From the NCBI GenBank assembly GCA_977017645.1, contig OZ360227.1, positions 101,680,001 to 101,744,000 of the forward strand: a DNA stretch of 64,000 bases, in the 5' to 3' direction. Origin of the DNA: Torpedo marmorata. Lineage: Eukaryota. The notes below the pieces were generated by a model. That model worked only from the letters and a program-made list of their open reading frames with translations. It was not told where the DNA came from and ran no database searches. The position numbers and the translations under genes were made by a program. Shown here piece after piece: positions 1-64,000 of this stretch (positions within the stretch are counted from its first letter, which is position 1; each line of letters begins with the position of its first letter).

Positions 1-4
1 GGAA

Positions 5-28
5 GTCACATGGCAACGCCCGTCCAAT
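5..28 (-). promoter_or_regulatory. E-box (CACATG) + 11 nt + CCAAT module, probable proximal promoter of HoxD1 (gene would lie left of the window)
   Basis: gtcacatg-gcaacgcccgt-ccaat has the same architecture and orientation as modules just upstream of HoxD2 and HoxD4; no HoxD1 coding sequence is visible in the window. Confidence 0.45.
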
Positions 29-3000
29 AACAGCACCCACAGCCAGCGCTATTCTATGGCGGTCGGAGGTCCTCCCGTATCACCGAAAGGAGTGGACTCT
101 TCAATCCACTCATCTTCCATTAGGATCGCATGAACAGCAGAACGCGCAGAGACGTTCGTTAGCCATGCAGAGGGCGATTAGCCGCAAGCCCTTTGAGAGG
201 TAAGACCTTGCTGTTAGCCGGGGTCGTTCCAACTGCTGCAGAGCAGTGAGAGTGTGGTGGTGGCGTGTACAGAGGAAGGCACTCTGACTGCTGTCAGGAA
301 TAGTTTCACGATAGAATTGCGAAAGGAGTTACTATAGTTACATAACTAAAATCAAAGATGAAGGGAGATTGACAGAACAGTGCCAAAAAGCCGTTTAAAT
401 AATTTCAGGAGTTCCTGGCAGAGTTCTATTCTTCGATTCAGCGTATGTCTAGAGTTTCTCGCAAGCAAATGCTTATTTTATATAATTTAAAGCCTTATCT
501 CTGGTTTGCGCTGTTTTCTTCACAGTATTACTTATCAACGACAAAGAAATGCTTAAGAAATATTTAAAAAGGTCGAACTGATTTTTTTTTAAAACGATCC
601 AATTGCGTTTAATAATAATGCTGATTGCGGATTTCCCAATATTAACACCAGGGCCTGCTGAACAAGTGGAGAAGCCGCTTAACTCTCTTGCTGACGATAT
701 TAAAACGAAAGATGCCGTTGTCTTTCCAATCCGAAACCTGTCAATTATCATTAATGGCATTAAAAGCAGTAAATTAATGTCAAAATTGCAATAAATGAGT
801 GACTAAAATATAATGACCTAAACTAAGAGGCTGGGATAGAAATTTGGACCTTCCTTTGCTGCCACTGACTTTTTTTTAATATCAATCCTGCTTCACGTCC
901 GGTTTTGTGACATGCGTATGATGTAAACAACCGTGATAAAAATGAAGTTCACGTAAGACAAAAAGTATTTTTAACATAAAATTGTTTTTTTTCCGAACTG
1001 CATAATTGGGTAAGAGGATTTGTAAGGAGAAATCGATGCAACAAAATAATATTTTGATTTATTTGGCAAATGTGTGAATATGTCATTCAGTGCTGTCATA
1101 TTTCCCTGGGAGAAGCTGAGTGGAAGCCATTCGCCTGTCAAAACATCCTCGAGCAATGAATATACAGTTCAGATAGAATTGTTCTTTTTAATCGGCAGGG
1201 GCAGTATGTATTCTAATTTGTTTCACTAAGTTGTTGTTGTCTTTTTAGTGTGTTAAAGCACAGAATACATTTGTTTGAAATAAATGTCTCTAACCGTATA
1301 AAAGGACTGCAAATACACGATCTGTCTGCAGTATTCTGAATTTAAAATAAGTACTTGCAGAGGGTGCGCATACTCCGTCTGTATGTGCTATTTTTTCCTA
1401 TGTCTGTCCGTCTCTCCAATTCACAAGTGAGTTCTGATCCCACTGCCTAAATTTTTAAAGTTGGCATTTCGAGTTTGTTCCTTACTTTTTGTAGTCGTAC
1501 CCCCTTGCTAGTGGATCTTAGTGATGGCTTGAGTATTGTAATAATAAGGTTGTTGTTGCTATTCTGCGGTTTGAGTAAATGGTTCGTACTGGAGACGCTT
1601 TTCCCGTCCATATTGTGGCAAGATCTAAAAAAAACTGTTATGCATAATTCAGTGCGAAGTGGGCTTTGAAAGCATAGGTTACCATGGGATTTGCAAGAGA
1701 CTAAATTCCTGCATACACAATTCAGCATATGCGCATTCCCATTCACTTCGCATTTGTCTTTCGCTAATATGCCTTTCCGTTTTTTTTGTGAAGGATATAC
1801 GTCGCATTCTAAAGTTAAAAAAAAGAAAATAATAACAGCGTATTGAAAATTGCATTTATTTCGCGTCTTTCACGTCCCAATCAAGAAGTTTCAAAACGTT
1901 TCAAAGCCAATGAAATACTTTAAGGCATAGTAAAGGTTAAAATATAGCAATAAATGTGTTCTTTATTTAAATGCAACATTAAAAACCCTTATATTGTTTC
2001 TCAGATCTATATATTTCGATACAAGCACAATCATTTTGTTCATATCGATATATTTAGATTAGTCTTGATATGCAGTGGTGAACATTTAACTGGGCTACTG
2101 TGAAGAATATGGATCCACAGTAAATGGTTATTCATTTATCCTGATATCTGTCATAGTACACGTCTGATATGATGGCGGTCACTTCTAAACACGTGTTACA
2201 TGGTCCAGTTAACATGGTACAGCTCCCAACAATTTATTTTACCGATGACCATTACATTTTATTAAATGCAATAACAAATACAAAAATAGGTTCCAACTTC
2301 CAAAATATCTTCGAATATGTATATTTTCCCACAGAAAAACAATTTTGGAAGTGTTCTGGTTTTGCTTTCTTTTGACCACTCTGCGCATGTCTGTTTTACA
2401 GTTTGATTGCTCATTTGAATAAGCAGGCAGCCCTTGAGTTTTTACTAACATTCATCGCAATTTCCCTTTTTTAAACCAATGGACAGTAATAACCCCACGT
2501 GTTTAGTTATTTCTATAAACAGGCAACTATTCTTCCTTTCAACCTCATTCTGGACTTCCTTCTGCAACTAGTTGCAATAAATTTGAAAGCGGGTTATTTG
2601 ATTTGGGCAGTATTACTCAAAAATGACTGAGGATTGCATTGTGTGGCACATTAGAAGCGGATGTCACACATATTTTATCACAGATTGTATTCACATGACT
2701 AAACTGTGTGGGACTATTCTCATCTCACACTGTGCATCTAGATTTAAAGAATGGCGCCCTTTTTCGCATTCGCGACAGTTAATCATCGGTTCACTTGATG
2801 CAGGACAGCTAAGCGCCTGACAGAGAGGATGTGGCTTTTTTCTGCAAGTACTTGGCCAACGATTTAGAGATAAAGGTTCTCCATGTACACATGTCTCGGA
2901 GTTGGCTAGGAGCTTGTATAATAGGATAACCATGTCAGTAACTTTCCCACGCTTTCTAATAAAAACCTCAATACATACGAGTTGGGGTGGGGATGGATGC

Positions 3001-5594
3001 GACCGGCATCTGCAGATGAAAGGGTCCGTTTGGAAATATAAGCATTCGCACAGTGCTGGGAGTTGTTTGGTTATTGTGCGACTTGTTAGGAACCCTGGGC
3101 TTGTCTCTGAACTAATTTTGTTTTCATTTTATTTTATCGTGATTGCGGTGAGCCTTTCTTTCTTCCTTAAGTCTTTTGATGAACACCAAAAGTATGTCAC
3201 AATTTTTTCAATCGTTGCACTTCTCCGACAGAAATAGCAATTATATATGTTTTCCATTAACTGTGCTGTTAATCGACAGGAGGAAAGGTAATGCTGTAAA
3301 TAAAATATATTGCGTTTTATACATCAGGGATTCCTTGAGCCTCCATCTATTAGTGGCACGTTTTAAAAGGTTAATGCAAATGACCCTGTACCACAAAAGC
3401 AGTCAAACATGAAAATAATTTAAGCACACGGAGCTTTCGTATCCAAGCTAGAATAGTTGATGTCCTTGAAATATCTTTACCCTCTTTAACGAGCAGTAAC
3501 GAGGGATCCAGGTTTGACGAAGGCTGGCCGTACAGAAGGATTCGTCTGTGGTGTGATTAGACTGGTGTGTTATTCGTTTTCACATTTGTTCGCTTTGGCA
3601 GCGGTTGCTGGAGGGATCCCAGCTGGCCTTGGCTTGCTTTAAAGTAGGAGGAACTGCTGTCGAGGGAAAAGTGCAGATTTCATGATTGATGAACTCTTAA
3701 CAATGCCCCGCTGACAGGCATGCATCCAGAGTGAGCTGCAAGTCTTTCAGCAGAACTCCTTATTTGCTAGTACGTTGTTTCAAATTCCGAAATTAGCCTT
3801 CCTTTTCATTTACAATTGCACTTTTACAGCCATCATGTTTGTAAAATAAACGGAAATAGTGGTTGTAAATATACCAGCTAGTTGTCAATATAATCATGAA
3901 ATATGATGACTGATTTTTCTGTCACGTGACCGTTCCTTGCGGATTCCTGGAGCGCTGCTGTTTATTACCAAGCGCAGTAAACAATGATCTCACGTATTGT
4001 TTATATTTGGAGTTGGAGTTTAATATTTTTGGAAAACATACCTTGTTTTCTACTAATTAAAACAGTAAAAATCTTCATACGCTGTGTCAAAGGGTCACTT
4101 GTAACTATGAATAAAGCTGGACGGAATGAGTTTACTGCGGTGGAAGGAAAGCACAACATGTTGAGTTGGAGAAAGAATTAAATGAATTTATTGCTAATTT
4201 CATCAGCATTAAATGCAGATGGAAAAATACATTACGATTAAATTACTGAAACATGTTTAGTATTTTTGATATAATATTCAAGAAATTTACAGAGGTTGAA
4301 TAATTTCTTTTCAATTTATAGTTTCTAATAGTACCAAATATGTAATTAATTAAATGAGTGTGCATTGACGTCTTCACGTAAATAACACTTTTAAATAAAA
4401 AACCGTTGCTACTTCAATATAATGGCAGTTTATCCTGAAATGTGAAACGATATACCGTTTGAACAATAAAATGCATGATCCTGCCTATTATGTAAAAAAA
4501 ACACACCTAAGAAGGTTAGAGTATTCAGAGAACGGCGTTTTCTCTGGTTAAAAATAAAGACATAAAAGGATTTTTGAAAAATAAATATTTATTGGGCTTT
4601 ACAAATATGCATTGTGGGCGTTCCAAAGCGCAATGCTGGCACAGTCAACTCCGTGTGGGCGTGTTAAGGATTTTTAAAAGTTTTTTTTCCCCGAAATAGC
4701 GTATTATTTGTTTGCTGCTCCAGGGAGGTGGATGTTTTATAAAACACGTATTCATCTCCAGAATCAGGAAAACGATTTGCACCTTGACTTGGAAATAACC
4801 CTTGAATTTCTGGCTTAGACTGTGACGTGTTTTATTCATTTTTTAATCAGTTTTAAGCCATTATCATGTGCAATAAATTTCGAGAAATTATGAATTCAAT
4901 TGATAAATGACTCGGGGAAATATTTTCGAGAATACAAAAGCGTTTAAATTCAGTTTTTTTAATTGCTCTGCAGGGCCGATCTTATCAACTGCTGCTCATT
5001 ACATAGAAATGTTCCCGTTTGTTACAATCTGATCTTTACCATTCCAGTTTTTATTTGGCGAAGAAAGGCACAACATTTGGAAATACAGATAAAACGTTCA
5101 ATGCGCTAACCAAGCCAGAAATTATACACCATAAAGTAATGATGGCTACCTGAAGTACGATTTGATTTATTTTGTAATTCATTCAGCGCTGGAGATTTCT
5201 TCAGATTTTGTTTATATTTCCAGATGTCATAAATTTCTTCGGAGGGACTCTAGTTAGATCATGGCAATCCAGTTATTTCTGGAGCCTTTGTTCTACCATC
5301 TCTTCTAAATGGATACTATATATTTGACGATTCAGCTGCTAAATTGAATTAGTCTAACAAAATGGCGTCTTTCCTTGGTCATCGTTCGCTTGGGGTTGCT
5401 CAGAATTTTCTTTAAGAACAACATTCTTGATCGTATATATCTTCATGCGAATGATCAGGATCTCTCGGACTTTTTGGACTTTAAACATCAGAAGTATCCT
5501 TGATGTTTAAAAAAATTCCACAACAGAGCTAGAAAAATCAATCCTATAGTAATTTCTAAACCTGATTTCAAAACACTATGTTAAGGTAAGTAAG

Positions 5595-5677
5595 TAAAAC
5601 ACGAAAATCTGTAGACACCGTGGTTGAAGTAAAAAACACAAATGCTGGAGAAACTCAGCAGGTCAAACAGTGTCTGG
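5595..5677. mobile_element. Truncated copy of palindromic (probably Penelope-derived) repeat
   Basis: About 80 bp identical to the start of the 9609 copy (aaaacacgaaaatctgtagacaccgtggttgaag...ggtcaaacagtgtc); flanked by 13-bp direct repeat taaggtaagtaag (5582-5594, 5678-5690). Confidence 0.85.
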
Positions 5678-6302
5678 TAAGGTAAGTAAGCCTGGAAGCA
5701 GTCCCACAATTTCTAATTAATGCATTTTCTATCACAATGGATCGTTCTGTTAAAAACAACCATATTTTTTAACACAATCAGTGAATTTTGTTTCAGCCAG
5801 AGTACAATTATAGTTAACGTTGTTTGCTTGCTGGTTGATATTTTTTCTTTTGTTATTTTCCAGGAATATTGCTGATTTGGAATTTGGACTGAGGCAGATC
5901 ATCCCTTGGGTTGAACGTGATCAGCAGTGTCAGGACAGGCTATTCAAATGCCATACTTTGTTTATATTTGCATATTTTTATGTTGATACTTTTATACACA
6001 AACCTAATATATAATGTGTTTCTTAAGAACGTAATTCGTTTTGTAAATATGCAATATTTGTAATATTTATATTATTCAAAATAAAATATTGAAAATACTT
6101 TTCTTTCTTGCACTTCATTAAATTTGTCATTGTTTTCATTTATGGCACGTTACAGGGTTGAGCTGAAGGTCCATAGTTGATTATATCTTGGACCAAGAGG
6201 CTTGTAACAAATGGCATGACTTTCCAATTAGTTCGTAGTTACTGGAAATGGTACGCATTTATGTATCTCGGCAGAGTATGTTTGCATAAGCTGAAATTCA
6301 AA

Positions 6303-7042
6303 CTAAAACTCCAGCTGCTGCAAATCAGAGGAACCAAAATTGTCACTTAAAAAGTCAAACACATTGGACGGAATAATTAGCGTGTCTTCATTTTCCAACA
6401 AAGACATTTGAGATAATTCTACCAAATCTGGACGGGGTTCGATTGTAATTTTGTCTAAATCCTCCAGAGATGGGATACTGAAACTCTCCGGACTGCTAGG
6501 GCTTGTTCCAGCTGAGCAGTTCTTCAGCAGAGGTAGCAGGCAGTCTGTTTCATCTGAACTCTGAGGGAAAGTATGGCTCTGGGCTCCCTCAGTGGGGATC
6601 AGAGAAGTGCCAACAACACTGAGTAGATCACTGCTGATATCACTCAATGTATCTTTTTGTGTACAACCACAAATATCTTGCTTTGTAATGTTTTCACTCT
6701 CTAATGGATTCAAAGATTTATTTACAGGTGTCTCAAAACTTCTGATGTAAAATCCACTCTGATTATTGTTGGCAAAATGGCGCTTTGAATCAGCGATTTG
6801 GCTTTGTTTGAATCGAGTTTGTCTCTTGTGTTTCATACGTCTGTTCTGAAACCAGACTTTGACTTGCCTTTCTGTTAAATCGAGGAGAGTTGCGATTTCT
6901 ACCCTCCGTGGTCTACAAAGGTATCTGTTGTAATGAAATTCCTTCTCAAGCTCCAATAGCTGAGTGTTAGTGTAAGTGGTTCGTAGTCTCCTGGAGCTGT
7001 CAAAAGGACTCCCGTTATCTGGCTCATTAAGCTCTTCATTTT
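6303..7042 (-). CDS. hoxd2: HoxD2 exon 2 (homeodomain)
   Basis: [59 protein letters not shown] is a PG2 homeodomain; acceptor ttttctttgcttgttacag; ends DLQQLEF-TAG; joined CDS 361 aa. Confidence 0.95.
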
Positions 7043-7402
7043 CTGTAACAAGCAAAGAAAAGTCTCAAAAATCACCACAATTTTCACCAAATAACCCAGC
7101 AACATAAAATGGCCGTCTCCGTGACACAGAAGCTTTCCTTTTAAGTAATGGCCCAGGCAGAGCAATAGAAAGATGACACAGATGTTTGTCTGCCGTATAG
7201 TCCAGTTGTGGGTAATTACACGAGATCGGGAATTTGTTACCCTCTGAATATTGTTGGGGGAAGGCATCAACATTTTGTGGGTATGACATCTTTCAATCAA
7301 TTAAACGTTTCCTTCAGTTTCAAATTGATCTTTGTTTAAAAAGCACCACGATCTCTGAACACAAAATTAAAAAAAAATACAAATAAATATTATTGACCCA
7401 AC

Positions 7403-7748
7403 CTTCATTAGATGAGCAAGACGAGAATGATCCTGGCGCATGGACTGTTTTTTTCTTGTGGTTTTTCTTTTCTTTCATCCACGGATATTCCAGAGGTTTG
7501 TCCCCTAACGTGGCCCGACCAATGCCTTTTGAAGTGTGGGTTTTCCCATTTTGGTGTGTGTTACCAGGGTCCAAGCTGCAGAAGCTTTGCTCAAAAGGAG
7601 GAGGAATCAGTGTCGAATGTGAAAGCATCGAGTTCTTGATTGATGAACTTTGAAATGTCTCGCTTACAGGAGGAAAGGATGTCAGGCACTCGGCAAGCGA
7701 TGGCTCACTATTGATAAAACCAACCTCTCGCTCAAATTCGTTGTTCAT
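7403..7748 (-). CDS. hoxd2: HoxD2 exon 1
   Basis: [29 protein letters not shown]2 N-terminus, EYPWMKEKK hexapeptide; donor GAAG|GTTGGG, phase 1 matches exon 2. Confidence 0.93.
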
Positions 7749-7907
7749 TTCTGCTCGGGCAGAATCGGAAGAAAATTGCTTATTTGACAATTTCTGAAAA
7801 TGTATATTTATGAAATATACTGATTGCAAACTCTAAGGGGCCGTGCTATTATTAAACTATGTCTATTGAATACACGGTCACGCCGTTGAGATGAGGCTGT
7901 TTTTATC

Positions 7908-7930
7908 GTCACATGATCGTCTTAACCAAT
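7908..7930 (-). promoter_or_regulatory. HoxD2 proximal E-box + 10 nt + CCAAT module
   Basis: cacatg-atcgtcttaa-ccaat about 160 bp upstream of the ATG. Confidence 0.6.
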
Positions 7931-8479
7931 GACAAGAGTGGAAAATAAGACCGGCTTTCTCAATGATTCTGAAATAAAATATAGAAAGGTGTAGGTAACA
8001 TTTGCTGGGCCTTCTGCAGGTCAGATTATATAATGTAAGGCAATGAGGAAACGGTTTACTCAGGTAGAAATGTACGACTACAAATGATTCTTCTCTTGGT
8101 GGGTGGCTGCATCATGAAGCAGTAAAGAGAACTCATGTCTGCAGCCCTGCCAACAAATGCATGGAGTGGAATAATAAACGACAAATCAATTAATCGTCAG
8201 AGCTGTGATAAACTTCACAAGACCCTTCTTCTCGAAGAATGAACACAGGCTGTGGTCAAAGCAGCATCTTATACATTGAAGCTAGCATAGCCAAACAGCG
8301 GAATTGCTTTCAGATACACCCTGGATTTTACGATGAATATAAAAACTAGCATGGTAAACATTTCCAACTTTCCTTTCCTTTTCCCCCTTTGGGTCTTTAG
8401 AAATTGTTTTAATTAAGCAATTTATTCGTTATCTGTACAGTCTCAACAAGTACCATCCAACTTACCCCATCTGGAGCAG

Positions 8480-8700
8480 CACGCCCTGTTTATAAATGAC
8501 TCCTTATTCATGTTATTTGTTGCTTTCATAAACAGCCACAAGCCATTTTTTATATCTTTGTGAAGCCACATCTCGGGGATTCTCTCTGAATACAGCTGTC
8601 GCGATTTACGAGCTTTCCACATTTGACAATATGTGTAAATTATTTGCCATTTAAACCCCTAGGCTGTGCATTCTATGATACATTATTGGCAAATTAGTAA
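8480..8700. promoter_or_regulatory. Candidate enhancer upstream of HoxD2 (Hox/Cdx, TALE, YY1-like motifs)
   Basis: Cluster of tttataaa, cataaa, gccatttt, gatttacga, ctgtc/tgaca motifs; conservation not testable here. Confidence 0.35.
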
Positions 8701-9608
8701 GCACAATATTTGTATTTTTTTTCGCTCACATGCACAGAATGTTTCGAGTTCAAAAATCAGTCGACATGAAACGTTGCATTTCTTTGTGTAATTCTAGCGA
8801 CTCTGTCTTAGCTTTCAGAAATGAATGAGTGGGTGACTTCTTTCTACGAGAAAGACAATATTTGGCATTTTTTACCGTGTAGGTGGAAGAAGAGGAAAAC
8901 AAGCCTGAAGGACCCTTTCCAGCGTTGGCTTCAGTAACCACAAGCCGCTGAAGAGTTCTCTGTTGTGCATTATAATCTACACTGCATCCCGATCTAGTAC
9001 GAGCTTGCCACTAGAAGTGTTATTATGAAATAAATCAAATGAGTAAAAGTAAATTAAATTACATTGAGAACATTTAAAGTGCTCCACTAGCTTTCTGGTG
9101 CAACGATGTTCCTCAAAAGGTAGATAGATTCTTGTCTTCCGCAAAGCGCTAATTGTTTCAAATCTGCGCACCCTTGAAAAGTAAACGATTTATTTGCCAC
9201 TTAAAATCGGGACATGCACTTTTTTCACTGCATGGGATGGATATCAGTGTCCCTGCTCAGATTGTCACAAAATGGCGGTGCATGGGTCGAGTTGCGGGTG
9301 ACTGGTGTGGAAAGAGACGGCAGCCCGGGAGCTGCCTCGGCTCACGCAGGCACTCACTGCTCTGCGCAGCACTGGGTTAATTGACCCTGGCAGCATCGGG
9401 CGAAGCAGAGTAACAGTGTCTCCCCAACACAGTCTTATTCTTTAAATTAATTACGACGAGCTGTGAAAATGTGGACAACCTTTAAATTGCAACGTTATTT
9501 TCCAAATTAACTTTATCGTTAAATGTATAACACTGGAAATATTTAACATGGCACAAACACCAAATATTTAAGAAAAGTAAAAGATAGACAGGATTCATTA
9601 AGGTAATT

Positions 9609-9880
9609 AAAACACGAAAATCTGTAGACACCGTGGTTGAAGTAAAAAACACAAATGCTGGAGAAACTCAGCAGGTCAAACAGTGTCTTTTATGTAGCAA
9701 AGGTAGAAATACATAACCGACGTTTCGGGCTTGAGCCCTTCATCAAAGAATGAGAAAATGCCGGCAGGCATTTTCTCATACTTTGATGAAGGGCTCAAGC
9801 CCGAAACGTCGGTTATGTATTTCTACCTTTGCTACATAAAAGACACTGTTTGACCTGCTGAGTTTCTCCAGCATTTGTGT
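9609..9880. mobile_element. Palindromic non-autonomous element (probably Penelope-derived) with ~110-bp inverted arms and hammerhead-like cores
   Basis: 9649-9762 is the near-perfect reverse complement of 9768-9880; 14-15 bp direct repeat (t)tcattaaggtaatt at 9594-9608 and 9880-9894; ttgatga-a-gggc-tcaa-gccc-gaaac motif on both strands. Confidence 0.85.
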
Positions 9881-11052
9881 TCATTAAGGTAATTGATGGA
9901 TGATATTGTTCTCCGCTCCAATTATATCCTGCTGTTTTGCCACATTTCTTCTCTTCCTCTCCTCCATTCTTTCTGTTTCCACCTTGTTATTTTGTCTATC
10001 CGTCTCTTAACAATTCTTTTGGATGTATCAACATTACATTTCTAGGTGAAACAACAAGTCATACATATCAAATGATGTCGCATTTGAACATGACAGTATA
10101 TCGTTTGGCAAATGCACATAACACAGAAGGCAGCTCTGCACAAACAGCTCAGACCCCAACCTTTGACTGCAGTCAGCTTGTGGTGTATTAATGAGAAGTG
10201 CAGAGACAAGATGGCGAGGCATAAAGATAGTGCGGTGCATTCATAAATGAAGGCTACATGTTTATTCAAAGAACACGTTTTATTCTAAATATCTGTTGAA
10301 ATAGTACCAGACAGTTGAAATAAAGTAATTCTTATAGAAATGTGTTGTCTATTCTGCAGTGTCACATTTTCTCTGATTCACTATAGTCATAATTTACAAT
10401 TTGCTTTTGGAGATAATCCTTACATAATCTACAAACACCAGCCACTGATACAACTGCTCAAAAACTATCCTCTCATCTAGTTTAAACCCAGGTTTACTAA
10501 AGAGGAGAAATATGATTGTAACACATGGATCAAACAGGTCAAAGTTAGATTGCATAAGCTCTATAAATTTCACATAAATACATTAAGACAAGGATAAATA
10601 AGTGATAGACAAATCTTTTTTGATATTGGTTTAAAATAATAAATACATATCAATGATGTTGAATGCAGATTGTTCATTTCTGAAAAATACATTGTGAGGT
10701 TGTGGGCAGTAAGACCAATCACAGACAGAATACCACCAAAGTGGTCTGCTTAGAACACTAGTCTTTAAAATTCACATTAAGAAGGGTTTTCTGAAGACTG
10801 ACTTTGTATTTCTTACCTTCAAAGCACCTATTTCACGCAATTCTTCCTCTATTTGAATTCTGTATTATGCTAGGATCAAAGTGAAAAGGATGGACAATGT
10901 GTAGACACTTAAATAAACACAGAAACATAATGTGGAAGATAGAAAATGAGTGATGAACAAATACTGTGGCAGTCTCATAGCAGGAGAATATCTGATACAA
11001 ATGAGGTAATAAAAAAGCGAAGTAGCATCGCTTGGCAGACCTTGCTAGTCCA

Positions 11053-11801
11053 TTACAGATGTGTTAGTTTGGGTGCTTCTTGAATTCTTCCCTGAGGTGT
11101 GTGATGAGTAGTCAGGTCTGTATATGTGGGATGGGGATCACATGGTCCATGGTGATGATTGCCTGGTATTTGAGCAGCACAACTATAGTCCACAGTGGCA
11201 GATGAAGGATGAGGAAGATGGCTAAGGTTGAACATTGGACCAGAAGCTGGCATTGAATCAACAAAGTTCCCTCCAACATACACAGGGCTGCCTTGCAAAT
11301 TATGGTTGGCAAAGCTACCATTGCCCTGCATAGTATGATGGTCATACTCTGAGCCTGGATACCTTTTCTGCTGGGGTAAACAGCTATTAAGGGGTGCTGT
11401 GTAAGCAGCCAAGCCATACATACTTTGTTGAGATTTGGTGAAAGATGTTGGAGAATGAGCTTCGTAATTCAAACTGTTGACAGTAGGGAGCTGGTTTGAG
11501 AATCCAATATTATTTGGAACATTTAAAAGTGGACTTCTGTCTGGAGACTGTCCAACAGGCGAGTGCATGATCCCTTTGGCCTTTTGATCTTTTTTGTACT
11601 TCATTCTTCTGTTTTGGAACCAAATCTTTATCTGTCGTTCAGTTAGATTTAATAAATTTGCCATTTCAACTCGACGAGGACGACACAGGTAACGATTAAA
11701 ATGAAACTCCTTTTCCAGTTCAACCAATTGTGCACTGGTATAGGCTGTACGAACTCTCTTGGAGGCTGGACCTGGTGGGCTTTTATCCTCACAATTGTCT
11801 C
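11053..11801 (-). CDS. hoxd3: HoxD3 exon 2 (homeodomain)
   Basis: [71 protein letters not shown]-terminus [10 protein letters not shown]; acceptor attctatag; joined CDS 407 aa. Confidence 0.97.
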
Positions 11802-13116
11802 CTATAGAATGAAGATATATTAATATCTTTACATAAACATGCATTCTTCACATAAATCTCTGCAGTATAATTCCCTAACATGGAACTACTATGTTTATGA
11901 AAAAAATTCTTTAACCATTTTTTTACTCCACTATGATATTCAGGCAGAGCTGATTGTAGCCGTTAAATGATAAGTACAGTAACATTCCAACATTTTCCAT
12001 ACTTCTAGCATATTCCACTGTTGATAAGAACTTTGGGATATACTGGGCCCATGTCATGACATGATATGTACTGTAAACATAAATTGTTCAATTTCATTCA
12101 TGCCTGCTCCAAATGCTAAATGCAGGTTTGGGAGTTTCCACCAGAAATGTCATTAACATGACAAAATATTACTTTTGTGTGAATTAATTTCAATAAGAAT
12201 ATTTATGTAAGAAATTACCATGATTATTGCAATATAAGACTTGCTTATTGTTGTTCCCAGCTTGCATTTAGCCTGTCTGATGAAAGTAATCTGTCAGATG
12301 GTTACCTTCAAATCTTGTCAAAAGGAAGTAATATGAAGGAAAAGAAAAGGTCCTGTTTATAGATAGTTTGGAAATTAAAAGTCAGTTGCCATGGAAAATA
12401 TGATGCTATCACTTCTAATCGGGATGTGCATTTATTTTGTTGTCAATATTGAACCGGGTATAGCTATTGCCATTTAAATCATAGTTATAGCAAATGGGAG
12501 TACCCAAGAGAATGCAATTTGGATATGGTATGTTTTCCATAGCAAATTATGTATACCAAGGTCAAATATTTTCAACCTTCTGCATATTCAGGCATTGTGT
12601 ATGAGGGAAAATATAAGCTAAGTTTAAATGTATTCACATCAATGGGGATACAAAAGAGATACAAACAAATTCTTTATATTCATGTATTTTGTTGGAGTCT
12701 TGTTCACTTTTGGCTGCACTCACTGAGATCAAATAGAATTATTTGAGCCATATTCTTTCATTGCATAAATTAGAATTTCACCCCACAAGGTCCAGGATAC
12801 AAACAGAAAGATCTTCACTTTTTAAAGTTCCTGTCAATTCCCATTTTCCTGATTAATTATCTCAGGAAATGTTTTTTTTTTCAACTAGACATATATTTTA
12901 GTTTGTCCATATCATTTCTGAGATTACTAACTGCAAGAAAATTTACAGAATGTTGTCAAAAATCTCTGGGTGATTCTTTTACCTTTGCCAGGCATTGGCT
13001 GCAAAATAAAAGGAAACTATTTCCATCCACATGTGACATTCTTTCATAATCTTTCCGATTTTTAAGAAGCTCAATGCAGTTTAAAGTTGAGAAAAAAATG
13101 AACTGCTAAAAGATAC

Positions 13117-13591
13117 CTGCAACTGTGCAGTTGTTTTTCTGCTTGGCATTTTGACGCGATTCTTTCATCCATGGGAAGATTTGCTTGGTAAGCGTAGCTG
13201 CTGGGCTGGTGGAAGAATTTGGAATGGACTTGGTTCTTTTCTGTGCTGCAGTGTTGCTTCCATTGGGCGAGGGTGGCAAAGGAGGTGGCTGTTGTGGCTC
13301 ACTGATGTTTGAAAGTTGGACAGTGCCTTGACTGCCACTTGTTCTCATGCAGCTGCCATTTATGTCGCTGGGCTTATGGGTTGGGGGTCTGGCACTGGAT
13401 GGGCACGTTGAGTTCTGATAATCATTGTCAACTGATGATGGTGGGTAGGCTGGATGACTGGAGCTGTAGTTGTATGTATTGGATTTTTGGTAGGAGTAAC
13501 CACTAAATATTCCAGAATTGTCATAATAAGTTGTTTTTTGCATCTCGCTAGTTTGAAATGACAGGGTCTTGACACCCTTATCGAATAGCAT
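13117..13591 (-). CDS. hoxd3: HoxD3 coding exon 1
   Basis: MLFDKG...MQKTTYYDN (HoxD3-type extension; second ATG at 13543), QIFPWMKESRQN; donor GCAG|GTATCT; an upstream acceptor ttgttttag at 13709-13710 suggests non-coding 5' exons. Confidence 0.95.
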
Positions 13592-16079
13592 TGACACCTT
13601 TGATCACACAGCTCTTTTACAACAATTGTCAGAATGCAGAGCTCCTGGATGGTACGAAACAAGACATAAGAGTGAAACATTAGGAACACAATAGATTCAG
13701 CGTGTAAACTAAAACAAATCATCTCCCGAATAACATTTTGCTTTTCTGCCATGAACAGACTTGGTCATTTCTTTCCTACAAGTTTAAGATTTACTGTTTT
13801 ATGGGACAATTAATAAATTGATGAAATCTAAAATGCATTATCTGACAATTGCAAGGAGATTATTATCAGTTTTTAATGGATTTAAAGTTGGTGTTTTCCT
13901 GGGTTGCAAACAATTAGCTTCAGTTTGTATATTCAGCTCTTCGTGATAATTTGCACACGTTGTACAAAATGCTCGTAGCTCAAATGATGTATAACTTATT
14001 AGAATTGAATTCCACGTTTTGGCGTTTATTATTATTATTTCAATATACAATGTATTATCCGCAAACTATCCTTTCATACGTATTCACTTATCAAACAATA
14101 ATATAAAGGAATGTTGAGAAAAGTGATGAGCTCTTGTCATCAGGAATGTATCATATAATGTAGAAACAAAAAAAGGTTAGGCTGTTGTCAGGTTATTCCA
14201 TAACCTCAAAGTAAATGGAAATTACAAACGCTAGTATCAGTCATGCTTGATAAAAGTGGATTTCGTTGGGACACACAGTACTATTCCAGTTGACTTCACT
14301 GATTGAGGCCATTTTTATAATGGTGAGAAACAAAAAGGCCCCTCTTAAAAAGAGCGAAAAGAAGTCACAGGCGACTTATTTGCCTGCAGCATTTGCTGTG
14401 GGTACAGACCGTTTTATTCTGTGATCTGGACGCTGTTACACACGACATGATGGATCGGACCAGTTCCAAAACCTGAAAAACCAGCGAAGTGTACCCTCGC
14501 CATTGTTGCCTTTTTTTTCTTCAAAGTAAGAGGTTTGTTTAAAGCGAATGTTTCTTTCTGTTACACATTTTACTTTATGACAGGGGATAGCCAGTGCAGT
14601 TAAAGTATAACTAGCTTCTATTCAAACTCTTTGTTCTAATTAAAACAGAGAAATAACTAAGTCAGCATTTCACATTTGCACTTCGCTGTTTACAGCATCT
14701 TTAAGTTATGCAATTGGTTGCAAAATAACACATGCTATTGGATAAACTGATTTGATCGTGTATATGATGAACAAAACACATGAGCGGGTTAAACTGAAGT
14801 AAAAAAAAAGCAGCAAATTAATGTATTTTTAGTATTAACTAACGATGATTTTTTCAGTCAGCAGACAGACGCTTTGTGGCATTTGAAATTATTTCAGACA
14901 AAGAAGATCAAACTTTTAAAACTGGAGTAATCGCTGGCTAAATAAACTATATCATATTAAAAGAAACGGAAAATCACAATTATAATAAAGATTTAAAACA
15001 TATATTTATATGGGTACGTTTTTTCGACCCCTGTGCAAATCAAACATTCCTTAGTTAATTAAATTTAATTTCTCGCAAACTCTTTGCAAAAGCTTTTTTA
15101 ACAGAATTAACCCCACGTAGTAAGAAAACCTCCCAAAAGACCGATGTCTGCATGAACTGGGCGGTGGGGGGCGTAGGGGGCGTGGGGGAGGTGGTGGCAG
15201 AGGGTTGGGGGTTGGTTGTTGTGGTCAGCAATAAAATCAAGCCCTTTTGATTGAAACATCGCGTCTTGATCTCGGTTAGATTGCCGTAAAAGTTATGTTT
15301 TAAACTGAACGTTTATTGCTATGATTAGAATTAAATGGTCAAACCCACATCAAATAAATCGCAATGAAATACATAATCTTGAAAAATAATGCGAATATGA
15401 CTGACCTGGGACTTAAGTTTTAAATATAATACTTAGTCTATAAAACAATTTAAATAAAACATTGTTGTATAAACCGTCACAACTATTAGATATATGACTT
15501 ATCTGGCTACTATATCACGTCACAAATAGATGTACTATTCATTTGGAAAAAAAGCCTTCAGCCATACAAGACCTGACATTATAATGAAATATGAGGTTTA
15601 TGATCTGCGGCCTCCAAAGTTGCAGCGAGGCACACGTGCATATCTCTGCTTTTTTTAAAAATAATTCAATGTTTTCGTTCTCCTTCCTGTTCGACGTTGT
15701 TTTTTTCTAGGCATTTTGTTACATTTTATTGTAAACCATTATCCAGCTTTCCTATCGTGTCCATGTTCGCCATTTTAGCTTAATAAATTTGGCATTAGAT
15801 TTCTGCCCTTTCCTTGAATTTTTATCTGAAATCTAATTACATTTCTATTTGCCCCACCCCGTCTCCCCATCTAATCAGCGCAATGTATGAGAGATAAGAA
15901 AGTAACCCAGTATTATTTATTGCCATGGGATCTGAACCTTCGCCACCACAACCAGCCTCCTCGTTCGAGGTGCATTTGAAAGTTCTATCTTCAGAAAATC
16001 AAAACAAACAATAATATTAAAGTAATGTGAAAAGACTGTGGTGAAGAGGCAAATCTGGCTCAGAAACACCAACTGCTTG

Positions 16080-16096
16080 TGAACTCTGCTTGAACC
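16080..16096 (-). promoter_or_regulatory. DR5 retinoic acid response element upstream of HoxD3
   Basis: Minus strand GGTTCA-agcag-AGTTCA; position matches RAREs known between Hox3 and Hox4 genes. Confidence 0.85.
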
Positions 16097-16784
16097 TAAA
16101 TCGCAGCCATGAGCCATAAATCACTTGGACAATGGTCAACTGTTTCTGCGTTCATCTTTCAGATCTTTCTTACCTTACATGTTTTCTAAATGCAAGGGTG
16201 CATCACCTAATACAGGAGTTTGATAAGTAACACCTTGGTATGGCCTATCACATTTTTCGGTGTGTTCCGAGATATATAGTCTACAATCCTGGAACGTATG
16301 GCCGAAAAATAAAGTGACAAATTATTAGGTGTACTTTGATAACATAAATTAAAATGTTAATTCAAGAATGACGAAAACGAGAAGTCAGAAGGAGGGAACA
16401 ATGCTGATCCATAAATGGACAGCACAATCTGTTAAATTTTCACTTCCCACTGTCGAAAATTTCAAGTCTCACGTGGAGGAGGTGTCACAGTTAAACTTCT
16501 GTGACACCGCTCTCTACGCAAGAAAACATCAAAATTGCACCATTTGTTACATTTTCCCATCTAAATTCTCTGTGTTCTAGCCAACTGTTTAATCTTTCTT
16601 GTGCTGTTTCATTTGTCTAAGACCGGACGTCTGAAAGCAGTTTTATCGTCCACGCACCAAGCAAATAATTACTTCCGTTTTATTTTTACTTTCAACCACG
16701 TACAAATAGAGTGGCCGAATCGCCCATGAATTTAAAAGATATCTCCGAAGGGTGGGCAATTTAATGTTATTAAGAAGCCAGAGG

Positions 16785-16852
16785 GCCTATCAATGCACCT
16801 GTCATTATGTGCTACGCAAAATTTATGGCTGCTTGTGCTATAGTCGTAAACG
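16785..16852. promoter_or_regulatory. Candidate enhancer with Pbx/Meis/Hox-Cdx motifs
   Basis: atcaat, ctgtca, tttatggc, gtcgtaaa within 70 bp, about 700 bp from the RARE. Confidence 0.45.
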
Positions 16853-19800
16853 CTTCACTACATAAAAAAAACACTTTCCAAAGAGCTGTTATCTTCAGTA
16901 GTGTAAAATAGGTAGAGCGTAGGAGGAAAGGCCAGAAAAGGAATGTCCATACTCCGCAAGTTTTCTACCTACGAGGCGTTTCGCCAGCTCTTGTAGGGTT
17001 TGATATTTAAGGCATTGAAAGTAGTCCATGAATTTTAAATACGTTTTAGCTGACAAACTTTTCACGTGCAGCAGAATCGCACGGCTCCAGATGGATGATC
17101 AGAAAAAAGTGTGTGATTAGATGCAAGTTGGGCGCCAAATTTAAAGCCAAACATTTGATTTCAGGTATGAAGTCAGAAATAAGGGGGAATCTGTTATTTT
17201 TCCGTTACTCTCATGGACTAGCGGGCGTAATCTTCTTCGTGATTTTAAATGTAACATATTACAAATTGTGTAATCATGTGATATGTTTAGTTAAAATCCC
17301 TCTGTAAACACTTAATGCCTTCAGCTATTGCTGGCTGGGAGAGGATTATTTTTGGAATCTAACGATATTGATTTTGTTTATACTTTGCGGATCATTTCTC
17401 ACAAGGAATTCTGGTGGGTAGGCACATCTGCCCAAATTTCGACTTGAATCAGGCAATCTCTAAATCGACGCTGGTTTCCGGACTGTAGATATATATAATT
17501 TTTTAAACTTGGTTTTAAATTGGAATGTTTTGGCTACTCTATGCAGGTCTCTGGCACGGCAATCTCGGCTGCCAAACAAGCATGTATCCCGATTCACCTT
17601 TCAACTTAGTGTTTATGATGTTTACTTTGTTCGACGTTAAGAATGCAGCTAAACTCATTTTGTAGACTGGCAAGAAAACATGAATTGTGTTGTTTTTATA
17701 TCCAAATTACAATATACCCTGGTTGTCTGAGCCTGCCATGTAATTTCATTAAATTAGAAATTATGTATGTTGGTACAAATCAAATGTGTCGACCCCTCAA
17801 CTAAGATTGAAATGAAATCTAAAAGAAGGAACGTCGATGAAAACGAATATGCAATTTTGAATTTAATTAAGTAACAATGTAATTTTAGAATGGGAGAGAA
17901 AATAACTGGAGGGAGAGGCAACATTGCAGTTCGAACGACCCGCTTCTCAAGACTTCATAAAACTATCCCCTGGATAAATATTGCAGGCTTAACGAAACAG
18001 GTCCATTGTTAAAGACTGAATACATACATTGCTCGTTCTGTGCATTAACAGCAGTGAAGTGGTAAGCTTAAGCCAAAGTTATTTTTTCTCTTATTTTCAA
18101 TTCCATTGGCTTTAGTGATAGCCTATATCTGATCTATATTTAAAGGCATCAGCAGATGAAACCCATGCTTTTAGAATTACCGATCATTTTTCGAAAGTTA
18201 TGATTCAAGCACAAAATAGAGACAGATTCGCAGCCGACCACTCAAGACAACCAGACACGAAGAATCCCCGCCTGTTCAAGCAACGTGTTTCGTTTCTCCT
18301 CTGCTTCCTTGTGACCATAACATAAAATTATGAACTGGTTCTCCATTGGCAAATCTAAATTTCACGCAGAATCCAAAGCAGCACCGAATTCGGTGTCGCT
18401 AAAACCAAAAAGGATCAAACAACAAACAACTCACCACACACAGTGTTTCTACCTGCTTTTCTTTGGATTGAATTTGGAATTTGTCCGGATTGACCAGAGG
18501 TCGCTGGCTTTGTTCTGAAAGAAAATGTAATTACAGTTTTTTAAAATGCATTAATAATATTTTTGTGTATCACAGATATTTCAGGCCACCTCCCCGGATG
18601 CTATCAAAGAAAACAACTAGCAGCAGGACTTGAAGATTTTTTTTATTATTAACATTAACACGTCTTTAAAACAATGCTTCCTTGTAGTTTAATACAATAA
18701 CTATTGCATTTGATCAGCTTTTAACCGAAAGCAGTGATAAACTAAGCGTTATTTTTTCCTTCAGAAATTAGAAACAAAGTGTTACTGATTGCAATGATGT
18801 ATGATTAATGACCAGGAGTCACGTTGTCAGTGATTTTTTAAAAGTGAAAGAACAGGTTAAGTAGATTTAATAATGTTAAAGATTAGAATATAATTTTGGG
18901 GGGATGTATTTGACAAAGAACACTTCACGAGAATTTGAATACAATAACCAATCATCTATGTCAAACAGATTTCTTAATTCAAATTGTTGTTAAGGAGTGA
19001 TAAACCTATCAATAGCATCGAAGATTTCATACCCAAACTCTCTACTGGAGCACTGTGCCTTAAGGCTGGGTTTATACACTTTGCAAGAAAAAATGTATTT
19101 GTGGTGGGCTTTTTACAGAAGCTGGGCCTGAGCAACGGACTGAATAAATTTCTCGAATTTGTATCGTGTCGTCTTTCAGTTTCCTTTAACCTACTCCAAC
19201 TGACCATATCAACATGCCTTCTTTACATATTTATTTATTTTCCTGTTGATGTTTAGGCAGGTGCATTTAATGAAAAACTATCGATGTTGTCGAACATTTT
19301 AACATAAAGGCACAAAACAATACAAATATGGAGGATTGCAAGAAAGAACCCGGCGCCATATATAAAACTCATGAATAATGTATTATATTGACAGGCGGTT
19401 ATGCTTTGTCATTGCGATAACAAACATCACGTACATATTATTTTATATCGATTGCGCATATTCCTAATACAGCCAAGAAACATCTTGGTTATACAAAAAC
19501 TCTCCAAAATGCAATAACATTGCAGTCCTGGAGCCTTTAAATAGGCTGTAAATTCCAACTTCCTGAGACGGAGGCAAATAGAATATAAACCGAAGCTGAA
19601 GTAGTGCAGAAGCTGTACCACTGAATTTTATATCAATTTAAAATGCGTGCTTTAATTTAGAAACACATTTAAGAAAACGGCAACTGTGGCAGATGAAATA
19701 CACAAAGAAATCCTAGTCATTAGCTGACAAAATGTAAGAGTCATAAGCCTTTGAAATGACCTTTGGCTTGTACAGCAATAACTCACCACTTAATGAACAA

Positions 19801-20719
19801 CCAACGGAAGCGCCTCCACTACCTCACAATACAGCCCATCACACAACTTCACCATGGTTTCTCTATCCCTCTTTAATCCCACTAAGACGCAGCACCTTGC
19901 AAACTAGCTTCGCCAACTTGTGTCGATGTAATATGAAGTTAGAAGAGGATCCAAAACAAAGTCGCCAAGGCATTAGATCATGATCCAATGCCTCCCTCCA
20001 TAATGTGTGTAATGTATTCACGTAACCATACGTCAATTTATAAGCTTTTATTTCTCTGTAATCACTTGAAGTAAGTATTTGCAGAGTAAACTCGCCACTT
20101 TCCAAGGAAACCAGTAAGCTGGACAAACTTGAAACAGTTGGTTGCTTTCAGGTGGTTTTGATAAATGTGCTCAGCCATGGTCTGAACGGTAAGTTTTAAT
20201 CATCTTGCTTATTAGTTTCGCAGAAGTGCGAGCGAGTTCTCAGACTGCGGCCCTAAAACCCTATAAGCAGTCTAATCATGGAGATAACGTTAGTAGAATG
20301 AACACATGTAAACGTGTTGAAAACTTTCTTTGTCACTTTACTAAATTGCTAAACTGGGTTGGCAGGAAAAAGTCGAGAATAGTTATGTGCTTATTACTTT
20401 TACTGCCTAACAACATAATGTAGCCGAGTGTACCTCTAACGCCAAGGTATTTACTGCAAAACTGAAAAGTTTTGACTTTGTTCAGAAATGAAAAGTTTAA
20501 CGTCAGACTATCAGACAAGTGTTGATAGTTACCATGGTGAGAGCTGCAGAGAGGTTTATTGAAATTTTAGGTGAAGTTATAAGTGAGTGGCCCCATCGAG
20601 CAAAATGAAATGCTACTCACAGTAATTGGATTTAGCTGACTAACATGGCAGAGTAGCAGCTTCGAGGCATGCAGCAATGAAAAATGTTGGACTGGAAAGT
20701 TTTTTTAACCGACCGAAGA

Positions 20720-20732
20720 GCGCGCGCACGGG

Positions 20733-20796
<64 letters not shown>

Positions 20797-20812
20797 ACAC
20801 ATACACACACAC
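20720..20812. repeat. (CG)n-(CA)n microsatellite
   Basis: Direct reading. Confidence 0.97.
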
Positions 20813-23800
20813 AAAACGAAACATGTTTAATACCTATGGACATTCTTTGAAAATGCCCCAAACAGATACAAATACAATGATTTGAATAACTTTTTTGTAA
20901 ACATTTACATTAAGAAAATAATGGACCTCCCCTCATCAATACAACGAGTAATACAATAGTTTAAACTAGTTTCGTTTTTTTTTTAAGATAGTAATTTTAA
21001 TCACCCTTCTGATCCTACGTTATATCCATATCAGAAAAGCATCTTAGGTACGGTAATGATTTTAAGGTATTATGTCTCGTCGTGGCAATTACAAGACACT
21101 TTGTATTTCAAGAGTAATATTAGATGTATTCTTGACAGTATTTAACAAAAATAAGTGAACGCGTTTCTGGAACTGGGGGAGAAAAAAATCATTTAACATT
21201 AAATTTCCACTGAAACAGTTGTTTAATCGCCAGCAAATGAGATCAAAACAGGAATGATTTCGTATTTTACAAACAAAATTGTCAAAATTGAAATGTATAA
21301 TTACAAAAACGTTGAAGTTAATTAATTGCAGAGATTATTCTCTGACATGGCCGAGATAAGTTAAAATAATACTCGATCTTTTGTCGCTAATAAATTTTGA
21401 AATACTGTTATACTAAGTTCTTCGAAATTCACAAATTGTTTCCCTTGAACGACAATAACCTTAATTGAGAAATAATTTATACAGGCTGCTGCAATAACTT
21501 TAGCCCGCAATATATTTCTGAAACGCATAAATCACAGAAGACTGCAGCCTGACGATAAGCAAGAGACAACAAATTAATGTGATTTACGATCTAAGTTTGC
21601 TTGTGACAGTTTGAAAAGTTCCCCGGGTTTCAGTGCCTTTTTATTTCGTTTTCATTTTACATAAAACTGCACAATCAGCTAAAATACAGCCACAAGACAA
21701 ATCTGGGACTATTCTGGTTTGCCCGACCTAACCTTTCTCAAATTGGTCACTTTTATGAAACAGCAAATGTTCTTTAAAATCGACTTCTGTTGCCACAAAA
21801 TATTTTTCTTGTTTATCACTGGAATGGAATCAATGCACATTTGCGTCAGGATTTCATACAATTTGGAAACAGCAAAATGCCCTTTTGCTGCAGGGATTTA
21901 TGCAAACGTTCTGCTAAAGACTGCATTTTATCATACGATTCTTACCTGTGTGTCAATTTATCATAATTCTGTGCTTCCAAAACACAATCTCTTTGCCTGC
22001 AGCTGTGAATAATATCCTCTGCCGTTTGTCTGCTTACAATGCTGTCTTAAACAAGATCTTGCTGCTTTACAGACATTTCGATACCAAAAGCAGACGGTAT
22101 TCCCGATAGAAATGGCTTCAGTCTCAGGAACAACTGCCAATAAAAACGGCGTATAGAGATGTTTTTGCTTCAAATCTAAATCGAGATTTCATAATCGGGT
22201 AACCAACAAGAAACTGGTATTTATAAACCGGTACGTATTCCTTTAAAATGTTGCCATTTATGAATTTTATAGTGCAACGGATACCTTTTATAATCAGAAA
22301 ATATAGGCGCTGCCTTAAAATACAGGCATATTTGTTCACGTGATCTGGGTTCCCAGATTGTTCTGATTGAGCCAGTAAGTTGAGCCAGTGCTACCTCACT
22401 AACATCTCTTTAATATGGATAGTTTGGATCTTTGAGTCACTTCTTAATGGGGAGTTGAATGAAAATGTAATATTACGTACTGTGCTTGAAAAAAGATGGT
22501 AAAGTTAGACTTCACTGACATCGTCTTTCCGAGCAGTATCACGTTAACTAAATTGAACAATAGAATTGTATGTTATTGCTATTTCGCCGTCTCTAGGGCA
22601 ATATTTTGTGTATCATCATTCTTCTCGGTGTGTTGAGCTAATTTTCGCACTCGTTCATTCAAATATAAAAAGGATTCTTTTGTAGAATTAGGTCTCGTAA
22701 ATAAAAGTAATTGAGTCAAAATATTGAAAAAAACGACCCAATGCAGTTTAAAATATTTACCATTTTTAAAGCAGCATTTATAAATTGGTCTCAAAACTTG
22801 AGTATGAAATGGCGAATTCACCAATGACGGCAAAATAAACTTGTGTTTGGATAAGTATTGTGACGTGTTTACAACAAAGCCCGGCGAATAAATAGGAATT
22901 TCCTATTTACCCGGGTTAGGATTTGAAGCAGTGGAAGCTTTAAATTACAAAACACTGCGTATATGAGATTTCCGTGAAGTTCAATCTCACCAACTCTTGT
23001 CTAGAAGGCCAATTTAATCATCGTTTTAACTGGAGATTTATGTTGTGAAATTGATGCCGGTAGAACAGAAACTAATGCGGGAATTTTCCCTTTTTCTTTT
23101 CAGTCGATGCATTTTAAATCACGGGGCCAGTGGCAACTGGGCGCTGGAAATGGTTCCTTCTGCTTCCATTCTTGTTTTTCCCTCTCCCTGCAATTGCTTT
23201 GCTGAATTCTAATGTTTTTAGGTATGGAAAATTAACTTTCAGTTATATTTTATCGAACTGCTTAACATTTCTGTTAAATGCTACTATAAACTATTTTAAC
23301 CTCGAAAACATTTGTCTGTAATTTAATAGCAATAAAAACATTTCCATTGACAGTAATGCATGACCTTATTGCACCTAACGCCGGCTTAACGCAACATTTA
23401 TCTAAATCACTTTACCCTCTTTGGCTCTATATGGTCGTTACAGAAATATTGCTTTGCAATTACTGCATTATAAATTATTTAAAAGGAAATAAAACGGTTA
23501 CATCTCACGGTTTAGCTAAGGAATTACATTCCCACAAAACTATGCCGAGCAAGTTGGAATCATTATCTTCTGGCAATCGTTCATAACATGACGACTTTGT
23601 TATGGGAATTTGTAAAAATAATAAATGTGTTGTATTATTAAGGATAGTTTTGACCTTGAAATGGCTAGTGTTATAATATTGTTCGACCCCAGAAATGTAA
23701 ATAGACCAATTTATTGCGGCATGTTATTCCTTCGCTGATAATTTTATGAGGAGACCAAGAAAAATCAACAAAGTGCTAATGTTTGCCACTGTGAAAACTC

Positions 23801-26800
23801 GGCCTTACGAGGAATATAATCAAACGGGGATTCGAAGACGACTTGGACCGCAGCATATGTTCATAGAGCAATAAAACGGAGAGATTTACAATCTTCGCCT
23901 GGCCTCGGCAGCCTTGCACCCTTTCAGGAATTACCACTGGTGATTTATAACAGGGTTGGAAATTGCTGACCCTCCGCACCAAAATACTTTATTTCGATTT
24001 AATGAAAAAGTTGTAATTAAACCGTTTTCATTGATTCTTGTCTGCTTGATTCTTTGCTAGATTAGAATTTTAAAGTAGAGAATACTGAGTTGAAGTGAGT
24101 TTAAAAAAAACTTGGCTTTACAGCCGCAGCTTTGTCATCAGTAAAAGAGCGTTGCATTTGTCATCGGTGAATAACTGAATTAATAGGTTATTGTTTTAAT
24201 GCATAATTTATTTAAAAAGGAAGCGAACGTCGAATTTACACACGTGACGACAGCATAAATTCAATTTCCAGAAGTGCGTTATGACAAAAGCAACGGAAGC
24301 AATAAATGCGGAGGTTCATATTGTAAAATATCTCCAATCAATTTAATAAAATCCGTTTTCAAAGACATTTGTATTTTCCACGGTAATTTATACAGTTTAA
24401 TTACACCTTTAGAGAGAGGTGGAGGAACAGGGCTGTCCTGGTATGCTACTAAACCCGATAGTGTAATTTACATGTATTGAAGAATATTTATTAGTATGTA
24501 ATATGATTACATTCTTTGCAACTTCAATTATGATGATTAGGATTGTAGAATTCTTTCTCGTTTCTTTACAGCGATATTTTACATTTCTGCTCAGCATTAT
24601 GACTGAAAATGTTTACTGACAATGTACTTTTAATCTTTACCCTGGTAATAAAACTTTTCTATGTCATTGTAAAATAAAAGGTCAATAATAAAACGCCAGA
24701 TCATGCTTGTACTTTACTGCATTATATTATCCATAATATATGTAAAGCATACTATGCAGATCTTCGTATTAATATGGATTCAGAAAATCAGAATTGTGTA
24801 AATTTATTACCTTATAAAATGTCCCCATAATTGTTCTTGCTCAGGATATCAATCACTACAATTTATTCCTTAACTGAGTCTAACGCACACTTATAGGCTT
24901 GTGAATACTGATTTAGTCCTCCATTGCAAGAAATAAATATCAATTAATTGTAAAAACACATCGGTAGCTTCAAAGGAAACATTTGTTTAATCTTTTAAAA
25001 CAACACATCGACTAAAATATGGCACGAAATCCCCATGAATATATTTCTGTTGACGTAAGTACCTGCAATTGTTCTCGTTGAATCTCATTTACAGACTTTC
25101 CATTACATCTCAAAGAACACAAAATATATGACTCGTGGTATTCAATATAAGCTCAGGCCTCTACTTCGCTGTGTACAAATAGGCAGCAGATGCCATGACA
25201 GCCGGCATTGTTTGCAATAAAGCACAACTAAACCGTAAAATCTACGCCATTTCATGACACAAAACTACGCCTTAATAATAATCCCACCACAGTCTTACTA
25301 ATGTTTACCTCCCACCTCCAAGATACAGCAGATACAAATTTTTGCAACTGAAGTTTATCATAGTTGCTCCAAAATGTTAAAGCTAATGCGAATAGAAGGT
25401 CAGTATATCAGCCTACTGCAACTTATGACTGTCGCCTGGTAGCACATAGTAAGAAGCAAAGGGCGCTATTCATCAAATATATATGACAGTTACATTCATT
25501 TGCTATCTTACCAGAAACAAAACTAAAATTGTTTACCTACCAAGCTTCAATTTTTCAGTTTCTGGCAACGAACTACAACAGGAAAGTCTGATAGTCGACC
25601 ATTTGTATATAATATTCTTGGGATCTGTTCACTTTTCAAGTGTGATAGAGTCCTTTGCTTGGCCGATTAATGACGACGCCGTGTTTCTTTCGGGACGTAC
25701 TGCATTAATTATTTAGTAAATCACGTGGCCGAATCAAATATAAAAGGATACATAAAATCTTACCACCTCTCCTGGACATGGTCATAAGATGCAAAAGTCT
25801 TTATCATTTGAGAAGTATCAGATTGGCAAATATATTTTTAAATTCTGAAGGGAAAGACCAACAAATATGGCTGTTTAGAAGCGATGGGCTGCATCAGCTT
25901 TGTCCCACTTTGAATGACCAGCCTATGGCATGGTCGTATTGACTCTTTGCCTTCCCTTCAGCTGTTTCGTGTTCGAGACTAGAAACGAAGCAACCGGGCG
26001 GCGTACTTACAACAATAAAAAAAACATTGAACATTGCTTGCTTTGGGTTGTTAAGATTTGACCAATTAAACTACATTTTAAGATGTTTTCGAATTTAAGG
26101 AAGTAAACTAATCAAAGGTGGTGGAGTTTATCCATGCATTTACCTCTTTGGAGCCCATATATAAATGCACCCACAGATTATCACATACCCACTCACATGT
26201 AGTCTTACATGCATATAAATAATACAAACACAAGCCTGAATATATCCATACTTGTATATCATATGTACATGCATGACTGCATACAAAAATATTTCCCAGC
26301 ACAGAAAAATGCATAAATGTTACAAATAACACACATATGGGTAATATGTCGTTATGGGAGCTGTGTTGTGCATTCATTGATATAAATATGTTATTTGATT
26401 GATTGTGATTGATATCACATCTGACATTATGAATTTCGAATGATACAAAAGTTCAGAAATCATAATGTTGTTGACTTTTATGTTCCATGCATCTTTTATG
26501 TTGGAGTACTCAGCATTTTTCTGACAAATGATATAATGAAATAAGCCAAAAATAATTAAGCCTTTGAATTAAAATCATTTGAATTATACATTGGAGAACG
26601 TTCCTGCACTGATACATGTGGCTGGATAGGTTAAATATTGATAAATTACATACTTAAATGAAGGTGAGACGTTATCAATTGACCTTGGTGCTGTCCGATT
26701 AAAAGTGAGCTACTTTTCTAGGGGGTAGGTATTGAACTAAAGTGAAAGCATATTCTCTTTTAGTATACATACTTACACATTTTGGATTGTATCAAAGAAA

Positions 26801-27757
26801 CGGCAATATGTGCTATTGATTAATGACTGGCTATTCTGGTTGTTCCCATACACTGGCTCTCAGTTTCAGTGATTAGGGTGCTTTATAAAAATATTTTATA
26901 TTTAATTTTACTTAAGTGAATCTGTTATATTCAACCTTCATAGAGGGAGGAGCATTTGGGTGGGAGGTGGCTTTTAGAGCGAATAGATCATGAGATATAT
27001 ATTAACCGAAACAAACACAAAAGGATCTGTGTCCACTTGCTGTCAAAAAATGTGTCTTCTGTAATTAAAAATTGAATAATGACGAAATTATGCGAATTTT
27101 ATCCATTATGCGGATGCAACTGGGCTGAGAATAGAATTATTTGCAATGCCTGACTCTTATTTCATTTTGCATATTTTTGTTTCATGAATTTTAGGTGGTG
27201 TTAGTAGATTGAATGCTGAATTTATTTAATGAAAACGTTATAATAGGATTTGGAGTATTTTCTGCATCAACTAAATGTGGCAGGATGGCTTTTAGATATA
27301 GAAAGAATGCAGTGCGGATCTTGGATACAATGTTTGAATGTGTTTTTGAACGCTTGCTTTATTCAAGGGATAAAGAAAAAAGTGCAAGAATATTGAATTG
27401 AAAGAAGCGAATATTGAAAGCAAGGGTATCAGCTGGCTCTACAATCTTCGTCAGAGATAAAAATGAATTCGAAGCCTATAATATCAGCATTAAAAATGCG
27501 TGAAGACTAAATAAAAGTGGAGTTTGGGGACACCGGCATCTAGTACGAAAACCCGAACTTCCATTGAATAGATGCACAATTTACCAGTTTCAGAAATTGA
27601 AATCGTTCTTACGTGAGAACCTATTTCACTTTGCTTTAGTTGCATAGTGTCTATGTTAAAACATATAGAAAACGCGAAGGGTAGGATTGAGTCCAAAAGG
27701 TCAAGGGTTTAGAGGTCAGTCCTCCAGGCTGAAATACAGCTAATCGAATAGAAAATT

Positions 27758-27774
27758 TGTCCTCTTCGTGAACC
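27758..27774 (-). promoter_or_regulatory. DR5 RARE 3' of HoxD4 (neural enhancer type)
   Basis: Minus strand GGTTCA-cgaag-AGGACA about 2.5 kb 3' of the HoxD4 stop; same half-sites as the Hox4 3' RARE. Confidence 0.85.
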
Positions 27775-30239
27775 TGTTTCTACAGTTTAGCCGAACTTCA
27801 GTAAAATACCTTTTCAGCTTCTCAACATGAAGGCGTCAGAAAAGGACATCTTTGCTACGCATGAACCTTAGGGTTTTGTAATGGAAACAATGATTTAAAT
27901 GGAATAGAGAATATCACTCATTTATAATATCAAGACGTGGATATATTATAGTAATGTCATGTGCAAGTCTGAGAACTACACGGTTTACCCTTTAAAGAAC
28001 AAAAGAATCGTGGAATTCGACTTTTCAAACAGACCATGTCCAGCGAAGCCAGCTGCAAGCTTGCAGGGCAGGGAAGGGACAGGGAAACGGCGGCATCGCC
28101 AACTTTCTTTTGTGGCTTTTAATGCGACAAAATCGGAATGAAGCTAGAATTTCGAGGAAATAAAATGTCTTACTCTTGATTCTTGGTGGATATTTGGTTT
28201 CCAATTAAAATTGTTGTGCGATTGCGGCTGATGAGTTCCTGGGCGCTTTTTTTTTACTGGAGTCTCCTTTTAGAATTGTGGACAGCACAATAACGCGAAC
28301 CCCACCAGACTTCATCCCTTTGTATTTTCTACCAGTAGCTTTCGAATAATGAGTCAATATTGTGGATACCCGTCACCTTTTCACATAACCTTAATGTTTC
28401 AGATAAAATATATTAAACAACCTGAATTTAATGCACCTATTTTGATCGCGATTTGAAGAAAAGCACGGGGAGATAACCTTCAATTGCACTCACAGAGCTA
28501 GATGCATCATCGCTCCCTCTCTTTACTTTCATGCCAGCCACAAATTTTAAAAAAACGACCCCATTGTGAGGGAATGTTCATCCAATGTTTGGGCGTTTCC
28601 TCAAAAGCTTATATTAAATGTTCCCAGAAAGCTATATTAGAAATTACCATACGTTTATATGGTTTTTTTTGGTTTAAGGGTTATAGTATATTGGAAGCAG
28701 CAAGTAGGTATATCAAAACATCTATTGGCCTTTGCCTTCGTAAAACAGTGAAGATTTTATTCTGTTTAAAGCATGTGGATTTCATGCTTTAAATGACTAC
28801 TGTATTTTAAAACGTCGCATAAAGGAACAGTGCGAAATCTCGATTACATCCCAGCGTGCCATTGATTGATATCGTGAGAATGTTGGCACGGGACATGGAA
28901 TCTTATATTTCAGGAAGTTCGAACTCGTTTCATAACATTAGCTTCCGTCTAACAAGCTGAAACAAGAATCTTCAGTAATTTGTGTTGAGGTGCAAATTAC
29001 CTAATTGAAGAGATTCTCGGCTATTGTTTTTGTCCCTGTAAATCAACCACCCATGTGTCTCTGCAGATTAATAGATTGGAAAAATGAACAGGGTTCTTTA
29101 CAAAACAAAATATTCTCTGTGCAGACCGTTTTCTGTTTCTAAACTGTGCACCTTGTCCCATTGTTGTTCGCTCATCCGTTCTGGGAAAAAATCGAAAGGA
29201 AACACATTCCCACTTGTAATACTAAACGTTCACAGATTGGTGTAACCATCTAACTCATTTATCAACCAACAAACCGAGAAACAAGAGTTTAACAAGCGCC
29301 CTGAACACAAAGTACTGCTGCAATATTCCACTAAGCACATTTCTCTGTCAGAAATGTTGCATGAGACAACCTCGGTTGCTGCTGTTGGTATTTGATATTG
29401 ATCACTGTGTTTTTTTTTTGGTACTTTGCATTCTTATAAAAAAGGATATGCAACATCTCTTTTCATTGCATTTGTTCACGACAGCGTCGCAACACTAGAT
29501 GTAGTCTTATACAAGAACGCATAAACAAATACCGCAAAGGAAAACTATTCACGCAATTCAGCTTGTTACTACTAATTTATTTTCGAACTTTAGTAGTGTG
29601 TACGAATTTTGGTATCATTCTTGAACATAAAAACGTATGCAATCTTGCAATGTAACAATAACCACTCAGCAGCACAGTACAAATACCATTCTCTTATTTT
29701 AAATAAAGAAACCACAAAACACTGTCTAATTCCTCATCACTATAAATCTCGAATATCAACACAATATATACACAAAGAGATGGAATCGCAAAAATACACA
29801 CTACGAGTAAATTAGCCGTGGCAATAAGAAATTACCACAACAAATCACTGAGTCTTCATTATAAAATAAAAAAGACCATGAACAAGCGTCGCAGCCTTTC
29901 AATTTCATGCTAGCAGACTATACATGTACCTTCCTGGACGTATATCTCACGATGGATTCATGACTTAGTACCTTGCAGTTATTAAGGTTACTAAGGTGTG
30001 TTGTATGGTAAGAACAGCCACTTACTGGAGCCGTAATCGTTTCTATTGGAGCTAAGACAACTTTACCCTTTTTTGTTTCATTTCCTACATTTAAGGACAA
30101 GGTGACTGTATAAGATATGGTCGCTTCAATGCCGTAAAAAGCAACAGGAAAGCACCTACAAGCCATCTTATCGGTACATGCAATTTCTGCCTGGAAATGT
30201 CTCATTATTTACACTTAAAGAACCACATAAGATATTGTT

Positions 30240-30550
30240 CTATAAACTTGTGAGGTCTGTTTGTTGGTCCTTGGAAACAGTTTGTGACTGTTGACTGGAA
30301 GCAGAAGAAGAGCTAGACGATCTGGTCTTAGTGTTTGGCAATTTGTGGTCTTTTTTCCACTTCATCCTTCGGTTCTGAAACCAAATTTTGATCTGGCGTT
30401 CGGAAAGACATAAAGTGTGGGCTATTTCAATACGACGTCGTCTTGTCAGATACCTGTTAAAATGGAATTCCTTCTCCAGTTCTAAAACCTGCTGCCTTGT
30501 ATAGGCTGTTCGTGAACGTTTTGGTTCCCCTCCAGTGTAACTAGGATTCA
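30240..30550 (-). CDS. hoxd4: HoxD4 exon 2 (homeodomain)
   Basis: [75 protein letters not shown]; acceptor tttttcag; joined CDS 240 aa. Confidence 0.97.
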
Positions 30551-30766
30551 CTGAAAAACAAAACAATTCAAAAACCATTCAAATCTGAACCTAAAGTTTG
30601 TCAGCCGTTTCCATTCTGCATTCCTCACGAACATTGCACGCCTCTAACACTACCCCTGTTAAAAAGTCCAAATATCTATTTTTTACTAAGGATCTCTTCA
30701 AAGTTCTTGGCGAAACGGAGATATAACACGTCCCTGTTACTCTCAGGCTCGAGTTTTCACATGGAG

Positions 30767-30860
30767 TCAGCCACATGGCCAGCGGCCTATTTCCTCAGCA
30801 ATAAAAATTTATGATGGGTGTAATTGCCGGTCTTTTTAAAAACCGCTCATAAATTCTCCT
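30767..30860. promoter_or_regulatory. Hox4 intronic homeodomain-binding element (HB-1-like)
   Basis: caataaa, tttatga, taatt, cataaa clustered near the 5' end of the HoxD4 intron. Confidence 0.6.
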
Positions 30861-30968
30861 TTGAAGGAGTTATTTACGGTAGACCGATACCAATGGGTCA
30901 CAAATATTTGTTAGGGGTGGCGATGGCGGAGGGGGTGGGGGTGGGGGGAACTAAAAAGTGGACCTTAC

Positions 30969-31380
30969 CCGTGTTAACGTGGATTTTCTTCATCCAAGGA
31001 TAAACCACTGCTGATTGTTTGGCTGCTGTGCCGTTTTGATTCTTTGTATTGTGTTGCTGCTGGCTGCAAGGCCGGGCTATGGACACTTGGAGCGGTGCAA
31101 CGGGCTCCCCCTGCCCTGTGAGGTGGTTCTGAGGAGCGGGCTGTGCCTGCACATGACCCCTCTGCTGCACTGGAGAGCCCCGAGCGTTGCTGCAGCTGTA
31201 CGACTGGCCGCTGTAGTTTGACCGTGGATAGACTCCTTGGTGCTGAAAATCAGTGTCCTGCGGCTGGCTGTAATAGTCTGAGCAGTGGTCAGGTATGTAG
31301 TTATTTTGCGAGTATTCCTCGCAAGGAGGAAATTTGGGATCCACATATTTAGAGTTCATCAAATACGAACTCATGGTCAT
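30969..31380 (-). CDS. hoxd4: HoxD4 exon 1
   Basis: [37 protein letters not shown]; donor ACGG|GTAAGG. Confidence 0.97.
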
Positions 31381-31480
31381 TAATTTCTGAAGGTGGAAAA
31401 TACTAATTTTTCTCGAGTTGTCTTTTTTCCCGTTCCATAAAGCCCTCCTACTTGCTGTCAACTGAATAAAGTTAGTCACC

Positions 31481-31501
31481 CATGTGACTGTGCGAACCAA
31501 T
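31481..31501 (-). promoter_or_regulatory. HoxD4 proximal E-box + 10 nt + CCAAT module
   Basis: catgtg-actgtgcgaa-ccaat; USF and NF-Y sites are known in Hox4 promoters. Confidence 0.65.
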
Positions 31502-32730
31502 GGCGGGGCTGGGCCCGATTCCCGGATAAGGAAACAGCTAATGACAAATTTTCCAAACTTCGTCCAGAAAATCTTGATTTAAAAAATAAAATAAATTCTG
31601 CACCGCCTTTATTATTTTTCCAGTAGTCACTAAGTCTTTGAAGTAGTTTCCGGAAAATGCATATAATAGCGGATTCCATTGGAGAGAATAATAATCACTC
31701 ACTGAGCGCCCGAATATTGCTCAGGTAATTTACTCTTTTGTCCAAAGAGAATTTTCGACCATTCCTTGTCGCTTTTCATATAAACCAAGGATAGACCAGG
31801 CATTCGGCGTGCTCGCATTTTTTGTTGTTTTCGTCCGAGAGCAGTATGACAATAGCGAGGGTACTTGAAGGAACGGCAGACAATCCAACGTACGCAGGGT
31901 GACAAAGGAAGAATCCAGTTATCCACAAAAAGGAATAACGGAGCTGAGGAAAATAATTACAGCCATTACAGATGCACGAAGGTCTTTTGGTCAAAGTTAT
32001 TCAAAGGCAAACATGGTGTACTCCCGATAAAGACAGAACAAGGCATCCTGTATCACGTAGAGCTCTTTACACGTGTTGCTTAAGGACATTGTAAGGTCAA
32101 AAACACTTCGCTCTGAAAGTTCAATCATTTGGTAGAGTGGAATATAAGTTTTAACCAGTTTTGTATTTGATGTCCTTGCCTCAGTAGCAAGCGTTTTTGC
32201 TGTAATATCTTGACAATTCGTTTTCTTCTTATCACATCTTACCACCTATTACCTATTTTAAACTAATGCTGTAACGCAGTTCTAACTTCTTTATTTGCAA
32301 TGTGTACAAACAGTTTTAAAGTTTTAGTTAACGATGTTATCTGCTTCGATGTAATTCAGAAGCTTCGTGAATTGGTCAAACGCGGTACAAAATCGTAAAC
32401 AGGACTATGCAGATAATTTATCGTCATCGCCATGGAAACGGGTAGCATTCAGTGAGAAATACTTAAGTTTCAATAACCATATATTTGTGGAGATTAGATC
32501 CAGAAGTTTGGAATCGATTGTTTTCTGGTTAGTAAATCAACACACGGAGCAACATATTTTGTATCGGGTAGCCGAAATAAGCCATTTAACTTTAAGCGGC
32601 AAAATATACAATAAACGCTGAAGAATAGTTTTTTAAAAAATTATTCCAAATCATTGAAATTACGTAGACCTAAATCAGTTCAAGTAGCAAAAATCACGAA
32701 GTGCAAATTGATGATTTTCGTCGTGTTGGC

Positions 32731-32812
32731 ATCGACCATATACTCCCCTAGAAACGAATCTGTGACCGAAACATCACACAAATTCGGTTCTACAGGGTAT
32801 ATATAGACGACG
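32731..32812 (-). ncRNA. mir-10b: miR-10b precursor (mature 5p at 32777-32799)
   Basis: Minus strand TACCCTGTAGAACCGAATTTGTG followed by complementary arm ACAGATTCGTTTCTAGGGGAGTA; located between Hox4 and Hox5. Confidence 0.98.
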
Positions 32813-34385
32813 GGTTACAAACAGATTCGCTGAACAATTATGTAATGATAAAATAGTTTTTTTTAAAAACTGTAGTGGAAAGCGATCCCCAAGGAGTTAA
32901 TGACGTGTAATATTAATAAATACGAAACTAAAATCAAGCACAGCTCCTGTTAAAGCACGTAGTTATTTACACTTGAAAAATACTACAAGCTGACCCCTTA
33001 AATTTAATAAAAGAGGTGAGCAAACATTTAGATTTGCATTGTTCAGCAGTGGCAGCAACATAGATTTGCGTGCAGTCAGTTTCAGCATACAGTCTACAAG
33101 GCAGAAGTTACTATTTGCTGCTGTGTTTTTGAACCCTTCGTATATCACAAAGATTTTTTTATAGGAAACAGTTTGTACCGATCCGCTCCAGCTCACACAA
33201 CTAAGTGCCCCAGCATGAATCAATAATTGCTCCAGATGCTAATAATTTGAACTCACCACTAACAAACCGCAGGATTTGATAACAAATACAGCCTGGTATA
33301 AATAATCGCTAAAACTAATCAATACAATTTAAACATGATAGCACAAATATTGGTTTATTCCAAAGCGTTTTCCACTCATTGCCACTTTCACAAATGAGAG
33401 CATCCCAGGAAAAACGAGTGTTCTTTCCTCTGTTCTTAATCTCTTTCATTTCTGGGATCTAGATCAAAAATGGTTCAGACAGCATGCTTCAAAATCTGAT
33501 TGCAGCTCAATCCAATTGGATGGCAGCATGCTGGGGAAAATATACAATTTGATCTGCCAGCTTATCAGAGTCCATTTGGTTGCAAGGTGTTTTCTAAACT
33601 CTAGCTTGGTTGTCCCCACTGTGCCTGTAGTGCCACCTCGTTGCGTGTTAAACGCTGAAGGGCACGAGGTCAGAATGAAATCATTTGCAAACGCATCGGA
33701 AAGTTGCATTATTATTTTCACTTTAGCTACAGCCTAACGCATGACCTTTTCAACGCGTGTGATTCTTTTCGAACTAAATCTTCAGCTAAGCGGAAGACAA
33801 TGCTTGTCCCTGAATTTCCAGTTAAAAAGTTAGACACGCGAGAGGCAGGCTGAGAACAATTGTAAAACCACACTAACGAAAAAGAATCAGAACAATCATT
33901 GCACTTAAATGTTCTGAGATGTATTGAGTAACAATGTAGCATTGATGCTGAACTTTCTGACTGTGCCCTGTATCTTCACTTGTTTATTTCTCCGGTTTTT
34001 TTTTAGTCTGCAACAAAGGTTTACGTTTATCTATGGCAGAGCAGCCTAATTATTCCTTCACAAATGCTCCAGTTTTTGTTTAATAACAGTATGATACTGT
34101 AATTATTTTACCTTTGTAAAAAAAAATCCCATCACGTCGCTGATATTATTTACCTGTGTTTTTTTTTAATTATTAGGAAAGAAAAGAGCTGAACAGTTCT
34201 CGACAACCAATGGCGCCAACGAAAGTACCAGCAGTGAATTCTGCCTTTAAAAGCCCTTTAGCACAGAAAATACCAGATATCGTTATATCATCCGATAATT
34301 CGAAAGCCAAATCTCTTTACAGTTCAAATTATCGCACATTCTGCAGCTGATTGGTGCTACACATTTTAATATTTGTTAGACGCTG

Positions 34386-34402
34386 TGACCTGCATTTCAC
34401 CT
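34386..34402 (-). promoter_or_regulatory. DR5 RARE 5' of HoxD4
   Basis: Minus strand AGGTGA-aatgc-AGGTCA, matching the HoxD4 5' RARE as I recall it. Confidence 0.88.
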
Positions 34403-35135
34403 TACTGCTCGACTCGTTCAGACAGGTCAATGCCAAAGAGTTATTGATGAACAAACCCGATTAAAATTCACCTCTTTTTCTAACTGCCCACACAAGTGCT
34501 GCGACTTTTGATCTAACAGATTTTGACCTAGAGAATGTCAATGGAAAGTAAGTGTTTGGGAAGTGAACCCTATATTTATTCATAGATTCAGTGGTTCGAT
34601 GAAAGCTATTATTGTCAACAGTCTGCTAAGAGCTTTTCTATGTATAAGTACACCGATTTTGAAAACAAATTTGAATTTTTGGAACGTTCACCTTTCTACT
34701 GACCCAGAAAACTATTTCTTGCAGAAGCCAGTTCAGCAAGACTGTTTTGCTTTTCAGCAGCAATTGTCCTTCGTTATTTATCAACGCCTAAAGGTTCATG
34801 TTGTAAAGCTAGTACTCAAACGATGGATCCATGGCGCTGGGTCATTGCTTTGCGAATACCGGTTAAACATTATCTGGACCTATTTAAAGTGAGTCGTTGC
34901 TCAACGTTTATCTGGCGGTACAACTATGCTGTTACTTGAAGAGTGGCCCTGTCGCGCAAAGGGAGGTTGGCTTCGGTAAAATTCGGATGTGATATCCTGG
35001 TAAAGATTATGATTTATGAGTAAAGTAGACCAAGGTGAAAAGAAACATTTAACTGTCCCTGGTGTAAGGAAGATATAATTTGAACATTTGTATCATTGTT
35101 TTGTGGTGGCCAAATAATAATACAGCTGGATGTTA

Positions 35136-35324
35136 ATGTGGTAATAAAAAGACAGAAATCCTGGAGCGACCAGAGGAGGTAAAGATATATAACCTTCGTT
35201 TCGGGCCTGAGCCCTTCTTCAAGGTATATCTTTACCTCCTTTAGACAGTGCGAGACCTGCTGAGTTCTTCCAGCATTTTTATGTTTTTACTACGATCACA
35301 GCATCTGCAGACTTTCGTCTTTCA
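35136..35324. mobile_element. Older, diverged copy of the palindromic repeat family
   Basis: Contains cgtttcgggcctgagcccttcttcaag and gacctgctgagttcttccagcattt; internal inverted repeat ggaggtaaagatata/tatatctttacctcc; 10-bp direct repeat ctggatgtta at 35126-35135 and 35325-35334. Confidence 0.8.
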
Positions 35325-38116
35325 CTGGATGTTATATGGTCTCTTTCAAATATGAGGACTGAATCTGTCTAATTTGATGAGGAACGTGCTCAATTTTTGT
35401 GGATATCTTTTATCTTAAATATACAATTTAAAAATTATAGCGTCAAATTATTCCTGTGAACATATTACAAACCACAAGAAACACACGATCATGTCTCTAT
35501 TTAAATAAGAGGCATTAGAAGCACCAATTATTTAATTAATAATGATTCCAATGATCTCATCAACCTGTACAAACTATCCTTGACATTTCACACGAGCAGG
35601 CCTATCGGAGAGTTAATGCAAGCGAAGATGTATTATTCTTTAGTTCAACGAATATTTCGTCCATTATTCTAGCAGGCACAAGGCTTGATGTTTGGCCTAC
35701 GTGTACACAATGACTAGGATATCGAGGGAGCTTTAACATTTTATTCTGCCTACACGCCTCTGTTAGCTCATTAAGCCTAAACATTAAACATCTACTATAA
35801 TTATTACCACATCATTTGCCAAATGGATTTTGCAGATGTTGAAACCGGAACAATAACTTTCCTCCAAATGACCTTTTAAAAATGCAGCCTTGCACTGGGA
35901 GGCGCTGTGCAGCATCGCCGATACATAATAACAAACCAACCAAATCTGCTTTGGTACTGTCATAGATAACTAGAGTTAAACATAATCATGTTTTAAACTA
36001 CATTGTACGGATAACAACCTTATCCCTTTCACGGAAATATAATGCAATTGCACGATGTCACAAATATCGTTATAAAAATTAGAACAATTATAACAGGGAT
36101 GATTTCAGAATCTAGTTGCCAGTCATTTCAGATTCACAATACAACACATTCATTTCCCACAAATTGCATATTCAAAACAATCATCCGTTTCCAGCCTTTT
36201 GCCACATTATTCAGAAATAATTAATTGCGACTTACTGCCGCGTTTCCTCCATTCGATTAGGTCTGCAATAATAAAAACAATTTGTGCTAAGTGAATCATG
36301 CAATCCAGCATTCAATACAATATATGAGCACAGGTAGATTTTTTAATCACAATTAATATGAAAGTAACCGAAACATTATTTCCGTGTTTATAAAGTGGGC
36401 GTTTTACTTTCAAAGTCAGAACTTTCCAATGAGATCTACAGTATAATTGGCATTACGAGTCTGCGCGTTATTGTGCAGAAATGAAAACAGAAATTCGATC
36501 GTTCATGTTTTGAGCTGCTAATTGATCTGATCATGCCAATTTTCCCTTCAGTTAAAAGCAAGGAAAGCGCAGCATCATTTACATTTCACACAAAAAGCTA
36601 TTTCATCTGTTCATATAGATTATTGTAATTATTAACATTGTCTGGTTATTCTTTCTAATCTCTCTTCAATTAACGAGTCGATTCGCTTAAATTTTGTCTG
36701 AAAAAAGTTATATGTGAATGAAATATTGATTTATACTGATACGCGGAACAATAAAACATAATCACCCTTCCGCTATAATTCTCCCCTAAAAACATTTTCG
36801 GCCTGTTTCTCAGTATTTTCTCGTTGTGTTCTAATCGTTATTTTGTCAGTGCAAGTGATGTTGAACACTTATAGCAGATAAAGCTTTCACTCGGTTTGAT
36901 GATTCACCTCATTAACTGCAAAGAATTTCAAAATCTTAAATTCTGTCATTTGTTAAAGTATAGTTTGAGAGCTTTCTATTCAACTAAAGGTGATTAAAAA
37001 ATACTAACGCACCAGACTTTTTAAAAACAAAATCTGATTATTTACAGCGCATTGCTTCTCGAATTGTGCGTGTTTAGTATGATTTCTTTAAATTATTCAC
37101 TCTTTGTTGGTGCGAATATTCACTCTTATGTTGATTTGGATCCCGGCTTACACTGTTTATGATTTCGTCACCTTCCCCTTTTCTTTTTTATGGTTTTCTA
37201 CCTTTTGACATTTAGGAAATTCATAATTAATGACAAAGTGTAGCAGTGAATAACTTGTTAATTTGCTATTGCATTACAATATTCAGTGAATAGAAAATCA
37301 AATATTATTTCGCTAGTTGCAGAGAAAACACTTACAACACCTTTAACTATTATGATATTTCCTTTCAAACGATAATTGCAGTAAATGAAAACTCACTCTA
37401 CACTAAGCAGCGTCTTGTTCGTAGTTGTTTTATGTTTATTATGCAAATTGCAACCAAAGTGATCGATTACAAAACCCTAGGGACAGTGAATAAAACATCG
37501 GCAGCTATAATTGAGGAGATTATTTAACAATGTTATACAATCGCAGCAAATTAATATGGGGCTCAATAATGATACGGAAATGTGATTGTACAACGTGCAG
37601 AGTTGCATTAAAATAGTGTCTTTCTCCTAGGTCTATTTTTAGACAGTCTCTTAGACAAAAAGGAGGTATTTGGTATTCAGTATCATCCCTTCAAGATTTT
37701 TTAAAATTCGAACATTTAGAAAGCATGGAATATTTGTTATTATAATATAATTTCGAAAGCACGTCATTTCAGTACTCCGCGACCTCTCATTTTGTAAAGA
37801 ATTCCACTCATGCTTACATGCTTTCTTGTGTAAGATATTTATTTTTGTTTCTATTTTAACCAATCATGACAAACTTCATTCCTCAATTTATAATTGCAAT
37901 TAAAATAGAATAACATGTGCAATACTTGTTTATTTAATTTTTTTGAAATATTAATTTCATTTATTCATTATGTACGCCCATCATTGCAGATGGCTGTTGA
38001 AATTGAACTCACGCTGGAATATATTTTTAGCTAGCTAAAAAACAGAACATGCGCCCAAGAGCCTCGAATGACATCAGGTGTCACGCGTACTTCAGCCTTG
38101 TTACCGACTGGGAAGA

Positions 38117-38390
38117 ACTTACTTGCTGCTTTTCCAACGCAAAGGTAGAAGCCACTTGGACACTTCCGATGCATAGCGGCGGAACAGGACAGCTAGCTTC
38201 TTGGTGTCACTTTCCACAGACCTTCTCGAAAACACTAACCATCTGCACTTGTCTGCTCTTAACCTAATATATGATGTGAATTATATTTTGGCTTGTCAAC
38301 TCCCCGAACCATAAAACAAAGTTTAATGGCATCACGTGCCCATGTACAACCAGTCAGGACCTGGCTCTGTGGCGTCCCATATAAATAACG
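38117..38390 (-). promoter_or_regulatory. Candidate distal promoter and non-coding first exon for HoxD4/miR-10b transcripts
   Basis: TATA-like tatttatat, CCAAT-like/E-box module (38333-38354), ccataaa and tttaatgg sites, then donor GCAA|GTAAGT at 38122. Confidence 0.5.
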
Positions 38391-39766
38391 CTTAAACTTT
38401 AAAACTTTTATTCACTAAAGACCGTCATGTTCATTGAAATGTTCTCTCAGAAATATAAAGCTAAATATCTGAGTACCCAGAGGACGTTTGCCTTGGTGAA
38501 TATGTTTTCTTTACTTTGAACGCAATTTGGGCGTTTCCCAAGCAGCCACGGCGATCTATTAGATTTGGTAAGTTTCAGTACACCGTGTGTATCCGTGACG
38601 GATAACTTATGAAATATAATTAAGTCGATTACAAGAAAGATTTCCTTTTTAACATTAAGTGTTTCCTGTGACATAGTTTTACTATTTCGATTGCTTCAAT
38701 CATCCATTATTTCATCCTGGTTTAGAGATAAATACAGTTTAAAACCCCAATTTCAGTTTCTCCTGCTCAATAATTCCGTGCATTGGAAACTAATGGAGAA
38801 CTCCATAGTTTCTAAAGCTCTGACAGACAGTAAAGTCTCACCAATGGATGCATAAATGTTTTTCAAATTATCTACTATTAATAGGCATAAATGTAAAAAT
38901 TGTATTGTTTCACCAGAGGATATCAGATTATCAAATTGCCTTATGTAAATGAACACGTCTGGAATCTCGATGCTGAAGTTTCTGAACGAAGTGCTCTCTT
39001 TTTAAAAATAAAATGTTGAAACATGAAAGATTTCAGCTCGGCCAGCATTTTGCACCAAGAACAATACGAGAGAAAAAAAAACATTCGAAGCAAGTACAGT
39101 TTCACAACCTTTTTATAAAATTAGAGAAACTTTAGTGTCAAGTGAATAGAAGCAAAGTGCAACTGTAAGGTCGCATTGGTTCTTTAACAAGTGGCCAATT
39201 GCCAACACTTCTGTGCATGCATTGGAGCTAAAAACACAAGGTGAATTTTTATTGGTAAAACTGGGTTTATTTCAATGTTGTAGACAAAACATCACTTATG
39301 TCATTTGTATAGCACAAAGTCACACATTTAAACATCATGTATGTACAGAATATACAGAACAAGATATACCTGGGATCAGAGCAACGATTCCCAGCATTAA
39401 TCAAACAAAAGAAAACACTTTTGATGTAAATAAAAAGACGAAAGAACAATATTTATCTAACTTTACAAAACATGATCAAATTACTGTTTTAAAGAAGCCA
39501 CCTTCAGCAAACCAGGCGCATGAACACGTCATTCTGCCCTCAGAGGTACACGGTTCGTTTGGCTACACTACGCCGACAGACCTCGTTATTGTTCTCACTT
39601 CTGATCTAAATTTAGAAATAGATGTTTTTTTATATATCTAGTGTATTGATGACAAGATGTTCAATCCATACGACAACAATGAATGTCACGCAGCATTTTA
39701 TGTGACAAAACGACCGTTCTCATTGCAACGTAAAGGATATTATTAGAGCCAGTTAGGTGTAGCCAG

Positions 39767-40033
<267 letters not shown>

Positions 40034-40353
40034 TTATTACACGTAATAGTGAAAAATATGAAATAATGCAGCTTCCGATAAATATCTCAGCAGAACAAAA
40101 TAAGCAAGTTCGATATGTAAGATATACACAATTTAATTTTCAAGGGAAATCACTGATGCATAAAATGATGTAGTTCCTGATACAATTGCTACAACTGTTC
40201 AAAGCAACAGCTGATATTCCGATTTCATTCAAATTGTTATAGTTTTGCAAATATCATGCTTCATTTAATTTTATTAAATCACGTTGTTTCTCAAAGTACT
40301 TCGACAAAAATTCGAATGTATATCAAAAGGGAGAATGGCGGCATTGAGCATAC

Positions 40354-40861
40354 CTTGACTGAGGTGAAGCTTTTTCATCCATGGGTATATCTGCATCTGC
40401 TGTGCTGAATCCTTGTCTAGCTGCTCACTTTCAGGTTTGGGGCTGTTCGTTGCTTTAAGATGCTCATCGGTAACCGGTGATGTATCCTGACCACCGCGAT
40501 ATGAGTGACTTGGCTCTGTGATAGTCGTCCCCGTTTTAATGGAACTGTCTGATGGGTTTATTAAAGATCCTGAGCAGAATGCAGGATCAGGAGACTTAGT
40601 TCTCGCAGCAGAAGAACTATGGAAGGTGTTACTGGTTGTCTGCGTGTAGTTAGTAGACCTTTCACTATCACCACGAAGATTTGAGTTGGAACGAGTCATG
40701 CTGAGGTCTATCCCAGTGTAATCATAGCCATACCTGGTGGAAAGCATCGTCGACTCCCTAAAATGCTCGCCCACAGACGAGGCATTCCCATAACTCTGCA
40801 ACTGATAATCGTGGCCATTTTGGTAGCGACCTGGGAAGGAGTTGAAAAAGTAGGAACTCAT
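40354..40861 (-). CDS. hoxd5: HoxD5 exon 1
   Basis: [21 protein letters not shown]...[11 protein letters not shown]...[12 protein letters not shown]; donor CAAG|GTATGC. Confidence 0.96.
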
Positions 40862-41006
40862 CTGCCTTTTAGGGGATTGATTTGTGGTTCTTAGACGTTT
40901 ATTCGCCACCAGAACGCGCGATATATAATGAAATATGGAAATAAAAGGCACATGTCATTTCTCTGCCTCCTACGTATGCAACCAAATATGGGACACAAGT
41001 TTAGAT

Positions 41007-41033
41007 CACGTGCTTTTGTTGACCAGTCGTAAA
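41007..41033 (-). promoter_or_regulatory. HoxD5 proximal E-box + 10 nt + CCAAT-like module with adjacent TCGTAAA
   Basis: cacgtg-cttttgttga-ccagt-cgtaaa. Confidence 0.55.
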
Positions 41034-41104
41034 TTCTTGTGCCTGACCCTAGGGGTAATTCATGCAGTGAGAATGCGTGCTGTGGTTTAGCGAGCCTTGT
41101 CCTA

Positions 41105-41120
41105 CAGCGCCTCCTTCTGA
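41105..41120 (-). promoter_or_regulatory. Candidate CTCF site at the PG5|6 position
   Basis: Minus strand TCAGAAGGAGGCGCTG resembles the CTCF core CCAGCAGGGGGCGCTG. Confidence 0.5.
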
Positions 41121-42613
41121 CAAACAAGAAGGAAGTCTGGCTCAATTCAACAAGCAAAATCGAAAGACTTTGATGTTCAAAGGGTATTTGTATGTTTTTT
41201 TCGGGAATATTTTCCGTTTTTTAAGTGGTTCACGGTTTAGGATATAAACTATGAACACTTCTGTTATCTGAATTTATCAATTATACATTGGAGACATGTA
41301 TAGAACACATGCAAAACGTTTATATAAATAGAAAACGAATGTGCGCACTCATTTAACATCACAATTATTCTCTGTTGTGATGTATTAGAAAATTGTGCGG
41401 GTCTCAAAATTTCATGCGATCATTCCAATAATATAAATTTCTTCCAGATAATTCAACACGTTTTGTTGCATAAATCATATATTTTGTATTGGAATAAGTG
41501 TGTTGAATCACAACACTTTTACTTCATATTAATCCCAAAACGTAAGTAAAAAATAGCCGATAGGGTAAAAATCCTACATATTCCCAATAATTATTATAAC
41601 TTCGCAATTCTTATTGCAATCTTTACTCCAGCCGTTTAGAAATTGTTAAGACCCGAAGAAATATTTTGTTAGGTTAAAAACCTATATCCAATGTCACATT
41701 TATATTCATTACACGTTTCAACAAAATTTACAAAGACTGCAGTGTTATTTTCGTATAATATTGAACTAAGCTTATTTACTCAATGATCATATACTTTTAC
41801 AGAGAAACGGCTTCACAAAGTTTGCAGTTCTACTTTCATTTACAAACACGTGATCCATCTTTTACTGTCTTTGCTTTCTATTTTCATCGGCCATTGATTT
41901 AATAAATAAATAAAAAATAAGATTTTAAATTATTTTCTATATTATTTCCTTTCATGACCAGTTAAATCGGTGCCAGTCACAACAGAAGCAGTAACCGAGA
42001 ACCTCAGCAGAAACGCGCTACGCACTTCTTCCTCATTGTGAAATTCAACTGCACGGTAGCGTTCCCCGAATTTACGCTCGAGCTGATCAGAATATTTCAA
42101 TTAGACTTGTTGCAAGATCTGATCAATATGTATACTGAGGTCATTACCAACCCGATATGCACAAATATGGGAAACGAATGGTGCAGATTGCAAGGACTGC
42201 ACTTTCGGTCCCGTCGTCTGTCTCCGGAGGGATAGTTTCACAGTGCAGCAACTCTATTTTAGACGCATCGAATCATATGCAGGGAAACTGCGACATCAAT
42301 AAATGTAATATTTGGAAACAGTATTTGCTTTTTTCTGTTTGATTAATTGGCGAATTATATAATGTTTGATTGTGATCCCGAACAGAACAAATAATGAAGG
42401 CAATGAAACGATGTCAAAACACTGACTGCATTGAGTCTGAATAATTTGGCAAAGATCCGTCCTTTGTCGCAGTAATACTTAACACACTTGGATTTCAGTT
42501 ATCTGTTGCTGGGTGTGTTTTCTGTGATTAAGAATGGGCACTCCCTGCTCTACATATGTAAATGTATGAGGACACAGAGAAATAGGATTACCATATTATT
42601 TGGCTACTGAACA

Positions 42614-42647
42614 CCCCCCCCCCCTCTCTCTCTCTCTTTCGAGCGCG

Positions 42648-42694
<47 letters not shown>
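42614..42694. repeat. Compound (C)n(CT)n(CG)n(CA)n microsatellite
   Basis: Direct reading. Confidence 0.97.
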
Positions 42695-42697
<3 letters not shown>

Positions 42698-43294
42698 GAC
42701 AAACACACGTGCAAAATTTAGGTTGAAATAGTATTTGATTTATAGGTTGTGAGGAAATATAATTACAGTGTTTACAGGGTCGTCCTATAGAGTTGGCAAA
42801 TCGAGTTGTTTATGTTCATTTGCCTGATACCGTTCAGTGGGTACATTAGAAAATGGAGCTAAAATCTTGCAAAACAATTCATGCAAAAAATAGTACACAA
42901 TCGGGATCTGGGCCCACTGTCCATTGTACTATGAATTTGCACAGATCTCCGATTATTAGAATGTTTTCAGGATGATAGTTTCCCCGTAGTACTATATTGG
43001 GCCTAGACTGAAGGAGTTCTAAACCTAAGTACGTCATTAAATAGATATGGAAATATATAACTTGAGATGAATTAAGTTTAAACGGAAAGATATGCAATAT
43101 TTTTATGTAACTTTTAGATTAAATGTCATAACAGTGGGGTTGGTTTCACTTATGGTTTTGAATGTTGATTTATGATTTTCTCTTTGATTCTGGGCTTAGA
43201 TCGTAAGTGCCACAATCAAACTGATTGTCCAGCACTCCTTAATCTAATATTGCAGCAGTCCAATAAGTAAGCCGCGTTGATACTGTGGAAAAAA

Positions 43295-43409
43295 GAAACC
43301 AGTTCGGGCCCTACATACTAATTTTTTGATGATTTTTCGTTTTGCAGCGCGTTGGCCATTGTAATAAATTTCGGAGAAGATCGCGATCTGGAAATTCGTT
43401 TGTCAGTCC
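43295..43409 (-). pseudogene. Candidate decayed homeobox, putative HoxD6 pseudogene exon 2
   Basis: Minus strand GGA CTG ACA AAC GAA TTT CCA GAT CGC GAT CTT CTC CGA ... ATT ACA ATG GCC AAC GCG CTG CAA AAC GAA AAA .. ATC AAA ... TGG TTT aligns by eye to ELEKEFH(F)NRYLTR...IEIANAL..TERQIK.WF. Confidence 0.55.
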
Positions 43410-45709
43410 TGTAAAGAGTGAGCAATTTTCTGGGATAGCAGTGAATTAATCACTGATATATACTAGATTAAATATCTGGGATTCGGATTTGGAGTTGTTT
43501 ATGTTTATGTATATGTTTTTTAAAAATGTAAATAAGCACGATGAATTAAAAGACAGTCAACGTTGTTGAAAGTCAAATGACCTTTTGTCACAGATGTTAA
43601 CTGAAAATATTTCAATTAAAAGAGAATTTTTGCAATTTCATTGAAATTGGTTATTACCATTGAACGTTGTCGCTTTACTATTGAAGGGATATAGTGAACA
43701 AATTTCTTCACATTTAAGTTTCCAAATAGAATTCTGGATGTTGAGCTAATAGCAGACACACAAACATATATACATCCAGAGATAGCGATATTTACCATTC
43801 AGAAATGTCAGAACCTTTCGGTTGGGTAACCTCATATAAACAGCCCCATCTTAAAATCGTCAGTGGAGGCGTGATTTGGAAATATGTACTTCTGAATTAA
43901 ATTTATAATGACGATTTACATTTTTGTTCGGATTTTTTTAACCAAATAATTTCCCATTAAGAGACTTGATGTCTCCCATGAGGAGACATCAAGTAGGCTT
44001 TTTCACGCAATTCTAAAAACGGACAGCATTTACTCCGTGCAAAACAGATTTAGTTTCACAAGAAAAATTTAACAAATATTTAACGTTCATTTTTTTAAAA
44101 CGAGGGACAAGGTCTTAATTAATAGAGGTTGCACGAGAATGTTTTCCTGTAGCGAAGGCAGACATGTTGAGCATTATGTGAAAATACATTGTAGAAAATT
44201 ATTGAAGCCAACCACTGCTTGACAATTGAGGTGCAAATGAAACTGCTTTCTCCATAAAGCAAAATATTAAATATTGTGCACTATATTGTCGCCATCCTGA
44301 CATAATTTAATTTTTTTTCTTGTGAGATATGCCTTAAGTAGATAATATGTATTTACGTGTTTATCTTGTGATTTAAAATGGTCACAATATTTTTAAACGT
44401 TTATTTGGTTCCAGCAATACTTTGTGACCTAATTTTTAGTGGTTAGTGTTTCGTTTCGACAACGTACCTGTCGGTCTGTCCAATAGATACAGATAGAAAA
44501 GGAGTATTTAATAATTTATCATTTGCAAACAGATACAAGTTGCCATCGGTAAATTAATATCTATATAATTATACGCTACATGGGTCATGTTGATATATTA
44601 TCTTTTTATTCGTTTCCTATAAATAATTTGGTGTCAGCAAGATGAATTGGTTTATAGTCGAATAATATCGACTTTCAAGTGCATGCAACTAGAAACTTCT
44701 TCCTTCATCTCTGACGCAGAATGATGAACAATTGTTTCCGAATATTCAATCAGCGGAAATACATACAACTGGCTGAGAAATAAAAACAGAAATATCCACG
44801 TTACTTTTCTGCCTGTGTTGCACTTATTTCCCCAGCAGGCAGTTTCAATTAATAATTAATATTGAAAAATAAGAAATAAATTGCGATATTTCATGTGCTG
44901 TATTGTGAAGTTATGAACATGATGTTGGAACTTTTTATACCAAATAAGAAACATTTAACAAATTGAATAGTTTTTTATATACAATACAAATGTATGAACA
45001 ATCGCAAATCGGCAGTTCACTCTGACAAAAAAAGTATAAATATCCATGACTCTCGTCATTAACATATTGAAAGCGTGTCTGATGTTAACCGCAGGAAAAT
45101 TATCGTAAGAGTACTCCTCATTTGCGCAAACTGCTGTCACGTGGTAAAATATTATTAAAATGTTAACTAAACGTTTGCTCCAAAATCCCATAGCTCTCGA
45201 TATTTCTAAAGCCAGTGATCGCCGCTCGGACTTATTAGGATCATTAACACAAATCCATCACTCATTGCTCCAGCTTTACATCTGAGAGAGCAACCTTCAT
45301 ACACTCGGCTGCAGGATAGAAAATAGCATGCAAAGCCATAGATCAGCAAAAACAGACTGAAGCTAACAACCACTGAAGTAGTTCACCAGGCAACCTTTCC
45401 GCAAGATAACAACAATCAGAGAGCCATCACTAATAAAAGTAACGAAATCAAAAAGTCTTGAATGAACTAGACAATCCGATTAATCGCCACAGGAGATGTT
45501 AGATGCAAATGTCAGCCGTCTTGTAAGCAAGGCTGTCATCAGAAAGATAGGCACGGATCACAACTCCCCGTCTCATGGCCGAAAATAAATGTTTAATTAA
45601 TCTGCCGCACAGCCTCCGTTTATACTGAATCGACCACCGGGACCTAGTTAGAAAGCGCCATTTGAAAATCAGTCTTGCCCTCGACCTGACAACCAGCTGC
45701 CTCGAACTC

Positions 45710-45821
45710 AACCAGTGAATACAACGTCGTTGCCTCCCATTATAACACGTCTATCTGCAGCCCAACAGACAAGAGCAAGGGACTTACCTGTTTCATGACG
45801 CTTCCCCAGAATAGGAATCAT
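45710..45821 (-). pseudogene. Candidate decayed Hox6-type exon 1 start
   Basis: ATGA-TTCCTATTCTG resembles codons for MSSYFV; GGCAACGACGTTGTATTCACTGGTT resembles codons for GQLPLYSSG with single-base gaps. Confidence 0.35.
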
Positions 45822-46182
45822 GTTGATTTTGTATTCCATTTGTACCGTTTCGATTATCAAAATAACTTAAAATAGGCAAAGCGAACTGCAGGGTGAATGA
45901 GAGACTGTAACAGACGTCACAGGTCTGTGAGAGAGATCAGATTGCTGAATCCCAGCATGTGTCGAATGACTTCCTCATAGTTATACAGAAAAGGATTGAA
46001 CACCGAGAGTAGAGCGGAAAGCCTCTCTTTTTTTCCCAAGCAGCTGGCGCCAAATACCCACGACAAAAGCAGCCAAGGAGAGATACCGACAGAAAAGACG
46101 GTTTGAGACGAGTTAGCAGCGGAATGCAGTGAAATATTCACAAGGGAAATCATGAAAAGGCCATGAACGCAGTTACTTGATT

Positions 46183-46227
46183 CACATGACCAAAACTAGC
46201 CAATGGGAGCGCCGACGCCCTCGTAAA
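46183..46227 (-). promoter_or_regulatory. Orphan Hox-type promoter module (E-box + 11 nt + CCAAT, TCGTAAA)
   Basis: cacatg-accaaaactag-ccaat...ctcgtaaa; no intact gene within 5 kb downstream. Confidence 0.55.
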
Positions 46228-47025
46228 AGGTCCATTACAAAGTTGTAAATTTTCTTCAAACAAAAAGGAATTCGCAGCAATTCCTTGCGGATTTCGCAAG
46301 TACAGCTTGCAAGCGCCATGTTTCCTTTAACGAGTTCTTGGCTACAGCTATTTGTTATACAGTATAACATACATTGTAACGAACATTCTAACCAACTATA
46401 GAGGCGGAAGTGCAGCAACAGCGTAAACACGAAGGGAAATAACTCTCATGACAGTGGGTACTTCACAACACAAAACCCTGCAATTTGATAACCTAGGACA
46501 CTTTTAGTTCAGGTTTTCAATGCGTGAAGTATAACGTTTTTTTTTCGAAAACAACTCCTTGCATGTTTGATTCACATTTCCCAATGTTGGTAATTATGAA
46601 TCAGACGGCTTCTGATTTTGCTTTGACATGATTTCCTGATCCCTTTGATTTGACCGAACTAAGAGTAGGAAACAAGCGAACATGAAGCACGTTTGGCCAC
46701 TGAGTTAAATCTGACCATGGCGCCTGCCTTCATTCATACAAAACCCTGTAATGCAAGCTGTGTGACAACTTACCATAAATGTTCCATTGTGCGTTCTGCA
46801 CAGGTGAGAAAGAGGAGGTTGGTTCTCAGCGTGTGAAATTATCTGGTTACATATTAAGCCCCCTATTTCATTTTGCCCCTCCTGTTTTCAGTGTTGGAGA
46901 TAAAACAAAACGAAGCAACACATCCACGCTTTCAAAAGTAATGAAGTTAAAATGATTAAAATATAGCTGCGTTCTGGGTAAATATATTTAGCGCTCATGA
47001 AAAGTGTAAAATGTTTAAATGCGTT

Positions 47026-47290
47026 TGATCCGCAATTGTTCTCCTCGCTACAAGCACAAAGCTCGGCAGCAAATTCATATGAATGTTTGCACTATGATGC
47101 TGCCGCAAAAACCGAAATTCATCACTTGTTCATGACAATAAATTCTGATTCTGAACAAATTAGTTCGGGGAGAAGCAGACGTCGGTCGGTATTTGGCATC
47201 CTCCCCTTGTTGTATGTGTTCCGTAGGGTTTGATATGTAGAAGGTAGATAATCTAATCGTCTCTGGACCAATGCTTCGAAATAATTCTAT
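47026..47290 (-). pseudogene. Candidate decayed homeobox, putative HoxD7 pseudogene exon 2, split by a retroelement tail
   Basis: In order on the minus strand: acceptor ttttctccatag, GGT CCA GAG (GPE), TAT CAA ACC CTA (YQTL), AAATACC-GACC-GACGT (RYLTRR-like), then past the insertion GCT GCC GAG CTT TGT..AGC GAG..ACAATT..GATC (A..LC.SE.QI.I-like); many indels required. Confidence 0.38.
47076..47154 (+). mobile_element. 3' tail fragment of a LINE/SINE-like retroelement
   Basis: Ends catgacAATAAAttctgattctga (polyA signal plus short tandem tail); flanked by caaatt on both sides; same tail architecture as the 56891 element. Confidence 0.65.
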
Positions 47291-47584
47291 GGAGAAAATA
47301 TACAAAAGTCCGCTGGAAACTAAACGTAACTCATGACCAGCGATGCGACATTAAAATGTTAAACTTTTCAAATTCTATTACTTCTTATTCCAAAAATCAT
47401 TTTTCTGGCGTGGGATGTGGATGTTGGAGTGTGGGCAGGATGTGCTGGAGCATTTTCTGCAAATTACCCATTTAAAAAAATAATGATGGATTGAAGAACC
47501 AAAAGGATCATTTGCACGGATTTACAGAGTTTTGTTTTAATTCATGTCTCTAAATATCGGACAATGTTTGAATATCGTTGTTTT

Positions 47585-47586
<2 letters not shown>

Positions 47587-47665
<79 letters not shown>
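47587..47665. repeat. (CT)n(AT)n microsatellite
   Basis: Direct reading. Confidence 0.97.
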
Positions 47666-47670
<5 letters not shown>

Positions 47671-48940
47671 TTCATACATACATACGTATATATGAAATGT
47701 AACGCGCTGTCTCTGCAGGTTAATTCCCCTCAAAACTGCTTGTTGTTTTCATCATTCATTCCTCCAGTAAGATTTCTATCATCTAATAAGATCACGACGA
47801 GATCCCGATCTAGTGCCATTGTACAACCCGTCGGAGCTTCTCATACAGCGAAGACCAATAACTGAGCCACTAATGTATAAGACCAACAAACGCAAAATAA
47901 CTCTATTTCATTATGTGGTTTGGAATTTGATTTGAGTGATGGTGATTGTCTAGATTCTTTCTGAAAGGAGGGTTATATCAGAAACACTACTGGGGTAACA
48001 CGGGTGTCCACACTATTTGGGAATTGTCATTAGAATGTCCGAATAAGTGTTAAATAAGGTGCTTTATAATTGTACAAATAACATTCCCATTCGAGAAGAC
48101 AATTACGAAAGAGAAATCTTAATATTCTTACATTTTTTTAATAGAATCGTTTGTTTGCTTGGTTAACTGGGACCACACTGCTATTGTTTGAATTAGATCA
48201 AATGTGTTTAAAATAAAATGAAGCTAGTTTTTTTTATTGATACATATAAAATGCTGCATAAATCTTCGCAGCAAAGTTTGCATATGAGTCTCTTCTCATT
48301 TTGAAGTAGTTAATTGATCTTCAAATTGGCAACCGTGCCTGGCAGAATTAGGACATTGTGAGACTATGACGCCCAGTTATGCATTATATCAATTAATTGA
48401 ATTACATGTCTGAAAATTGTTTATGAATTTATCTTAACATCATTGCAATATCACAGTGGATTCTGGTATCTGCTGTTAATAACATGATACTACGAAGTAA
48501 CTATGTATTTAGTTGTTATGTAACATTGGTCTGTTATTCCTACCCCTCCTCAGAATCATTTCCTGTTTATCGTTTTGTTCAGCCTTACCATGACATTGTA
48601 ATTTGTACATAAAGGTGGACATCGAAAATTATCTATTCCTTTTCTAAGGGTTTATATGGAGCTTGCGCGCTGATCCTGTTAAAGTTGATCGTTGGTTATG
48701 TAAAGTCTAATGGGGAAAATGGAAGGTTATTCGACAACTGTAGATTCTGTTTGCGCCTCCAGCCTGTAAAGCGGAGAAGAATAAATTGGAACCTAGAAGT
48801 CTTCACTTTGCCGAGTGATTTGTAGTATTAGAATTTTATTGTCGGTTTTACGAGATTTGCTGATATAGGTGTACAGTTGACCGCAGTTTTACACAAAACA
48901 CTGACTGTTAAAGCGTCCTTTTAGCCACACATGAACCAGG

Positions 48941-48961
48941 CATGTGATTTAACTAGCCAAT
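48941..48961 (-). promoter_or_regulatory. Second orphan E-box + 10 nt + CCAAT module
   Basis: catgtg-atttaactag-ccaat; shares aactagccaatgg with the 46183 module. Confidence 0.5.
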
Positions 48962-49545
48962 GGCCACTCGAAGAACATTTAACTTAAGGCATAGATAAAC
49001 TAATATTCTCATCATTAACTTTTATAACTACATGTAAAAACACACCATCTTCAGTTTTTTTTCGTCCAGCGACCAGAACAGCCTCGCTGTGTAGCAGACG
49101 GACACCTTGTGACCGCAGAGGTAAACAAAACTCAAATACATTCGATTTAATCTCCTCGAAGCAGCCACAGAACCCTAGCTGCAGCGATCTCGGCTGATTG
49201 TCTCAATCAACCTATAATGATTCTCTATCAAGCACGCGTTACTTTTATTTTCTTTGGGACACTGGTCATAAAATGAAACAAGTACACAGTTAAATTTAAT
49301 CAACATTTATTAATTTAATCACATTCGACCATCATAAAAAGTGACTATTGCTGCGGAATACCTTTTTTTTTGCTTATGTTTATTAACTGCGTTTCGGAAA
49401 CAGGTAATTGTTGAGAATTTCCAGTCGCAATACACCACCAATTAGTTTACACGCACAGTAATTAAGACACATCGCAAGTGCACTGTTTTTTTTCTCTATC
49501 ATTAATTAAGTGTGTTCGTAATACATTCCAAATAATCCATTCTAT

Positions 49546-49566
49546 TAGGCAGTTCATGTTGTTGGG
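49546..49566 (-). promoter_or_regulatory. Near-perfect miR-196 target site in the presumed HoxD8 3' UTR
   Basis: mRNA strand CCCAACAACATGAACTGCCTA versus miR-196a UAGGUAGUUUCAUGUUGUUGGG: one G:U pair and one bulged miRNA U. Confidence 0.9.
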
Positions 49567-49951
49567 TGTAATCACAATGCTAAATAAAATCAACAAACTA
49601 AATTAATCACAATTTCATTTATATTTCCTCCTATTAAAAAGCAATAAAATCTTTATTCAAATGGCTATTACTTCTGGGATATTGCAACTTTCCACTTTTG
49701 AAGGGAGTTGCAAAATTCTATGCGACAGTTGATACTATATTTGCCAGGGTTTGATCGAAAAGGTTAAAATGATGCACACAGACCTCATTAGAAAGAATGT
49801 GGAATTAAGGCTCGAAAGAACTTCAAAAACTGTGGACTGTTTACACCAAACTAACCATCAATGTGCTGGAGGATTCAATCTGATCAACACGTATAACAGT
49901 GGAATTGGCACAAACTGAATGACGTTGCTCTCTGAGGCCAAAGGGGTAAAG

Positions 49952-50247
49952 TTACTTGGTCTCTTTCTCTGTTGTGTCCTGCTCAGGCTCTTCCTGTTCT
50001 TTCTTGACCTCTTCCCCCTCATCGTCGTTCCGAGAGGTTGGGAACTTGTCCTTGTTGTTTTCCTTTTTCCATTTCATTCTCCTGTTTTGAAACCAAATCT
50101 TCACTTGTCTCTCAGTCAGTCCCAGAGCATGAGAGACTTCGATCCTTCGCTTTCGAGTCAGATACGGATTGAACAAGAATTCCTTCTCCAGTTCCAGGGT
50201 TTGGAATCGGCTGTAAGTTTGTCTCCCTCTGCGTCTACCAGGCGCTG
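49952..50247 (-). CDS. hoxd8: HoxD8 exon 2 (homeodomain)
   Basis: [70 protein letters not shown]; TAG-CAG tandem acceptor (alternative start 50244); joined CDS 240 aa. Confidence 0.97.
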
Positions 50248-50465
50248 CTAAACAACACGAGAAACACAAAAAACAATAAAGATTGGGTACAATGCACAAA
50301 ATGAAATAATAATCACAGACAAGAGCAACGACTTTTGCTTTGCTCGGCAATGTTACATAAAGAAACAGTCCCTATTAGTGCGATTACTACAGATAGCATT
50401 AAACACCTTGGCGGCAGAACTGAGCAGCAAAACGTGAGATGGAAACTAATTTTAATATATCCAAC

Positions 50466-50892
50466 CTTGAGGTCTCATCCAGGGAAACATTTGAGTAGGA
50501 GACGAGTTCTGATTTAAGTGCTCTGGTTCTTCGCCAATATTACTGCCGGACGATTTACAGTCAGGATATTGTACCAGATCGGCCTCTTGCTGTGTCGTAA
50601 AAATTTGCTGTCTTTGTAAGTTATCGTATCCGTAAAATTTAGAGGGGTCACCATGACACGTAATTCCACAAGGATTCTGTTGAAAGCCAGTATTAGGAAG
50701 TGCTGATGTCCCATGATGGTAAAATTCTTGAACTTGAGCTGGGTGCTGGAAGCTCGCGCCGCTGCTGGGACCATAGACCACAGCGTGTCTGCTAGTCACG
50801 TCCTGTGGAAACCGGCAGTCGTAGTAAGTGGGACTTAGGGCTTCTCCTGGCTTGTACTTGGAGTAAAATGGATTTACAAAATATGAACTCAT
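50466..50892 (-). CDS. hoxd8: HoxD8 exon 1
   Basis: [14 protein letters not shown]...[30 protein letters not shown]...[13 protein letters not shown]; donor CAAG|GTTGGA. Confidence 0.97.
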
Positions 50893-53800
50893 CTGTGCAG
50901 ACTCTAGAATGGCCAATGAATCTAAACAAAATAAATGTTAAGCTGTACTGGAGTGATGTTATTGGGTTGCCCGGTCTACACACTGTTCATGATGGCAATG
51001 CAGGTCCAGTGTGCACTGATGCCCCGTGGAACATACTCGCTAATACTGTAGGTGCACCACTGCCTCACTGCTTTCAATGCTTCCTTTTGAAAACGCAGAG
51101 CAGTTGTTAGCCAGCCGAAAAGATATTTGACCGCCGTTTACAGTTACTGCCTTGGCGGACAACGCGTCTGTGCTGAGAAATGATATTTTTTAAAAAGTAG
51201 AGGGCATACAGATCGGGGGGAAAAGATAACATGCGGATTAATATATTCAGCACCCTCTCATTACAATTAGGCGGGCCGCATCACAGAAAACATGAAATAC
51301 GTGCGCCACTCAACTGAAGAGAAATGAAGCTGGCCCGGTTACAGCACAGCAATTAGATTTGAGAACACAGCAAGGTGAGACTGGTCTCAAGGTCAAGACA
51401 TAGTCAAAAATGGGGGATGGGGGATGGGGGAGGCTTGAGAGCCAAAAGGGCTAAAGTTAGAATTAACAAGAGGGATTATTTGGTGCTGTTTCTGTAAATC
51501 TGTAAGAATCTGCATGCGCCGGTCATTTTGTCTGTCTATTTAGTTTAAATACACACAGACGCACACAAACACACACAAATATACATGGATATAAATAAAT
51601 ATATGTGTAACATACGTTATATTTTCTGTATTTTATTCAGAAAGGTACATTCGCGCATGGATACCTGTCGTTTACGTATAAACTGATGTGATTCGGCATA
51701 GTTATTACAATTATTAGGTCTAAATGGGAAACAGATGCACAAAATTGATGCCCGTTTAAAATAAACAATTTTATCAAATAACATTGATATACTTTATGAA
51801 ACAATGTGTCCTCTAAGAATGGCAAGAAACAGTTATTCTTGCCTCAGATTTTAAAAAAAAATACCCGCTTGACTGAAACTTGGAGGTTAATTGCTCGCTA
51901 ATGAAAATCATGCTTGTGAATACAATTTCCATCATTTCACTCATGGCAGACGTCATTGCTGAGTAAAGGAACTCGGATCTGCAGGGCAGAACGAAGTTTG
52001 CAGCTTGTGGTTGATATTTCAGCAATACCTGCACAATCGAATCAAGTAACAAGGCTGAGATGATAGGCGTCCAGACCCGAGCTCAGAAATTGTTCAAGAA
52101 TAAACCGAATCCCACCACCCCCACCCCACCACCCACCCCCCCCATCCCCGTCCCTTCTCCAATTCAAGCCACTGCGCTTAAAGTTTAATCGAAAAGAGTG
52201 CTTGATCTGGTGAAATTTGAATTCACTAGTGAACTTTGTTCCTCACGCTCCGGTGGTTGACTCAATCCACAGAATGTTGCAGGAAAATAAAATTATCAAT
52301 GTTTTCACTAACAGCTAACCAGAAGAATTCAAGTTCTTCCTCAATGCATGCATTGTATGTTTGTTCAAAGTGAACACAACCAGACATTTTAGGTTAAATA
52401 TTTAATGGACCACTGTAACCTTACTCATTTCTGTACCTTTTCATTTATTTCACATACAAACACATACCTGGCAATTCCCAATTGAAAACACGATAACTTT
52501 TCCACGTTAAAATATTGAAATAGACTTAAGGGAATACTTTGCCTAATTTTAACTGTATCCTGGACCATAGACATTGATTACGACCACAATTTAAAGTCTC
52601 CGGTAATCCATTTTCAATTTACTAAATATTTACATTAATCTGTATTCCAAAAATATGCTGCATATTAATTTTGTCCCGCGCATATTGCGTGAGTGCATTT
52701 GATTTTTAAAAATATATCTAGATTACCACACAGATTGCTTCGTTCAAGCAAATGTAATTGAAAAGGTTAATTCAGCGAAGGTAATTTCTCCAAAACTCCT
52801 TATTTTTACAAACTATTCAAATCATTTTTAATTAGACCTACGAACTGGAAAGCGTACAGTAAATTTAATTTTAACTGTTTTGCATTATTTTCTTTCTGAA
52901 AACGATTGCAAAACTATCGTTAATTAAAAAAACACAAGAAATCTGAAAAGTATAACTTAATATTAATATGGTTTACAGAATTGTTTCCCAATGACCAGCG
53001 ACGGGCAAATGGATAATATAATTGTTTGTAATTACATCATTTTGCTGGGCTCGTTTATAAGAGAACGCATCACATTTTAAAGGTTATAATCCCCAAGCGT
53101 GTCTGTGAAAATCTTAAGAAAGGATTTCTTTTGTTGCAAATTAACTTCCAAACGGAGATTGTATTTTTTTTAAATTAAAATTTTATTCCCTTCTTTTGCG
53201 CTCAACGGCATTTTAATTGAAGTGGGTTTATTCCGGGACACGTCCTCTCGGCACGACCGTGCTACGTTCAAACAGTGAGTGTGATATGTTTATTCTATTT
53301 TATTTCAAAAATTTAGGTCTGCTTCCGAACGCTTGTAAATGTTTCAGAAATACGTAGGAACTTCGACATTTATTGAATGAAGTATTTTATGAGGAAGATT
53401 GTAAACATTTGCCGTCAGGCCATGAGTTAAAAAATTGTGGAACAGGCTCCATTTGTTTTAACGTTTTACAGTAAACTGCACGTAAAAATACAAAATTACA
53501 GCAGTTGTTATTTATAAATGCTACTACGATAGCTCGAACGACGCGCTATTTATTGTAATAATCCTGCACTGGTGTACACGTTTTCTTTATAACTCACGTA
53601 ATTTAATAAAACTGAGAAAGAACAAATATTCTGATCTATCCTTTGACTCTACTCACACTCCAGTTTATCTGATATCTATCGCGCCAACTTTGTCCACATT
53701 GTAAGCCTCAATCCGTTGCTCAAAGATCACATTTTAAAATTTCAGCAAATAAATATCATTAAAACAAAGACGATAGCACCCACAATCATTGAATTTTATG

Positions 53801-54143
53801 AGAAATTTGAAATTGCTCCCATTTACAACAGGTGTGCATTGTTCCAAAAATGTCAGTTTTGTTCTTAGAAATATTTTTATGTGGAAAGCTTCGACAATGT
53901 AATGATTTAATAATACATTTTCATGAAATTATTTCGATCCTTTAATATTCACGTGAGCACATGTTCACACGTGTTTAATATTTTAACATTTTCTCGTGAT
54001 GGGAAAATATATTTTGAAAATTAAAAATCAGGGGTTCGTTTTAACAGTTTTCCAGATTTAAAGAATTCTTATACAAATTACTACCTTTTCTTTCAACGTG
54101 TTTAATTTTTTTCCACCGTTTCCAATTTAGTGTAATGGAGCGA

Positions 54144-54160
54144 CGGCGCTCCCCGGTGGT
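54144..54160 (-). promoter_or_regulatory. Candidate CTCF site between HoxD8 and HoxD9
   Basis: Minus strand ACCACCGGGGAGCGCCG, a GC-rich motif in AT-rich surroundings close to the CTCF core. Confidence 0.55.
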
Positions 54161-56890
54161 CAATCGCGTGAATTACAACTGAATGGGAACAGTCTTACTT
54201 TTGTTCATTTTTTAGTAAAATCACTTCAGAATCAATTAAAATGTTGAAGAAGAAATGAAACGAAAAAGGTCTCATAGATCTCAGTAGATACTAGCAATCA
54301 TTCCATGTGAAATGAATCAGAATTGTCATTGAAACTCCTGGGTTCTTGGACTCTGTCTTTTTTGACGTCGATTATCAGGAACTTACAACGAAATCACTGA
54401 AGTTCAAATAGTTAGGTGATCATTCCCAACTTCGTTCGGTTATTATTGAGCAGAGCACTTTCGACTACTGTACATATTTTACTGATATGGCTGTTCAAAA
54501 CCAATGTGAGTTACCTCCGCAAATTTTCAATTGGTGTTATAAGGTAGAAAATGCATTTATTTTTGTATAAAATTGCAAAATTGTGTGAAGAAGGCGGTGG
54601 GTGTAGAGCGATATATGTGACTGCACATGTATACAGACAAAGAAATAAATAGAGAGACATAAGGGAGCCTTATTAGAGATAATTAACATCTGGAAAGATC
54701 TAAAGATGTTCTTCGAGAGGCTGTGATAGAGCGTCATCGGATATGATCCATTTGCTAGTTTCAGGGGCTCTGAATTTGTGAATCGTTATAAACGTTTGCG
54801 TGTGCAGTCAGGAATATGTATCAGGAGTTGAAAAAAATAAAAATAAAATCAAGGAACGTGATGGAGAATAAAATATTTTCGTTTTCTTCAAATTTGTTTT
54901 GATTCGCCCTTTAAACAATTTGTTGTCAATATTCTTTTGTAATTCATTTGCTTTTTCCAAACAAAATATATTACACATAGAGATGGGTATCTTTGTGGGT
55001 CTGTTGTTTTCTATGACAAGCCCTTCCATTAATTAAGCTTGTAGTTTCCTCGTTATGTTTATTTAATTGGATATACCAACCAATATGTTATGTAAATCTA
55101 TTTTATAGCGAGTACAATGCACTGATTTTTTTTGCATATATGCTTGGCAATAGTTACCAATTTGTCCAGATTTAAGTGACAAGGCGGAATTAATTGTCTT
55201 CGTCCCTTTAGCTAGAGTCTGCATTTTATTTGTCACCAACAGACATAAACATTGAATTGGTTGATTTCAAAGAAGACCGTAATTACCCAAAGAAAACCAT
55301 AAAGTCATTAAGATGTCTAGCCAGTTGTGGGCTTTTATCGTATCCCGTTCCTTCCTGTTTAAAAGTACTGTACTCAAAATTATGGCAATAGATGGCGTTA
55401 CAATTCAACACCTTCTGAGCACCACACGTTATGAGAGAACTTCTCCAAAAGAATACACGCAATGTTTCTGGTGGGATATCAAGCCAAGACAGTGACATGA
55501 AATTAAACGAAGCTACTGTATTTAACTGCTTGTGCTTTGTGGCCATTTGTGGGTCTACTTACATTTCATCGGCATGCAATGTCTTCCCAATAATACTTTG
55601 CGATTGTTTATATGTATTCCATGTAATGTACCATGTATCTGTGATAATGAATGCTCGCAACCTGCTACAGGGTTTTATATGTGAATAATATCTAAAAGAA
55701 ACAGACTGCACAAACAGGAAGGGAGAAATTATGGAACGTCTATCAACAGTAATATAGGTCTGCTTAAGAAACGGCAACTTACTTCAAGTTTGTAGATTTC
55801 TTCATATTCTGAAGAAATCGACAAACTGAATAGATTAAAACGACGAGCAACATTAATTATAAAACGAAAGTGCATCAATATGCATTTTTTTTATAGTTTC
55901 TAATTACCACATCCAAAAAGTCAATGATTTCGGAACAGGCTTTATAATTTATACCAGCAAACAGTCCATTTCCATCAAAACGCTAAAACGAGGGTGCTCT
56001 TCTGGTAATCTGAAGCACAGCCGTCTTGTGTCATTTTAATAATACCATCTAATCAACAATGCTGACTGATTTAAATGTAAAACCGAGGAAAACTATTATG
56101 CCAAACTAACGGTATATGTCGATCATCCAACAATGTTCGGTTGTTTGCATCCAAAGACCATTTATCGATTCATAGATGAGTTTTTGCCCTAGCAGCAAAC
56201 GTGAAATTTTCATCATAATTTTATTGTTATCTTATTGACCAGAATGAGGTACAAAACGGCGTAGATAAGTGGAACATTCCGCTTTTATTTATAGATTTTG
56301 ACTGTTGCAGCACAGTATAATATTTATCGTCACATCTGTGATAGGTATTAAATACCCGCAGAGGATCGGGAGTAAATCAGAAACGACGGTGAAATTGTAT
56401 TTTCTTGTATCCTCAGACTTAATTAATTACAATGAATTTGACTTATGTAATAGCCGAAGTAACTGGATCTTTTAAATAGTATTCAAATCGACTCTCTTGC
56501 TCCGTATTAACGCAGGTCATAATTACCTCGCTAAAATAAACTTGCTACAGATTGTCCCAAACGCACAAAAAATATGCCCAGAGTCGCTGGAAAAGTAACA
56601 AAATTTAAACGGTTTTCATTTATTTGTGTTCTTTAGTCAAAATGCCTATTGTTCAATTACACTTTTAAGTTATTCGAGGATTCGATGTCTTTTCAGAGTG
56701 ACCATGATGCTTTGCTAACCTAAGATATTATAAATAAATATTACGTTGCCTTTATCAGCACAGTGATAGTCTCATTCCATCGGAAATTAACAATGACATA
56801 CAACGTTTGCATTACAATCCACAGAGAACTGGCATAAAAACGGCATAAATTGGCATTGTAATGTTTCCCTCTAAATTTGTATCTAAACAT

Positions 56891-57050
56891 ATTCAAGATT
56901 CAAGATTCAATTTATTGTCATAGTAATAAGACAGTGTCATATTACATGAAATTTCTTTTTGCCTGCTGCAAGGCAGACAGATTCGCCACCGGCAGAAATT
57001 GCCTAAGCGCCTCTAACATTCCTTACAGTCAGAGAAAGAGAAGCAAAAGA
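56891..57050 (-). mobile_element. 3' tail fragment of a LINE-like element downstream of the HoxD9 stop
   Basis: Minus strand ends gacAATAAAttgaatcttgaatcttgaat (polyA signal plus tandem tail); 5' boundary approximate. Confidence 0.6.
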
Positions 57051-57411
57051 GCAATACAGCAATACAGCAGAAACACGGCGTTAACACGTTGCACATCTAA
57101 ACAAAATGTTCAAACGTGTGTGTTTATGTCTATGTAAAACAAGTATATCTTAATAATGTCGTCAAAGTTCTAACGTAATACAACTAACGTGCTGACATCA
57201 GTTTAAATTTTGTTTAATGAAACCCATAGCAGCAAATCAGGGACAGTCACTAGATAAATGACAGTTGTTTAGACACAGGATTGCTCCGAAACAGTACGAC
57301 ACTGGAAACATGAACCGTGCTTCGAATAGACCAAGCACCACCGGATAGACAAAACACTTTTTACAAAGTCTGTGGGGGTTTCAGATCTATCGTTAGGAAA
57401 CGAATGGCCAA

Positions 57412-57653
57412 TCAAGGCTCTTCGTTGTTTTTCACTTTGTTCATTTTTTTCATTTTCATTCTTCTGTTTTGAAACCAAATTTTTACTTGTCGCTCGGTAA
57501 GATTTAAAATTCTAGCAACTTCATAGCGACGGTCTCTGGTAAGGTACATATTAAATAAAAACTCCTTTTCCAATTCAAGTGTCTGATACTTGGTATAAGG
57601 GCAACGTTTCTTCCTGGTAGAACGAGCGTGGATCCAATTTATTGCTGGATGAT
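57412..57653 (-). CDS. hoxd9: HoxD9 exon 2 (homeodomain; missing from the ORF track)
   Basis: Manual translation [80 protein letters not shown]; acceptor tttcttacttccag; joined CDS 265 aa. Confidence 0.97.
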
Positions 57654-58194
57654 CTGGAAGTAAGAAATAAACAAGAGTGAAATTGTGGTTAGCTTCTGAA
57701 AACCTTTCCTGGGATTTTAGACTCTCACCAGAATTCTCACAACCTCAATAATAAAATTGAAAATTCCGGTGCCCTTTCCTCGCTGAAGAGTTGTCAAGTT
57801 CAGGACAATATATTGGAAAAAATGGAGTGAGCAATCCTTTTCAGTAGATTCGAGTATATCTGAACGTGGCTTACCATCAAAAATAAACAAACGCCACGAT
57901 ACGAGTCTGAAAATCGCATTTACTTTAAATTAAGTCCAAATGACCTTCGATTTTCGGAAAGCCCTGAGAAATTCAATGGGAAGAAACGTACGACTTTAAA
58001 ACAAGGTTTTGTCGTCTCGCGCAAATTTGTGTGCAAAAAATCTTTGTAAACAATATAAACTTTTTACTGCTGGTTGTGGGTTTTCAGACTTGGGCAGGCG
58101 TCTAGACATTTTTATAGGTTTGTAAAACCATCAGCTTTGCACACTCGGGTCTACAGGTTCGGGTTGTAAATCAAGCTGCAATTCTTACACTTAC

Positions 58195-58750
58195 TTGGGT
58201 CAAGTTGCCGGGGTTTCTCCTCCTTGTGTTCACTGCTGTTCGTAGTCTCGGAACCGATGCAGCCAAGCTCCTTAGGAAGCTTCTCCTTGATTTCTGGGTA
58301 GGAGCTGCAAGTGAATTCGGGCAAGCTGCGTGTTTGCAGCTCATAGGAAGAGCACTCAGTCCTCTTGGCTGCCAGAGTTTCTGGTTTGATTCCGTAGTGC
58401 CGGCCGTTAGGGTGGAATCCGGGGAAAGAGAGTGAAGTGGAGAGGGGTTCTAACCATGAGCGCGGGTATCTCGAATCTGCAGCTCCAAGGTGCGACTGAT
58501 GCATATATGGATGATAGATCCCTGCAACGCCGCCAGAGGACTGTGGATGAACGGGAGACCAAGGACTGGAAAATGCGTTTGATTTGGGAGTAAAACTGCA
58601 GGAAGAGAAATCTGAGCTGTCTGTTACACCTGATGGCCTTGAAGCTGTACTGTGGGCTCCTTGTGCATATCGCGCCGCGTACAAGTCCTCTGTCTCCTGC
58701 CCTATCAAAGAATCAACATAGTAATTGTGTATGGTGCCACCGGTCGACAT
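58195..58750 (-). CDS. hoxd9: HoxD9 exon 1
   Basis: MSTGGTIHNYYVDSLIG...DFSSCSF...RSWLEP...HYGIKPE...QLDP; donor CCAA|GTAAGT; in-frame upstream ATG at 58771 would add 7 aa. Confidence 0.96.
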
Positions 58751-58850
58751 TTTAGGCTCTCTCGCTTTCATAGAAAAGGTTACACTGGGAAGTGTTTCTG
58801 ATACCTTCACTCAGAACAATCATAGTATTTTGCCGACTACAGCTGCAGCT

Positions 58851-58886
58851 ATTGGTTGCGCGACTCACGTGACTGTATTTACCAAT
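58851..58886. promoter_or_regulatory. HoxD9 promoter: ATTGG-10 nt-CACGTG-10 nt-CCAAT
   Basis: attgg-ttgcgcgact-cacgtg-actgtattta-ccaat. Confidence 0.65.
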
Positions 58887-60145
58887 ACAGTGAGTAAATC
58901 AATCCGCTCATCAGTGTGACCACATATGGGCCTCGACCAGCTTTATGAGAAATAAAATATGTTCTCAGTGAAACAGAAAAAAAACATTCGATCAAGAACG
59001 TTGGGACCGTTCTTTTGAGGTCAGAAGAACAAACTCCTCCATGTGCAGTTTAAAAAAAGGTTCTGGAGAAATTGGGGACTATTTTCCCCCGTAAACTAAT
59101 TAATGTCTGTCACTCATTTCATAATCAGCAGCGCATAGTCCAAGACCAAATATCTCTTAGCTTAGTGCAATAAAACGGCAAGAAAACACCTTTGAGGTAC
59201 GTTGGTGTTTCTATATTGTGTATATATCCTGTTTAGATGAGAACTTCTGCAGATCATTGACTAACGTCTCCCATAAAAGGAGTAAACGATATGTTGTAAG
59301 ACGAAGGGTTTGAACCATTTCCCTTAAAACGTCTTGTGGACACGAACGAGCTGATTTTATTTCTCCCATTTAAATTTTTCGTCTGATGCTTTCATTTGTT
59401 TTAAATATCACATTTGAAGTAAAAGCTCCTCCCTTGTTTTATAGTCTATACTCAGAAGCCACCGTAAATGTTTTTATGTCCATCAATAAAAATTTTATGA
59501 GGTGTATTTGATTATACATTAATGTGTCTTTAATAAAACAGGCCTCCTTTGGCATTGTAAAGTATGTTTACTCAACGCTGGATGGCTAAATATTCCCACA
59601 ATGGTGCAATATTCCTTCTTATAAATATGCTTCTGGTACATCGCCTGTTAATAGCAGTTCAATGTATCATTGTATATAAAAGAGGAGACGATGTGTTTAA
59701 AACATATACGCGCTTCACCAGCTCCAGTGCCATGTTTCATGGCCCTAGCTGAGTAATACAATGGAGAAATGGAAGCGAATCGGTGAGCAAAGGACGGTAA
59801 GATTGAGTTAGGGGGTTTTAAAGATGACAGACGTTAAACTGTTGTTGAGCGACTGCGCATTTTTACAGAAAACACGCTCAGTGGCCGTCTTTCATGACAA
59901 AAGTTGGGCAAAATTTAGTTTATGATAAAAGAGATATATTTAAAGTTGCATTTCAGGAGTTATATATCTCGGTTAATACTTCATGTTTCACGTTAACAAT
60001 TGTTTTTGTTTTAAATGACCAGGAATGGCTCCGCAATCTTGGCATTCACCGTGATTAGTTTCCAGCCAGTAATGCACAAATCTCGGGGGTTTCAGAAATG
60101 AAAATTGTCTTTGCTGGGGGATGGTAGGGGAGGGGGGAGTTTGTT

Positions 60146-60181
60146 TGTGTGTGTGTGTGTGTGTGTGTGAGTGTGTATGTG
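60146..60181. repeat. (TG)n microsatellite
   Basis: Direct reading. Confidence 0.95.
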
Positions 60182-62531
60182 AATTTATGCGTCGAGGCGT
60201 TATTATTTGTTCACCATACGTGAAAAATTGTTTTATAGATCATAGCGAAAGGCGAGATTATAGCGAGAATCTATTACGTTTCCAACCGTTATATAGTTTT
60301 GCTTCACATAGCATACCTTATTACACCCAAGACCCTGTAAGATAATTGAAGAAGACCATTGAAGACTCAACTTTGACTTTTATTTTCCACTCCAGGCTGC
60401 TTGTTAATATCATCAAATAATAATCTTACCGAATTTAGACCGCAGGCAATTATATTCATTGAGGTGGCTAATTTAACCAATGTTTTTTTTTTTCTCTCAA
60501 AAGTAGCACTTGTTTTCTGCGTTGACGAAAGTGTAGAACGTTCAATGCTGCGGATCTGTGCAATTTCCAAATAAAATAAGGCAAATTCTTTTTCTGTTGC
60601 GACTTTAAGAAATACGCATTTCGATAGATGTAGCGTTTCCTGTGCCTGAAGCGTGGATTGCATTTGCTTTCGTTTGGAGTTATCTACAATTAACCTTAAA
60701 TTAAACGAATTAACTACCACATTCATGTTTGGGAAGTTTACCATCGTTCATACAATTGGATGCCATTTTGTTGCATGCCAAGAAAAACATTATTTTCGAA
60801 AGCATAAAAGTTGTTTAGACAATACGCAATGACTTAAATACTCGACGAATAATATGTTAGAGACGAACAATTGTGTATAAATGTAATGTTGTAACATGGA
60901 GAATATAAGAAGTATTGTCAAATCGGTCATAACCTTACACCCGCCAGGATTCTTCAACATCCGATCAGGTACATCACCACAAAAATTATAATTATTATGG
61001 GTGGAAAATGTAAACTAAAAGAAAACTATTTTGTTTATTTCCCCATTTGAACATAGAAAGTCACCAGTTAATAACAAATCGGAAAGCTGTTCTTGCCCTC
61101 TCATGTAGCACAAACTGACTGTAAATGACGACTTTGGCATAAGTGAGTCTGTATGTCAAAATAAATATTATTCTCAGCAACCACTGCAAATGTTCAGGTT
61201 TTGGTTCGCATTATGTAAAAACAATATTTTATCTCACGCTTGGACATGGTTGATCTGACTGGTTCGTTTAATTTGGCTTCAGGTCCTGTAATATATTTTA
61301 ATGCGGCCTTTGCATGCACTGCAATTTGAAAAGTTTCATGGTCTTTTTTCTGTTCGAGTATAACAGAACGCTATTTTGTTTAATTTAACAATGTTATAAT
61401 ATTTTTGACACCATACGTCTGTCGAAAAGCTATTGTAATTTTAAATGAAAACATATTTCCAGGTTTTTAATAATGTAGCCTATGCAGCCCTATTCAAGTG
61501 AGATTCTATTATTTAAAAATTATGCACGTCCATAAACATATACACTTAACTGTGATCTTGAAGCGCTTTATTGATCTTGTTGAACATTTTTGTGGAAATG
61601 AATGCAACGAATTAAGTCTGTATCCTACATTTCCTTTCCGTCCATTTTTGAAGTACAGCTTGATTTGTTTTCAACTCTGTTGAGAGATTTTATTTCATTA
61701 AAATGTATTTTCATCATAAAACCATGCGTTAGAAGTATCAAGAAGTCTAATCGTGCCACTAAAGCTATTCCATTTGTGGTTGCAACGGGTAATATTTACA
61801 GGGTGCATTCGTAATTCGTCAATAGAAACGAAAATATTTCAAAATATCGATTCACATTATTTCAGACCGGATAATAAAACGTGAGCAGAGGTATTGCCAC
61901 TTATATTGAAAACGTCGGAGTATCTAGTCTTAGAGATGCCATATATGTTCATCAACACTAAGGACTCAATTTAAAAATGTTTTCATGCAGTGATTAATGT
62001 TAAACGCAAATAAAATATCTAACTGTAAACTTTTTCTTAGTTAATTAAATGGATTATTACATTATTTACATACTTTTGCAACAAAAGGCCTTTTGCACTT
62101 AATTCCCAAAACATCGATTTAGATATTACTAAGTTACATTCTTGGCTATTTATACTAATAACTATCAAGAAATCCGCAATTATCGAAACACATTTACGCC
62201 CCGGGAGAAAGAAAATAAATAATATGTTGATAAATAAATGAACACATTTGCAAATTATGTGCCTTTACAAACCGGATGCACTTTCAGGTCTAATTCTCCT
62301 CTTTGGTTTAATTTAAATTGAGACAATTGTCCTATGGGTTTAATGTGGGCCACTTGACATTCACAACTGCACATCGTTCCTAATATTTTCGGAAATGAGA
62401 TGGAATTAGGATCCAATTTTGATTATTACATTTTATTTATTAAACCAAATATTTATTGTCGTTTAAACATTTTAATTGAATTGCCCACGATTAACTGAAC
62501 AATTCTGCCTATCTCTCTATCAGTTATTAAT

Positions 62532-62582
<51 letters not shown>

Positions 62583-62583
62583 C

Positions 62584-62615
<32 letters not shown>
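62532..62615. repeat. (GATA)n tetranucleotide repeat 3' of the HoxD10 stop
   Basis: Direct reading; one internal gatc variant. Confidence 0.97.
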
Positions 62616-62617
<2 letters not shown>

Positions 62618-63013
62618 GCGAGCAACTGACACATGCATATAAAAAGGAATTTTTCATTAGGTCCCCATCGTACTTTTCAGAAATGGGGCAATGAGTTTAG
62701 TAATTGCAATTAAGACTTCAAACCGTGCTCTGAAGAACAGCAATCTTTTCTCAAATTGTACGAAAACCGTATCATGTCAACTAACTTAAACTTTTCCTGC
62801 CAAGCAAAGTAAATTATTCGATGGAATGTTCTTTAAAGGAAATATTCTTGCCAAGGTAAACGTGCTATTGTTCCTTCAGAGAACCACGACGCAAAAACAT
62901 TGAGATCAGAATTATCGATAATATCTCAGTGGATAAACAGGTTAATTCCACAATACCCAGTAAGCCACTACAATATCAAATGTGTTGTATCACTTCGAAT
63001 TCGTGCTTCAGGT

Positions 63014-63285
63014 TCATGAGAAGGTTTGGTTCGTGGTCAGTTCTCGAATTCGGTTTTCCCTGCTCATTTTCTTCAGCTTCATTCTACGATTTTGAAACCA
63101 GATCTTCACTTGTCTGTCGGTCAGATTCACGCTCTTACTTATCTCCAGACGGCGCTCACGAGTCAGATACATGTTAAATAAAAATTCTTTCTCTAATTCC
63201 AGTGTTTGATGTTTGGTATAAGGACATCTCTTTTTCCTTCCACTATTTGCTGTTAGCCAGTTGCTTATCGGAGTTTTGGTCTCTT
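63014..63285 (-). CDS. hoxd10: HoxD10 exon 2 (homeodomain; exon 1 outside window; missing from the ORF track)
   Basis: Manual translation [89 protein letters not shown]; acceptor tcttacttcttatag. Confidence 0.96.
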
Positions 63286-63353
63286 CTATAAGAAGTAAGA
63301 AACAAGAAATGAGACTTTAGCAAATTATGTTATTTTTATTATTATTAGAAAAG

Positions 63354-63460
63354 TACTTTGATGAAGGGCTCAATCCCGAAACGTCGGTTATGTATTTTTA
63401 TTTTTGCTATATAAAGGACACTGTTTGACCTGCTGAGTTTCTCCAGCATTGTGTTTTTAC
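63354..63460. mobile_element. Single-arm copy of the palindromic repeat family in the HoxD10 intron
   Basis: tactttgatgaagggctcaatcccgaaacgtcggttatgtat...gacactgtttgacctgctgagtttctccagcatt closely matches 9779-9880. Confidence 0.88.
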
Positions 63461-64000
63461 AGTGCAATGTATTTGAATATATGTTATTGAGATTCAAGAG
63501 AAAAGTGCGTCACTGTTAGATGTCTGCAGATTGTAGGCAACCATTTTTGGCAAATTGTTAAAACAATATCGACACAATTTGTAACAATTCAATAATAAAG
63601 ATGTTTTCATTGAGTAAGATAATTGGAAAATATATTTCGGAGTTTGTAAATAGCAATGCAAAATTCCATGCTTATTAATTTGCACAATTTAGCAGATATT
63701 TATGAACCTCCAAATAAGTAACTAATTCAAGCGAGCATATTGAATTATCAGGTATTGTTATTACCTATGAACTAAATAGGATACTGTAGGATACAAAGAA
63801 CCGATAGTTTTTTTTTACCAATTACTTCTTTTTCAATTTCGGAATTAAATTGTGATTTTCTAATACCGACAGTACAAATATGCTGACAGTAAGTTCGAAG
63901 GTAAATCTTAATATTAAACGTATCACCAGTGGCGCCCAGAATGTGGCTGAATTCGAATTCGATGGTTGGCAATATTTCAAAATATTTGAACGGAGCTCTT

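Follow-up and report, generated by a model that had tools for sequence, protein, structure and literature searches.

Does the stretch between HoxD5 and HoxD8 still hold a remnant of HoxD6? HoxD6 and HoxD7 are inferred ancestral genes which, to our knowledge, no known jawed vertebrate has kept, and we know of no living orthologue of either. Any remnant would therefore predate the jawed-vertebrate crown and would lie at the limit of detection. True remnants of both would show directly, in sequence, that D5 to D8 were once complete in HoxD, and would mean that D6 and D7 were lost by decay in place while regulatory DNA was kept. Physical remnants would make the inferred loss an observation and would be among the oldest fossils of host genes. 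A preliminary description of a 64-kb window of Torpedo marmorata DNA (the window being the whole stretch analysed) had proposed such a fossil HoxD6 homeobox, and this proposal is examined here.

The HoxD cluster and its empty slots

The window contains seven homeoboxes, all on the minus strand, which we take to be those of HoxD10, D9, D8, D5, D4, D3 and D2 from cluster order and diagnostic residues. HoxD5 exon 1 showed 96% identity to a Narcine bancroftii protein and 68-87% to proteins of other chondrichthyans (9 of the 12 candidates matched), which marks the source as a batoid of the electric-ray type. The genome carries four Hox clusters, and in a homeobox search no homeobox between HoxD5 and HoxD8 was found among the 89 matches listed (150 of 166 candidates scored). 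The D cluster is without an intact HoxD6 or HoxD7. The reference genes HoxA5, A6, A7, B5-B8, C6 and C8 were taken from the same genome and named by cluster order and diagnostic residues; loci L010, L004 and L011 were the HoxA6, HoxB6 and HoxC6 references, and L001-L003, L006 and L009 the Hox5 and Hox7 homeoboxes. HoxC is GC-rich and expanded here, on a 392-kb contig (G000:C1163:90186-308333; L011, L014, L020, L026, L028), with Hox3-, 6-, 8-, 9- and 10-like homeoboxes and others of more posterior type; a Hox4- or Hox5-like one was not among the matches listed in the genome search. HoxC is reported as lost in catshark and skate (PMC3707753).

A blastn comparison of the D interval with HoxA, HoxB and HoxC of the same genome yielded three non-coding anchors, and the HoxD6 slot, bracketed by paralogous anchors, extends over 46106-41931. 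The element at 46283-46106 is promoter-like, with a CCAAT box and CATGTG, and is common to all four clusters, weakly in HoxC. The HoxD5 intron scores 15.8 bits against it. Between this element, which is the middle anchor, and the Hox5 promoter lie 5.0 kb in D compared with about 7.9 kb in A and 9.0 kb in B, the D slot being about 3-4 kb shorter. Further non-coding paralogous elements lie upstream of Hox8 (51309-51228, minus strand; blastn E 1e-5 to HoxB) and downstream of Hox5 (38371-38260, minus strand; E 3e-11 to HoxA and 6e-13 to HoxB). A 47-nt stretch at 47153-47107 (minus strand), 89% identical to a HoxC stretch at a non-matching position, is probably a repeat fragment.

Table 1 Features of the window discussed in the text
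Feature	Position	Strand	Remarks
mir-10 precursor	32735-32806	-	Upstream of HoxD4; sole Rfam match in the Rfam search
HoxD5	39809-40861	-	ATG at 40861 starts exon 1; homeobox 39988-39809
3' anchor of the D6 slot	41861-41931	-	Paralogous to the HoxB6-B5 interval, blastn E 1e-5
Register described first (ELEKEF...EIANAL...IK...WF)	43295-43409	-	Chance look-alike overlapping the candidate at 43429-43332
Possible Hox5-like C-terminal tail	43299-43331	-	Low posterior, 0.2-0.5
Block alignable in relatives	43322-43450		Organism E: ungapped, 9 of 129 nt different
Candidate decayed homeobox, codons 33-60, central Hox	43332-43429	-	From pair-HMM posterior and alignment; non-coding
Predicted upstream coding exon end	45788-45839	-	Donor 45787, in-frame acceptor 40831 in HoxD5 exon 1
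Paralogous conserved element between Hox7 and Hox6 positions	46106-46283	-	blastn E at the corresponding position 3e-23 (HoxB), 2e-21 (HoxA) and 0.035 (HoxC)
Weak resemblance to homeobox codons 50-60, Hox7 slot	46857-46888	-	Not significant, decoy P 0.07-0.08
Hox7-type promoter and 5'UTR paralogue	48796-48964	-	Ends at a dead start codon, AAG at the ATG position, about 48803
HoxD8	50057-50892	-	ATG at 50892; homeobox about 50236-50057

The neighbouring Hox7 slot gave a much firmer signal than the Hox6 slot. The stretch 48964-48796 could be aligned to the HoxA7 and HoxB7 promoters from the CCAAT box via the 5'UTR to the start codon, and its part 48901-48796 served as an anchor, with blastn E values of 6e-10 (A7) and 7e-7 (B7). 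The alignment scores were 3916 (A7) and 3442 (B7) against null maxima of 1430 and 1395, and all eight other Hox promoters compared stayed within the null. Of these 10 promoters, only those of Hox7 thus matched. The stretch scored 45 bits, which is 38 above the local median. This stretch is likely a relic of HoxD7, a reading well supported within this genome. Behind it, a match to the Hox7 hexapeptide region at about 48672-48637 was weak (P 0.09 to A7 and 0.74 to B7), and the match to the homeobox end at 46857-46888, taken jointly with the match in the D6 slot, reached a decoy P of 0.04-0.08. Promoter or exon relics of C7 or A8 did not rise above the null in any of seven comparisons. Just behind the promoter paralogue, a non-coding exon could be defined by sites resembling an acceptor (48764) and a donor (48588).

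Transcription across the D6 slot from a distal start is also predicted. The exon end predicted at 45839-45788 matches the N-termini of two shark HoxD5 isoforms in the NCBI annotation (tblastn E 2e-6 for P0005 and 5e-6 for P0024), and the exon would replace the conserved MSSYF start of HoxD5. Since its donor is at 45787 and the acceptor at 40831, the distal transcript is predicted to cross the whole D6 slot. Similar distal promoters are known for mammalian Hoxa5 and HOXC4-6. Over 9.2 kb there are 18 acceptor-like sites, among them the one at 43409.

The register described first

The preliminary description had aligned peptides on the minus strand to a HoxD6 homeobox from E15 to F49. The quoted peptides do exist, in order, over 43409-43295, and both the strand and the place upstream of HoxD5 are as given, 2.4-2.5 kb from the ATG at 40861 and within the slot bracketed by the anchors. 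The statement that EIANAL is typical of HoxA6 and HoxC6 holds in this genome for HoxA6 only, the corresponding motif being EIASAL in HoxC6 (and EIAHAL in HoxB6). The assignment of residues itself failed: the banded forward score of 5.3-6.5 bits is at the null level (shuffle means 5.3-7.7), compared with 10.8 bits in the other register described below. The checks that had been proposed gave no better result. An nhmmer search with three homeobox profiles returned no match at 43200-43500 among the 22, 24 and 25 rows listed, and the frameshift-aware protein alignment was beaten by 96-100% of 100 shuffles in each of 24 settings. DNA Smith-Waterman alignment at the candidate gave a best P of 0.18 (three of the 18 settings gave 0.18-0.22, the others 0.57-1.0).

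Relatives had been expected to converge on a homeobox. In this register, the five alleles common to organisms E and G instead lower the score by 0.9-1.05 bits, moving the I34-, R28- and I45-K46-like codons off the homeobox. Although the letter at 43394 that gives the E-F look-alike is common to E and G, the 20-nt insert before WF occurs in organism G as well. The register described first is thus largely refuted, and that it should be the true one, in spite of the ordered words, is very improbable. What stands of the proposed fossil is its place in the D6 slot together with a weak signal in an overlapping register; the peptides quoted for it are at chance level.

A second register over the same stretch

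Unrestricted pair-HMM forward scoring of the window's letters gave 11.2 bits, with the posterior on 43429-43332. The candidate codons 33-60 correspond to the end of helix 2, the turn and helix 3, and match homeoboxes of paralogue groups PG5-7 at 51-56 of 92 nt (about 55-60% identity). The alignment needs a 2-nt deletion and two 8-nt insertions, that is three frameshifts, and the W48 codon is lost; the landmarks are IAH at 43426-43418, QI.I at 43390-43379 and the K57-E59 region at 43343-43335. A look-alike of R24-Y25-L26-T27 at 43477-43463 had a posterior below 0.3. No ATG-initiated open reading frame of at least 45 aa lies over the stretch, and an open frame with W48, F49, N51 and R53 was not found at the candidate. 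The distance from the candidate's end to the HoxD5 promoter is 2263 nt, compared with 2272 nt (B6) and 1825 nt (A6) from the homeobox end to the Hox5 promoter. A search of the genome for the multiple copies that a transposable-element fragment would have returned the candidate itself as the single match and no near-identical second copy; as such a search misses paralogues of 70% identity, it excludes near-identical copies only.

The parameters, zones and exclusion of repeat windows in the tests of the candidate were picked after inspection of the data, and the P values and decoy rates below are to be read with this in mind. Locally the candidate stood out, with a shuffle P of 0.008-0.11 in 12 settings and the first place by local z among 142 windows of the interval, and under most global-background settings it was the best central-Hox match between D5 and D8. 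With other window sizes the local P depended on the profile, being 0.0007-0.011 for PG5-8 and 0.02-0.04 for PG4, and, for the non-central profiles, 0.10-0.23 for PG2-3 and 0.34-0.51 for PG9-10. Against decoys the result was poor. In the D6 slot, 35-67% of 60 codon-shuffled decoys equalled the candidate (12 settings), which came first in only 2 of the 12; in the zone 42600-44100, 12-42% of 60 decoys matched the window's letters as well, and with the CA-repeat windows (42350-42720) excluded, 21-24% of 250 decoys matched the slot as well. Among 6764 natural Hox-cluster windows, 8-29% reached the candidate's score, a figure inflated by repeats and by the GC-rich HoxC. On the window's own letters, the homeobox similarity of the candidate is not significant.

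False signals of this size arise easily. In the scans for other parts of D6, unrelated exon-1 profiles exceeded expectation by 4-7 bits on the strand opposite to the Hox genes, and other queries reached 13-16 bits by chance or through shared motifs. On either strand, a number of unrelated Hox profiles gave moderate scores at 42344-42323 and 42101-42400, which is probably compositional. When the decay of HoxA6 and HoxB6 was simulated, 10-17 bits were obtained in 14-42% of the runs at a nominal divergence of 0.45-0.6 and in 6-20% at 0.8; a true remnant could therefore look like the candidate.

Alleles of the relatives

Sequences of relatives at 90-98% identity covered the candidate in organisms A, B, C, E and G, of which E and G are more distant. 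The comparison took in seven of 24 sequence runs available from eight organisms; those of D and H did not align over the stretch, which does not prove that they lack it. B and C differ by about 7% across the surrounding 1.1-1.3 kb, and the block 43322-43450 is only slightly less divergent; organism G shows 18 differences and a 7-nt insert over 43275-43450. All the relatives are young compared with the gene loss, and the alleles common to E and G are unpolarised. Allele scoring used the differences listed, 6 of 9 for E and 13 of 18 for G; five of the E alleles are common to E and G, and one more is common to A, B, C, E and G.

The six E alleles lift the unrestricted score from 11.2 to 14.5 bits (+3.3-3.4; P 0.023-0.025 against 4000 random sets of changes), with the largest gain, 3.8 bits, for the PG6 profile, and the listed G substitutions bring the candidate to 13.9-14.1 bits. 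Taken site by site, the five changes common to E and G add 4.3-4.5 bits in the register 43429-43332. At the score with the E alleles, the rate of equal decoys (250 decoy profiles) is 2-2.4% in the D6 slot, 0.4% at 42720-44100 and 8-10% over 9 kb. Simulation gave a comparable rise in 12-27% of real remnants versus 0.6-1.8% of equal-scoring chance matches. When the alignment is kept fixed, the E alleles shift identity by only -1 to +2 positions of 114.

Hox6 or Hox5

Scans of the D6 slot for other parts of the gene were mostly blank: no exon 1, promoter, donor or 5' homeobox half of D6 stood out, and the promoter, exon 1, intron, exon 2 and 3' parts of HoxA6, HoxB6 and HoxC6 gave few low P values against 46100-41070. 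These were an AT-rich B6-upstream match at 44093-44023 and CA-repeat matches; a match of C6 exon 2 at 46036-45991 in the same scan had P 0.025 as one of 14 queries. A putative end of D6 exon 1 with a donor at 43736-43660 looked collinear by eye and was rejected, the PG6 exon-1 end at 43736-43685 having P 0.28 and lying outside the top windows.

The C-terminal end of the candidate points in another direction. With about 12-14 tails tried (6 groups at 2 lengths), the tail-shuffle P was 0.003-0.05 for PG5 versus 0.49-0.91 for PG6, and extension with the A6 tail had P 0.8. Because the tail fits Hox5 better than Hox6, the identity as HoxD6 rests on position. The remnant might accordingly be real but come from Hox5: HoxD5 exon 2 could have been duplicated in tandem long ago, or D5 could have overwritten a D6 exon 2 by gene conversion, with decay following. 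The best single-gene match is indeed D5 (11.7-12.3 bits on the window's letters and 14.6-16.4 with the E alleles, against 7.1-9.2 for A6), the PG5 model of homeobox plus tail reaches 16.5-16.8 bits with the E alleles, which 0-1 of 150 decoys equalled across 9 kb, and the PG5 tail adds to the score. However, PG5 was chosen after all those tails had been tried, the posterior of the tail is low and D5 has the base composition of the cluster; once D5 is left out of the PG5 model, the decoy P is 0.03-0.11 with the E or G alleles and 0.66-0.69 on the window's letters. Moreover, no copy of a D5 promoter, exon 1, intron or 3'UTR lies beside the candidate. We consider an origin from Hox5 improbable.

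Discussion

The candidate at 43429-43332 lies in the D6 slot and is non-coding. Judged from the alignments and scores, it is possibly a decayed remnant of HoxD6 exon 2, and we put a homeobox fossil in the D6 slot at about even odds (0.45). Its history could have been as follows. Genome duplication would have left HoxD with D6 and D7, both of which would have died in place; deletions would have taken the promoter of D6 together with its exon 1 and the first half of the homeobox, and decay would have brought the rest down to about 60% identity. As regulatory DNA, the D7 promoter and the distal promoter that is shared would have been kept, so that the D6 remnant would now be intronic in a long HoxD5 transcript, with no protein made from it.

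The main competitor of the HoxD6 remnant is chance, that is, slow-evolving intergenic or intronic Hox DNA in which words rich in A or in CpG pass for a homeobox once gaps are permitted. The stretch would perhaps be a small regulatory element or an optional exon acceptor, and D6 itself would have been deleted or have decayed past recognition. The blank standard searches (genome search, nhmmer, Smith-Waterman and frameshift-aware alignment), the decoy rates of 21-67% in the slot on the window's letters, the false matches of equal size given by other profiles, the three frameshifting gaps within 98 nt, the missing other parts of D6 and the acceptor-like site at 43409 all fit a coincidence. Nevertheless, a coincidence would have to fall on the right strand and at the right distance from the D5 promoter, to be specific to paralogue groups PG5-8 and to climb in score with the alleles of the relatives, which chance matches did in about 1-2% of trials. 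We regard chance as a serious contender that falls somewhat short of an even probability. In favour of a HoxD6 remnant we also count the D7 promoter relic in place, since here a neighbouring lost gene left a firm trace.

Taken together, HoxD may keep fossils of both lost genes, in order and on the right strand: the D7 promoter and start at 48964-48796, traces of the hexapeptide and the homeobox end, and the 3' half of the D6 homeobox at 43429-43332. This combined picture is tentative, and we hold it to be a little more doubtful than not. For testing whether a promoter can outlive its gene, the D7 promoter relic is a case at hand. No description of a D6 or D7 remnant was found in the portions of the literature searched (including PMC2566872, PMC3242753 and PMC3985675); the main shark Hox papers and Matsunami et al. 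2010 may already list the paralogous elements. Text matches to 'HoxD7' proved to be the HoxD70 scoring matrix.

Compared with the HoxA6, HoxB6 and HoxC6 and the Hox5 and Hox7 homeoboxes of the same genome, the candidate has a B6-like distance to the Hox5 promoter. Unlike them, it is frameshifted, has lost W48, is without detectable codons 1-32, exon 1 or promoter, and has a tail nearer to Hox5. Remnants of Hox pseudogenes in situ are described for HoxA14 and HoxB14 of the elephant shark (PMC3707753), for the caecilian psi-HoxD12 (PMC4470032) and for HoxA7 of the bichir (PMC1845163). The candidate resembles these in being, if real, a decayed coding fragment at the position and on the strand of the missing paralogue, and differs in that they were recognised by aligning them with living orthologues, a reference that D6 and D7 do not have. 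The elements at 46283-46106 and 48964-48796 are comparable to the conserved non-coding sequences that Hox clusters have as paralogues of one another (Matsunami et al. 2010, cited in PMC3595034) and to the promoters of HOXA-AS3 and of HOXB-AS3, treated as paralogous Hox elements (PMC8330917); like such sequences, they have been kept between clusters since the genome duplications. The stretch 48964-48796 differs from them in that what has been kept would be the proximal promoter and start-codon context of a vanished gene.
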